NCBI RefSeq assembly: GCF_009914755.1
Contig: NC_060926.1
Strand: one strand, 5' to 3'
Length of the DNA: 64,000 nucleotides
Origin: the human T2T-CHM13v2.0 reference genome, Homo sapiens
Shown here: piece by piece, positions 1 to 64,000 of the stretch
Numbering within the stretch: position 1 is the first letter of the stretch
Layout of the letters: each line of letters starts with the position of its first letter
The notes under the pieces: generated by a model
The model's database searches: none
The model's input: the letters and a program-made list of their open reading frames with translations, nothing else
What the model was told of the DNA's origin: nothing
Made by a program: the position numbers and the translations under genes

Positions 1-2950
1 TCCTACCTGAGTCTCCAGATACAGGAGCCTCAAACTAGAAAAACATCAGCTCCTCCCAGGGTCTCCAGCTCCATGACCCTCAAACTAGAATAACATCAGC
101 TCCTTCCCAGGTCTCCAGCTGCACGACCATCAAACTAGAACATCAGCTCCTCCCCAAGTCTTCAGCTGCATGACCCTCAAACTAGAACATCAGCTCCTCC
201 CAAGGTGTCCAGCTGCATGACCGTCAAACTAGAACATCAGCTTGTCCCCGAGTCTTCAGATGCACAACTCTCAAACTAGAACACCAGCTCCTCTCCGGGT
301 CTCCAGCTGCACGACCCTCACACTAGAAAGACGCCAGCTCCTCCGGGTTCTACAGCTGCATGACCCTCCAAGTAAAAAAAACACCTGTTCCTCACAGGGT
401 CTACAGCTGAACGAACCTCAGACTAGAAAAACACCAGCTCCTCCCCAGGTCTCAACCTGCAAGACCCTCAAACTAGAACAACATAAGCTCCTCCCTGGGT
501 TTCCAGCTCAAGGAACCTCAAACTAGAATAACGCTAGCTTCTCCCTGGGTGTCCAGCTCCACTACACTCTGATCAGAAAAACATCAGCTCCTACCTGAGT
601 CTCCAGCTTCAGGACCCTCAAACTAGAACATCAGCTCCTCTCCGAGTCTCCAGCTGCACGACACTCAGACTAGAAAAACTCCAGCTCCTCCCAAGTTCTA
701 CAGCTACATGACTCTGAAACTAAAAAACACCCTCTCCTGCCTAGGGCTTCAGCTGAACTAACCTCAAACTAGAACACCACCAACTCCTCTCTGGGTATCC
801 AGCTCCATGACCCTCAAACAAGAATAACACCAGCTCCCCCCTTGGTCTCCAGCTCCATGACCCTTAAAACAGAACAACATCATCTCCTCCCCGGGTCTCA
901 AGCTGCATAACCCCCAAAATAGAACATCAGCTCCTTTCCAGGTCTCCAGCTGCAGGACACTTATACTAGAAAAACACCAGCTCCTCCCGGGTTCTACAGC
1001 TGCGTGACCCTCAAACTAATGAAACACCAGCTCCTCTCTGGGTCTCCAGCTGCACGAACCTCCAACTAGAACAACACCAGCTCCTCTCTGGGTCTCCAGC
1101 TCCATGACCCTCAAACGAGAACATCAGCTCCTCTCCAGGTGTCCAGCTGGATGACCCTCAAACTAGAACATCAGCTCCTCTCCGGGTCTCCAGCTGCACA
1201 ACACTCATACTAGAAAAACGCCAGCTCCTCCTGGGTTCTACAGCTGCACAACCCTCTAACTAAAGAAACACCAGCTCCTCTCTGGGTCTCCAGCTGCACG
1301 AACCTCAAACTACAACATCAGCTCCTCTCCAGGTTTCCAGCAGCAGGACACTCATACTAGAAAAACACCAGCTCCTCCTGGGTTCTACAGCTGCACGACC
1401 CTCAAACTAAAGAAACACCAGCTCCTCTCTGGGTCTCCAGCTGCATGAACCTCAAATTAGAACAACATCAGCTCCTCTCTGGCTCTCCAGCTCCATGACC
1501 CTCAAACTGGAACAACATCAGCTCCTCTCCAGGTCTCCAGCTGAGAGACCCTTAAATGAGAACAACATCAGTTCCTCCCCGAGTCTTCAGCTGCACGACC
1601 CTCAAACTAGAACATCAGCTCCTCTCTGGGTCTCCAGCTGCAGGGCCCTCAAACTACCACATCAGCTCCTCCCCGAGTCTGCAGCTGCACGACCCTCAAA
1701 CTAGAACATCAGCTCCTCTCTGGGTCTCCAGCTGCAGGGCCCTCAAACTACCACATCAGCTCCTCCCCGAGTCTGCAGCTGCACGACCCTCAAATTAGAA
1801 CATCAACTCCTTTCCGGTTCTCCAGCTGCAGGACACTCAAATTAAAAAACGCCAGGTCCTCCAGGTTCTACAGCTGCACATCCCTCAAACTAAAAAAAAC
1901 TCCTGCTCCTTCCCAGGTCTCTAGCTGCACGAACCTCATACTAGAACAGCACCAGCTCCTCTCTGGGTCTCCAGCTGCAAGACCCCCAAACTAGAACAAC
2001 ATCCACTCCACCCAGGTTCTACGGCTGCACAACTCTCAAACTAAAGAAACACCAGCTCATCTGCCGGTCTCCAGCTGCATGAACCTCAAACTAGTACAAC
2101 AGCTCCTCTCCGGGTCTTCAGCTGCAGGACACTCATACTAGAAAAACGCCAGCTCCTCCCGGGTTCTACAGCTGCATGACCCTCAAACTGAAAAACACCC
2201 GCTCTTCCCCAGGTCTCCAGCTGCATGAACCTCAAACTAGAACAACAAGTCAATATGAGAAAAACGCCAGCTCCTCCCGGGTTCTACAGCTGCATGATCC
2301 TCAAACTGAAAAACACCTGCTCCTCCCCAGGTCTCCAGCTGCACAAACCTCAAACTAGAACAACACCAGCTGCTCTCTGGGTCTCCAGCTGAATGACCCT
2401 CAAACTAGAACATCAGCTCCTCCCTGAGTCTTCAGCTGCACGACCCTCAAAATAGAACACCAGCTCCTCTCCGGGTCTTCAGCTGCAAGACACTCATACT
2501 AGAAATTCACCAGCTACTCCCAGGGTCTGCAGCTGCACAACCCTCAAACAAAAAACACCAGCTCCTTCCCAGGTCTTCAGCTGCAAGACCCTCAAACTAG
2601 AAAAATACCAGCTCCTCCCCAGGTCTTCGGCTCCATGACCCTCCAATTAAAACAACATCAGCTCCTCCCGGGTCTCCAGTTGCACGACGCTCCAATTAGA
2701 ACACCTCTCCCCGCTGGATCTCCAGCTCCATGACCCTAACAGAAGAACAGCAACACCAGCTCCTTCATTGGTCTTCAGCTCCACAACCTAAGACATCAGT
2801 GGCAGCACTGGCTCCTCTGTGGACCTCCAGCTCAACGACTCTCAGACTTAAAAGGCAGCAACGTCTCCTCCCCAGGGCTCCATCTCCACCACTCTCAGAT
2901 TTGAACAGCGGTCGCACCAGCTCCTGTCTGGGTTTTCAGCCCAATGACCC
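1..2950. repeat. Tandem satellite, ~47-50-bp monomer (about 60 copies visible), tentatively D20S16-like; runs off the window's left edge
   Basis: Recurrent unit CAGCTCCTCTCCGGGTCTCCAGCTGCACGACCCTCAAACTAGAAC(AAC)AT across 1-2950; terminal units more diverged. The tandem array is certain; the family name is recalled, not verified. Confidence 0.9.
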
Positions 2951-2995
2951 TCCCTGAACAATCCCTTCTCATGAAATTCAGCAGTCAAGTAAATG

Positions 2996-3040
2996 AATAA
3001 ATGTTTTGTTTTCAAATAATAAAAATAAAAATAAATAAAA
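2996..3040 (+). promoter_or_regulatory. Polyadenylation signal AATAAA followed by an A-rich tail at the end of the satellite
   Basis: AATAAA at 2996-3001, 12-nt spacer, then AAATAATAAAAATAAAAATAAATAAAA at 3014-3040. Confidence 0.55.
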
Positions 3041-3170
3041 CTCAGTGTTAGTATGAACATGGAGATAAATCAAACTAAAAATTTTTAATGATACAAGTCA
3101 TTATATTTAGATATATATCTAGATAATATATTTAGATAATCTAAATATATTTAGATAATATATATGGTGC

Positions 3171-4055
3171 TATAGGGGAGGAAAAATACCTCTCTTTTTT
3201 CCATCTTAGGCTACTGGCTGAGGCCACATAACAAAAGACAGATTAACAAGAGAAAAGCATCTGAATTTATTTACTATAAATTTTACCTGACATGGGAGCC
3301 TTCATAAGGAAATGAAGACCCAAGGAAAGAGTTAAACCTAGTGCTTTCTTTTTTTTTTTTTTTTTTTTTTTTTGAGATGGAGTCTCACTTTGTTGCCCAG
3401 GCTGGAGTGCAATGGCACAATCTCGGCTCATTGCAACATCCAACCCCCAGGTTCAAGTGATCCTCCTGCCTCAGCCCCCGCTAGTAACTGGGATTACAGA
3501 CATGCACCACCATGCCCAGCTAATTTTTGTATTTTTAGTAGAGACAGGGTTTCACCATGTTGGCCAGGCTGATCTTGAACTCCTGACCTCAGGTGATCCA
3601 CCTGCCTAGGCCTCCCAAACTGTTGGGATTACAGGCATGAGCCACCGCGCCCAGCCAAACCTAGTGCTTTTATAGTGGGCTGGATGAAGAATAAAGAGTC
3701 GTGGAGAACTATGATAGGGCAAAAACAGTATGATGTAATGGCATTAAACTGGGGCAACTTAGTAAGGGCAGTATCTTCAGATTTTTCTAGGTATCTCTGT
3801 GTCTTTTGAGATAAGGATGCTCATTTCTTCTAGTTGTAGAGAAGTCATCTTTCACATGAGGGTCTTAACGATTTGCTTCAGGAGAAGATTGAGAAAATCC
3901 TTCCTAGGTTTTAAAACTGGCCTGGGGAGAAGGGTAGCAGAAGGTCACAGAGACATCCCTACTTCTGCCATTTTCTCAGATTCCTTCTGCTCAAAATATT
4001 CTGTATATATGCCAAGATGCCATTATTTTGGAGTAACATGTCCTAAACCCTATCA
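3171..4055 (-). mobile_element. ERV1 solo LTR, MER31-like, interrupted by an Alu
   Basis: Termini TATAGGGGAGGAAAA...CCTAAACCCTATCA resemble MER31 reverse complement; near-TSD GTGC/ATGC. Confidence 0.7.
3348..3656 (-). mobile_element. Alu (AluSx/Sz-like)
   Basis: Poly-T then Alu antisense body; perfect 14-bp TSD AAACCTAGTGCTTT at 3334-3347 and 3657-3670. Confidence 0.97.
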
Positions 4056-4374
4056 ATGCCTTAAGGCATATTCTCAGAAAATTAAAGCCATCTAAGAAAA
4101 AGAAAAATTATAACTAAAAGAGATTATAAACATTGTTCAACATTAGCTAAAAATAAGTTAATTTTTGCAAAATATATTTTATAAATGTTCATATATCTAC
4201 AGAACATTATTCATGAAAACATATATTTTAAAGTTCCCAAATGAATTACAGATATCAGTGATGTTTTATGCAATACTTTATATATGAAGTCTTTGATTCT
4301 TTTTCATTAAGCTAGTAAGAATCTGTTAATTACCTCTTATTTGGATGTCATTCTATTTATCAATACCTGTAAAC

Positions 4375-4595
4375 AGTTATTGAATGTTTATTATGTACCA
4401 GGCTTTTTCCTAACTTTTAAATTGATTTTCTTATAATCCTCGCCCTAGCCCAATGATATAGGCATTATCACTATGTTAAAAAGTTGAGAAATCGAAAATG
4501 AGGCTAAAAAGGATGAAATAATTTTCCCAAGATTATATAGCTGGTTAGCGACCAAGCTAGGAGTTAAATTTCTATAATCTGACTGCAGTGTCAGC
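4375..4595 (-). mobile_element. MIR SINE, degenerate
   Basis: Core-like GAAAATGAGGCTAAAAAGGATGAAATAATTTTCCCAAGATTATATAGCTGGTTAG. Confidence 0.65.
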
Positions 4596-5599
4596 ACATT
4601 TATATATTATCATGGTTACTAAAGTACATATTCCATGAAATAATGCCTATGTATTTTTTCAAAATCTCTCAGCATAAAAATTATTCAAACAACAATTTAT
4701 ATAGTTTATATACTACATCTTTCAACCAATATTTTGAATCACATCCATTTCCCTTCCAGATTATAACAAATAAATCCAAAAACCAGTAGGAGCCAAGGGG
4801 ACCACACACATAACCACCAAGTCTCCCCTCTCCTAGACACTCATCATCAAAACACCTTAGGCATTTTCATTTCTCTCTTTGCTTTTCCACTTCTCAGTTC
4901 TTATTAAAATAACTGTGCTTAGGGCTTTATTATCTCTAGCCTGCTTTGTTTTACAAACTTCCACCATTTTCCTTCTTCAATCAATCATATTTATCAGAGC
5001 CAGTGTTGGAAAAAAAATAAAATAAACACTATTCCTTTCCACTCATTTGCTTGAAAACTCCATGGATTTCTGAAACAAGTGCACACTTCTCAGTCAGCCT
5101 TCAGGACCTGATAACCGCACCTTACTCTTCCACTGTGTCCTAGAACTCTGTGCAAGAGAACTGGTCATCTGCTCCTTGCTTCGGCAATGGGCTTCCCAAC
5201 AAGAATGCACCCCTTTTCAATAAATGTACTCAAAGTTTGCTCTTTCATAAGATCCTGATTCAACCTCTCCCCACAAAGATTCAGCATTTCATGTTAAATT
5301 CTTCACAGATTTTTCCATAAATTATGTTTATAATATTTTGATTATTCAGTTATAAAATTACAAATTCTTCAAAATGGAAGAAATCTAGGACGTTATTTAA
5401 TTTTACATGTTTCAGATGAGGAAGATGGGGGCACTCAGTGTAGCAATACTTACATTTATATTTCGATACATTGTTCTCTTATTTCCAAATATATACACAC
5501 ATTTTTTTTAGTGTCTGAGCAAATCATTACCAAATAGTTATTGATTGATCAGCACTTGTATAACATAAGCTTTAAAGACTAGTATATAGACTAGTATAT

Positions 5600-5760
5600 A
5601 TCAGAATCATACTGAGGGCTGGTTAAATCAGTTAGCTGGGTCCTATTCTCAAAATTTCTAATTCAGTAGGTTTGGGGTGGAGCCTGAGAATTTGTCTCAA
5701 ACAGGTTCCCAGGTGGTGTTGAATCTGCTCATCCAGGAACCATATTTGGAGAAGAGGTGG
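5600..5760. mobile_element. MER5A-like hAT-Charlie MITE
   Basis: TTCTAATTCAGTAGGTTTGGGGTGGAGCCTGAGAATTTG...CAGGTTCCCAGGTGGTG is typical of MER5A. Confidence 0.75.
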
Positions 5761-6789
5761 CCTAGGCTATAAAATGACAAATATAATAACAGCCTATCGT
5801 AAAAAATGTCATACCTCTGTCCTTAAATTTTCTTTCATTCTATTTTCTTAATTTAATATACAGTGGTATAATATCAGAAGAAAAAACACATTTGCTTTGT
5901 GTTATTTTGATTTTAGTTTACCTAATTCATTATGTATAAAATATTGGCTTTTCCTTTTATACATTACTAATTCAATGAACTTAAATATGCTATTTTGATA
6001 ACTATAATTGAAGTTCTTTCCATATGAAATTAAAAAATGGTTTATTCAATATTATTAAAATATATCCCTGCCTAGGTTTAAAAAATAAAAAATGTTGAGA
6101 CAAAGGCTGTTGATCAGAACCATTTACTAAGTAATTCTTCATTTCTCACTACTGAGTGGAATCTGCCAAAAGAATGGAAGGTCATATCTTTGAGGACTTC
6201 CTCAGAGGTACAAAGTGCAGTCACAGCAGTACATAAATGAACAAGCCTAGCAGAAATGACCTCATTTCAGATTAAGAGAACAAGCTGCCTAGAATTCTTC
6301 ATAGCTAATGTACCAAATTCATACCACGCTTTGTCACTGATTTTTGTTAAAATTAAATACAAATTGGGAAGTTGTTGTACATGGCAAAAGAAAGCCGCTT
6401 ATCTTTAAAGAGCAAAGCTATTAGACAGTGACTAATGCAGGCATTCTATCACTATTCCTAGGAAAGCTGTGTCTGACATCTGTTATTTTTGTTTATTTTT
6501 ATTTTCTACATACGTTCAGATTGTTTTAGATGTGCCATTGTAAATATAACCAAAGCTTTTTATCTCAGTAGCACCTCCTAGAGCAAATAGAGTCTGCCAA
6601 GGAAGCTGGCAAAATCAGAACCCGCATCTACACAAACACTGGGACCTGAGATTCATTCATATATATATTTCATACCTAACACATGCCTAATTATAGACTA
6701 GGAAGAAAAATTTAGGGAAAGTATAAGAAATGTATATATAGTGTATAAATTTTATTATGAAGTATATTTAGAGTTTCCATAGTCAAACA

Positions 6790-7260
6790 TCTGTTGAATG
6801 CGGCTCTCGAAACATCAACAAAGAAACCTATTAAAAATATTAAGCTGAGTTTATTGCTCATCATACTTAAGAGAACTACCTTAACAAAATCTTAGTAACA
6901 TCCCAGAGGAGAGAACACAAAGTCTAGACATTGAAATTGTGAAGTCACTTTTAAGACAGTTCTTTCAACATGGGGACTTGGTTAGGATTGGGTAACAATC
7001 ATGAAATAATGGTTTATAAGCAGTAGACACAGCAAGGAGAGGATGATCAGGCAAGGAGTCCAAAGAGTCATGGAGTATAAATTGTTGTTTGATGCTTTTC
7101 TGTGGAAGAATTAATGAGTCCTTGAGAAAATTCATGAAATTAACAGCAAAGAAATTTATCATTTTTCTCATCCTGGGCAAGCGTTTTCAGGAATTATAAA
7201 GTTAAATTGATGAAGATAGCACAATACTAAAGTCATGTTAATATGGATAGTAAGCTATGC
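6790..7260. mobile_element. Probable old LTR, family not assigned
   Basis: LTR-like composition with an antisense poly-A-signal-like GAGTTTATTG near one end; boundaries uncertain. Confidence 0.3.
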
Positions 7261-9005
7261 AGTTGATTTTATCAAATCACTGCAAAATTCTCAAATCCTT
7301 AGAGAATATTATCTCAGAACTGGCACTTTTGCTCATTCTTTATTAGGCGATTCAAATGATCTACAATTCTGCTTCTGGTGCAGTGTGCGATATAAATAGT
7401 GACTCCTAGAAGTGCCATATTTAGAGCTCGGTGTTGTTTTTTGTGTTGAAAGATTGGACATTCAGAAGCATCAGGAGTTAGATCAACTTTATAGTCAACG
7501 GGAGGTAGATCAGTGGGAATCAATACTGTTTAGTCCACATGTAGCATCACTCTGTCAATGTCATCAGTTTGTTCATAGGCCCGTGATGTCAGTTGCACAG
7601 TGACCTATGATTGTTCAGTGGCCCCTTCTATGGTGAATAAATTTCCCCAATGTGTAAGTAGACCTGGACTATTTTAGCAGCCTGAATTTTCACAAAGTTT
7701 CTCAACAGTGAGATAAAGTCTTCTTACCTTAATCTCAAGTGTGTTTTAAATGTTAGAAAGAATTTCAAAAACATTTGCAGAAAAAATAAAAAACTGCAAA
7801 CAAAACATAGGAAGTACATTTCTCAGCACACGTTGCAAATAACTTTCAAAGATCACAGCTGTCAGTGGAGTATGATGAAAGCATCAGGCATTGTAAACAT
7901 TCAAGCCCAGAAATGGCATGAACTACGTATCCCCCTATTTTTTCAAAAATGCTTTCAGTTTTGTAAAAAAATACATATATATTTATAACAATACCAATTC
8001 TCAGGCTATTTCTAAGAAGGATAAATAAAATACAATATTGCTTTCAATTGCTCAAGTGGAGAAAAATGTTCTGGTTTCTAACTCGGCCATTTATCATTTA
8101 GCAGAAGCTAAAACAAATGATAATAAGTAGTCAAGAGTGGGGGAAAGGCTAACATACATCTAAAGAAATATGTTCATGCAGTCTTCAACATGGCTTCCTA
8201 AAGATTTTACAAAGTACTGATTTAGTCTTTTTAAAGATGCCTTAACAACTTCACTAGGGATATGCTAATCCAACTGTCTGGCAGATGGAATGCTAATGCT
8301 TTGACAACTGGCAGGGATGGATCCTCTACAAATTGCTTGTTACTTCATTGTGATTTTGAAACATCCTCTGGAGAATAACTGTCATTACACTCCTTAATGT
8401 TACATTATAACTCATAGACTCTGACACCATTATTTAGCTGAGGCAGCGAGTTATTAGCCAAACTGCTGTGGGAGATTGTATTATTTGGAGAATTCCAAAA
8501 AATCAAATTAAATAAATAAACTAGAGCATAAGAACAGAACCCATCCCTCTGCAGATGATTGGCTTTTTCCTATGAACTAAAGTATTGGGTTTCTTTTTGT
8601 CTTTGATCAAGATCAAGTAATTCAATTGACCTAAATGTACATAGTGAGCTATATATTAACCAAAATGGTAGCTCCAAGACATACCTTCTTAAAGCATCTA
8701 TTGGCAAAGTATCAATCTCTAATGAGCTGATTATTCAGGAAAACCAGCTGTCTAAATCATCCAGTAACTCTAATTAGTTAATACGTGTGACTGTGCTGGT
8801 TTCATACAATATCAGCACATCCTGGTTGCTCAAACATTATTAAAATCAATTATGAATTACTGGGAATAGCAAAATGAAGAGGTCATTATTGAGTCAGATG
8901 ATTATTTGAGGAGATATTCTGGGCAAATTTCAAGCTAACCACAGCGTGTTTATGGAAGGAAAGGAAAGGGTGAGGAAGCTTCCTGATTAATGGAGATAGC
9001 CAGTG

Positions 9006-9587
<582 letters not shown>

Positions 9588-11464
9588 ACTATCTCCATTA
9601 ATCAAATTCCTTCCCAACTCTGGGTTCAATGATGACTCATTGATAGCTTGGAATTGGATTTACACTACCGAAATAAGCAAAAACTGCAGTTTGGTATTTA
9701 GATAGCTGAAGATAATCATCATTCCGTTGCAAACCTATAGGGCTATTTCACATTTCTGTAAGCAAACACAGAAACTGTCTGCTAACTCTGAGTTGGCAAA
9801 TATATGAAAACTCCAGTTTCAAACGTGTTATAAATCAACAGTTATATCATTGAATTAGCTTAATAAATTATGTAGGACATAATGTATGTTTGTTTGAATT
9901 CAAATTCCAGAGCTTGTCAAATAGCTGGGATTTTATCTAATAAATGTTGTAAAATACAACTAAGTCCAATAAAAGATAAAAGCTGTACTTGGAAGGCAGA
10001 TAAAACTAACTGAATTTCACAAATGGCAGTATCACCAACCACCTATTATTTAATGACAAAATATTCATTAAAATATGGCAGGATAACTTAAATAGCTAAA
10101 ATTGATATATAAGTAGCATTTGGAGTAATACTTCTCCAATGGACAGATAAAAAAATTCTTCAAATTACTCTACTAAGCTATGAGTTTTGTTTTTTTTTTC
10201 ACTAAACTATGATTTTGAGTTTTATCCATTGAACCTGTATAAAAATCTTAATTTCTTCACAATTATCTTTACATATTGTTCTAAAGAATCTGATTTATTT
10301 TAGTGTTATTCTAGTTATAAGCATCTTAGTCATCATCTCACTGTCTATAACCTGAGAAGGAAAGAATCATATTTGTGACTTGCTGTTAAGTTTAATTATC
10401 AACCTGCTAGACAGAATTGCACTTACTGCAAGTGTAAAAGTCCCTTGTTAAGTTAGCCTGCTCTTCCACTCAAAGGAACACTGTCACTTCCAAGACTTGC
10501 CCTTCTAACTGCAGACTGCTGGATCTTTCCTTAGCAACACTTCCTTTTCTACTCTGTTGGGTTCTCTTCACTTATCAAAATTAATTCTCAGCTAACCTGG
10601 ACAACACTGTGATGTTTATTTCCTTCAAAATGATTTGTACCCCAGTAAATTATAACCATTCAGATTCCTGCTTTGCACACAGAAAGCTATTCGTTCTTAT
10701 CCTTTTTCTTTTGTTACTAATAGAATGCATGCATTGTTTAAATTATCTGCCTAAGCTTTTTTAATAGAGTAAATAGTACAGTATAGAATTTATTTTGAAA
10801 AATAAAATAAAGGGTCCAGGCTTTTTAAACATACAAAAATTAAGAATACAGAGTGGCCAGTTTTCAAACAAAAAAAGCATTGCCCTCCAAAAAGTCTTTT
10901 AGAAATAAAATTTAAAAATACAACTATTGTTTACCTACTTTTGAAATAATTATGATAATTATGTTGGATGTTAATAATAAATAAATTCACTCTAATTCAA
11001 TTCATTGGCAATGGAATCATCCTATTTCATCCACCCACCCTCAACAAGTTTTGTTCCAACATTACGCACTAAAACAGAATCTCTTTTACAGAAGACTACA
11101 TTGTTTTGGTGTACTGTTATTTTGAAACCAGAGATAGGAATGCAAAACAAGTCTATTTAGAATGGATTGTCAAAACAACATCTGGTTTTGACAGATTTTG
11201 CTTAAATTGCTGATTGTTCAGCATCTGAAATTACTTTCCTCTTAGTACTTTTTTTAATATGAACATGAAGTTTTCCACTAAGACATATCATAAATAAATA
11301 AGATTCATTCTCTTCTGGCCTTTTCAAATGTGAATTAATTCAAAGACTCTTAAACAGAAGAAAAAGAACACTAGATCATATGCCTATTACACAAGTATCT
11401 AAAACCTCTAGGGTCAAACTTGGAAATCTGTTCTTTTTTCTCATGTGAATAAATCTAGTTTAAA

Positions 11465-11488
11465 TGTGTGTGTGTGTGTGTGTGTGTG
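11465..11488. repeat. (TG)n microsatellite
   Basis: Direct reading. Confidence 0.95.
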
Positions 11489-11784
11489 TCTTTATTCACT
11501 TTTTACATTCATATTAATTTCAATTTATTGAAATAAAGATATTAGCAGGATATTTGTATTATCTTTTCATACTACAGTTTTTCTGCTTAACACACCAATA
11601 AAATAGATGTTGCTCACTGACAGTGTACCATAGCCACTTAGAGTGTGCAAAATTTGCATGCATTTAGTTATCTGAACCTATAAATATATGAAAAAATAAG
11701 CACTGTCTTGGTTTTTATTTCCATTATAGACAGCAAAAAAAGATATAAATAGGGCCATGGTACAATGATTTAATTATAAGAGGA

Positions 11785-12528
11785 AAAAGCTTTATCACTG
11801 GAGAAACACTTGTGAAGTTTACAACCCTGAGACACAGGCCTCCCAAAAGATCGAGTTTTAATCAGCTTATGGAAGGCTCCCATTCTACCACACTATTTTA
11901 CCATACCAACGGTGCTTTCATATGATAGCTGTGGGTTCTAAAGCTGAACTAGCTGTAACATACAGACTATCTAGAAGAGGTACTTAGGAAAAGCCCAAAG
12001 TCAAGAGCATAGCTAAAAACAAAGACACTAAAGGAATTTGAAGACTCTAGAACTGCAATAAAAATAAAGAATACCTTTCTTGGGTTCATCAGTAGACATA
12101 ACACAGCCAAGGAAATAAGCAGTGAGCTTGAAGGTAACTTAATAGAAGCTTCCTAAACTGAAAGGCAAAGAGAAAAGGAACTGAAAAAAAAATGAATATG
12201 AATATTCACAATAATTTCAGAGGATGTAATATATGTGTGAACATAATATCAGAAGAAGAAACAAACAAACAAAAAAACAGAAGAAACGGAGAGGAAGAAA
12301 TATTTGAAATAGTAATGGCCAAGAACTTTTAAAAATTAGTGGTAGACACCAAGTCACAGATGCAGCAAGTTCAGAGAACATCAAGCCGAATAAAAACCAA
12401 AAACCCCACAGGTGGGCGTGTCATTAAAACTGCAGAAAAATAACAAAGAAAAAACAAATTCTTACAAGAAGCCAAAGGAAAATACACCTTACTTATAGAG
12501 AAACAAGGATAAGAATTATAATAGCCTT
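11785..12528 (+). mobile_element. Old L1M 5'/ORF1 fragment
   Basis: TGGGTTCATCAGTAGAC...AGTGAGCTTGAAG and AAGTTCAGAGAACATCAAGC are L1 ORF1-like; A-rich sense strand. Confidence 0.65.
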
Positions 12529-12529
12529 T

Positions 12530-12640
12530 TGTGCTACAATTAAAAAGACACTTGGTCTTTATCCCTCGTTCCTGGCACAGAGCTGCTAAATCCCTTGGAA
12601 TTTCCTGAGTGATAAGACTTTGTTATGCTAGCGAGGTTAC
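12530..12640 (+). mobile_element. MER21-like LTR 5' fragment
   Basis: GTTCCTGGCACAGAGCTGCTAAATCCCTTGGAATTTCCTGAGTGATAAG. Confidence 0.6.
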
Positions 12641-13624
12641 ACATATGAAATATATTGTATTTTATATGCACACACGTATTTACATGTATTTATTTGTATA
12701 TATATGTGTATGTATGCATATACACATATACACGCACATACACGCACACACATTTTTTTTTAAACCAAGTCTCCCCTTTGTTAATTGAGTACTATTTCTT
12801 CACATCTACTGTCTTTGGTCTGGAACTGCCTCCATATAATATATGATAAACATTAGTGAGAGTAAATTACTAAGATTTCCAAATAAGACTACGTATATTT
12901 GAATAAATGTTATTTTTTTAAATGATGTACTTAGGCGTTTATGCATTTCTCCATTACTCAATGTGTTTTCAGACTCTTTGGTAAGCTCTACAAATGACTT
13001 ATTACCAATATAGGAAATCAGACTGAATATTGGATCTCTCACCTTATTTTATTTTTTTTCTAAAGGCTACATGCATAGCCTGATAACCCAGTTGATTCAA
13101 ATAACAAGTTCAAACAAAATTAAATATGGCTGTCTGAAAGGTAATTTTTACCTTGAAATATTTACCTAAATTGGAGACATTTAAAGTAATGCGCTACAAG
13201 TTTTTTGGGCTAGTCCCAAAAGTGAGTTTTAAGGTACATCATATTAAAGTATAAATAGGAGACACTTTGGTAGCTTCTGCCAGACCATGTTCTCTGCTGC
13301 ATGCCTTTTCCATCCCTGTAGTTAGGGTCCCCAAAACATGATGTTTGTACTATATGCCCATGACCCCTTACAAGTGATCATTATAGAAACAGATAGACAT
13401 CCACGGTAGGATGAGATCAAAGATCAAAATATGTAATCAGAGAATTCTAAGTAGTTGCATTCTACTATGTAAAAGATGCAAAGTTGATTAGTGTAAAAAA
13501 ATAAGATTATAGAGAAAATGTCTTTTATTAGTTGTCAAAAAGACTTTCCAGTTCATTGCCACAGATGCTGCCTTAGACCTGGCCATTTCCCTATCCTTAG
13601 GTTCCATGATATTCTCCAGCAAAA

Positions 13625-14688
13625 TGTTGGGGCTCAGCAAAATGATACCCCAAAGTATGGTGCTTTGACTTGTTGAGTACAACTCACTCTTGAACAATGG
13701 AGGACTTATGGGCACTAGCCACCCACACAGTGAAAAATTCACACATACATTTCGAATCCCCTAAAATTTGACTACTAATAGCCTACTGTTGACCAGAAGC
13801 CTTCCCCATAATATGAACAATTACCACACATTTTGTATGTTATATGTATTATATACAACATTCTTATAAGTAAGCTAGAGAAAATAAAGATGTTATTAAG
13901 AAAAACATCAAAAAGAGAAAATATGTTTACTATGTATTAAGTGGAAGTAGATTATCCTCATCATCTTTAGGTTGAGTAGGCTAAGGATGAGGAAGAGAAA
14001 GAAGGGGGGTAGGTATTGCTGTCTCAGAGGTGGAAGAGGTAGACGAGGTAGAAGTGAGGCAGAAGAGGCAGATATACTTGGTGTAATTTTTATTTTTAAA
14101 AAATCTGCATATACAAGGACCCTTGCCATTCAACATTGTGTTGTTTAAGGATCAACTGTACTTTGCACAAAGGAAACAGCCTCAGAACCAAGGTCTCTCT
14201 GACCTTCTCCCACACCCGCTTCTCATGTTTTGCCCCTCTGCCTCTCCTGAAGCACAGAGAGGAGCTTTTCCTAAAATTCCCTTATCTGGCTAAGGAAAAT
14301 TCCTCCAGAATAAATGCAATTGTCTTGGGTCCCGCCCTTATAATCTCACCAAACAGAAGATTAACTCTCAGGAAGGAAGTCTAGAGTTGACACCACACAC
14401 AGAGCCATAGAAATTTTGTTCCAGGCTATTATCTGTTCTTTGGGCCTATTTATCTCCCCTAAAAATTATTTACTCTTCCTCTAAAATTGCCTACATTCCC
14501 CACTTCCCTCTTTCCTATGAAGAGGGTATTTAATCTTCAATCATCTGGCCCATCTTTGAGTTTTCATACTTTGTGTGACTCCCATTCACATGAGAGAGTG
14601 TTTTTCTCCTGTTGATCTGTCTATTGTCAGTTTACTTCAGCAGACTCAATTATCAACTTGTCAGAGAGAAAGTTTTAACTTTCCTACA
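13625..14688 (+). mobile_element. ERV1 solo LTR (MER34/MER39 group), split by Tigger2a
   Basis: Starts TGTTGGGGCTCAG...TACCCCAAAGTATGG, ends TTTCCTACA; LTR sequence resumes exactly after the Tigger insert. Confidence 0.75.
13680..14158 (+). mobile_element. Tigger2a-like TcMar MITE
   Basis: TA at 13678-13679 and 14159-14160; degenerate TIRs CAACTCACTCTTGAACAA / TTGTTTAAGGATCAACTG; homologous to the copy at 47771-48209. Confidence 0.85.
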
Positions 14689-15019
14689 ATAACATAATAA
14701 ATCTTTCCTTACGTGTTAGGTAGTTTAGGCTATCAAGTTGCTGCCCAAGTACCTTGACTAATTCTATCTTCATAGTTTAGGTAGTGATTTAGACCATTGC
14801 TATCAAACAGTAGTTCATGGACAGGTACTAATCCACAAAATATTTGATACTGTCATTGATAATATAAGGAAAATGTACTAGATTGTAAACCAACTATTTT
14901 ATGACTTTAAAGCATTTTTTAATGGCAAAACTTTATCAAAGAAGGAAGTGGTAAATTGATTTATATTCTGGCATATGCTCCTTATCACCTTTCAAACCTA
15001 TAATAAACAGACGACATAA

Positions 15020-16360
15020 AAAATTGAATTAGTAACTTAGAACTGTCTCATAAAGATAAGCCCAAGCCCAGACACTTTTTTGGTAAAGTTTACAAAAAAT
15101 TAGAGATGAAATAATACTATTTCTTCACATGTTCTCCCAGAAAGAGAGAGGAAGCGAGGAATACTTACCAAATTATTCCAGAAGGCCAGTATTACCCTGA
15201 TACAAAAGGCAGACTAAGATGTTACATGAAAATAAAAACACAGATACAAAAATTCTCAATGAAATATTAGCTAAGTAACACATAAAAAAGATTCTACACC
15301 ATGGCCAACTGAGATTTCTTATGGTTATGTAAGGTCAATTTAAGATCCAAAAATATCAATATATGTAATACACCATGTTTAAAAAATATAGGAGGCCATT
15401 GTTTTGGACGAAGTGCCTATATTAGGCTGTAACAGACCAGACTAAAAAGCAAAGGACAGTCACGCAACCCAAACTAAGTTGTCTGGCCATCAAAGAAATC
15501 AGGAGAAATAGCCAATTTCCTGAACAGACCAGTTTAAATACTTCAATGGGCATAACAATGAAGTTCCCTGTGTTCTAATCCTTACACAAAAATGGTAGCT
15601 TTAAGTAACCTGATGTTGACTAATCAGTTATTTTCTATTGTTCTGTCCACCTGTCCCTGCCTTACCAGAAAAGCATCTTTGAAAGGAATAAAATGCTCTT
15701 TGTTCTTTGCTTCTGCTTTCTTCAGTTCTTCCCTGTCTAAAGAGCCAACCCTTTTGGTTCAGCTCATTGAAACACTTATTCTATTTTATGGAATGAAGTT
15801 TTGGTGCTTCCAGAATTAAAAACAAGGCCAACTGAAATACTTAAACTAAATTTGTTGTAATTTTGTCTTTTGATAGCCATTTTGGTAGAATAAAGGGCAA
15901 GAACCACATGATCATCTCAACAGACACAGGAAAGTATTTGACAAAAATCTGTCACACTTTCATGATAAACTGTCATGGAAAACTGGAAATAAAAGGGAAT
16001 TTTCTAAAATTGATAAAGGGCGTCTATCAAAAATGTAGGCCAGTATCATATTTAATGTGAAAGACTGACAGCTTTCTCTCTCATATTAGGAAGAAGGCTA
16101 GGATGCCCACTTTTACCAATTTTATTTAGTATTGCACTGGAGTTTCCAGTCAGTACAACTAGGCAAGAAAAGGAAATCGAAGGCATCCAGGTTGGAAAGG
16201 AAGAAGTAAAGCATTCTGTTTTTATTCACAAATGACATGATCTTTTATATAGAAAACCCTAAGGGGATCCACGCAACCCCACCCTTATCAAATCACATAC
16301 ACACACAACTACCTATACTGTAAGTTCAGCAGGATTTCAGGATAGAAGATCAATATATAA
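15020..16360 (+). mobile_element. Old L1M ORF2 (reverse transcriptase region) fragment, interrupted by an LTR
   Basis: GGCCAGTATTACCCTGATAC; AACCACATGATCATCTCAACAGAC (the KNHMIIS motif appears in ORF 15863..16060). Confidence 0.85.
15376..15875 (+). mobile_element. ERV1 solo LTR (MER67-like)
   Basis: GGAGGCCATTGTTTTGGAC ... AACTAAATTTGTTGTAATTTTGTCTTTTGATA; near-TSD ACCA/GCCA within the L1. Confidence 0.7.
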
Positions 16361-16714
16361 CTGGTCATAATTCAGTTACTTAGGATAGCGCTAATAAAAT
16401 ATTACTGACTACATTGTTTTAAAAGTGCTTTCAAACAAGATGTACAAATTAAGATTTTGTTCAGCTATCTATTCATTCCAAGGAAATTTCTGGATGCCAT
16501 ATTTGGGAATATTCTACTTTAATCATAAAATTTAAGCCATGCATATAATATCTACTGGAGTTGTGTTTATACTATTTTTATAAAATTATATATACACACA
16601 CATGTGTGTATAATGGTAAAATACATATTTTACATACATATATATGTTACCATAAGTAACATAGAGGCCAAATAAATAAATGAGAAATGTTTTTTCCTTT
16701 GGTTTACATCTTTA

Positions 16715-16828
16715 ACATTTATTGACAAATACTAATTTTACATATTTATATGTATAACATATTGTTTTGAAATAATATATGTTGCAAAATAGCTAAATCT
16801 GTTTAACATATGCATTATCTCACATACT
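16715..16828 (-). mobile_element. L1MA 3'-end fragment
   Basis: TTTATTGACA...AACATATGCATTATCTCACATACT. Confidence 0.6.
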
Positions 16829-17371
16829 GGAAAGTTTTAATTATTAATTATAATAATGTTATTTGCTATAATTGACTATAATTCAAAGTCTTGCTAAAAT
16901 ATTCACTTTGGTCCTTAAAAACAGCTCTTTTTTATATTTTGAGAACTATCACTTTCATTTTTATTACTAGAACAGGAAGAATCAATGTAGGGTTTATATG
17001 GAAGAGATTTTCAAGTAGATCAGTCTCTGCCAATATACATACCTCTGTAGAGTCAGCAACTTTCATGTAGACACATTTTGGCTCGGCAGTTTTTCCCAAG
17101 AGTCAGCACATATTTGGGGAAATCCATCCCCATTTTCTCTATAACTGAAGAAAATTTGACCCAATAATGAATCAAATAAAATAGTATATATTTTTTAAAT
17201 TTAGTGGAAACAAAATTTAAAAGTGATATAATTGATAAGTAAGTTTTAAATTAAAAGGAAAGAGGCATTCAAAAAAGATAATCTTTCACAGTTGTATTTG
17301 ATACACAATATAATTTTGCAAATGATAATACTTTTGTATAAATGAGGGCTCTATTGGTTTCATTAATTAGA

Positions 17372-17740
17372 CATTCAATCAACTCGTTAATTTCCTAGGA
17401 TATACCAGGTGTTGAGTTACTGCTTGAGATGCAGAAATGAAGAAGACATAGTCTTTGCAATTAGGGCATTCTCAATGCACTTGAAAAGTCATGAAAGAAA
17501 ATCAATATCTACAATATTGTATAGTAAGTGCTATAGTATAGGAATGAATAAAATATGATGGGAGCAGAAGTAAAACTGGGTATGAACAACAGTGCTCTTG
17601 AAGGAAATTTCCAGAAAGATTTGGAAATGGTTACAAGAGATAAAAAACGTAAAACAAAGCTACAATAAAAAGCATGGGTCAAGTAGATGTAGAAGAAGAT
17701 TATTTCCAGATAGAAGTAACAGAATATGGAAAACTAAAGA
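17372..17740 (-). mobile_element. L2 3'-end fragment
   Basis: CATTCAATCAAC...GAGATGCAGAAATGAAGAAGACATAGTC. Confidence 0.5.
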
Positions 17741-18087
17741 GATAACCACACCTCCTCCAATCATTTAAGCTACGCCTACTCATATACTCAACTGAACGAA
17801 AGGGTGATTTACACACACCAACCATTTTCATGTTCATTAGACTGGACCTTCACAGGTGTTCTACGTAGTTCCTGCTGATACTCTCTTTACTTTGTGAATT
17901 TGTGGTCCTATTTTGCTTCTGGCCAATATATTTAAATAATTCTGTCTCCCCATCTTATTCAGCTTGGCCAAGAAAGTTGGCTCTTCAGAACCCAGCCCAA
18001 CAGTGTTTGTCACCCCAGGAAAACTTGGTATTAACATTCCTGTGAGAAAAGTGGTAGTAGATGGAATGGGTGTAGGAGAGTGGGAGA

Positions 18088-19350
18088 TGTATTAGTTGTA
18101 TTAGCCGAGCGCATGCAGCTAGTAAATATTTACATATCCAAGACTGGGGAATTTATGAAGAAAAGGTGTCTTAATGGACTCACAGTTCCAGGTGGCTGGA
18201 CAGGGCTCACAATCATGATGAAAGGCTAAAGGCATGTCTTACATGGTTGCAGACAAGAGAAAATGAGAGCCAAGTGAGAGGGGTTTCCCTTTATAAAACC
18301 ATCAGAGCTTGTGAAACTTATTCACTACCAAGAGAAAGCATGGGGAAAACTCCCCTATAATTCAATTATCTTCCACCAGGTCCCTCCCACAACACGTGGG
18401 AATTATGTGAACTGCAATTCAAGATGAAATTTGGGTGGGGACATAGCCAAACCCTATCTTTCTGCCCCGTCCCCTCCCAAATATCATGCCCTCACATTTA
18501 AAAACCAATCATGCCTTCCCAACAGTTCCCCAAAGTCTTAACTTATTTCAGCATTAACTCAAAAGTCCACAGTCCAAAGTCTCATCTGAGACAAGGCAAG
18601 TCCCTTTCACCTATGAGTCCGTAAAATCAAAAGCTACTTACTTCCTAGATACAATAGACCTACAGGCATTGGATAAATACACCCATTCCAAATGAGAAAA
18701 ACTGGCCAAAACAAAAGGTCTAAAGGACCCAAACAAGTCCAAAATCCTGTGTGGCAGTCAAATCTTAAAGCTCCAAAATGATCTCCTTCAACTCCATATC
18801 TCACATCCAGGTCACACTGATGCAAGATGTGGGTTCCCATAGTTTTGGGTAGCTCTGCCCCTGTGGCTTTGCAGGGTACAGCCTCCCTCCTGGCTGCTTT
18901 CATGGGCTGGTGTTGGGCATCTGTGGCTTTTCCAAGTGCACAGTGCAAGCTGTTGGTGTATCTACCATTCTGGGGTCTGGAGGACTATGGCCCTCTTCTC
19001 ACAGCTCCACCAGGCAGTGACCCCCAGTGGGGATTCTGTGTGGGGGCTTCAATCTCACATTTCCCTTCTGCACTACTCTAGCTGAGGTTCTCCATGAGAG
19101 CCCCACCCCTGAGGCAAGCTTCTACCTGGTCATCCAGGCATTTCAATACATCCTCTGAAATCTAGGCGGAAGTTCCCAAACCTCAATTCTTGATTTCTGT
19201 GCACCCATAGGCTCAATACCACATGGAAGCTACCAAGGCTTGGGGCTTACATTCACTGAAGCCACAGCCTGAGCTGTACCTAGGCCCTTTTCAGCCATGG
19301 ATAGAGTGGCTGGGACACAGGGCACCAAGTCCCTAGGATACATACAGCAG
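18088..19350 (-). mobile_element. THE1 (MaLR) LTR 18088-18459 plus adjoining truncated THE1 internal region
   Basis: TGTATTAG...GGGTGGGGACATAGCCAAACCCTATCT, then the internal motif AAAGTCCACAGTCCAAAGTCTCATCTGAGACAAGGCAAGTCCC. Confidence 0.92.
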
Positions 19351-21620
19351 TGACCTGTGACCAATAATACCACAGTTAAAATAATTTTAAAGACAAGGAT
19401 CTCAAATTTATAGATGATAAATATAAACATTATACAAATATGAATACAAATATGATATATACAGAGAATATATATAATAGCATAGTATTTACATATAAAT
19501 TACATATATACACTATTTTCTGTATTTTATGTTCCCTACAAATGATTTTAGAGTTTCCCTTTTTTACTTAAAATTCTAAAATTCTAAAATTTTATCCGAA
19601 TTTGTCTTGGTGGAAATCTAAAAAATGATTATTCCCACTTGGCATTCAGTGTGGACTTTTAATTCAAAAGTTCACACCTTTTCTCAGCTCAGGATATTTT
19701 TTATGTTACATATTTTCTTTCTTTTCTCCTTTGTGATTGTTAATTCCCTGCCTTTGTGGCATCTATTAAGTGAATTTTGAAATCAATAGACATGTCCATG
19801 TGTCAAACATCTTTCCATAACTTTCATTTTGTTGTTCTTTTGCATATATTCTGAAGGAATGCCGTAGTTTTTTCCTAAGATCATTAAAACATTTTCAGCT
19901 TGGAGACAAGTAATCTGAGTTTAGAAATCATCTATGAATTTGAGATTCCTGTCTTTAAAATTATCATTTTAATTGTGGTATTCTTGGTCACAGACAATAA
20001 AATATAATTTCACTGGCAATAGCAATGGCATATAGTGATATACTAATGATCTTCATATGCTGTATAAGAAGAGAAGCATTAATTTCTCATCTAGTTTGTA
20101 CATGTTCCCATTCCTCCTCTAAACAAATAAACCAAGATCCAATAATTTTTGTATCATGTTGGTTGTTTCACAATTATGTTAATCATAGAACTATTGTACA
20201 CCTTTCAAATTTTCTTTTTACATATTAAGAAATACAATTTTCTCAATTTAAGGTTTCAAAAATGTAGATATTTTTTCTTTGAATGTTACATGTCTTAGAA
20301 GTGAAATACAGTCCACTAGAAAATGTAACCTACCCAAAGTTAAGAAACCTTAAAGACAATGCAAAATCAAACTGTTCACATCCTGTGAAATAAATACATT
20401 GTAAGTGCAAATGAGAAGTTACTTCCGTTAGTGATAAGCACAAAAAAATGAAATGAATTGAACAATAATTATAAGACATCTCAGAGATTGAGAACTTGCT
20501 TTAATGAAGCTGAAATTCAGAGGGAAATTAAACTATATGTCTTATTTGAGAAACAAATTGCTTATTCCAGACCCAATACTTTTATGGCTCTGGGAAATCC
20601 CAAGTTATTTTTCTGAATTAAGACAAGAACCAATTAAAATGTTTTCAGAACAGCATAGACTTTTTATATGGGCTATGACATATAATTGCACATTTATTAT
20701 AAACAGTCAGGGCTTCTATATGTATTTAGCAGATGGATATTGCAACCTTTAGCAAAATAAATTAACTAATTCACCTCCCTGAAAAAGAAAAGTATTATTT
20801 AAATACACCATCAAGTGATATCATACTAAATTACAAAAGATTCCTATTCAGGCTCCAGCTGCAAAGACGATTTACTTATTCTAATCTACAAAATATATCA
20901 CAAAGGTCTTCAACACTAATATCCAATAAAGACACATGGTGATATGATTAATTAATGCATTAGATGGAAAGCATAAGAAAAAGAAAAGAGTCAAGTTAGA
21001 CTCCAAGATTTTTTACTTTTACTTAAGCATCTAAAACACTGTGATAGCCATTTACTAAGATAGGGTATTCTGCTGGAGAGATTTTCTAGCAGGATGGTCC
21101 GAGTTGGATTTGGGAATGCTGGAGTGTTTAAGTAGGAGTATTCTCCTTTACTGTAAACTCACTAACAGCAGCTTCTGCTGAAACACCAGCTGTGTAGTCT
21201 GAAAGGATCTCTCTTATGGAAGAGGTTTAATAGATTTTCCTAACAAAACTGGAAATAGAAATAATTCAAAATGTCTGTTTCCCGAGATATATATCACCAT
21301 TAGTCATTGCTACTCACCTACAGGACAATTTCTTGTCTTCCACAATTAAGAGTTCTTGATTCACTTTTGTATCAACTGCAATGATGAAAGTGCTAAGTTG
21401 TTTGCAATAATCTACTCAATTTTTCTGCTTGGTATTTTACTATAGGCATTTCACATTAAGACCAGCATAATGGTGGGGAAAAGTTGCTATTTATATAGTT
21501 TTGCTATTTATACAGTTTCCCAAGCACATTTTACTTGTTAAGAGAAAAATTAGTTTCTTTCACATACCAAAAAAAGAAAAAAGCGAGTTGTGAATATATT
21601 AACTGAAAGTATATTATTTT

Positions 21621-21759
21621 AGCCAGGTGCAGTGGTGCACACCTGTAGTCCCAGCTACTTGGGAGGCTGAGATGGGAGGGCAGATCATTTGAGACCAGGA
21701 GTTTGAGGTCATCCTGGGAAACACAGCAAGACCTTGTCTCTAAAATAAAATAAGTAAAT
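21621..21759 (+). mobile_element. Alu monomer (FLAM)
   Basis: Single Alu arm followed by an A-rich tail. Confidence 0.85.
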
Positions 21760-22181
21760 TACATATATTTTTCCTTTTTTTATTATTTGAAGACCTTATT
21801 TAGTGTTATTCAGTGTAGATACTTAGAACAGAAAATAAGAAAAAAAGTCAAGCTGTAATCATTTCACTTTACTCATTTATACTAATTCTACTCCTGTTTT
21901 TTTGTTCATGAACAGACATGTTTGACCAAAGACATGACTAGATAGCCTGGCTAAAATGAATAATCCACCTTTTTAAAAGATGGCTAAGACTACAAGAAAT
22001 GAAAAATCTGAGACAAATATGATTGTCCGAGTATAATAGAAGGTCTACTTTCAAGTAATCAAATAAAATAACAGCCAAACTAAAACTCTGTACCCAATAA
22101 AGATAACCTTCCAAAATGAAGGTAAGTGAAAAGGATTTCAGAAAAACAAAAACAGTGAGAATTCCTCTCCAGGAAAACTTT

Positions 22182-22183
<2 letters not shown>

Positions 22184-22225
<42 letters not shown>
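22184..22225. repeat. (CA)n microsatellite
   Basis: Direct reading, about 21 units. Confidence 0.95.
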
Positions 22226-22229
<4 letters not shown>

Positions 22230-22231
<2 letters not shown>

Positions 22232-22475
22232 GAGATTTTAGTACTGTACTATATTGTACAGTACTATAGGATGACTATGTTAAATAAAATATACAGATTC
22301 AAATAGCTAGAAATATATGAAATGTTCCCAACAACAAAAAAAGGATAAATGTTTGAAATGACAGATATGCTAATTACCTTTATCTGATCACCATAAATTA
22401 CATGTATCTAAACATCACTACATGCCTCAAAAATATGCACAATTATTTTGTGTTCATTAAAAATGAAATAAAATA
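22230..22475 (+). mobile_element. L1MA 3' end (an L1 ORF1-like fragment precedes it at ~21950-22180)
   Basis: GATAAATGTTTGAAATGACAGATATGCTAATTACC...CATTAAAAATGAAATAAAA. Confidence 0.75.
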
Positions 22476-22553
22476 TTTTGCTCAGGAATAAGAATTCACA
22501 CTTTTAAAAATACAGATGATTTAATTCTAACATTATAAGAAATTATATCTCTA

Positions 22554-23011
22554 TGTAAATCAGAATTCTTCAGAGAAACGGAATCAGTGGTTTATAGTTT
22601 ATTTATTTATTTATCATAATGAATTGACTCATGTGATGATGAAGTGCTAAGAAGTCCCCAAATCTTTCTGCAAACTAAAGACCGAGGAGAACTGATGGTG
22701 TAGTAACAGTCTGAGTCTAAGGGCCTGGGTATGAGGAAAGATGATGATGACAGTTTCAGTCCAAATGCAGAAAACCAATACCTAGGCTTGAAAACAGCCA
22801 GGTAGAGAGAGAAAATTCTCTCTGACCCTTTTTTGATTCAAGTCATACATTCAATAGAACAGTGGAAAAGGCAATCTGCTTTACTCATTCGAATGTTAAT
22901 CTCATTCAGAAATTCAGAAACATCCCCACAGACACATGCAGAATAACGTTTAGCCAAATATATGGGTACATTGCAGTTCTGTCACGTTCACATATAAAGT
23001 TCACCATAACA
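22554..23011 (-). mobile_element. MLT2 (ERVL) solo LTR
   Basis: TTCTTCAGAGAAACGGAATCAGTGG ... CACAGACACATGCAGAATAACGTTTAGCCAAATAT ... CACCATAACA. Confidence 0.8.
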
Positions 23012-23252
23012 CAATAAATATTCTTGTACTTCTTTTATAACTTTCATGAATGTTCAACTATGTTGTAAATGCCAGGCAGATATTTATATATCTATAATCT
23101 CTACCACTTGATTTGTAAATTACTTATCAAACTAGTTGCCTAATAAATATTTTCAAATAAATGGATGATTAATATTTTGTCCTTAGATTTATTTTACACT
23201 GAGAAGTTGCAACACAAGAGCTGCTAAACCATTGAAAATATCTGAACTATAG

Positions 23253-23854
23253 TGTTGATGGCTGTTGTGAGACCTTTGTTCTCATCTTCTTAGTTTAAAA
23301 GAATTTAAACAAAAGACAAACAGCAAAAGAGGTGCAGCATAGAACAATTTACTACAAAGGAAAAATAATATTTTGAAAGTTAACTGCAGAATAAACAGTA
23401 CACCCTGAGAGACAGAGAGGATTCAGGGTGGGCCGCTCATAAGTATGAGACAGCAAAGATTGGCACTAGGAAGACTCCGTTTATGGGAGTCTTACATAAT
23501 TATTCATAAGGGGTGAAAAAGGTATTACTAGTAAGCATGTTCTGGGTGGTCCTCTGGGTGCACATGCACAGTAGCTGTACATGCTTGTTCATACATCAGA
23601 TGTCTCATTAGCATCAGAAATCTCCACCCTGGGCTGTGTTTTTTAATCATATAAAGAGCAAAGGTTAGTCTGAAGACAGGTAAAAACAAAACGCACATGC
23701 TTTCTGCAGGGGAAATTCCCTACTGGAGATCGTTTTGCTTTAATGAGCTTGACTACAATGCAAATGCTGAGGCTTATTGTGTTTACTGTATGGTTGCCAT
23801 GTTCTCACATCCTGGGAACATGGTTACTTCCTTGACTGTCTCTATCTTGCCTCA
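23253..23854 (-). mobile_element. ERV1 solo LTR (LTR19B-like)
   Basis: TG...CA termini with perfect 4-bp TSD ATAG (23249-23252, 23855-23858). Confidence 0.85.
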
Positions 23855-24018
23855 ATAGGATCTCAGAAATATCTCCCTAGCTTTGTGATCATGTAGAAAA
23901 TATTATCAGTACATATCAGCCTTGAGTATTTGCTAAATGCCCCTTTTGGGAAACTTTTATAAAAATAATGAATTTAAATCCTACCTAATGTTTAACATCA
24001 ACAAATTCACTTTTCTAG

Positions 24019-24477
24019 TGTAAACCCTGAAAATTTGAGACAGGTCTTAGTTAATTTAGAAAGTTTATTTTGCCAAGGTTGAGGATGCCTGCCCAAGACA
24101 CAGCCTCAGAAGGTCCTGATGACATGTGGCCAAGGTGATCAGAGCACAGCTTAGTTTTATACATTTTAGGGAGACATGAGACATCAATCAACATATGTAA
24201 AATGAACATTTGTTCCCTCGGAAAGGCAGGACAACCCAAGTAGGACAACTCATGCAGGGAGGGGGTTTCCAGGTCACAGGTAGGTGAGAGACACACGGTT
24301 GCATTCTTTTGAGTTTCTGATTAGCCTTTCCAAAGGAGGCAATCAGAAATACATTTATTAAGTGAACAGAGGGCTGACTTTGAATAGAATGGGTAGCAGG
24401 TTTGCCCTAAGCAGTTCCCAGCTTGAATTTTCCCTTTAGCTTAGTGATTTGGGGAGCCAAGATATTTTCCTTTCACA
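24019..24477 (-). mobile_element. MER4A-type ERV1 solo LTR
   Basis: AAAGTTTATTTTGCCAAGGTTGAGGA...TTTTCCTTTCACA; perfect TSD CTAG (24015-24018, 24478-24481). Confidence 0.9.
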
Positions 24478-24672
24478 CTAGTAAAATTATATATATATAT
24501 ATTTTTCAAGGTTCTCAATTTTTTTACTCTCATCTGTATCTTATAATAAATACTTCTTTTGTTCATATTTTGAACAAGATTTTGTTAATCTTCATGAAAA
24601 AAGTGATCTCAAACAAACATAGATTTTAAAAAGTCTACAAGAAGGTTAAAATAATTTCTACAAGAAGTTTGA

Positions 24673-25022
24673 TGATATGGTTTGGCTGTGTCCCCACCCA
24701 AATCTCATCTTGAATTCCCGCTTGTTGTGGGAAGGATCTGGTGGGAGGTAACTGAATCATGGGGGCAGGTATTTCCCATGCTGTTCTCGTGAGAATGAAT
24801 AATTCTCATGAAATCTGATGGTTCTGTAAGGAAGAGATTCCCTGCACAAGCTCTCTGCCTACTGCCATCCATGTAACACGTGACTTGCTCCTCCTTGCCT
24901 TCCACCATGATTGTGAGGCCTCCCCAGTCATGTGGAACTGTAAGTCCATTAAAACCTTTTTCCTGATAAATTACCCAGTCTCAAGTATGTCTTTATCAAC
25001 AGTGTGAAAACAGACTAATACA
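24673..25022 (+). mobile_element. THE1 solo LTR
   Basis: TGATATGGTTTGGCTGTGTCCCCACCCAAATCTCATCTTGAA...GACTAATACA. Confidence 0.93.
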
Positions 25023-25127
25023 CTTGGGATCTGGTAGTAAAGAATTAGAAGAAAGTGCATTGTAATGACCTTAGGCCTGTCACAGCAAATTGCAGTGATT
25101 CACTTTTTCCTCCAACTAAATAGTAGC

Positions 25128-25489
25128 TGATATGATTTGGCTCTGTGTCCCCACCCAAATCCCATCTTGAATTGTAGCTCCCATAACTCTCACATGTTGT
25201 AGGAGGGACCCAGTGGGAGATAATTGATTCATGGGGTGGTTTTTCCTATATTGTTCTCATGGTAGTGAATATGTCTCACAAGATCTGATGGTTTTATAAG
25301 GGGTTTCCTCTTTCACTTGGCTCTCACTCTCTCTTGTCTACTGCCATAAGACTTGCCTTTCACCTTCCACCATGATTGTGAAGCCTCCCCAGCCTTGTGG
25401 AACTGTGAGTCCATTAAACCTCTTTTTCTTTATAAATTGCCCAGTCTCGGCTATGTCTCTATCAGCAAGAGTGAAAACCGACTAACACA
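25128..25489 (+). mobile_element. THE1 solo LTR (THE1C/D-like)
   Basis: TGATATGATTTGGCTCTGTGTCCCCACCC...GACTAACACA; TSD GTAGC/GAAGC. Confidence 0.93.
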
Positions 25490-25577
25490 GAAGCTACTTA
25501 CAACCAATTTTACATGTAAATGGAATGTTAAAATAAATCCTAACATGCTATGAAAAGTGTCCAAAAAATCCATTTGA

Positions 25578-25988
<411 letters not shown>

Positions 25989-26773
25989 TAATGCACAAAA
26001 ATGCACATTTTTGCAGTTAAGCATTAAAGTCTAATGATCTGTTATTAAATATACCAGATATAACAATAGTAAGCAAGTGTCAAGAATAATGGAATAGTTG
26101 TGTTTCTGCCAATTTATTTATTTTTGTTATCATTGTTGCCAATCTACATTTTGTTTCATAAATGGCTATTCCTTTTGTAGGACAGTAAATATTTCAGATA
26201 CATTTGTTTGTTCCAGAAAGATAAAAAAAAAAGACATAAAACAATTTCTTTGTTTAGGTGTATCGAATAGCAGAGATATATATAAACAGATAGCAGAGTC
26301 TTTTCTTAACTCAGATTACACTTTTGTATTATTTACTTATTTATCTTAGTCACTCAGTGCCCACATAGTCCTTTTTCTATTACAGTTGGGCTGCATTTGC
26401 TTTTTCTGTTACCTTAATATTGAATGGAGACCACTCTAGGAATAAGCTTACACTTTGTAAACATCTAAAACAAGAGGTAGCACCTAAAAAAATTGACTTC
26501 TAGACAGTCAATGTCTGCTAAGATGAGGATGAGAAAACCATGTCCTGATCTTGAGCTAGAAATAACCTATTGGTCACCTTACAAGTGTTTAATATTCTAA
26601 CTAAAATTAAATAATATCAATGACTCCTGAAAGTGACATTCCATGGGTAATAATGGAATGCTTAAATGTCAAATTCTGAATTAACCATTTTGTTATAAAA
26701 TAGAGAATAAATGTGGCATGTAAGAAATGATTTAATTATTTTTCCTGGTTCTGAATAGGAATGGAATATCCAT

Positions 26774-26903
26774 GGGGTGACCATATGTCCTATTTTCCCT
26801 GGGCAATGTCGTGTTAATTATGAAGTCCCAGTGTAAATATTAATAGTAATCCCTTTCACGAAAGTCTCCCACCATGAATGATAAAATATATTCTTGACTC
26901 GTA
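26774..26903. mobile_element. MER94/MER81-like hAT-Blackjack MITE
   Basis: GGGTGACCATATGTCC terminus; internal AATATTAATAGTAATCCCTTTCAC. Confidence 0.5.
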
Positions 26904-28340
26904 CTATGGACACAGACCTACACGTTTTATCTGTCTCTCCTAAATCTCTTATGGCATTTTCAATAATCCACACTCCAGAGAGATGTTCTCTTCAGATAAA
27001 TTAAAAGTAGTTTACATCACAAAGTTTAAATCATTTGTGTTTGATGCCTCTCCTTTGTCCTCCCACGGCACTAGACAACCCCTCTAACTTATCAACAGAA
27101 GATTGGAATGACCTGTTAACTTACCTCTCTCAAAAAACAAAATGTGTACCCAATGACATTTAATAAAAATACGAATAAAACAAATTGCACTTTTATAGTT
27201 TAAACTTGTAATTGTTTTTTTTACCTCATGGTTGTACAAGTTGCAAAGCCATTATCCTGTTTGCTAGATATTGATTTTTTTCAAGTAAATCTTTACCTCA
27301 TGCTTAAGAAGAGAAAAGTCAATTGACTTTGTAATGTGTGTGCTATTTATTTACTCTGCACTGTTGTTGGGGTCTTTTTGAAATATTAACTTTCAAAGCA
27401 GGATTCTAAATACGCATAAATATTTAACTGGTCATTCTCCATTTCTTCAAAATAATTCACCTAGATGCTAAAATATTCTTTAACTTAAAATGGAAAAATA
27501 AGATGACTGTTTAGAAATATTCACTCATTAAGTACAATTGCCAAAAGTGATGATTAGAATCTATGTAGTAAATTAGATTTGTCCCATTTGCATATAAAAG
27601 AAAGCCATTTTTACTATTTGTCACACAGTTACTAACTATATACCAGAGGAAACTGTGACACAGTCAGAATTTCACTCAGAAACTAACATTGCTAGGCAAA
27701 CAAAATTTTTTATATGAAAAAGAGGTCTTCAAAACACATTCATAAATATAAGAAACTTTAATTGAATTCTGTCATAAGACATAACTGAAAACAGAAAATT
27801 GCATCTTATTAAATCAAAAAGATTATCACACGTATAAAATATAAAGACTAGGTAACATATTTTCATTTTATCTTTGTTTCACGAGCTTGAAAATTTTTCA
27901 GAGTAGACAGACTTTTCTGGGACATTACCTGAACATCACAACACTATCGATTTCCTCTAGGTCTATAAAACAAGTACTAACCAAGTTTCAAATAAGACTT
28001 TAATGCTGCATGAATCACTTTCAGCTTTTCAAGTCATTGAATTCTCAATATGATACTTCATCACACTGTTACACAAAAGCTCTCAAACAGTGTTATGTAT
28101 TGTTTTTATTTATGTTGTGTTTTATAATAGCACTCTGGGCTTTCCCAACTCAGGTGAGGTGTCTGTAACAGAATTAAAAGCTGAGGCAGGTTGGAAGCAA
28201 TGTTGACTTCCACCTTTAGTAGAAGTCTCCACTGAAGGTCATTGGGCTGAGTAAAACTTGCTGATTATTTACTTTACTTTGTAAAATTATTTTAATGTGT
28301 GTTAAATATTAGGAGGCTCCCCATAAAAATCTGAATTTGG

Positions 28341-28644
28341 GGCTGGACATGGCGGTTTATGCCTGTAATCGCAGTGCTTTGGGAGGCTGAGGTGGGAGGA
28401 TCATTTGAGGCCACGAGTTCCAGACCAGCCTGAGCAACACAGCCAGATCCTGTCCATACAATAAAATTAAAAAATTAACCGGGCATGGTGGTGCTCCTGT
28501 AGTCCCAGTTACTCCAGAGGCTGAGGTGAGGTAATAGCTTCGACCCAGGTGTTAGAGGTTGCAATGAGCTATAATCATGGCACTGCACTTCAGCCTGAGT
28601 GACAGGACAAAATTCTGTCTCTCTAAAAAAAAAAAAAAAAAAAA
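28341..28644 (+). mobile_element. AluJ
   Basis: GGAGGATCATTTGAGGCC, GAGCTATAATCATGGCAC (J-type); poly-A 28625-28644. Confidence 0.92.
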
Positions 28645-28933
<289 letters not shown>

Positions 28934-29292
28934 GTCTGGATTTAGATTTTAAAAATTTTAGTGACACTAGGCCCATAGTCTCAGGATGCATCTGGCTGGA
29001 GCTGAATATCAGCTGACCCTGTTCGCTAACTTACAATAGTTTACCACAGTCACCTCTAAGCCTATGATAGGCAGGTATGTCCCATTATGGAATACGTAGG
29101 CATTTGCAGTTGTCAGCCTTGGCCTTAGTTGATCTAGAAGCATTAGTTCTATGTTTCAGAAGGGAACAATTACCAGGGAGGAATAAGCAGAGATAGAGAG
29201 GGGCTGGTTTCTTCCTCAGTCTCAGGAAGAAGACAGCATTCTTGATTCTGAGCATAATGTGGATCTGTACCACTCACTGACTGTGTCCCTGG

Positions 29293-29477
29293 TAGGGTTG
29301 CCAGACTTAACAAATAAAAAAGCAGGATATCCAGTGAAATTTGAAATTCCAATAATGAATATATTTTTCATATAAGTATGTCCTATGCAATATTTTCAAA
29401 TAATTATACTTTAAAAATCATGCCATTTATCTGAAATTCAAATTAAATGTGCCATTCTGGATTTTTCTGCAAGCCTA
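29293..29477. mobile_element. MER53 palindromic hAT MITE
   Basis: TAGGGTTGCCAGA ... CTGCAAGCCTA; central TAAGTATGTCCTATGCAATATTT; 8-bp TSD GTCCCTGG/GCCCCAGG (6/8). Confidence 0.85.
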
Positions 29478-29689
29478 GCCCCAGGAGATTATCAAATCCT
29501 CAGAGAAAAATGGCAACATGATGCATCCATGCAGGCTGGATTTTAGGTACTGATGTTTTTTACATTGCCAAAAGTTCTTATCCCAGGAAGAACTAAAATA
29601 CGTGTGTTCAAAAGGCCACACAAACTTGAGAAACGAGGTTCTGATTAGTGAATATGATGATGTGAATGAAGAAGAAAGGGAATTTTCCA

Positions 29690-30189
29690 CATATTATCAC
29701 CCAGATTTCTCCAGAGAAAGAGAACCAGTGGGATCTATCTATCTCTCTATCTAGAGAGAGATTGATCAAATTATTATAAGGCATTGATTCGCATGATTGT
29801 GGAGGCTGAGAGTACCATAATCTCCCCTCAGCTGGAGACCCAGAAAAGCTGGCTGTGTAACTGAAATGCCCGAGAGCTAGAGAGCCGATGGTATAGATTC
29901 CAGTCTGTATCTAAAGCCCTGAGAGCCAGGATGGCTGAGGGCAGAAGATTGATATCCCAGCCTGAAAACAGGCAAAGAGAGTAAATTCTCTGTTTCTTGT
30001 TTTATTCAGGCCTCCAGTGGTTTATGAGGCAAACCCACATCTGGGAGGACAAACTGCTTTACTCAGTCTATAAATTCAAATGTTAATCTCATCCAGAAAT
30101 GCCCTTACAGACATGCCTAAAACAATGTTTAACCAAATATCAGGGCATCTGATGGATCAACAAGTTGACACATAAAATTACCAAGCACA
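29690..30189 (-). mobile_element. MLT2 (ERVL) solo LTR
   Basis: TTCTCCAGAGAAAGAGAACCAGTGGG ... CTGCTTTACTCAGTCTA ... CAAGTTGACACATAAAATTA. Confidence 0.82.
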
Positions 30190-30779
30190 ACACATGGCAC
30201 TTCTTTACAAAAAGATCCTAACCTTCCTTATCCAAGATAACAAGATTGAATTTCCTTCCCAGGAGAATGTGCCTGAATCAAATTTAATTTAATAATAAAA
30301 AAAAGAAAGGAAACATTTCTTGTATACTTAAGTGTATATATCAAAAGATATATCTGCTGCAATGAAAATCTTATCAAAAAGTACCTTTTCTATGAAGTTA
30401 TCACAATTTCATATGCTGTAAATTTGTTCTGCTCCATAGAAACAATATTGTTCCATATATGATTTCAAATTTGATTGTGACACTAAGTGTCTTATCTCAG
30501 TATCTCAAACCTCTGAATCTTTTATATCATCTCCCATGAATGAGTCACACAAAACTCATTTTTTAAGTTTCCCAATCAAAAAAGAATCTTACTGATAATA
30601 ATAAAGCTATACACTTATTCAAAACTAAATTTATCAGGTTGGACAAATAAAACATAAAAAGGAAACAAATATGTTGACATAAGGCAAAGAAGTGCTATAA
30701 AGTCATATTTCATCACAGTTTAAAGCAATACTATGCTAGCCATATTTAATCTTTTGTTAGTGATAAGAAAAGAACATCT

Positions 30780-31098
<319 letters not shown>

Positions 31099-31827
31099 CT
31101 ATAACATAGGAGGGATAATACTTCAATGTGCATTATGCTTCCTCAATGCCTACAGGTACACACTCAGTTTAAGCAGAGAACACCTCCAAATAACGAATTA
31201 CACACACTCAGGGTACAACTAAATACTCATATAATGAAATTTCATATATAAGCCAAGTGTTGACCTATGAATGGGAGAGATGAATTCCTGGGCTTTGTAA
31301 AATAGGTAATGCCTCTGAATTTAATTCCTTAGGATATAAATGACAATTTATGGCCTTGCTTTGTTGAGCAGGCATCTTCTTGGGGCAAATAATGTAGTGG
31401 ATTTACAAGTCTATAAATGGAATATTTTAAGCTAAAATTTAAAAATACATATACGCAAAAATGGCACAATTTTAAAGGGGTCTATAAAATCTCTTACGTA
31501 GCTTTTGAAAATAGCCATGATGTGTTATACAGTATCTCCTCAATTCTAAGTTGCACTTTTTCCTCATATTTAACATTTCTAAAATCAGGATTAGGCTTTT
31601 CTTTGGTGAATGCATAAAATTTAGTGCTTATTTTTACCCTACAAAACTGTTATTAAATTGATAATATATCTTTAATAGTCATTTAAAAATAAATGACTAT
31701 TGTATTTAGGTTGCTTAATAGAATAATCACAAATTTATGAAGATTTAAAGAGGTGTTTATTGATATCTAAAGTCCTCAAAAACTTACAGCCCTTAATTTT
31801 TTTCCAATTCTAAAACACATCTCTTCT

Positions 31828-32130
<303 letters not shown>

Positions 32131-33411
32131 CAAAACATGTCTCTTCTAATAAATTTCTGCATCTGAGCAGATTTTTATTGTTGTCTCTTTGGGGAATGAG
32201 TTTTTTATTGAGTGGGTCCCTATTCCAGGCTGGTTTGGGGGCCAAAATGCCAAAATGATGTCTGGTTTTCATTTGGAGAACACAAAACCTGAAGCCTAGA
32301 TCAAATTATCTTTAGGGAAGTAGAAAAAAATGAAGTCTACATTCTGATTCCATTTTTCATACCTGTTCTTTTTTTTCTACCCAGGGTGGCCAACTTTGGA
32401 TCCTTTTTTCTAAATCTGTATAAATGTAAGAGATATACATGCTATTTTGTTACATGGCTATACTGCTTAATGGTGAAGTCTGGGCTTTTAGTGTGTCTGT
32501 CATCTGAATAATGTATGTTCTACTCTAGATATATTTTTACACATACTTTTGCTAAAATTGACTAGGAATGATTGTGCTAATAGGACCTATAAGATCCCTA
32601 AAATTAACTAGAACATTTTTGAAGATATGTTAATCTTTTACAGTGGTTTCAATTATTCTATAACCAGTAATAAACTTAGAATTTAGGCACTTAAGAAATT
32701 ATCAGTGATAAATATTATCACAGACAATATTTCCCTTAGAAATATTTCTGGGACAAGTTGTGTCCCTCATGTTATAGAGAATATTGTAGCTGCCACAAAA
32801 TGATTTTTAAATTCTAAGGAAAGGGAGGGTATTCCTCCCCAGTGCTCAACTGCCATCCCAAGAACTCAAATTGAAAAAGGAAAATAATAATCAATAATAC
32901 AATTAAACACATTTTACAAAATTGACTGATGTTCAAAAAACAAAGGCAGGAAAGTAACACTTAGACTTAGTGCTGCTAATATGTTAACATATGCTAAGTA
33001 AATCATGGCAATTTGGGGAAATATTGTTATGTGAGTTACTAGGAGGCTTCAGCCTGGAGCAAGCAATGTTAAGGTAGTATTAGTCACAGGCTTTCTCTGA
33101 AAACAGAAGAGAAAAAAAATGATTCAGTCTTGGGAGGGTGCATGTGTCCAGGAATGTATCTATTTCTTCTAGGTTTTTTAGTTTATGTGCATAGAAGTGT
33201 TTATAGTATTCTCTGATGGCTCTTTGTATTTCTGCAGGGCCTTTGGTGAATCCCTCTTATTCTGTGTTTGTTTGAATCTTCTCTCTTTTCTTCTTTATTA
33301 GTCCAATTAGTGGTCTATCTATTTTATTAGTTTTTTCAAAAAACCAGCTCCTGGATTTGTTGATTTTTTGAAGGGTTTTTTATGTCTCCATTTCCTTCAG
33401 TTCAGCTCTGA

Positions 33412-33718
<307 letters not shown>

Positions 33719-34641
33719 TGATCTTGGTTATTTCTTATCTTCTGCTAGCTTTGGGGTTTGTTGCTCTTGGCTCTCTAGTTCTTTTAGTTGTGATGTTAAG
33801 TCGTTAAGTTGAGATCTTTCTAGCTTGTTGATGTGGGAATTTAGTACTATAAATTTCCATCTTAACAATGCTTTAGCTGCATCCCAGAGATTCTGGTACC
33901 TAGTATCTTTGTTCTCATTAGTTTCAAAGAACTTCTTGATTCCTGCCTTAATTTCATTATTTACCAAGAGTCAATTGAGGCAATAATAAATAGCCTACCA
34001 ACCAAAACAAGCCCAGGACCAGACAGATTCACAGCTGAATACATCCAGAGGTACAAAGAAGAACTGGTACAATTCCTACTCAAACTATTCCAAAATGAAA
34101 AGGAGGGACTCCCCCCTAACTCATACTATCAGGCCAGCATCATCCTGATAACAAAACATGGCAGAGATACAACAAAACAAAACAAAAAAACAAAACAAAA
34201 ACTTCGGGCTAATATTCTTGATGAACATCAATGCAAAAATCTTCAGCGAAGAGCTGGTAAATCAAATCCAGCAGAATATCAAAAAGATATCCACCATGAT
34301 CAAGTAGGCTTCATCCCTGGATGTAAGGTTGTTGAACATGCACAATTCAATAAATACGATTCATCACATAAATAGAAGACAAAAAACACATGATTATCTC
34401 AATAGATGCAGAAAATGCCTTCAGTAAAATTCAACATTCCCTCATGTTAAAAACTCTTAGTAAACTAAGTATTGAAGGCACATACCTCAAAATATTAACA
34501 GCCATATATGACAAACCCACAGCCAATAACATCTGAATGAGCAAAAAGCTGGAAGCATTCCACTTGAAAACCAGCACAAGACAAGGATTCCCTCTCTCAC
34601 CACTCTTATTCAACATAGTATTGAAAGTTCTAGCCAGGGCA

Positions 34642-34919
34642 GGCCGGGCGCGGTGGCTCAAGCCTGTAATCCCAGCACTTTGGGAGGCCGAGGCGGGTGG
34701 ATCACGAAGTCAAGAGATCGAGACCATCCTGGCTAACACGGTGAAACCCCATCTCTACTAAAAATAGCCAGGCGTGGTGGCGGGTGCCAGTAGTCCCAGC
34801 TACTGGGGAGGCTGAGGCAGGAGTGAACCCAGGAGGCAGAGCTTGCAGCGAGCCGAGATCGCGCCACTGCACTCCAGCCTGGGCGACAGGGCGAGACTCC
34901 GTCTCAAAAAAAAAAAAAA
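34642..34919 (+). mobile_element. AluY with two short internal deletions, inside the L1
   Basis: 19-bp TSD GAAAGTTCT(A/G)GCCAGGGCA (34623-34641, 34920-34938). Confidence 0.96.
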
Positions 34920-37719
34920 GAAAGTTCTGGCCAGGGCAATCAGGCAAGAGAAAGAAATAAAACATATTCTAATAGGAAGAGAGAAAGTTAAACTCTTTGT
35001 TTGCAAATTATATGATCCTAAATCTACAAGACCCCATGTCTCAGCCCAAAAGCTTCTTAAGGTGATAAGCAACTTCAGCAGTCTCAGGATACAAAAGCAA
35101 TGTGCAAAAATTATGAGCATTCCTATACACCAACAACAGTCAATTTGAGAGCCAAATCAGGAATGAACTCCCATTCTCAATTGCCACAAAAAGAATAAAA
35201 TACCTAGGAAACCTAGGAATACAGCTAACCAGGGAGGTGAGAGATCTCTTCAAGAAGAACTAAAACCAGTGCTCAAAGAAATCAGAGGTGACCCAAACAA
35301 ATGGAAAAACATTCCATTCTCATGGATAGAAAGAATCTATATCATTAAAATCACCTTATTGCTCAAAGCAATTGATAGATTCAATGCTATTTCCATTAAT
35401 CTACCATTGACATTCTGCACAGAATTAGAAAAAACCTATTTTAAAATTCATATGGAACTGAAAAAGAGCCTGAATAGCCAAGACAATCCTAAGCAAAAAG
35501 AACAAAGCTGAATGTATCACGCTACCCAACTTCAAACTCTACTACAAGGCTACAGTAACCAAAACAGCATGGTACTGGTGCAAGAACATACTCATAGACC
35601 AATGGAACAGAATAGAGAAACCAAAAATAAGACCACACACCTACAACCATCTGATCTTCAGCAAACCTTTCAAAAACAAGCAATGGGTAAAGGATTCCCT
35701 ATTTAATAAATGGTGCTGCAATAACTAGCTAGCCATATGCAGAAGATTGAAACTGGTCCCCTTCCTTATACCATACACAAAAATCAACTCAAACGGAATA
35801 AAGACTTAAATGTAAAACCCCAAACTATAAAAAACCCAGAAGAAAATATAGGCAATATCATTCGGGACATAGGCACAGGCAAAGAATTTATGATGAAGAT
35901 GCCAAAAGCAATTGCAACAAAAGCAAAAATTGACAAATGGAATCTAATTAAATTAGAGAGCTTCTGCACAGCAAAAGAAACTATCATCAGAGTAAACAGC
36001 CTACAAAATGGGATAAAATTTTTGCAATCTACCCATCTGACAAAGGTCTAATATCCCACATCTACAAAGAACTTAAACAAATTTAAAGAAAAAAAGCAAA
36101 CTCCATTAAAAAGTGAGCAAAAGACATGAACAGACACTTCTCAAAAGAAGACATACATGTGGCCAACAAATATATGAAAAAAAAAAACTCAGCATCACTG
36201 ATCATTAGAGAAATGCAAATAAAAACCACATGAGATACCATCTCATACCAGTCAGAATGGCTATTATTAAAAAGTCAGAAAAACAACAGATCCTGGTGAG
36301 GTTGTGGAGAAAAAAGAACACTTTTACACTCTTCTTGGGGGGTGTAAATTAGTTCAACCATTGTGGAAGACTGTGTGGTGATTCCTCAAAGACCTAGAGG
36401 CAGAAATACCATTTGATCCAGCAATTCCATTACTGGGTCTATACCCAAAGGAATAGAAATCATTGTATTATAAAGATACATGCACATATATGTTCCTTGC
36501 AGCAGTATTCACAATAGCAAAGACATGGAATCAACCCAAATGCCCATCAATCATAGACTGGATAAAGAAAATGTGGTACACCATGAAATACTAGGTAGCC
36601 GTAAAGAGGAATGAGGTTGTTTCCTAAAAAGGAACATGAATGCAGGTAGAAGCCAGTATCCTCAGCACACTATTATAAGAACAGAAAATCAAATACTGCA
36701 TGTTCTCCCTTATAAGTGGTAGCTGAATAATGGACACATGGACACACGATGGGGAACACCACACACTCGGGCCTGTGGGAGGGTGGGGGATAGGAGCAGG
36801 GAGAGTATTCAGAAAGAATAGCTAATGGAGACTGGGCTTAATATCTAGGTGATGGGATGATCTGTACAGCTAATCACCATGGCACATGTTTAACTATGTA
36901 ACAAACCTGCACATACTGTACATGTATCCCTGAACTTAAAATAAAAGAATGAAAACAGAAAAAGAATTGAAGCTTGGCTGGAATCCACCTGAACCAAAGA
37001 ACTCTGCTTGCAGCTTGCATAGAAAGAGTTCACATTGTGTCCCTGTTTAATGTAATCAGTAGCCCTTCTTTGTAAATTAAAAATAAATCCCTTTTCCCTA
37101 GTAATGTTTAAAAAGAAGAGGAAAAACGTCCTATCTTCTAAAAAGTAATTAGTCTTGCAGAATGTTTCTTTCAACATCTTGTCCCTAGAAACAGAAATGA
37201 AGGGGAAAGCTGTCATACTCCATTGATCCAATTGGTAACAATTTGAAAATACGTTCCTAGCTAATTGAATTGGCCCCTAGCACCAAATAAATTGACAACT
37301 GTGAAATTCTTCTACTAATTTCAAGTCTTTTAAATTGCACAGCTCAAAAGAAGTTTTAAAAAGTTAAAAAAGAATGAAAGACTTTATAGTAATTTTGTTA
37401 TATTTAAAACTTCAAATATTAAGAAGTTTCTGAAATATAAATGATACTAACTTTGTAGACCCCAAACTTCTAGCACTCAGAGAGCTTGATAATTCTCATT
37501 GTGACTCAAAATGGGATTTTCCACAAGATTGTTCCATGGAATAATATTTTTGTATGATAACCTTATTGCATAAAAATTGCATGGTCAAATAGTTTGGGCA
37601 CTACCGTACATTCTATCCACCTGGCAGTAAGAAAGTTTATTGTTTATGTTTAATATACTTCCCCAGATATGTTTAATTTATATATGTTGATTGTACATAT
37701 AATTCTAATCATTAGTAAA

Positions 37720-38690
37720 CTTCATCAGTCCCTTACTGGAAAAATTTTTTTCTTGGTGTCAGGGACACAGTTCTTTCTACTTTCCTCCTCCCTCAGTGGC
37801 AGATCCTTTTCAGTCTTATTAGGTGGATCATTCGCCTCTTCCTAAACTATTAAAATGGACTCTTCTTCATCTTCATCTATACTCCATTTACATCCATCTT
37901 CAGGTGATCTCAATGAATTCTACATGTTAAAAAGCATATTAGGCCAGGTGTGATGGCTCACACCAGTAACCCCAGCACTTCGGGAGGCTGAAGTGGATGG
38001 ATCTCTTGAGGCCAATAATTCAAGACCAGCCTAGGCAAGGCAACATGGCAAAACCCTGTCTCTACTAAAAATACAAAAATCAGTCGGGTGTGGTGGCTCA
38101 TGCCTATAATCCCAGCTACTCAGGTGGCTGAGGCACGAGAATCGCTTGAACCTGGGAGGCAGAAGTTGCAGTGAGCTGAGACCATGCCTGAGCAAGACTC
38201 TGTCCAAAAAAAAGAATTAAAAAATATATATATATATTAGACCTACATTTATATACACAGTGCCAACAATTCTCCTATAATCAAGACTGGAATATTTAAT
38301 AGACATCTCAATCGTATATGTAAACTGACATACTGTTAAACCCCCAAACTCTGTTTCTCCCTCCAATCCCACAGTGTTCAGAATACTTTATGTCATCACA
38401 CTTCATTATAATGTTGAGATTTTTATAAAAGAACAAAAATTAGGGGTTCATCTTTGATTCTGTAAAACCTCTAATAACTGATATCCAATTAATTAGTATA
38501 CAATTTCAGCTCTACAGTCAAAATACTTTCTATATTAGATGATTTTGCTATTACCTTGATCAATCGCTATTTGCCTGAACTACTGCTATTGGCATCCTAC
38601 TAATATTTTTGTTTGCACATTTATCCTTAATGCAATCTATATTCTATAGAAAAGACAACATAGGTCTTTTAAAATATAAATTATACAATG
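37720..38690 (+). mobile_element. L2 fragment, interrupted by an Alu
   Basis: CCTCCTCCCTCAGTGGCAGATCCTTTTCAGTC; AATAGACATCTCAATC; GGGGTTCATCTTTGATTC. Confidence 0.55.
37942..38215 (+). mobile_element. Alu (AluS/J boundary) with a right-arm deletion
   Basis: Dimeric Alu lacking CACTGCACTCCAGCC near its 3' end. Confidence 0.93.
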
Positions 38691-38694
38691 TCAT

Positions 38695-39056
38695 TGCTAC
38701 AGTCTGAATGTTTATGTCCCCCACAAATATATATGTTGAAATCCTAACCCCTGATGTGATGGTGTTAGGAGGTGGGGCCTTTTGGGAAGTGAGTAGGTTC
38801 TGAGGTTGCTTGGAGCCCTCATGATTGGGCTTAGCATCCTTATAAAAATAGTGAGAGAGAGCTAGCTAGCCTCTTCAGTCATATGAGGTTACAGTGAAAA
38901 GATATGTCTGTGAAGGAAGTGGGCCCTTACCAGACACTATTCTGCTAATGTCTTGACCTTTCCAAATGTCGGAACTGTGAGAATAAATTTGTTTTTTTAC
39001 AAGCTACTCAATTTGTGATCTTTTTTTTAATATAACAGCCTGAATGGACTAAAACA
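38695..39056 (+). mobile_element. MLT1A-like MaLR solo LTR
   Basis: TGCTACAGTCTGAATGTTTATGTCCCC...GGACTAAAACA; TSD GTCAT/GTCAA. Confidence 0.88.
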
Positions 39057-39089
39057 GTCAATGTCCTAACTCAACTATTTGAAGACACT

Positions 39090-41010
39090 GAATAATGAAC
39101 AAAATTTGGCAGAAAATCAGAAGTAGTCAACTCTTGAAAGAAGGGAACTATGGAAGAATCATATGTACGTGACTTTTTGCCTGAAGGTATTTCCTGTAGC
39201 ACAGCATAGCTGGAAGTGAAAGTTGCAATGCTGAAAAGGGAATTTATATTTTTATAATCGGAAAAAACATGTTTTAAATATAGGACTTAGGTTGCACCAT
39301 AAGAAGTTAGGGAAAGATGTGCAAATAAACCCAAAATAAGTTAAAAAAAAAACAATAATGAAGGACAGAAATCAGTGAAATAGGGAATGGGCAAACAGTA
39401 AAAAATTTTAACAAAGCCAGTGGTTTACCCTTTAAAAAGACTAGTAAAATTGATAAGCCATTAGTAAAACAAATCAAGAAAGAAAGAGAAAATCAATATC
39501 AATACCCAAGGAATATCAATAACAGGAATTAAGAGAGGATAACACTATAGATCGTTGCAAACATCAAAAAATAAGAAAGAACGATTTTAAACAACTATAG
39601 GATAGCACAGTAGTCAATGATTTAAGTAAAAGCCATTTTTCAAGTTCAGGTTATGAAATCTGACACAAGTTCAATTAGAAAATCTGAATAATTCTGGAGG
39701 ACATTGTGTTAAATGAAACATGCCAAGCACAGAAAGACAAATACCACATGATGTCACTTTTATGTGAAATCTTAAAAAGGTGAAATCATAAAAGCATTGA
39801 GTAGAAAAATGGTGTTTACCTGGGGCTGGGGGAATTGGGGTGGTAGTTTGGGGAAATGTTAGTCAAATGATACAAAATTTCAGCTAGACAAAAGGAATAA
39901 GTTCAAGAGATCTATTGCAGGGCATGGTGGTGTAGATAATAGCAACGTATTTTACACAATAAAGTTGCTAATATAACAGATTTTAAGTGATCTCGCTACA
40001 AAAAAAAAGTCAAGTAATGTATGTAAATTAGCTTGATTTAGCCGTTCCACAATGCATACCTATTTCAAAACATCATGTTGCACACCATAAATATATACAA
40101 TTTTTATTTGTTAATTAAAAAATCAAAAAGGAAGAAAAGAATAAAAGAAGTCCTTAAATAGTTCCCCCAGCCAAATTTGAGATATTTTGAATATCAAATT
40201 AAATAATTATAGTCATGCATTATAACTTGTTGAAAAAAATAGAAATTCATAATTTAATACTGATGCAAATGAATGAATGAAGCAACAAAATATCTTCCTT
40301 AACACTGTGGAAGGTGAACTAATATATATAGAAAGAATGATGGAGTTAGAAAATCATATATTGCAGTGGTAAAATTTTTATTAGACATGGGATATTGAAA
40401 TAGTTTCAATCCGCCCACAAATAATTAGTTTTCAGGGGAAAAATAGGAACTTTGCCATTGGAAAAAGGGGTGAATACCATCTAATGAACTGATCAAAATT
40501 AATATCAAAAATATTGGAACAAAGCAAGATAATATGCTTTTTAATGTGATGTACTGAGAAGACACATCATGTTTGCAGTATATTTCTGCCAAGAATGTAC
40601 AATTTGAATCTAATCATGAAGAAGCAGCAAATAAATAAAAATTGGATACATTGTATAAAATAACTGACCTATACTCTTTAAAAAACGACAAGGATAAGAA
40701 GATAGTAGAAGGCAGTACAACGTTTTTTAGATTAAAGGGCAATAAAGAGACATGACAACTAAATGAAATACCTGATCATAGATTAGATCCTAAGTTGGGG
40801 AAAAAACAATTGTAACGGTCATTATTGTTACAATTCACTAAATTCAAATATACACCATAATGTAGACAATAGTATTACATCAATATCACATTTTCTGATT
40901 ATGATAAATTTGATTAGGTAAAAGAATGTTCTTTGTAAGCAATGCACAATGAAATATTTAGGAGTAAACGGGCAGAAAATCTGTGATTTATTCTTGAATT
41001 ATATAGGAAA
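39090..41010 (+). mobile_element. Stacked old L1M fragments, including an L1MA 3' end at ~39693-40125 and an L1MC-like 3' region
   Basis: CTGGAGGACATTGTGTTAAATGAAAC...GAATAAGTTCAAGAGATCTATTG; AAAGAGACATGACAACTAAATG. Confidence 0.7.
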
Positions 41011-41029
41011 AATCACTGATGTGTAGACC

Positions 41030-41345
41030 TATGTCCCTCTTTATTCAAGTCTTTGTTTATATACTACCTCCTCACAGAGGGCTTTTCTGATTTCCCTTCC
41101 TACTATAACTGTCATCAATTTTCTATTTTTAATCCTTATTTTTTGCAGCACTTATTTCTAATCAACATATTACATACTCATTTTTAATTGGTTCATGTGC
41201 TTTATTTGTCTCCTTCTAGATAGAATACAAAATCTGCGGGGGCAAGGACTTTGTTTTTTCACTACTCAATCTCTAGCACCAAACAATGATTGGCATATAA
41301 TTTGACTATAAATATTTCTAAATGAAATTTTTGTAAATCAAATAT
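41030..41345 (+). mobile_element. L2 3' end
   Basis: CTAGAT..AATACAAAATCTGCGGGGGCAAGGACTTTGTTTT...CTAGCACC. Confidence 0.6.
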
Positions 41346-43483
41346 TTGTAAGTGAAATATTTGGAAATGAAATGAATTACGGTTTTAAAATGTAATTCCA
41401 ATGAACACACAGCGGGTTTGTGTGGAGCAAACATTGGGAAACAGTGATATAAAAAAGGTTTAACTATTTTATCTATTTTGGTAAATTTGGGAATCAAAGG
41501 ACTCCAAGTTATTTTTGAAAAATAAAAAGAAAGACATTACTGTGACAATTACAGATAACAGTCTTATACTCTAAGAAAAAAAATGGATCATTATCTCAAG
41601 ATCCTGATCTAGAGACACACTGAAACCAGCAGGTGAAGAAGAGCCTGTGTCTTTTCAAGTTTAACTCAAACCTGTCCTGCAGCCTCACCATCTACTTTGT
41701 TGTCCAACAAGCCTTCACAAGAGCACTGTTTCTCAAACAAGTATATTCTTCCTTGCCTTCTGGTTTTCGCTCACCCAGCTCACACAATTACCTCTGCCTA
41801 CAATGCTTTTCTTTTAGTGGCCTAGACCTAACTAAAATGACACTATCTTTTTGAAGTCTTTCCTGACCCTTCCAGGCAGTTAGATTATGTCTCTTCAAAG
41901 GTTTCATGCTAACCCATATGCATCTTTTTCATAGCACTTAGCATATTATATTTGGAATTATGTTTACATTAACATCTCCCATTGGTGTAATATCCTTAAT
42001 GATGGGAACCATGCCTGACCCAGCTTCATAAATGTCAATTTTAGCCCATTGATCTTCACATGCTATGTACATGCTTAGATTGTTGTTGCTGGCTTTATGT
42101 TTTATTTTGTTTTTTACTTTTTTCTCCCAGAGAGATTTGTGAATAAATCATCAATAAAATGACATAGTAGACATTGCTTTACTTCTCCAGGTATATGACA
42201 AGTTTGTTATGTTCTTACATTAGGAAAATAAACTCTCTCAAAAAAGGAGTCAGACAACTAGTATCCAGAATCCATGTACTCAAAAATGTCAACCCCTCAG
42301 GAAACAGTCAATAAGATGCAAATGAAAAGACCTTTGAACTACCTTAGGAAATGTCACTAACTTTATTAATAAACAAACATGCAATTTATTAACAGCAGAA
42401 TCCCCTAGTATTCTCTATTTATCACTATTTCAGAAAAAATCTATCACATTTGTTTTACAGTTTAAGAGCAGGAAAGTATTTAGAAAATGTAAAGTGGTTG
42501 CTAGAACTAAGTGTACTAACTAGTTCTAGTTCTGATAGGTTGTATTCAGATAAAGTGGGAAAAGAAAAAAAAATCATGAAAATAAACCTTAAAAATGTAA
42601 AAAGTTCAGTGTGATCATTTACTGTAAAGGTTAGCAGTCCAAAATACTTGACTAGTCCCTGAATTAATAAATCAAGCATATTCTACTTAAAGAGTATAGT
42701 GTAAAATATTTTTGGAAATATTTCCTGCAGAACTGGAAAATTAAAATAAAGCTTTTTTACCCTTAGAAATACAAGCTTTTGTTTTCAAAAAAATTAACCC
42801 ATGTAAAATGGTTCATCCACTACACAAGTCTTTAAAATTGCTATTCTGAGATTAACTGGATCTATTGTCCTTGAAAAAAATGATGTTTTGTTTAACTATT
42901 ATTGGAAGATAATAATTTCCAGCAACACAGATGCTTTCATTTTTATAAGGCAAGGCATTTATTTTGAAATCAGGAATCTTTCAAAGAAAAATACCATAAC
43001 GAATGTTCTCTGTGCACAGCACCTTATTTTAAAAGTATTCATATGAACCTCTGGACATTTCATGCCTTTAGAGGGAACCATTACAAGATAATGAGCTATG
43101 AAATGGCAAGCATTAATCTCTACGTAGTCTTTCAAAGGGAAAATCATTTCCCTTAGGCATCTGATACTGCCAAAGAGCTACTGACTACTCCTAAAGGAGG
43201 TAATATTTAGGATTTTTTTTTAGAAAAAAGTTATAACTTGGTGATTTCAATATAAAAATATGGCATAAAGTTTCAAGACTTAAGAAAGATAAAGTTGTTT
43301 TAAAGTGCACATTTAGTACATTTGCATTTTAAACCTGCAGAAACACAGAAACTCTAGCAAAGCAAAAGTAAAATTAGAAACACTATGCAAGCTGTGTCAT
43401 TAACTGTTCTTACAGGCTAAATAGTTTAATTAAAATTTTATTTTTATGTATTTTTATTTCTTTTGAATGTGTTGTTTAAAACT

Positions 43484-44344
<861 letters not shown>

Positions 44345-44510
44345 TAGCTTTTAATTTACTGTCATTCGTTACCTCTGTTCTCTATTCATGTGACAAAATT
44401 CATGGCTACAAATTCCATGATTTGATGACTTTAAGCAGATATTAGTGCATCAGAATTATTTAGAGTTAATGATATGAATGCATGTTATAAAAGAGCAAAA
44501 TAATAATTCT

Positions 44511-44690
44511 TTGGTTTTCGGTTTTGTTTTGTTTTTTTTTTTTTTTTTTTTTTGAGATACAGAGTCTCCCAGTGCTTCCCAGGCTGGGATGAAATTGCTA
44601 TTCATGCAATCATAGTTCACTAAAGCCTTGAAATTCTGCCTCAGCTTCCCCAGTAGATGAGATTACAGGTGTGCAACATTGTGCCTGGCT
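44511..44690 (-). mobile_element. FAM (fossil Alu monomer)
   Basis: Single arm retaining the 7SL-like GCTATTC segment; flanks AATAATTCTTT / AATATTTCTTT. Confidence 0.75.
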
Positions 44691-45361
44691 CAATATTTCT
44701 TTAAACAACATGAATTAGATATAATGCGGAAATTTGTCCTCCCATTGATCTGTAGCCAGTTTTCATTAGCTTATTTATCTGTCTGTATAGTTCTCCTTCA
44801 TCTCTCCTTTACAACTCTGGACACTTCACTCCTAAACCTTAGCACATTTGTGGGAAAAAAAAAAAGAGAAAAGAGTAACCAAAAAAAAAAAAAAAACCAT
44901 TAAATTAAGCATTCCATATCACCAAATGATTGATGAAAAATCTCTTTACTAAATCTATTTTAGAATTTCAAATATTCCATTGTGGTTTATATTACAATAA
45001 AAACTCTTAAGGAACAGTACATTTTAGTAATAAAACACTTAGACAAAAATATGTTAAATGTTATCCAAGATCACATAGAAATGTACTAACGAGCATTAAT
45101 AATTATATTTTTGTTAATAAAAGTATCTTAGCTATTAAGCAATAGCTAAGATATACTGGTTTTTATTAAAAGTAAAAACATCTCAGTATATCTGATATTG
45201 CTTAATATCTCAGATATACTGCATAGTAAAACACAGATGGTCACTGAGGTGTAAACATATTCATCCCTAAAATTTGAATTTTTTTTGTATTCTGGTCTTT
45301 TCCCTGACAGTATTTATGCTGATCACTTAGTCTCTTTAGTTTCTCAGAAGTTTATTTACCC

Positions 45362-45477
45362 TTTTTTTTTTTTTTTAAAGAGACCCAAGCTGGTCTTAAA
45401 CTCCTGGGCTCAAGTGATACACCTTTCTCAGGCTCCCTAAGTGCTTGGAATACAGGTGTAGGCCACCATGCCTGGCC
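45362..45477 (-). mobile_element. Alu left monomer (FLAM_C-like)
   Basis: Poly-T, CTCCTGGGCTCAAGTGAT...CCACCATGCCTGGCC. Confidence 0.8.
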
Positions 45478-45515
45478 TTCTCTTTTTTCTGGTCCTCTTT
45501 TATTTTTCTCTTCAG

Positions 45516-45624
45516 GTTCACAGAGTCAAGTTAATTGCATCACAGCATTCTCAGCAGTACATCCAAGATGCTAACTGGTTTCATATTATTATCCATCCCC
45601 ATGACTGCTTCGTTTCTCTCTGAG
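45516..45624 (+). other. Candidate 109-nt internal exon of a non-coding transcript
   Basis: Long pyrimidine tract ending TTTTTCTCTTCAG|G, then donor GAG|GTAAGC; motif evidence only. Confidence 0.35.
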
Positions 45625-45659
45625 GTAAGCACTAAAATAGTTGATATATGCAAAGAAGC

Positions 45660-45850
45660 ACACACAGTTGGTTAAGCTTGTGAATTCTGGGGCCAGACAG
45701 ACAAGGTTAGAATACTGGCTTCAATTATATCCTAGCTGTGTTTGTGACTATTCATGTTACTTATAGTCTACACTAGTTCTTCTGCAACACAAACTTAACA
45801 ATATCTGTATCTTAAGTTGTTCTAGGATTTGTTATTTACATTTGTATAAA
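45660..45850 (+). mobile_element. MIR SINE
   Basis: TGGTTAAGC..GAATTCTGGGGCCAGACAGAC..GGTTAGAAT..CCTAGCTGTG. Confidence 0.6.
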
Positions 45851-45892
45851 TAAACAAACATAAATATATGTATATGTATATAACAGATATAC

Positions 45893-46110
45893 TTTTTTAT
45901 TTGTATAAATTTAAGAGGTGCAAGTGAAGTTTAGATACATGATATATTGAGTAGTGGTGAAGTCTGGGCTTTTAATATAACCATCATCTGAATAATGCAC
46001 ATTGTACCCATTGAGTAATTTCTGAGTCATCCCTCACCCTCCTCCCACCCTTTCAAGTCTCCAGTGTCTATTATTCTACACTCTACATGTGACAAATATT
46101 TAGCTACAAC
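45893..46110 (-). mobile_element. L1MA 3' end
   Basis: GTAGTGGTGAAGTCTGGGCTTTTA...CATTGTACCCATT; similar fragment at ~32405-32530. Confidence 0.75.
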
Positions 46111-46811
46111 TGTATGTTCTTATACATGTATTTATTTCCTTAAAAAATATTTCTATAAAATAATCTTATGCAGTTTCTTACATTTTTCCTCAAAAGTGTA
46201 TTTTTTAAGATCCATCAGTGTTGCTTTATATAAAAGTAGTTAATTGCTTCTGAGTTTTGAATAGTAATTCCATTATGTGGATCCCATATGTTACATTTTC
46301 ATTCCCAGAGAAATAAACAGAAAAAGCTACTTTAAGCATTTATTCATTCATTTTTCCATATTGATCTGCATGAAAGCAGGCAATATACCTGAGAGTGTTT
46401 CTACTGAGTAACAAAGCACATAAATATTTCCTTTCAATAGTTCTATTGGATTAGATTTTGGAATGTCTGTAGCAATTAATCTCCTCTAAGGAAAGAAAGA
46501 GGGTGTTTTCCCAGAGCTTTGCCAAATCTTTGCATTAATGGGTGTTTTACCATTCGGAGGTAGGCAATTTAGAATGTATTTGTATACCTATACATAATTT
46601 TATAAAAGAATCCAAGTTTAGTTTTTTCTATTTGATAAGCCCTTTACCCAAATTAGATTACCCAATGATTTGTTGCAACAGCTTTATTATGCATGAAATT
46701 CTCATAGACATATCTTTATATGGGAATTGCCTTCCAGTCTCTTTGTTCCTGTGTCTTATTCATGGGTGAATAGCTCATTGTTTTTATTCCTGTACCTGTG
46801 CCTTTTCATTT

Positions 46812-46908
46812 TATATGTATATATATGTATATATACACACACACATATATATATATACACACATATATATTTATATACACACATATATATATACACACAT
46901 ATATATAT
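46812..46908. repeat. Compound (TA)n/(CA)n microsatellite
   Basis: Direct reading. Confidence 0.9.
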
Positions 46909-47770
46909 GACTTTTATTTTCTAGGTACATTTTGGAATAAATATACAAGTATCATGATTAGATTTTGTTTGGGAAATATATTGATTTTACAGATATATTG
47001 GGAGAATTGAGGGTTAAAGGGTTAAGTTATCCAGAAACTTGTCTCTTGTATTTATTCAGACTTTTATAATATCATCTAATATCTAGCAAATGTCTAAAAA
47101 TATCTTTCATACTACTTGCTAAGTATAACCAAGATTCTGTATGGATTTTGTTATTAGTGAAGGCATATCTTCTTTTCTTTATTTTAATGAATTATTTGAA
47201 ACATACAGAATAATAGAATTAAGACTCAGCTACCCACAATTTAACTTTGCTAATTAAATATTTTACCATATTTACCTAACTTATTATTTTAAGCAATGAA
47301 ATATTAGTTGGAGTACTTCTTGAGCTTCTCTCCAATCCCTCTCATCATTTTTCCTTCTCTTATCAGAGTTAACTCTTCTGAATTAATCATTTGTATTTCT
47401 TATATATACTTGTCTGCTTTTACTATACACATATGTAAATTTTTAAAGTTTTAAAATGTGAAATAAATAATACACTGCATTGAAACTTCATTGTTGAATT
47501 AAAAATCTGGTTTGATACAGAAAAAAAGAAAAGAAAACAATAAACTAATGTGTTCACTCAGAGTTTATTTACCTCCTAAATGATTAACAGCAGGTAAAAT
47601 TTATGATTACTTTCTCCTACACTGGGTATTTGCTTTGACTTCATGTAAATATTAAAAATGTTTCAAAAACTGAAAGTTCACACAAATATAATGTCTATAA
47701 TTTATCGCTTTTTATTGGGTTTTTTAATTTTTTTGTTTCTTAAGTTGGAAATTGACAAATTATAGTTGTA

Positions 47771-48209
47771 TATTTGACCCTTGAACAACACAGGGCTTAG
47801 GGGTTAGGAGCGCCGACTCCTCATGCAGTCGAAAATCTGCATATAACTTTTGACTCCCCAAAAACTTAACTACTAATAGCCTACTATTGACATTCTTTGC
47901 CAATAATATAAAGAATTAACACATATTTTATATGTTAAATGTATTACATACTGTATTCTTACAATAAAGTAAGCTAGAAAAACAAAAATGTTATTAAGAG
48001 AATCATAAGGAAGAGAAAATATATGAGTATCCACTAAGTGGAAGTAAATCATCATAAATATCTTCTTCCTCATCATCTTCATGTTTAGGCAGAGGAGGAG
48101 GAAGAGGAGGGATTGATTGGTCTTGCTGTCTCAGGGGTGGCAGAGGTGGAAGAACATCCACATATAAGTGGATTGCCACAGTTCAAACTCATGGTTCAAG
48201 GGTAAATTG
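47771..48209 (+). mobile_element. Tigger2a-like TcMar MITE
   Basis: TA-flanked; TIRs TTGACCCTTGAAC / GTTCAAGGGTAAATTG. Confidence 0.88.
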
Positions 48210-48211
48210 TA

Positions 48212-49793
<1,582 letters not shown>

Positions 49794-49886
49794 TGCAACT
49801 GAACTCAGGTTTAGCTGCTCACTGCTCAAAAGCCAAAACTTATTTGGGTGAGGACACAAAGCCAAATCACATCAGGTTATAAAACC

Positions 49887-50422
49887 TGAAACTAACCCAA
49901 TAGTCCCATAGACAGCTGTCTTTGGATAAACATAGAAATTGATCCTCTGGTTTTAATCCATTTCCCCATTAGAAAAAAAAAAGAGTGCAGCTCACTGTCA
50001 GTGCAGTATTCTCCAGGCAAACTTAAGGCTTGAAACTTCACATTTGTTTTATCTGAGTTCCTTCCTCAGGAAAAGATTCCCAGGCCTTTCAAAAAGTATC
50101 AGCGAACTGAAACTCACCCAATCAAGGCATGCAAATAATGAAATGCCAGGCCCCTCATTCATCATGATTGCCTTCTTACTCCTGAGATCCTGTTTTATAT
50201 ATAGTTACATTTCTTCCTTGCTATATAAACCCCTAATTTCAGTCAATCAGGGAGATGGATTTGAGACTGAGCTCTCATCTTCTCTACCGGAACACCCGCT
50301 TAAAGCCTTCTTCCTTGGCACTTGGCAATACTCATTGTGCCAGTCATTAGCTTTCTATACAGTAAGCAGCAGAACCTAGATGAACCCCAGGACCTAGACG
50401 AACCCCTGGTGTTTTGGTAACA
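49887..50422 (+). mobile_element. LOR1a-like ERV1 LTR
   Basis: TGAAACTAACCCAATAGTCCCATAGACAG ... CCCCTGGTGTTTTGGTAACA; TATA-like CTATATAAA at ~50221. Confidence 0.75.
49957..50022. mobile_element. MER75A-like piggyBac MITE inside the LTR
   Basis: TTAA at 49953-49956 and 50023-50026; CCATTTCCC..TTAGAAAAAAAA..GTGCAGCTC..CAGTATTCTC..GGCAAAC. Confidence 0.75.
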
Positions 50423-51282
50423 AGACCATCCTTGCAGCTGGGATTTTAGGATCCTAGCTGGGATTTCTGGGAACTCAGCAGCTGCTGAGAATGCTTTTGT
50501 CTCAGGGAATCTCTCTTCTTTCCCCTTCATGGCATCAGCTGATTGCAATGCTTAGTCAGTGCAAGGTAAAGCAGTATCTGGGAGTTGATGGATCCAAGAT
50601 TGAGTAAGTGAAACTGATGTGCACACCAGGAATCTTCAGCCTCTGCCTTTTGGGCTTGTGCCATTTGGACCTAGCATGAGTCATTTGTGGTACTGTTTGG
50701 TGTCAGATAAGATTTTTGAAGACATCTCTTCAGTCTCCCTTTTTTTGGGAATTAGCTTGGGAATGCTCTGTTTTAGGTTTTGTATGTTTTTTGGTTTTTA
50801 ATTGTTTAAAAGGTTGTTTAAAAGGTGAAACATGAAAGTTCAAAGACATGCCAGATTTTCTGGGACTCCAGCTGGTCACATATTATCCCCATTTTTGTGC
50901 ACATTTTAAACTGATGGGCAAATTACAGCAAGAAAAATTCAGGGCTCAAATGGTTAACCAGCAACTATAGAGTTAAGTAGAGGCTTCTAAAGCTCCCTAA
51001 TTCTCTCTTTTCTGTCTACTTTGAATCTGCTGCTATTGAGCTACTAATATTGAGATAAAACTCACTTAATTCAAAGTTACTTGGGATATTTTGTTTTTCT
51101 TATACAGTTCAGCCAGTTCTAGTTAAAATGTAAACATTGAAAACTCTTGAAACTTAAAAAAAAGGGTAAAAGAGATTTCAAAAATTAAACTGGTATCTAA
51201 AGTGCTTTACCAAAAATTTTGGTCAACAGCTTTCATGCAATTACCTATTGAGACAAAGTTTAGCCATGTAGACAGGTTCCAA

Positions 51283-51642
<360 letters not shown>

Positions 51643-51945
51643 TGAGTTTGTGATATACTCTGATGGCTAGAGCTCTGAGGTAAAAGCTGTTGGATCTTGG
51701 TTTGTATGTGTGTATACATATTTATATGTGCTTATGTATGTATATATATGTATTGTGTCTAACATGTACCAAACTGGATTATAAATAAATGAGTATTCAT
51801 AAATTAAGTCAGTCGAAATGCTTTTCAAGTTCAGGTACATTTAGTAATTTTTGGTAAATAAAAAATGGTTTTGAAATCATTAATGAAATAAAAATAGATA
51901 TATCTTCCAAATTGTTGGCATTCATTTTTGTCTAGATATACCAAT

Positions 51946-52396
51946 TGTGAGAAACACATATTCACCTGGCCAAACCCTTGGAGACATGAAGAACAGCAGA
52001 AGCGAGACTTTTAATGGCAGTCTTGCAAGACTGGCCGTCTGGTAGGCAGGCACACCTGGGGCAGTTACAGCAGGTAATTTATCCCCTAGCATGTAATAAG
52101 TCCCTCCCCCAGTTCCTCACTAGTCAAGTACTATGGGGTTACAATCTTCCTGGATGTTGCCTAAGTTTCATTATCCCTCTTATAAGGTTTTACCCCAGTC
52201 CCCTTCTCCACTTAAGTTTTGATTTCCCAGTAACAAAACTTTCTTCCCTTTTATGGGCTGACCTCTCCTCTACATTCTGTTTGCTTACTGACCTTCTAGG
52301 TGCGTGAGCTGTGTGGTTTGTTACATCCACAGGCTGGCTGAACGTACTTAGATTTATCACACCTTAAAAATAGACTGTTTAAAGTGTTTTCTCACA
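51946..52396 (-). mobile_element. ERVL-class solo LTR (LTR32-like)
   Basis: Inverted termini TGTGAGAAA / TTTCTCACA; 5-bp TSD CCAAT/CCAAC. Confidence 0.8.
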
Positions 52397-54490
52397 CCAA
52401 CTATTTTATATCTACCTTTGCTAAATATTTCAGGTTCAATAAAAACAGCTCAGGCTTCTGAATTATTGGCAAAATGCCCTTGTGTTTAAGGTTCTTAGGT
52501 GAACACCTGATGTTCACAGGCTTTATAAATGATTAACAGAGAAATAACTTTAAATGACAACTAGTTTTGTCTAGTATCTTCATTTTGCAGAAGTAATCTA
52601 GATAAACTATTAAAAATTAAAAAATTAAGTGCATAAACATAGGATAAATGCTTCCAGGTAAACTTTTTATGTAATTTTAAAATCTTAAAATTATTTTGGA
52701 TGCTTATTGAATATTTGGGTCATTTCTAACTAAGAAAGGGTTACAATATGGGAAATATATTTCTAAAACTGTGGAGTGGTTTCATCTATAAAATGTTCCA
52801 TCTGATAGACAGTTCAGGATTTCTTGCTTCCTAGGTTTTCACTAAAATTTAAGGTTACTAAGAATAAGAATCCTAGTTAATATATAATTCTTATATAATT
52901 CTGTAAGTTGTGTTCTTGAGAAAGAATAATTTTATATAATTTAGAAGTTATTCAAAAGTTAAAAAAAGGTAAAAAGAAAATAGGAATTAAAAGAGATGTG
53001 AGAAAAGTTATGAATATAAAAATATTTTTGGTAAGTAAGATTGTTTAAAAATAATAATTTTATCTAAAAAAGATCTTGTGTGGTAAATTTTTGTCTTAAA
53101 GTAAAATAACCGGTTATTGTTAAAAAGAAGTGTAATATAAGACAAGTAAGAAAGTAAAAAATGTTATAAATGGGCTGTGTAAGTGGTTATAAGGTACAAG
53201 AAACAGAATTTATAAGAGGAATGTTGTAAGTAATTAATTGTTTATAATTAAAAAGGAAACCACTATAATACTCTTTCTAAAAGTTAGCCCCTTGCATTAA
53301 AACAAGGGTTACTTAAGGTATTACTTGGCTTTTAGGGAAATTACAAGAGGTTTTGATTTTTAATTATATAACCAATTTCTTTTAAAAATTCTTAGATTCA
53401 TATCTCAGAGGTTCAACATTGGTTGTGTCTTGTTGCTTTCAGCTTTTCCTCCCCTTGAGAAGGCTTGAGATGACAACTCTCTCCTTCAGTTTTTTCATCA
53501 CTCCTGAAATTTTTTCCCTCTAGTTCCAACTGTTGTTGTGGCCTACCACTAAAATGTTTTATCTTAAAGATCTAAAAAAGCAATGTTTACCTCCAGTATA
53601 AGTTTATCTGCACTCTTGATTTTTCTTGATAAGTCTAAATTTTTCAATGTAATCAGGAAGTTCTCATGCTATTACTAAGAGTCATGTATTCGCCTGCTAT
53701 ACTCATAACCTTGAAAAGACTCTTCCTGTGTCTGATTAAATTCATGTACTCTTTTCAACAGCTTTGACTTTTGGGTTATCTAAATGGGCTTCCCATAAGG
53801 AGAAGCAATTACACTGCAGAAAGTTTTCTTTGCCTTTTTGGTACTTGGCTTAAAAAACGAAGATTTTACATTTTATTAATAGCAAAATAATTTCTATATT
53901 ATATTCGTAGGTTTTTGATTCTTTAGGAAAACTAAAATTTAAAAGGGTTAAGGTATTTATATTCATATAACTTTGCATATTGCTTTTAAAGTCTTTTAAT
54001 TATCAATCTTGGTTAAATGAACAAATAGTTTTTGTTTTGGTGAAATGTTTTGAGGCTTTAACATCTTTAATAAATATTCTTGAAATCAAAATCCTAAGTC
54101 TCTGACTTATTGCTGGGGACTTAACAAAGCTATAAAAATGAATGACTACAAGGTTGTAGAATCTTTTTGTAACTCTTAAATCAGGTCATAAACTCCAATA
54201 TCACCACCTCAAGCTCCTTGAAAAGGTCCTAAGTGCTATTAACTAATACTTGTGCCGTTAAGTTACAGGGTTTTGACTCCTGGATATACATATCCATGAA
54301 CTGCTGCTAAATCTTAAACGTTGATGCCAGTATCTGACACCAAACTTAAGTTAACCAAAGGCTGGACTTTAGACCTGGAGAAGGTGACAATCAAAATATT
54401 TAACTGCTTTCATGAAACATGTGGACAGGCCCTAATACAAAGACACTAAGACTCCTTTAATAATTTTGCTTCTAGATCCTTGATGCTAAA

Positions 54491-54859
54491 TGTATTAGTC
54501 CGTTCGCATGCTGCTACTAAAGACATACTTGAAACTAGGTAATTTGTAAAGGAAAGAGGTTTAATTGACTCACAGTTCAGCATGGCTGGAGAGTCCTCAG
54601 GAAACACAATCATGGCAGAAGGGGGAGCAAAGACGTTCTTCTTCACATGGTGGAAGGAAGGAGAAGTGCAATGCAAAGGGGGAAAAGCCCCTCATAAAAC
54701 TATCAGATCATGTGAGAACTCACTATTATGAGAACAGCATGAGGGTAAAAACCCCCATGATTAAATTACCTCCCACCACGTCCCTCCCATGACACATGGG
54801 GATTATGGGAACTACAATTTAAGATGAGATTTGGGTGGGGACACACCCAATCTATATCA
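54491..54859 (-). mobile_element. THE1 solo LTR
   Basis: TGTATTAGTCCGTTC...CTATATCA; perfect TSD CTAAA (54486-54490, 54860-54864). Confidence 0.94.
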
Positions 54860-55597
54860 CTAAATAATTTGAAGGTTTAACTATGTGTGAGCTTCCTTTT
54901 CTGTCATTATCAAGACTTGAAAAAGGCTTATGACCTTTTTGTTTAAAACATTGCTAATCCTTAATATTTTGTTTTCCAAAGTCAAGAAAACTTTTTTTTT
55001 CCTCTTGAGCTATTTACAGCTATACAGAAATTGGGTACTACAACAACAAAAAATATCTCTCTGCCTAATATCTCCAAAATTTGAAAATTGTGCAATCCTA
55101 CTGAGTCAATATGTTTTGGCTTGCCTATGCACTGCTACTAAAGCTATATAATGTCAAGTACCTTCCCTCTAAGCCCAAGGACTATTGTAGAAGAGGTGGA
55201 TGCATGAGATTATAAAAGTGAATTTTGTGGGATAAAATTTGTTCAGACCTTCCAAATCAAAGATGGGTATACAGATGCTTAAACAGCAGCTCAATATGTA
55301 GAACTTATAAATTATTCAATTTTGTAAACTTGCATTTTTGCTTTTAGTTTTTAACTCTTATGTTGCCTAAAAGGTTTTAAGAGTTAATGAGTGCCTTCCC
55401 ACCTCCATTCCTGCCTGGTCTGGAATGATTAATTGGCTATAAGTCTTCTGGTTCTAAGTCCTTTGGCCATAGGAGTCCCACTGAGGGACATGATGGACCA
55501 GGACAGGTAGCCGCACCACTCTGGCAATGATATGGGACAAAATAAAACCTTGGCCATTGATGTTGTCTCTGGCATATCTTGCCCAAAGAAGGAGGAA

Positions 55598-56375
55598 TAT
55601 AAACAACAACAACAACAACAACAAAAATCCTAAGTCCTCCACTGACTGAACAGACCAAGGAGCCAAGAGGACACCCTCCACCCCTGGCTCCAAAAAAAAA
55701 ATTAAAAACCCAGTTCCCAGCCATGATGGTATAAAAGGTCAGTCATGTCTCATTATACTTCCTCCCTTTTATGGTTTAGACACAACAGCTGAGCAGCATT
55801 AATGTTAAAATACAGATCATAAGACTGACAAAACATTCTTTGTGGCAATAAGATACCAAATTATAAATAGAACCTAAGTCCATGTCAGGCAAGGGCCAAG
55901 TCATGCACCTCTACACTTAAAGAATAAACTACGTTCTAACTGCCACATGGTTTTTGTTTTTCTCCAGCAGCTAAACAAGCACTGACCTTGAGATAAACAA
56001 TATTAAAATGATTTACGGTTCCACCAGATGCTAACAGATCTCCCATGCTCCCTGCCCATGTTCCACTAACCATAACTATAACTTTGAATGGACAAGAGGC
56101 TGATTTCAGTAACTTTCCCAAGATAAGAATACCACTGACCATGGACTGGTTCTGACTAGTTTACAGAGATTGTGTATTTGTGTGCCTTTGTGTCCTGAAA
56201 AAACCTTTTGATGTATAGGACCTAGTTGTAATACTTTAAATTTTAGGTCTCCACTCCAAGATGAACATAATTCATATGTTATATATGTTTGTTCAATATG
56301 CATGTGTCAGAATCACCTTTATAAATATTCATAACTTCTATAACCTGTTGAATATGTATGTTTAACCAACCTGTC
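55598..56375 (+). mobile_element. MER4D-like LTR, 3'-truncated
   Basis: GGTTTAGACACAACA, GTGGCAATAAGATACCAAATTATAAA, ACCATGGACTGGTTCTG; follows the polypurine tract. Confidence 0.75.
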
Positions 56376-56395
56376 ATTATATCCATACAGGAGCC

Positions 56396-56500
56396 CAGGT
56401 ACAATTAACAGTGGGAAGCAAATTTACTGACTTTCATATTGATATGGGGACCATATATTCTCTAGTTAACTCCTGTCTATCCTCTGTTTCAAAGACTAGT
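56396..56500 (+). pseudogene. Retroviral aspartic protease remnant
   Basis: Manual translation from 56396: QVQLTVGSKFTDFHIDMGTIYSLVN, matching the gammaretroviral pattern V.LTVG....FL.DTGA.YS. Confidence 0.7.
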
Positions 56501-56586
56501 ATTTCAAAATACTAGACCACTGCTAGTATTTCAAATTACTAGACCACTGCTAGTATTCCAAAATACTAGACCACTGCTAGTATTTT
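56496..56586. repeat. 27-bp tandem repeat x3.4 with an internal hairpin
   Basis: CTAGTATTTCAAAATACTAGACCACTG at 56496, with variants at 56523 and 56550. Confidence 0.92.
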
Positions 56587-57233
56587 GGTATTTTCTATCA
56601 AATGGTTACAGAAATGTCACCATTTGATTACAGAAATGTCAGGAGAAATTGTGACTTTCCCCTTCCTACAACGTTTTGATTGTCATCTTGGAGACCACAA
56701 TATAAGGGAAAAAGTAAAAGATTAAACATATGCTACAAAAAAAATACATTGTCAAAATATGTCCAAAACCCCATTTGACTTGAGAGAAGGTGTTGTCAGT
56801 TGCCCTGTTATAAATGTAAATGGCTTCCTGAAACAGGCACAAATTGAGTCCTTTTAACATATTTTATAGTAGGCCATTTCAAGTTTCTGCCATGGTGGGA
56901 AATCCAACTGATACAAAAAAAAAAAAAAAAGCCAAATTTGTTAAGACTCCAGGCACAATACTAACTCCTGTTTATAAATTTACTTCTAATGGGAACACTC
57001 ACCACAGAAATGGCCCTATATACTTTCCAACTTTGGACTGGGTCCTCCTAAGGACCCAAAAATAAAACAACAAACAAACAAACAAAACAAAGACCTGAAC
57101 ATAGCATGCTGCCAGGTCAAACAGTTTCAATCCAAAGTCCCCAATCAACACCCTCATTCAGCAGGAAGTAACTAGACTAGAGTAGATGCCCCTTTTCCAT
57201 AGAAATGGAATAAAAAATTGACAGTGGAGAATT

Positions 57234-57686
57234 TGTAACTGAGGCAGTCACTCCCTTCTTAAAAGTAAATAGTCATTCTTTCACAATGCTTTACTGTGTA
57301 CTTGCTTAAGAACTCCAAGAACTAACCTTGAGATAAAATCAAGGCTGTGAAATACCCACACCTGGAAAAAAGCTGAGCATTCAATGTTCAATCCTGCTGC
57401 AATCTAGCTGATGCCAGCCAGACTACCAAATGGCCTGTTACTCAAGATAATCATTGGAACAGGACATGCTCATCTGCACTTAGCTAACTTCTGCACAGTT
57501 TCCCAAGCCCCTTCCTTTTAAAACTCCTTTGGCCAGCCAGAAAAAGGGGAGATGGTCTTTACAATGCAAGTTCACCATCTCCTTAAGTTGTTAGCTCCAG
57601 AATAAACCTGCTTTTCCTCACACCATCCCTTGTTTCTGGAGTTTTGGCTTCTGAGTGAAGAGCAGCTGAACCCGAGTTTGGTTATA
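57234..57686 (+). mobile_element. ERV1 3' LTR (MER66-like, uncertain)
   Basis: Preceded by purine-rich GACAGTGGAGAATT; starts TGTAACTGA; AATAAA at 57601; ends GAGTTTGGTTATA. Confidence 0.75.
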
Positions 57687-58061
57687 GTAGTGCAGTCTAC
57701 GACCTCCTATTCCTCCATCCTGCTGACACCACTTCACATTATTTCCTGAAATTTGTATTCTTAAAAGTGATATAGACAAGGTTTAGTCAGATGTGAGAAG
57801 GCCCTTATTTCTTTTGGACCATGGATTTTTAGGAGACTTAGAAAGTGTGCAAAACCATGAAGTGCAAATGCATAGCAAAAAGCAGCGGAAATTTGTACTT
57901 TGGTCTTCATCTAAGTATTTCCGTAGACAAGCATCATAAACCATGGGCTATTGTAAACATCCTAAATCAGCGACAGTTTACTCCATGGCACTTATGTGAA
58001 AAATAAAATGATTAAATAGATTGCTTCCTAATACTTGAATTAAGTTTCAGGTTTTGATTTT

Positions 58062-58363
<302 letters not shown>

Positions 58364-58819
58364 ACATGTTTTGATTTTATATTTATTTTCAATTTGTCAT
58401 ATCATTCTGCCTGCATAAAATTTTCCCTGCTTTGTTAGATGTCTTATTTTCCTTCAGATACTTTCTGTTATCAGGTATACTGTCTTGAATTTGGTCGGGG
58501 CCCAACTGATGCTTTTGTTTATTAACTGGATCCCCAAAGAGCCAGAAATCAAGATGTCTGATATTTTAATGCTTTTTTCAGTTTATATAAATATTTCTTT
58601 TGTTTGTTTTTCTTTGTTAGGATTGTCTTTTTGTTTTGTCTTTCCTTTTTAAAATTCTGCTGCTTTTTTCTTTCCTTTCTTTTATAGATTTCTAAAGAAA
58701 ACATAAATTGGCAGTCTGCATATCTCATTTAAGCCACTTTATTTTTCAATTAGTATTTGAAATTTTTATATCCTTTTGGGTAAGAAACATGGCTTTTAAC
58801 CAAAATATTTTGCTAGGAA

Positions 58820-58845
58820 TGTGTGTGTGTGTGTGTGTGTGTGTG
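58820..58845. repeat. (TG)n microsatellite
   Basis: Direct reading. Confidence 0.95.
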
Positions 58846-59629
58846 TTAATTGAACAAGAAAAGAGAATAATAACATGTGCAGAAGCCTTCAGAGAAGAAT
58901 CCCATGGCTCAGAAATTATTCTTGCTTGTAGTTTAATATTTCTATTAGAGATAGAAATGTACCTCTAAGATAATAATTTTTAAGCAAGTTAAGGAGTGAT
59001 TATGATTAGAAGTGACTATTTAATCAGCCTCAAATGTGTTTTATTAATCTTGTGAAATTTAGTGTCATTGGTATTAAAATAATCAAATTAAAGTTTAGCC
59101 TAGAAAAATAAATTATTTCCCACTTGTTTTTACCAAAGCCTTTGTGGTGAAGAGAAAGAAACAAAAAAGAATGTTTCCTAATATACTGAAACTTTAACCC
59201 AAGATTATTAGAGACTTAAATTAATTTAAGGTTAAAGGCACTTAGAGGTCATGTGGTCTGGTTCCCAATTAGTCTAAGAACAGGTGTATGAAGGGTGGCT
59301 GCAACTAAGAACTACTAATCTACTAATTATTAGAACTTTCTACTGTATAGCAGGATGTGAAGTAATACTTAGTTTTGGCAATTTTCTTGTTAATTATCAA
59401 ATTCATTTTTGCCTGGGGGACAAATAGTTTTTAAAAGATTCTTACTTTGGAAAATTTGAGATTGTTCTTTAGCTCCTTAAATGGAATTCATATTTACAAC
59501 ACTGATGGCTATTTAAACAACAATTTAGACTTTTTGCTTTTGCATATTTACATTATTATATATACATGAATATGTATATATGTATGCACACATATTCACA
59601 CACATACAAAATATATACACACAATGTTT

Positions 59630-61060
59630 AGACAGATAATTATTCATGTTCCCCAAATATTTTTTTTCCAAAAATTTGATCTGCTTATTCTTAACAAAAG
59701 GATGTTGAAATTTCCACAAATAGTTGGCGTATTTGCCAGCTTCTCTTTGAATAACTTGCAGAATTCCTTCTCTATTTGCTTCAGAATGATGCTGTTTCAT
59801 ACCTTATAATCCTGTTCATCATATCTTCTTAAATTATTCATTTTGATTAATTTTTAATAATACTCTGTCCACTAAACATATTAATTTCGAATTTCTGCAT
59901 TTGTTGGTAGTGATATCGCATTTGGTTTTTTCAAAATATCCTCGGTCAAGTATATCTGTCTCTCTCCCTTTATTTGCAGACTTTTCTATATTATTTGTAT
60001 TTTTTGCAATCATTTCATGTTTGTTCAGATTGTAAAATAGCCCTAAAGTCTCTATATTTCAATAGGTATTAACCCACAGTCCTTATGATTACTGAATTCT
60101 ACCATATTGACTTCCTTTATTGCATTCTTGATTTGGTTTTATTTTCATAAGCTTTGTTGAATTGATCCAGCTTTAAATTAGCATTATTTCCCTTTCCCTA
60201 TCCTCTTTCTGAAATAAAATATTCTAGCTGCTATTACCTTATGTATAAAATTTATTTAGAAATTATGCATAATTTTAATTGATATTATCATAGACTGTAT
60301 CTCAACTTGTTTTTTTTCTTTCTCTCTCTTTTTTTTTTTTTTTTTTTTGAGACAGAGTTTCACTCTTGTTGCCCAGGCTGGAGTGCAGTGGTGCAATCTT
60401 GGCTCACTACAACCTCTGCCTCCTGGGTTCAAGTGATTCTCTGCTTCAGCCTCCAAAGTAGCTGGGATTACAGGTGCCCACCACCACGCCCCGCTAATTT
60501 TTGTATTTTTAGTAGAGATGGGGTTTCACCACTTTAGCCAGGCTGCTCTCAAATTCCTGAGCTCAGGTGATCTGCCCTCCTTGGCCTCCCAAAGTACTGG
60601 GATTACAGGCATGAGCCACCACGTCCGGCCTCAGCTTGTTTTCTTATATTTTGGTTTATATTATATTAGCTTTGGTATAGTAAGCTACATTTTTTTCAGA
60701 AAGACTTTATCCCTAATAGACTTTGAGCTCTTGCATATCCAAAATAAATTTTATTTTGCCCTCATAACTGAATGCTCATTTGATTAGCTACAAAGTTCTC
60801 AATTTAACATCATTTTTCCCTCAGCACTTTGGAGGCTTTGCTTGATTGCCTTTAAATATTTTTCTGCTCAAGCTGAAGTTTGATGTCTCTTTTTTTTTTT
60901 TTGGCATGTGACATACTTTGTTCTTTGAAAATATTAACAATTCTATCTTATCTATCTTATCTATGCAGTTCTTAAATGTCACTAACATATATCTGAGTTT
61001 GAATCTGTTTTTATTCACTTTGTTCGGTTCTCAGCTGTTCATTTCAAACTTTAGACTCAT
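59630..61060 (-). mobile_element. Very old L1 (L1ME-like) fragments, interrupted by an Alu
   Basis: T-rich; GATGTTGAAATTTCCAC, TTTTTCCCTCAGCACTTTG, GAAGTTTGATGTC antisense L1 motifs. Confidence 0.5.
60314..60630 (-). mobile_element. Alu (AluSq/Sx-like)
   Basis: TSD TCA(A/G)CTTGTTTT. Confidence 0.96.
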
Positions 61061-61364
61061 TTATTTGATTGTTTGATTCCACTTACTTGTCCCTGTTCTT
61101 TTGGTTGGAGCCTGTAATGCCTGCAAGAAGGCTATTATTATTCTGGATTATTATAGTTATAAAGATAAGAAAGAATAATATATTTTGGAACATATTCACG
61201 TTAAAAAACACACTCAATAGTCTTAATATATGTGAAAACATATATTATGTATGTGTACCTATGTTGAAAACAGAGTAGACACAGCTGAATGTAGTAAGCT
61301 AGAAGACTGAGAAAGAAAAATAACATCTAGAATAATAGCAGCCATCTTGCAGGGGTTCCAGGCT

Positions 61365-61587
61365 GTGTATGCGTATATATATGTTGTTATATATAGAGAG
61401 AGAGTATGCATGCGTATGTGCATGTGTGTGTATATAGATATTTAAATTAAATATTAAATAAAATATATAGTATATATTTATATATATTTTATATATATAC
61501 ATATAGCATATAATTTATACATATTATATATCTATATATAAATATATATACACAGGCACATGCACACACACATAATCCTACATACAC
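61365..61587. repeat. TA-rich / (TG)/(CA) low-complexity tract
   Basis: Direct reading. Confidence 0.85.
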
Positions 61588-62163
61588 TTTTATTCATTTA
61601 TTTCTGTGATTTCTGGGAAATTTTTCTTTCTCAGTATTCTAGCTTACTATCTTCAGTTGTGTCTATTCTGTTTTCCACAAAGGTACATACACATAATAAT
61701 ATATGTTTTAACATATCTTAAGAATATTGAGGTTTTAAACTTGTATATTTTTCAAAATATATTATCCTTTCTTATCTTTACAACTGTAATTATTATATTA
61801 AATTCATTTATCCCTAATTAACTCTGTTTTCTCATGATTTAGTTTTGTTAATTTTGTTGCCTCCATTTTGAGGTCTGAATTTAACACAACATCTGTTGAC
61901 TCTCAGCTGTCTGTTTATATTGCTTGTAGTGGTGTTAGAAAGTGTATTTTCTCAGAGCAAATAAGAATTCTTCTTGCCTTCTTGGGGACAAGCAATCTTA
62001 ATTTTAGGAGACTTGCCTTGGGTTTTTCAACCCACAAAAATCTGTGGCTTTGGAGTATGGGGCTGTATGGAATATGAGGAGCTTATGATAAGGGGATATT
62101 AGCTCCACCGCTGTCTAGGGCAGTCCCTGTACCAACTCTGAATATCTCGTGGATGCAGTCTTT

Positions 62164-62199
62164 CTACACTTGATCTGAGCCAAAAGGCCGAGAAGCTAT
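62164..62199 (-). pseudogene. RNU2: U2 snRNA 3'-truncated (tailless) retropseudogene, nt 1-36
   Basis: Reverse complement ATAGCTTCTCGGCCTTTTGGCTCAGATCAAGTGTAG vs U2 5' end ATCGCTTCTCGGCCTTTTGGCTAAGATCAAGTGTAG (34/36); flanking repeats GGATGCAGTCTTTCTA / GGATGGAATTTTTCTA. Confidence 0.93.
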
Positions 62200-62539
62200 A
62201 GGATGGAATTTTTCTATGCACAGAGTTGAAAGCACAGCTTTGTCCTGGATGTAGTTGCAAAAACTAATATTTTCTTTTCTTCATCTTCTTCTTTACTCTT
62301 TGCTGAAACATTGAATTGACAAGTCTCTAATCTGCTTCTTTTCTGTTTGAGTATCCAGGATAACCACTGTGACTGGGCACATAATCCAATTCTTTAGGAA
62401 TTCATGTTTGAGGTTTAGTGAAGGACAAAATTTTTATGATGCCAATCATTTAGTATAGATGGATGGTGGGAAAGATCTCCTGAAACAATTATTCTGGGGG
62501 CAACCCTTGTATTACAGAAATCACTTCTCCATACTTTAA

Positions 62540-62835
<296 letters not shown>

Positions 62836-63616
62836 CTTCACTCTGTTTTGTTGAATTTTTTTCCATCTAATCTTTATGGTGAGAATGCCTTTTTTTTTTT
62901 TTTTTTGGCCTTTTTCCTTTGTCTGTTTTGGGCTGAAGTTTTTCTCTTTTCTGGTCTTTGTGTGAGTGCAATTCTACATTCTGTTCTAAAGATTATAATT
63001 CCCAGTTGGTTGGATTCAAATTTCCCCAAAGCAGTAGTTCCTTATACAGCACTTTGGCCTGTCATCTCTAGACCTGACTTCAAAAGATAGGTGCTTTTGT
63101 TTTTGAAGATCCCCAAGCATTAGAAATTATCATAAAAAGAATAGTGATTCTAGGATACTAAAAGACTAGGACAGAGTTCCACTGATAACTTTCATTTTTA
63201 TCTCTCCACCTTTTCATTTAGAAGTATTCTCTTTGATCCTTAACAAGTATAGATGCTTTGAAGGGTCTTGCCTTTTCTACATAGATCAGAGGAAAGCACT
63301 TCAACTCTAGAGAAGTTGCAATGAAAGGTTAGCCTTTCTTTCTTTGCTTTTTAATGTTATATTTAGAAGAGGCCACCTTTTGTGAGAAAATGTGCAATGA
63401 AAAATAAAACACTACTCCCTTCTAAGCTCATACATATTTGAAACCAGATGGCTGCCCAAATTCATAATTTCTAGCAATCCATTTACATAAGAATTTATAT
63501 GACTTGGAGGTTAATCCCAGACATTGCCTCTCTTAAGGAAATGAGAAGACCAACGTCTAAATAACTTATTCTTTGAAAATATTAATTAAATAAAACAAAA
63601 GTTAAAGTCTATGATA

Positions 63617-63760
63617 CAGACATACCTTGTTTTATTGTGCCTCTCTTTATTGTGCATCATAGATATGTTTTTTTTTTTAAATGCCAATTGGAGGTTTGTG
63701 GCAACCTTGCATTAAGCAAGTCGATCAACACCATTTTTTCCAACAGCATGTGCTCATTCT
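63617..63760 (+). mobile_element. Tigger1 terminal fragment
   Basis: TA-CAGACATACCTTGTTTTATTG...GGTTTGTGGCAACC...TTTTCCAACAGCATGTGCTCA. Confidence 0.8.
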
Positions 63761-64000
63761 GAGCCTTAAATTTTGAGAACTTATATTCTCTGTTAGCCAG
63801 AAAATTAAGAAGGACCCTACTGTGCTCCTGAGAGATTTCCTCAGTTGGGGCAGAAGGGAAACTGTCATCTACGTATTATAAAACTTTAACCTGATGATAA
63901 ACGAACTCAGAGAGATCTTTTGACAACCCCTGCCCAAACAGGTGGGGGCTGTCTGAGGTAACACTATCCAGGTTAGCTGGGTGGTCTTGTTGGAGGGATC

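What the first reader, a model, noticed from the sequence alone, without database searches (positions are those of the whole stretch)
2690..3060. Satellite array ends like a polyadenylated transcript: possible retroposed satellite
Seen: the array does not fade into flanking DNA. It passes through a few diverged units and a ~45-nt unique segment, then AATAAA (2996-3001), 12 nt, and a 27-nt A-rich tail (3014-3040). Established: this signal-to-tail layout is the hallmark of L1-mediated retrocopies of Pol II transcripts. Inference: this satellite locus was seeded by retrotransposition of a repeat-containing RNA and later expanded in place, which would explain dispersal of such arrays among chromosomes. 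Alternatively AATAAA is the working 3' end of a satellite lncRNA.
Basis: partly seen in the sequence, partly recalled or inferred. Interest (0 to 1): 0.8.

Follow-up and report, generated by a model that had tools for sequence, protein, structure and literature searches.

The report
Retroposed copy of D20S16 satellite RNA
This 3.9-kb block of the human D20S16 satellite looks like an old reverse-transcribed copy of a polyadenylated satellite transcript, so a whole tandem array reached a new chromosome through RNA, although most copies of this satellite spread by ordinary DNA duplication.

Summary
AATAAA is at 2996-3001, followed by 12 nt and an A-rich run at 3014-3040.

The array is the known D20S16 satellite: 50-bp units, with paralogs on chr20 at 49.57-50.29 Mb matching the clusters of PMC12287470.

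Fifteen other D20S16 loci carry the same conserved 318-nt 3' module and AATAAA. All fifteen read on into shared non-repeat DNA, so they are old segmental duplicates. The window copy loses all homology 16 nt after AATAAA and continues as a 23-nt tail with 19 A. Its flanks match no paralog.

A second copy at chr8:125.14 Mb comes from the chr20 clade. It ends within 3 nt of the same site with A9 and has a 13/14 target-site duplication at both junctions. Together these show that D20S16 RNA is polyadenylated at this site and has been retroposed at least twice.

- No TSD was found for the window copy.
- The array arrived essentially whole. It is collinear with chr8:69.75 Mb and shows only small local duplications.
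- Only 2 of 17 loci with the module are retrocopies.

The 5' inverted block is inherited from the source, not made by twin priming. The copy starts at the source palindrome centre, and this is unexplained.

This is a new member of a known kind, of moderate interest.

The parts
1..2700 (+). Forward D20S16 satellite units ('array B') of the retrocopy. The element begins outside the window at window -819 (L027:9181 = chr2:188,355,181). It opens with a 262-bp block of inverted units (L027:9181-9442), then forward units from L027:~9454. Whole element: chr2:188,355,181-188,359,040, 3,860 bp.
   Evidence: TRF period 50. L027 reading and TRF. Orientation map. Identified as D20S16 from unit length, the CAGCT motif in the TRF consensus, and paralog positions matching PMC12287470.
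2701..2950 (+). Conserved block of about five diverged units. This is the first part of the family's 3' module.
   Evidence: Aligned over window 2700-3017 at 82.8-86.2% identity to L002-L009 and about 70-72% to the chr6/chr20/chr7/chr8 group.
2951..2995 (+). Non-repeat segment of the 3' module. The window copy lacks 16 nt that all paralogs have between ...CAGTCAAG and TAAATGAATAAA.
   Evidence: Side-by-side ends.
2996..3001 (+). AATAAA polyadenylation signal inherited from the source transcript.
   Evidence: Present in 14 of 15 paralogs.
3002..3017 (+). 16-nt spacer up to the inferred cleavage site (…TTTTCAAAT). This is the last stretch homologous to the paralogs.
   Evidence: Alignments stop at 3015-3022. 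One search matches the window only at query 22-52 = window 2987-3017.
3018..3040 (+). A-rich tail (19 A, 4 T). No paralog has it, so it is read as a decayed poly(A) tail.
   Evidence: At this point the paralogs read cgatgtctcttttatg... instead.
3041..3170 (.). 3' flank of the insertion. It is low-copy DNA with no homology to the post-poly(A) flank of any source locus and holds no detectable TSD.

Best explanation
The window holds a 3.86-kb processed retrocopy of a D20S16 satellite transcript.

Source: a D20S16 locus of the clade now represented by chr8:69.75 Mb and chr5:26.33 Mb. Its layout is forward array A, a ~260-bp inverted block, forward array B, a 318-nt 3' module and AATAAA. It was transcribed on the strand that reads GTCTCCAGCTGCACGACCCTCAAACTAG.... 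The RNA was cleaved and polyadenylated about 16 nt after AATAAA.

Copying (inferred): the RNA was reverse-transcribed into chr2, most likely by the LINE-1 machinery. The cDNA carried the inverted block, all of array B, the 3' module and the tail. Array A and all source flanks are missing.

Shown: the shared 3' end, the tail, the absence of source flanks, collinearity of the array with a source, and an independent sister retrocopy with a TSD.

Inferred: L1 as the reverse transcriptase, a germline or early-embryo origin of the RNA, and an age of tens of millions of years (terminal branch 0.051 substitutions per site).

Since insertion the array has changed little. One ~97-bp unit pair duplicated at 99-100% identity, a 118-bp duplication stands at 95%, and 16 nt were deleted in the module.
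For: 1. 3' end. All but one of the paralog alignments that reach the end stop at window 3015-3022; the L022 row stops at 2993. 14 of 15 paralog ends examined continue past ...TTTTCAAAT with conserved non-A DNA. A genome search with that downstream DNA finds 15 read-through loci and matches the window only up to 3017.

2. The read-through loci are DNA-level duplicates. They share at least 1 kb upstream and at least 1.27 kb downstream. Longer homologies are nested: chr20/chr7 share >5 kb up at 93.5% and >9 kb down in blocks of 85-92%, and chr5b/chr2t share ~6 kb down in blocks of ~80-87%. The window shares none of this. Only Alu-sized hits appear.

3. Second retrocopy, chr8:125,141,667-125,142,645 (minus strand, 979 bp). 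It has 98-bp dimer units like chr20 and ends ...TTTCA + A9 at the same site. It is flanked by AAGTAATTAATTTG / AAGTACTTAATTTG abutting both junctions. A score this high occurs in 20 of 4462 genomic controls and 50 of 5000 shuffles. In the tree it sits in the chr20/chr7 clade (100/100). The window copy sits in the other clade, nearest chr8:69.75 Mb (90% identity, support 82/83). That makes two independent events from different sources.

4. The array came in whole. Best-hit positions of 200-nt chunks are collinear with chr8:69.75 Mb and with chr5:26.33 Mb (Spearman 0.74 in each; p 1.6e-7 and 1.8e-7). Of 76 100-nt chunks, 46 match a source better than anything else in their own array, 22 do the opposite and 8 tie. 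Within-array identity is at most 75.4% for HSPs of 300 nt or more.

5. The inverted block and its junction with array B are shared with chr5b, chr8a and chr2t, so they were inherited.

6. D20S16 is reported as transcribed in oocytes and cleavage embryos and highly in testis (PMC12287470, sections 6 and 10 read). That is the right setting for heritable retroposition.
Against: No target-site duplication was found for the window copy. The best local match between the 100 nt before the 5' edge and the 3' flank scores 11, and 1616 of 2075 genomic controls do as well. No 12-18-mer of the 3' flank, at 1-3 mismatches, occurs in the 9.2 kb upstream. With a terminal branch of only 0.051, a 12-15-nt TSD should still be visible, so its absence needs its own explanation.

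The 5' end is not random. Homology starts at the first inverted unit, 20-35 nt from the centre of the source palindrome. Simple 5' truncation does not predict this.

The tail is interrupted by 4 T.

No empty site, 3'-end sequencing data or outgroup genome could be consulted. The flanks are low-copy, so the pre-insertion site could not be rebuilt from repeat copies.

The middle of the array (about window 400-2500) is not cleanly collinear with any source.
Confidence: 0.8

Rival explanations
1. DNA-level (segmental) duplicate of a D20S16 locus whose two breakpoints fell, by chance, at the poly(A) site next to a pre-existing A-rich run and at the palindrome centre. No RNA step is involved.
For: Most D20S16 loci did spread this way: 15 read-through loci share flanks. 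No TSD was found for the window copy. A palindrome centre is a plausible DNA breakpoint.
Against: The 3' break falls within 3 nt of the end of an independent copy that has a tail and a TSD. It lies 16 nt after a conserved AATAAA and is followed at once by 23 nt with 19 A. The chance of a random break in a ~10-nt target within a multi-kb element is well under 1% (inference).
Confidence: 0.07
2. The locus is not a fossil. It is an active satellite lncRNA gene and AATAAA is its working 3' end.
For: The AATAAA and the T/GT-rich 3002-3013 are intact. D20S16 RNA exists in embryo, testis and tumours (PMC12287470).
Against: A working site does not put an A-tail into the genome or remove the downstream flank that all 15 source loci keep. 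The paper reports embryo expression almost only from chr20#4 and #5, minimal from chr3, 5 and 7, and none from other chromosomes. No promoter-bearing upstream source DNA came with the copy. Residual use of the signal by read-through transcripts is not excluded.
Confidence: 0.04
3. The copy is RNA-mediated but arrived as an orphan 3' transduction or chimeric read-through. A transcript driven by an upstream mobile element or gene ran through D20S16 and used its poly(A) site. Alternatively, the insertion was endonuclease-independent at a DNA break, which would explain the missing TSD.
For: There is no TSD and the copy is 5'-truncated relative to the source. The source upstream flanks contain old LINE-like sequence in the same orientation (seen; identified from recall only).
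Against: Nothing in the copy lies upstream of the inverted block, so no driver element can be named. The LINE-like flank looks ancient and interrupted. This is a sub-variant of the best explanation, not a contradiction of it.
Confidence: 0.08

Closest known systems
L1-mediated processed retrocopies (processed pseudogenes of Pol II transcripts)
   Same: The end lies at a poly(A) site 10-30 nt after AATAAA. The tail is encoded in the genome, the source flanks are lost and the copy is 5'-truncated. The chr8:125.14 Mb sister copy also has a 14-nt TSD.
   Different: The template is a non-coding satellite RNA made almost entirely of 50-bp tandem units (about 3.5 kb of array), not an mRNA. There are no introns to test. 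The window copy has no detectable TSD.
D20S16 satellite (Repbase/Dfam name; Hu, Mizuguchi & Hashimoto 2025, PMC12287470)
   Same: Units of 49-53 bp with CAGCT. Loci lie on chr2, 3, 5-9 and 20, with five clusters at chr20:49.57-50.29 Mb. chr8#2 groups with the chr20 49-bp type, and there is a 50-bp type on chr2.
   Different: The paper (sections 6, 7, 9-13 read; 'find' over the whole text) treats all 20 clusters as tandem-repeat elements. 'polyaden' and 'segmental' each occur 0 times in it.
SVA / LAVA composite VNTR retrotransposons
   Same: These are RNAs with a long internal VNTR of ~35-50-bp units and a 3' unique part ending in AATAAA plus poly(A), mobilised in trans by L1.
   Different: SVA-type elements amplify serially to hundreds or thousands of copies from master copies. 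Here only two retrocopies were found, each from a different DNA-level source clade, with no copy-of-a-copy lineage. No hexamer, Alu-like or SINE-R parts are present.
Reverse-transcribed satellite RNA in tumours (HSATII RNA-derived DNA; recalled, not read here)
   Same: Satellite RNA serves as a template for new satellite DNA.
   Different: That process is described as local expansion in somatic cancer cells. Here the event is a germline, fixed, interchromosomal insertion with retrocopy hallmarks.

Membership tests
L1-mediated processed retrocopy | 3' end at a polyadenylation site shortly after AAUAAA | tested here: met
   Homology to 15 paralogs ends 16 nt after AATAAA.
L1-mediated processed retrocopy | Genomic poly(A) tail that the source locus does not encode | tested here: met
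   3018-3040 holds 19 A in 23 nt. The sources read cgatgtctc... at this point.
L1-mediated processed retrocopy | Target-site duplication of about 7-20 bp flanking the insert | tested here: not met
   Window copy: none found (1616 of 2075 controls score as well, no match in 9.2 kb). The sister copy on chr8 has 13/14 nt abutting both ends.
L1-mediated processed retrocopy | Flanks unrelated to the source locus (no promoter or downstream DNA carried along) | tested here: met
   Only Alu-sized hits link the window flanks to source flanks.
L1-mediated processed retrocopy | Empty (unfilled) site in an outgroup or in other haplotypes | not testable with these tools
   No other primate genome or human pangenome is held. 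The flanks are low-copy, so no paralogous empty site exists.
L1-mediated processed retrocopy | L1 endonuclease-type target (TT/AAAA-like) at the junction | tested here: inconclusive
   The chr8 copy was inserted at ...AATT/AAGTA. The window's 5' junction cannot be defined without a TSD.
D20S16 satellite | Tandem units of about 49-53 bp with the conserved CAGCT motif | tested here: met
   The TRF consensus of 50 nt contains CAGCT twice. The definition is from PMC12287470 section 7.
D20S16 satellite | Paralogous arrays at the published D20S16 clusters (chr20:49.571-50.286 Mb; chr2, 3, 5-9) | tested here: met
   Genome hits at chr20:49.57-50.29 Mb and on chr2, 3, 5, 6, 7, 8 and 9, compared.
D20S16 satellite | Match to the Repbase/Dfam D20S16 model, or listing of this locus in the paper's Table S1 | not testable with these tools
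   No Dfam or RepeatMasker library is held. Table S1 is an image and gave no text.
Twin-priming 5' inversion | An inverted 5' segment created at insertion and absent from the source | tested here: not met
   All 8 source-type loci mapped carry the same inverted block. Three of them (chr5b, chr8a, chr2t) share the window's junction with array B.
Segmental-duplication paralog | Flanking non-repeat DNA shared with other copies | tested here: not met
   Met by the 15 read-through loci, not by the window copy.
SVA-like amplifying composite retrotransposon | Many copies descending from retrocopies (master lineage) | tested here: not met
   Only 2 poly(A)-ended copies among the 17 loci with the 3' module. 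They fall in different clades.

The most novel reading that the evidence does not exclude
D20S16 is a satellite with a gene-like transcription unit. It has a conserved 3' module and a working poly(A) site, kept in 15 duplicated loci for tens of millions of years. Its RNA has seeded kilobase-scale arrays on new chromosomes at least twice by retroposition. The window copy starts at the loop of a ~250-bp RNA hairpin formed by array A and the inverted block. This hints that the transcript is processed at that hairpin, or that reverse transcription stops there, so the satellite RNA may have a defined, structured 5' end.
Probability: 0.2. Interest if true: 0.7.

Novelty: new member of a known kind. 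Interest (0 to 1): 0.5.

Why it matters
D20S16 is called 'poorly understood' in a 2025 preprint (10.1101/2025.10.09.681516, passage seen). It has recently drawn interest for its burst of transcription in human cleavage embryos, testis and tumours.

This work gives the satellite three things:
- a defined transcript 3' end, with the hexamer position and strand;
- a family structure of array A, inverted block, array B and 3' module;
- a two-route history, mostly segmental duplication plus at least two RNA-mediated jumps.

It shows concretely that a multi-kb tandem array can move between chromosomes as RNA. It also offers a genomic 'fossil 3'-end tag' that can be checked against 3'-end sequencing.

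The mechanism itself, L1 copying a polyadenylated RNA, is textbook. The advance is descriptive, not conceptual.

Tried and rejected
- **Twin priming** as the origin of the inverted units at the 5' end: rejected, because the block is in all 8 mapped source loci.
- **ERV LTR (U3-R-U5)** as the source: considered because the paralogs read on past AATAAA. Rejected for now. The upstream and downstream flanks share no LTR-like repeat (best hit 22 nt, E 0.03). The post-poly(A) DNA is low-copy, with 15 loci only. Homology lengths are nested like segmental duplications. The MLT2B4 similarity reported in PMC12287470 could not be tested because no consensus is held.
none found. A by-eye candidate (L027:9120-9134 against window 3037-3053) did not beat controls and lies 45 nt before the start of homology.
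- **Homology upstream of L027:9181**: not significant (p 0.055-0.98).
- **Empty-site reconstruction from repeat copies**: not possible. The 5' flank is unique. Only window ~3171-3340 of the 3' flank belongs to a high-copy repeat.
- **Rfam**: no family at gathering score in window 1-6000.
- **Coding potential of the units**: ruled out by reading. The 50-nt period visits all three frames, and the unit carries TAG in CTAGAA.
- **Arrays at chr3:0.85 Mb and chr9:149.01 Mb**: both are cut off by other DNA, with no 3' module in the next ~1.1-1.2 kb. They are left unclassified.
- **Literature**: two searches for satellite retrocopies (0 and 32 papers) returned no listed title or abstract about D20S16 retroposition. 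The 1995 Genomics paper on D20S16 (PubMed 7789973) is not held and may bear on the 'interspersed' nature of the repeat.
Full report
**1. What is in the sequence**

Window 1-2701 is a tandem array of 50-bp units. TRF reports 45.7 copies at 75% matches for 11-2247 and 9.1 copies at 78% for 2258-2701. The rest of the layout is read directly:
- about five diverged units (2701-2950);
- a non-repeat stretch (2951-2995);
- AATAAA (2996-3001);
- 12 nt of T/G-rich sequence;
- an A-rich run (3014-3040).

The array continues upstream of the window. In L027 (chr2:188,346,001-188,356,000), forward units run from about 9454 to the end. They are preceded by 262 bp of inverted units (9181-9442). Nothing related lies in the 9.1 kb before that. 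The whole element is chr2:188,355,181-188,359,040, 3,860 bp.

**2. What the repeat is**

A search of the window's own genome with 2880-3060 found 25 other places:
- chr3 (198.35, 198.41, 198.73 and 200.38 Mb);
- chr5 (0.27, 1.54 and 26.33 Mb);
- chr2:242.53 Mb;
- chr8 (69.75 and 125.14 Mb);
- chr6:151.25 Mb;
- chr7:57.46 Mb;
- chr20:49.57-50.29 Mb.

A search with array units added chr3:0.85 Mb and chr9:149.01 Mb.

This distribution fits the D20S16 satellite as described on CHM13 by Hu, Mizuguchi and Hashimoto 2025 (PMC12287470; sections 6, 7, 9-13 read). The unit length, the CAGCT motif in the consensus and the 98-bp dimers on chr20 also fit. That paper reports:
- 20 clusters on chr2, 3, 5-9 and 20;
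- five clusters at chr20:49.571-50.286 Mb;
- a 50-bp type on chr2;
- chr8#2 grouping with chr20;
- transcription in oocytes and cleavage embryos and in testis.

I could not run a Dfam model, and the paper's Table S1 is an image. The family name therefore rests on these matches.

**3. The 3' end is a conserved module, and almost all paralogs read through it**

Window 2700-3017 aligns to 16 paralog rows at 70-86% identity. All but one of the alignments that reach the end stop at window 3015-3022; the L022 row stops at 2993.

Fifteen paralog ends were laid side by side:
- 14 continue after ...AATAAATGTTTTGTTTTCAAAT with the same non-A sequence (cgatgtctcttttatgttcatg...);
- one (L019, chr8:125.14 Mb) ends in an A-run.

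A genome search with that downstream DNA found 15 read-through loci. It matched the window only at 2987-3017.

Beyond the poly(A) site the read-through loci share a further 1.27 kb or more, including a second array of 77-bp units. They also share 1-1.9 kb upstream of the arrays. Longer homologies are nested:
- chr20/chr7 share >5 kb upstream at 93.5% and >9 kb downstream in blocks of 85-92%;
- chr5:26.33 Mb and chr2:242.53 Mb share about 6 kb downstream in blocks of ~80-87%.

That is the pattern of old segmental duplications. It is not the pattern of a transposable element with fixed ends. The upstream and downstream flanks do not resemble each other, and the downstream DNA is low-copy. I therefore dropped the idea of an LTR source.

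**4. The window copy is different in kind**

It shares nothing with these flanks on either side. Only Alu-sized hits appear. The 5' flank is unique in the genome. The 3' flank is unique for its first ~130 nt.

Where the others read on, the window has 23 nt with 19 A. The break lies 16 nt after AATAAA, a canonical cleavage distance by established knowledge.

**5. An independent second case**

chr8:125,141,667-125,142,645 (minus strand, 979 bp) carries about ten units organised as the chr20-type 98-bp dimer, then the 3' module and AATAAA. It ends ...TTTCA plus nine A, within 3 nt of the window's end.

It is flanked by AAGTAATTAATTTG and AAGTACTTAATTTG, which abut both junctions. A match that good anywhere in the tested flanks occurs in 20 of 4462 genomic controls and 50 of 5000 shuffles.

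A maximum-likelihood tree of the 3' region has 15 rows. I left out L010, which is a partial match.
- The chr8:125.14 Mb copy falls inside the chr20/chr7 clade (100/100).
- The window copy falls in the other major clade (100/100), nearest chr8:69.75 Mb (90% identity over 407 columns; sister support 82/83, which is weak).

Two copies from two different source clades end at one site with A-tails. This is the strongest evidence that the site is a real poly(A) site of D20S16 RNA, and that both copies were made from RNA.

**6. The inverted block is inherited**

All eight source-type loci that I mapped have the order forward array A (1-2 kb), inverted block (~200-580 bp), forward array B (2-10 kb), 3' module. 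The window's inverted block and its junction with array B align base for base with those of chr5:26.33 Mb, chr8:69.75 Mb and chr2:242.53 Mb. Twin priming is therefore not the cause.

The window copy lacks array A. Homology starts at the first inverted unit, and nothing significant lies upstream of it.

In a source RNA, array A and the inverted block fold into a hairpin of about 250 bp (L037:7400-7945, -286.6 kcal/mol, z -15.65, 0 of 100 shuffles as stable). The window copy begins 20-35 nt past its loop.

**7. Did the array expand in place?**

Mostly not.
- Best-hit positions of 200-nt chunks of the window element are collinear with chr8:69.75 Mb and with chr5:26.33 Mb (Spearman 0.74 in each; p 1.6e-7 and 1.8e-7). 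The first ~1.2 kb and the last ~0.45 kb are strictly in register at 77-94% identity.
- Units inside the window array resemble one another less. The median is 73.5% and the maximum 75.4% for the 31 self-HSPs of 300 nt or more.
- Of 76 100-nt chunks, 46 have a better match in a source than in their own array, 22 the reverse, and 8 tie.

Clear local duplications are limited to three places: window ~1585-1785 (two ~97-bp copies at 99-100%), 2140-2365 (118 bp x 1.9 at 95%) and ~935-1035 against 1335-1435 (91-93%).

The middle of the array is not cleanly collinear with any source. Some gain or loss on either side is likely. Array B is 3.5 kb here, against 2.2-3.6 kb in the nearest sources.

**8. What does not fit**

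No TSD exists for the window copy, although the terminal branch is only 0.051 substitutions per site. An Alu 300 nt away keeps a perfect 14-nt TSD (3334-3347 and 3657-3670), though that Alu may be much younger.

The 5' end at the palindrome centre is also unlikely by chance. My rough estimate is about 1% for a ±30-nt target in an RNA of 5 kb or more.

One event could explain both anomalies. A fuller retrocopy may later have broken at the palindrome centre and lost array A together with the 5' TSD. Other possibilities are that the RNA was cut at the hairpin, that reverse transcription ended there, or that the insertion was endonuclease-independent. None of these was tested.

**9. Verdict**

The finding is a retroposed copy of a polyadenylated D20S16 satellite transcript (confidence 0.8). 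It is probably tens of millions of years old. This age is an inference from the branch length, and no outgroup was available.

Its TSD, its 'expanded in place' step and its claim that retroposition explains the family's dispersal are not. 15 of the 17 loci with the 3' module are DNA duplicates.

In PMC12287470, a 'find' over the whole text gives 0 hits for 'polyaden' and 0 for 'segmental', and the 4 hits for 'retrotranspos' concern MLT2B4 or references. In the 2025 Telomere-C preprint, 'retrotranspos', 'polyaden' and 'segmental dup' each give 0 hits. Two further full-text searches found nothing on D20S16 retroposition. The 1995 Genomics paper on D20S16 could not be read.

The mechanism is a known one applied to an unusual template. 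I class this as a new member of a known kind, of moderate interest.

Noticed in passing
window 3334-3670: An Alu in minus orientation (T-run at 3348-3373, body to 3656) is flanked by a perfect 14-nt TSD, AAACCTAGTGCTTT, at 3334-3347 and 3657-3670. It sits inside a high-copy interspersed repeat that starts near 3171 (1546 first-look candidates genome-wide).
   Followed up: partly
window 3102-3140: A short AT-rich tandem (TATATTTAGATAA x 3, TRF score 64) lies 60 nt after the tail. One arm also matches its own reverse complement (last row).
   Followed up: no
window 1585-1785: Two adjacent ~97-bp two-unit blocks are 99-100% identical. This is a recent in-place tandem duplication inside an otherwise diverged array. 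A 118-bp duplication at 2140-2365 stands at 95%.
   Followed up: yes
window 2985-2991 (gap relative to paralogs): The window copy lacks 16 nt (AAAACTGCAGC.GAAG in the paralogs) between ...CAGTCAAG and TAAATGAATAAA. All 15 paralogs keep it.
   Followed up: partly
L008:1950-2450, L005, L009, L002, L006 (source loci, about 330 nt after AATAAA): A second tandem array of ~77-bp GC-rich units lies downstream of the poly(A) site. It has one copy in the chr6, chr20 and chr7 loci and about 2-7 copies in the chr2t, chr3 and chr5 loci.
   Followed up: partly
L028:4555-6655 and L029:295-1700 (chr6 source locus flanks): The shared flanks of the source loci contain old LINE-like sequence upstream (same orientation) and a mariner-type MITE-like inverted pair downstream. 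That pair holds a small D20S16-like insert (…CTGCAGCACCGGCTCCTCCCTGC…). The TE names are from recall, not from a tool.
   Followed up: no
L047:1-360 (chr3:0.853 Mb) and L048:1-270 (chr9:149.012 Mb): Two further D20S16 arrays end abruptly against unrelated DNA, with no 3' module in the next ~1.1-1.2 kb. L048 is followed by an Alu and what looks like a processed pseudogene fragment. Their mode of origin is open.
   Followed up: partly
L007 (chr8:69.75 Mb), about 303 nt after AATAAA: The nearest relative of the window copy is itself interrupted by a LINE-like insertion 303 nt past the poly(A) signal. This is why its homology to other sources stops there.
   Followed up: partly
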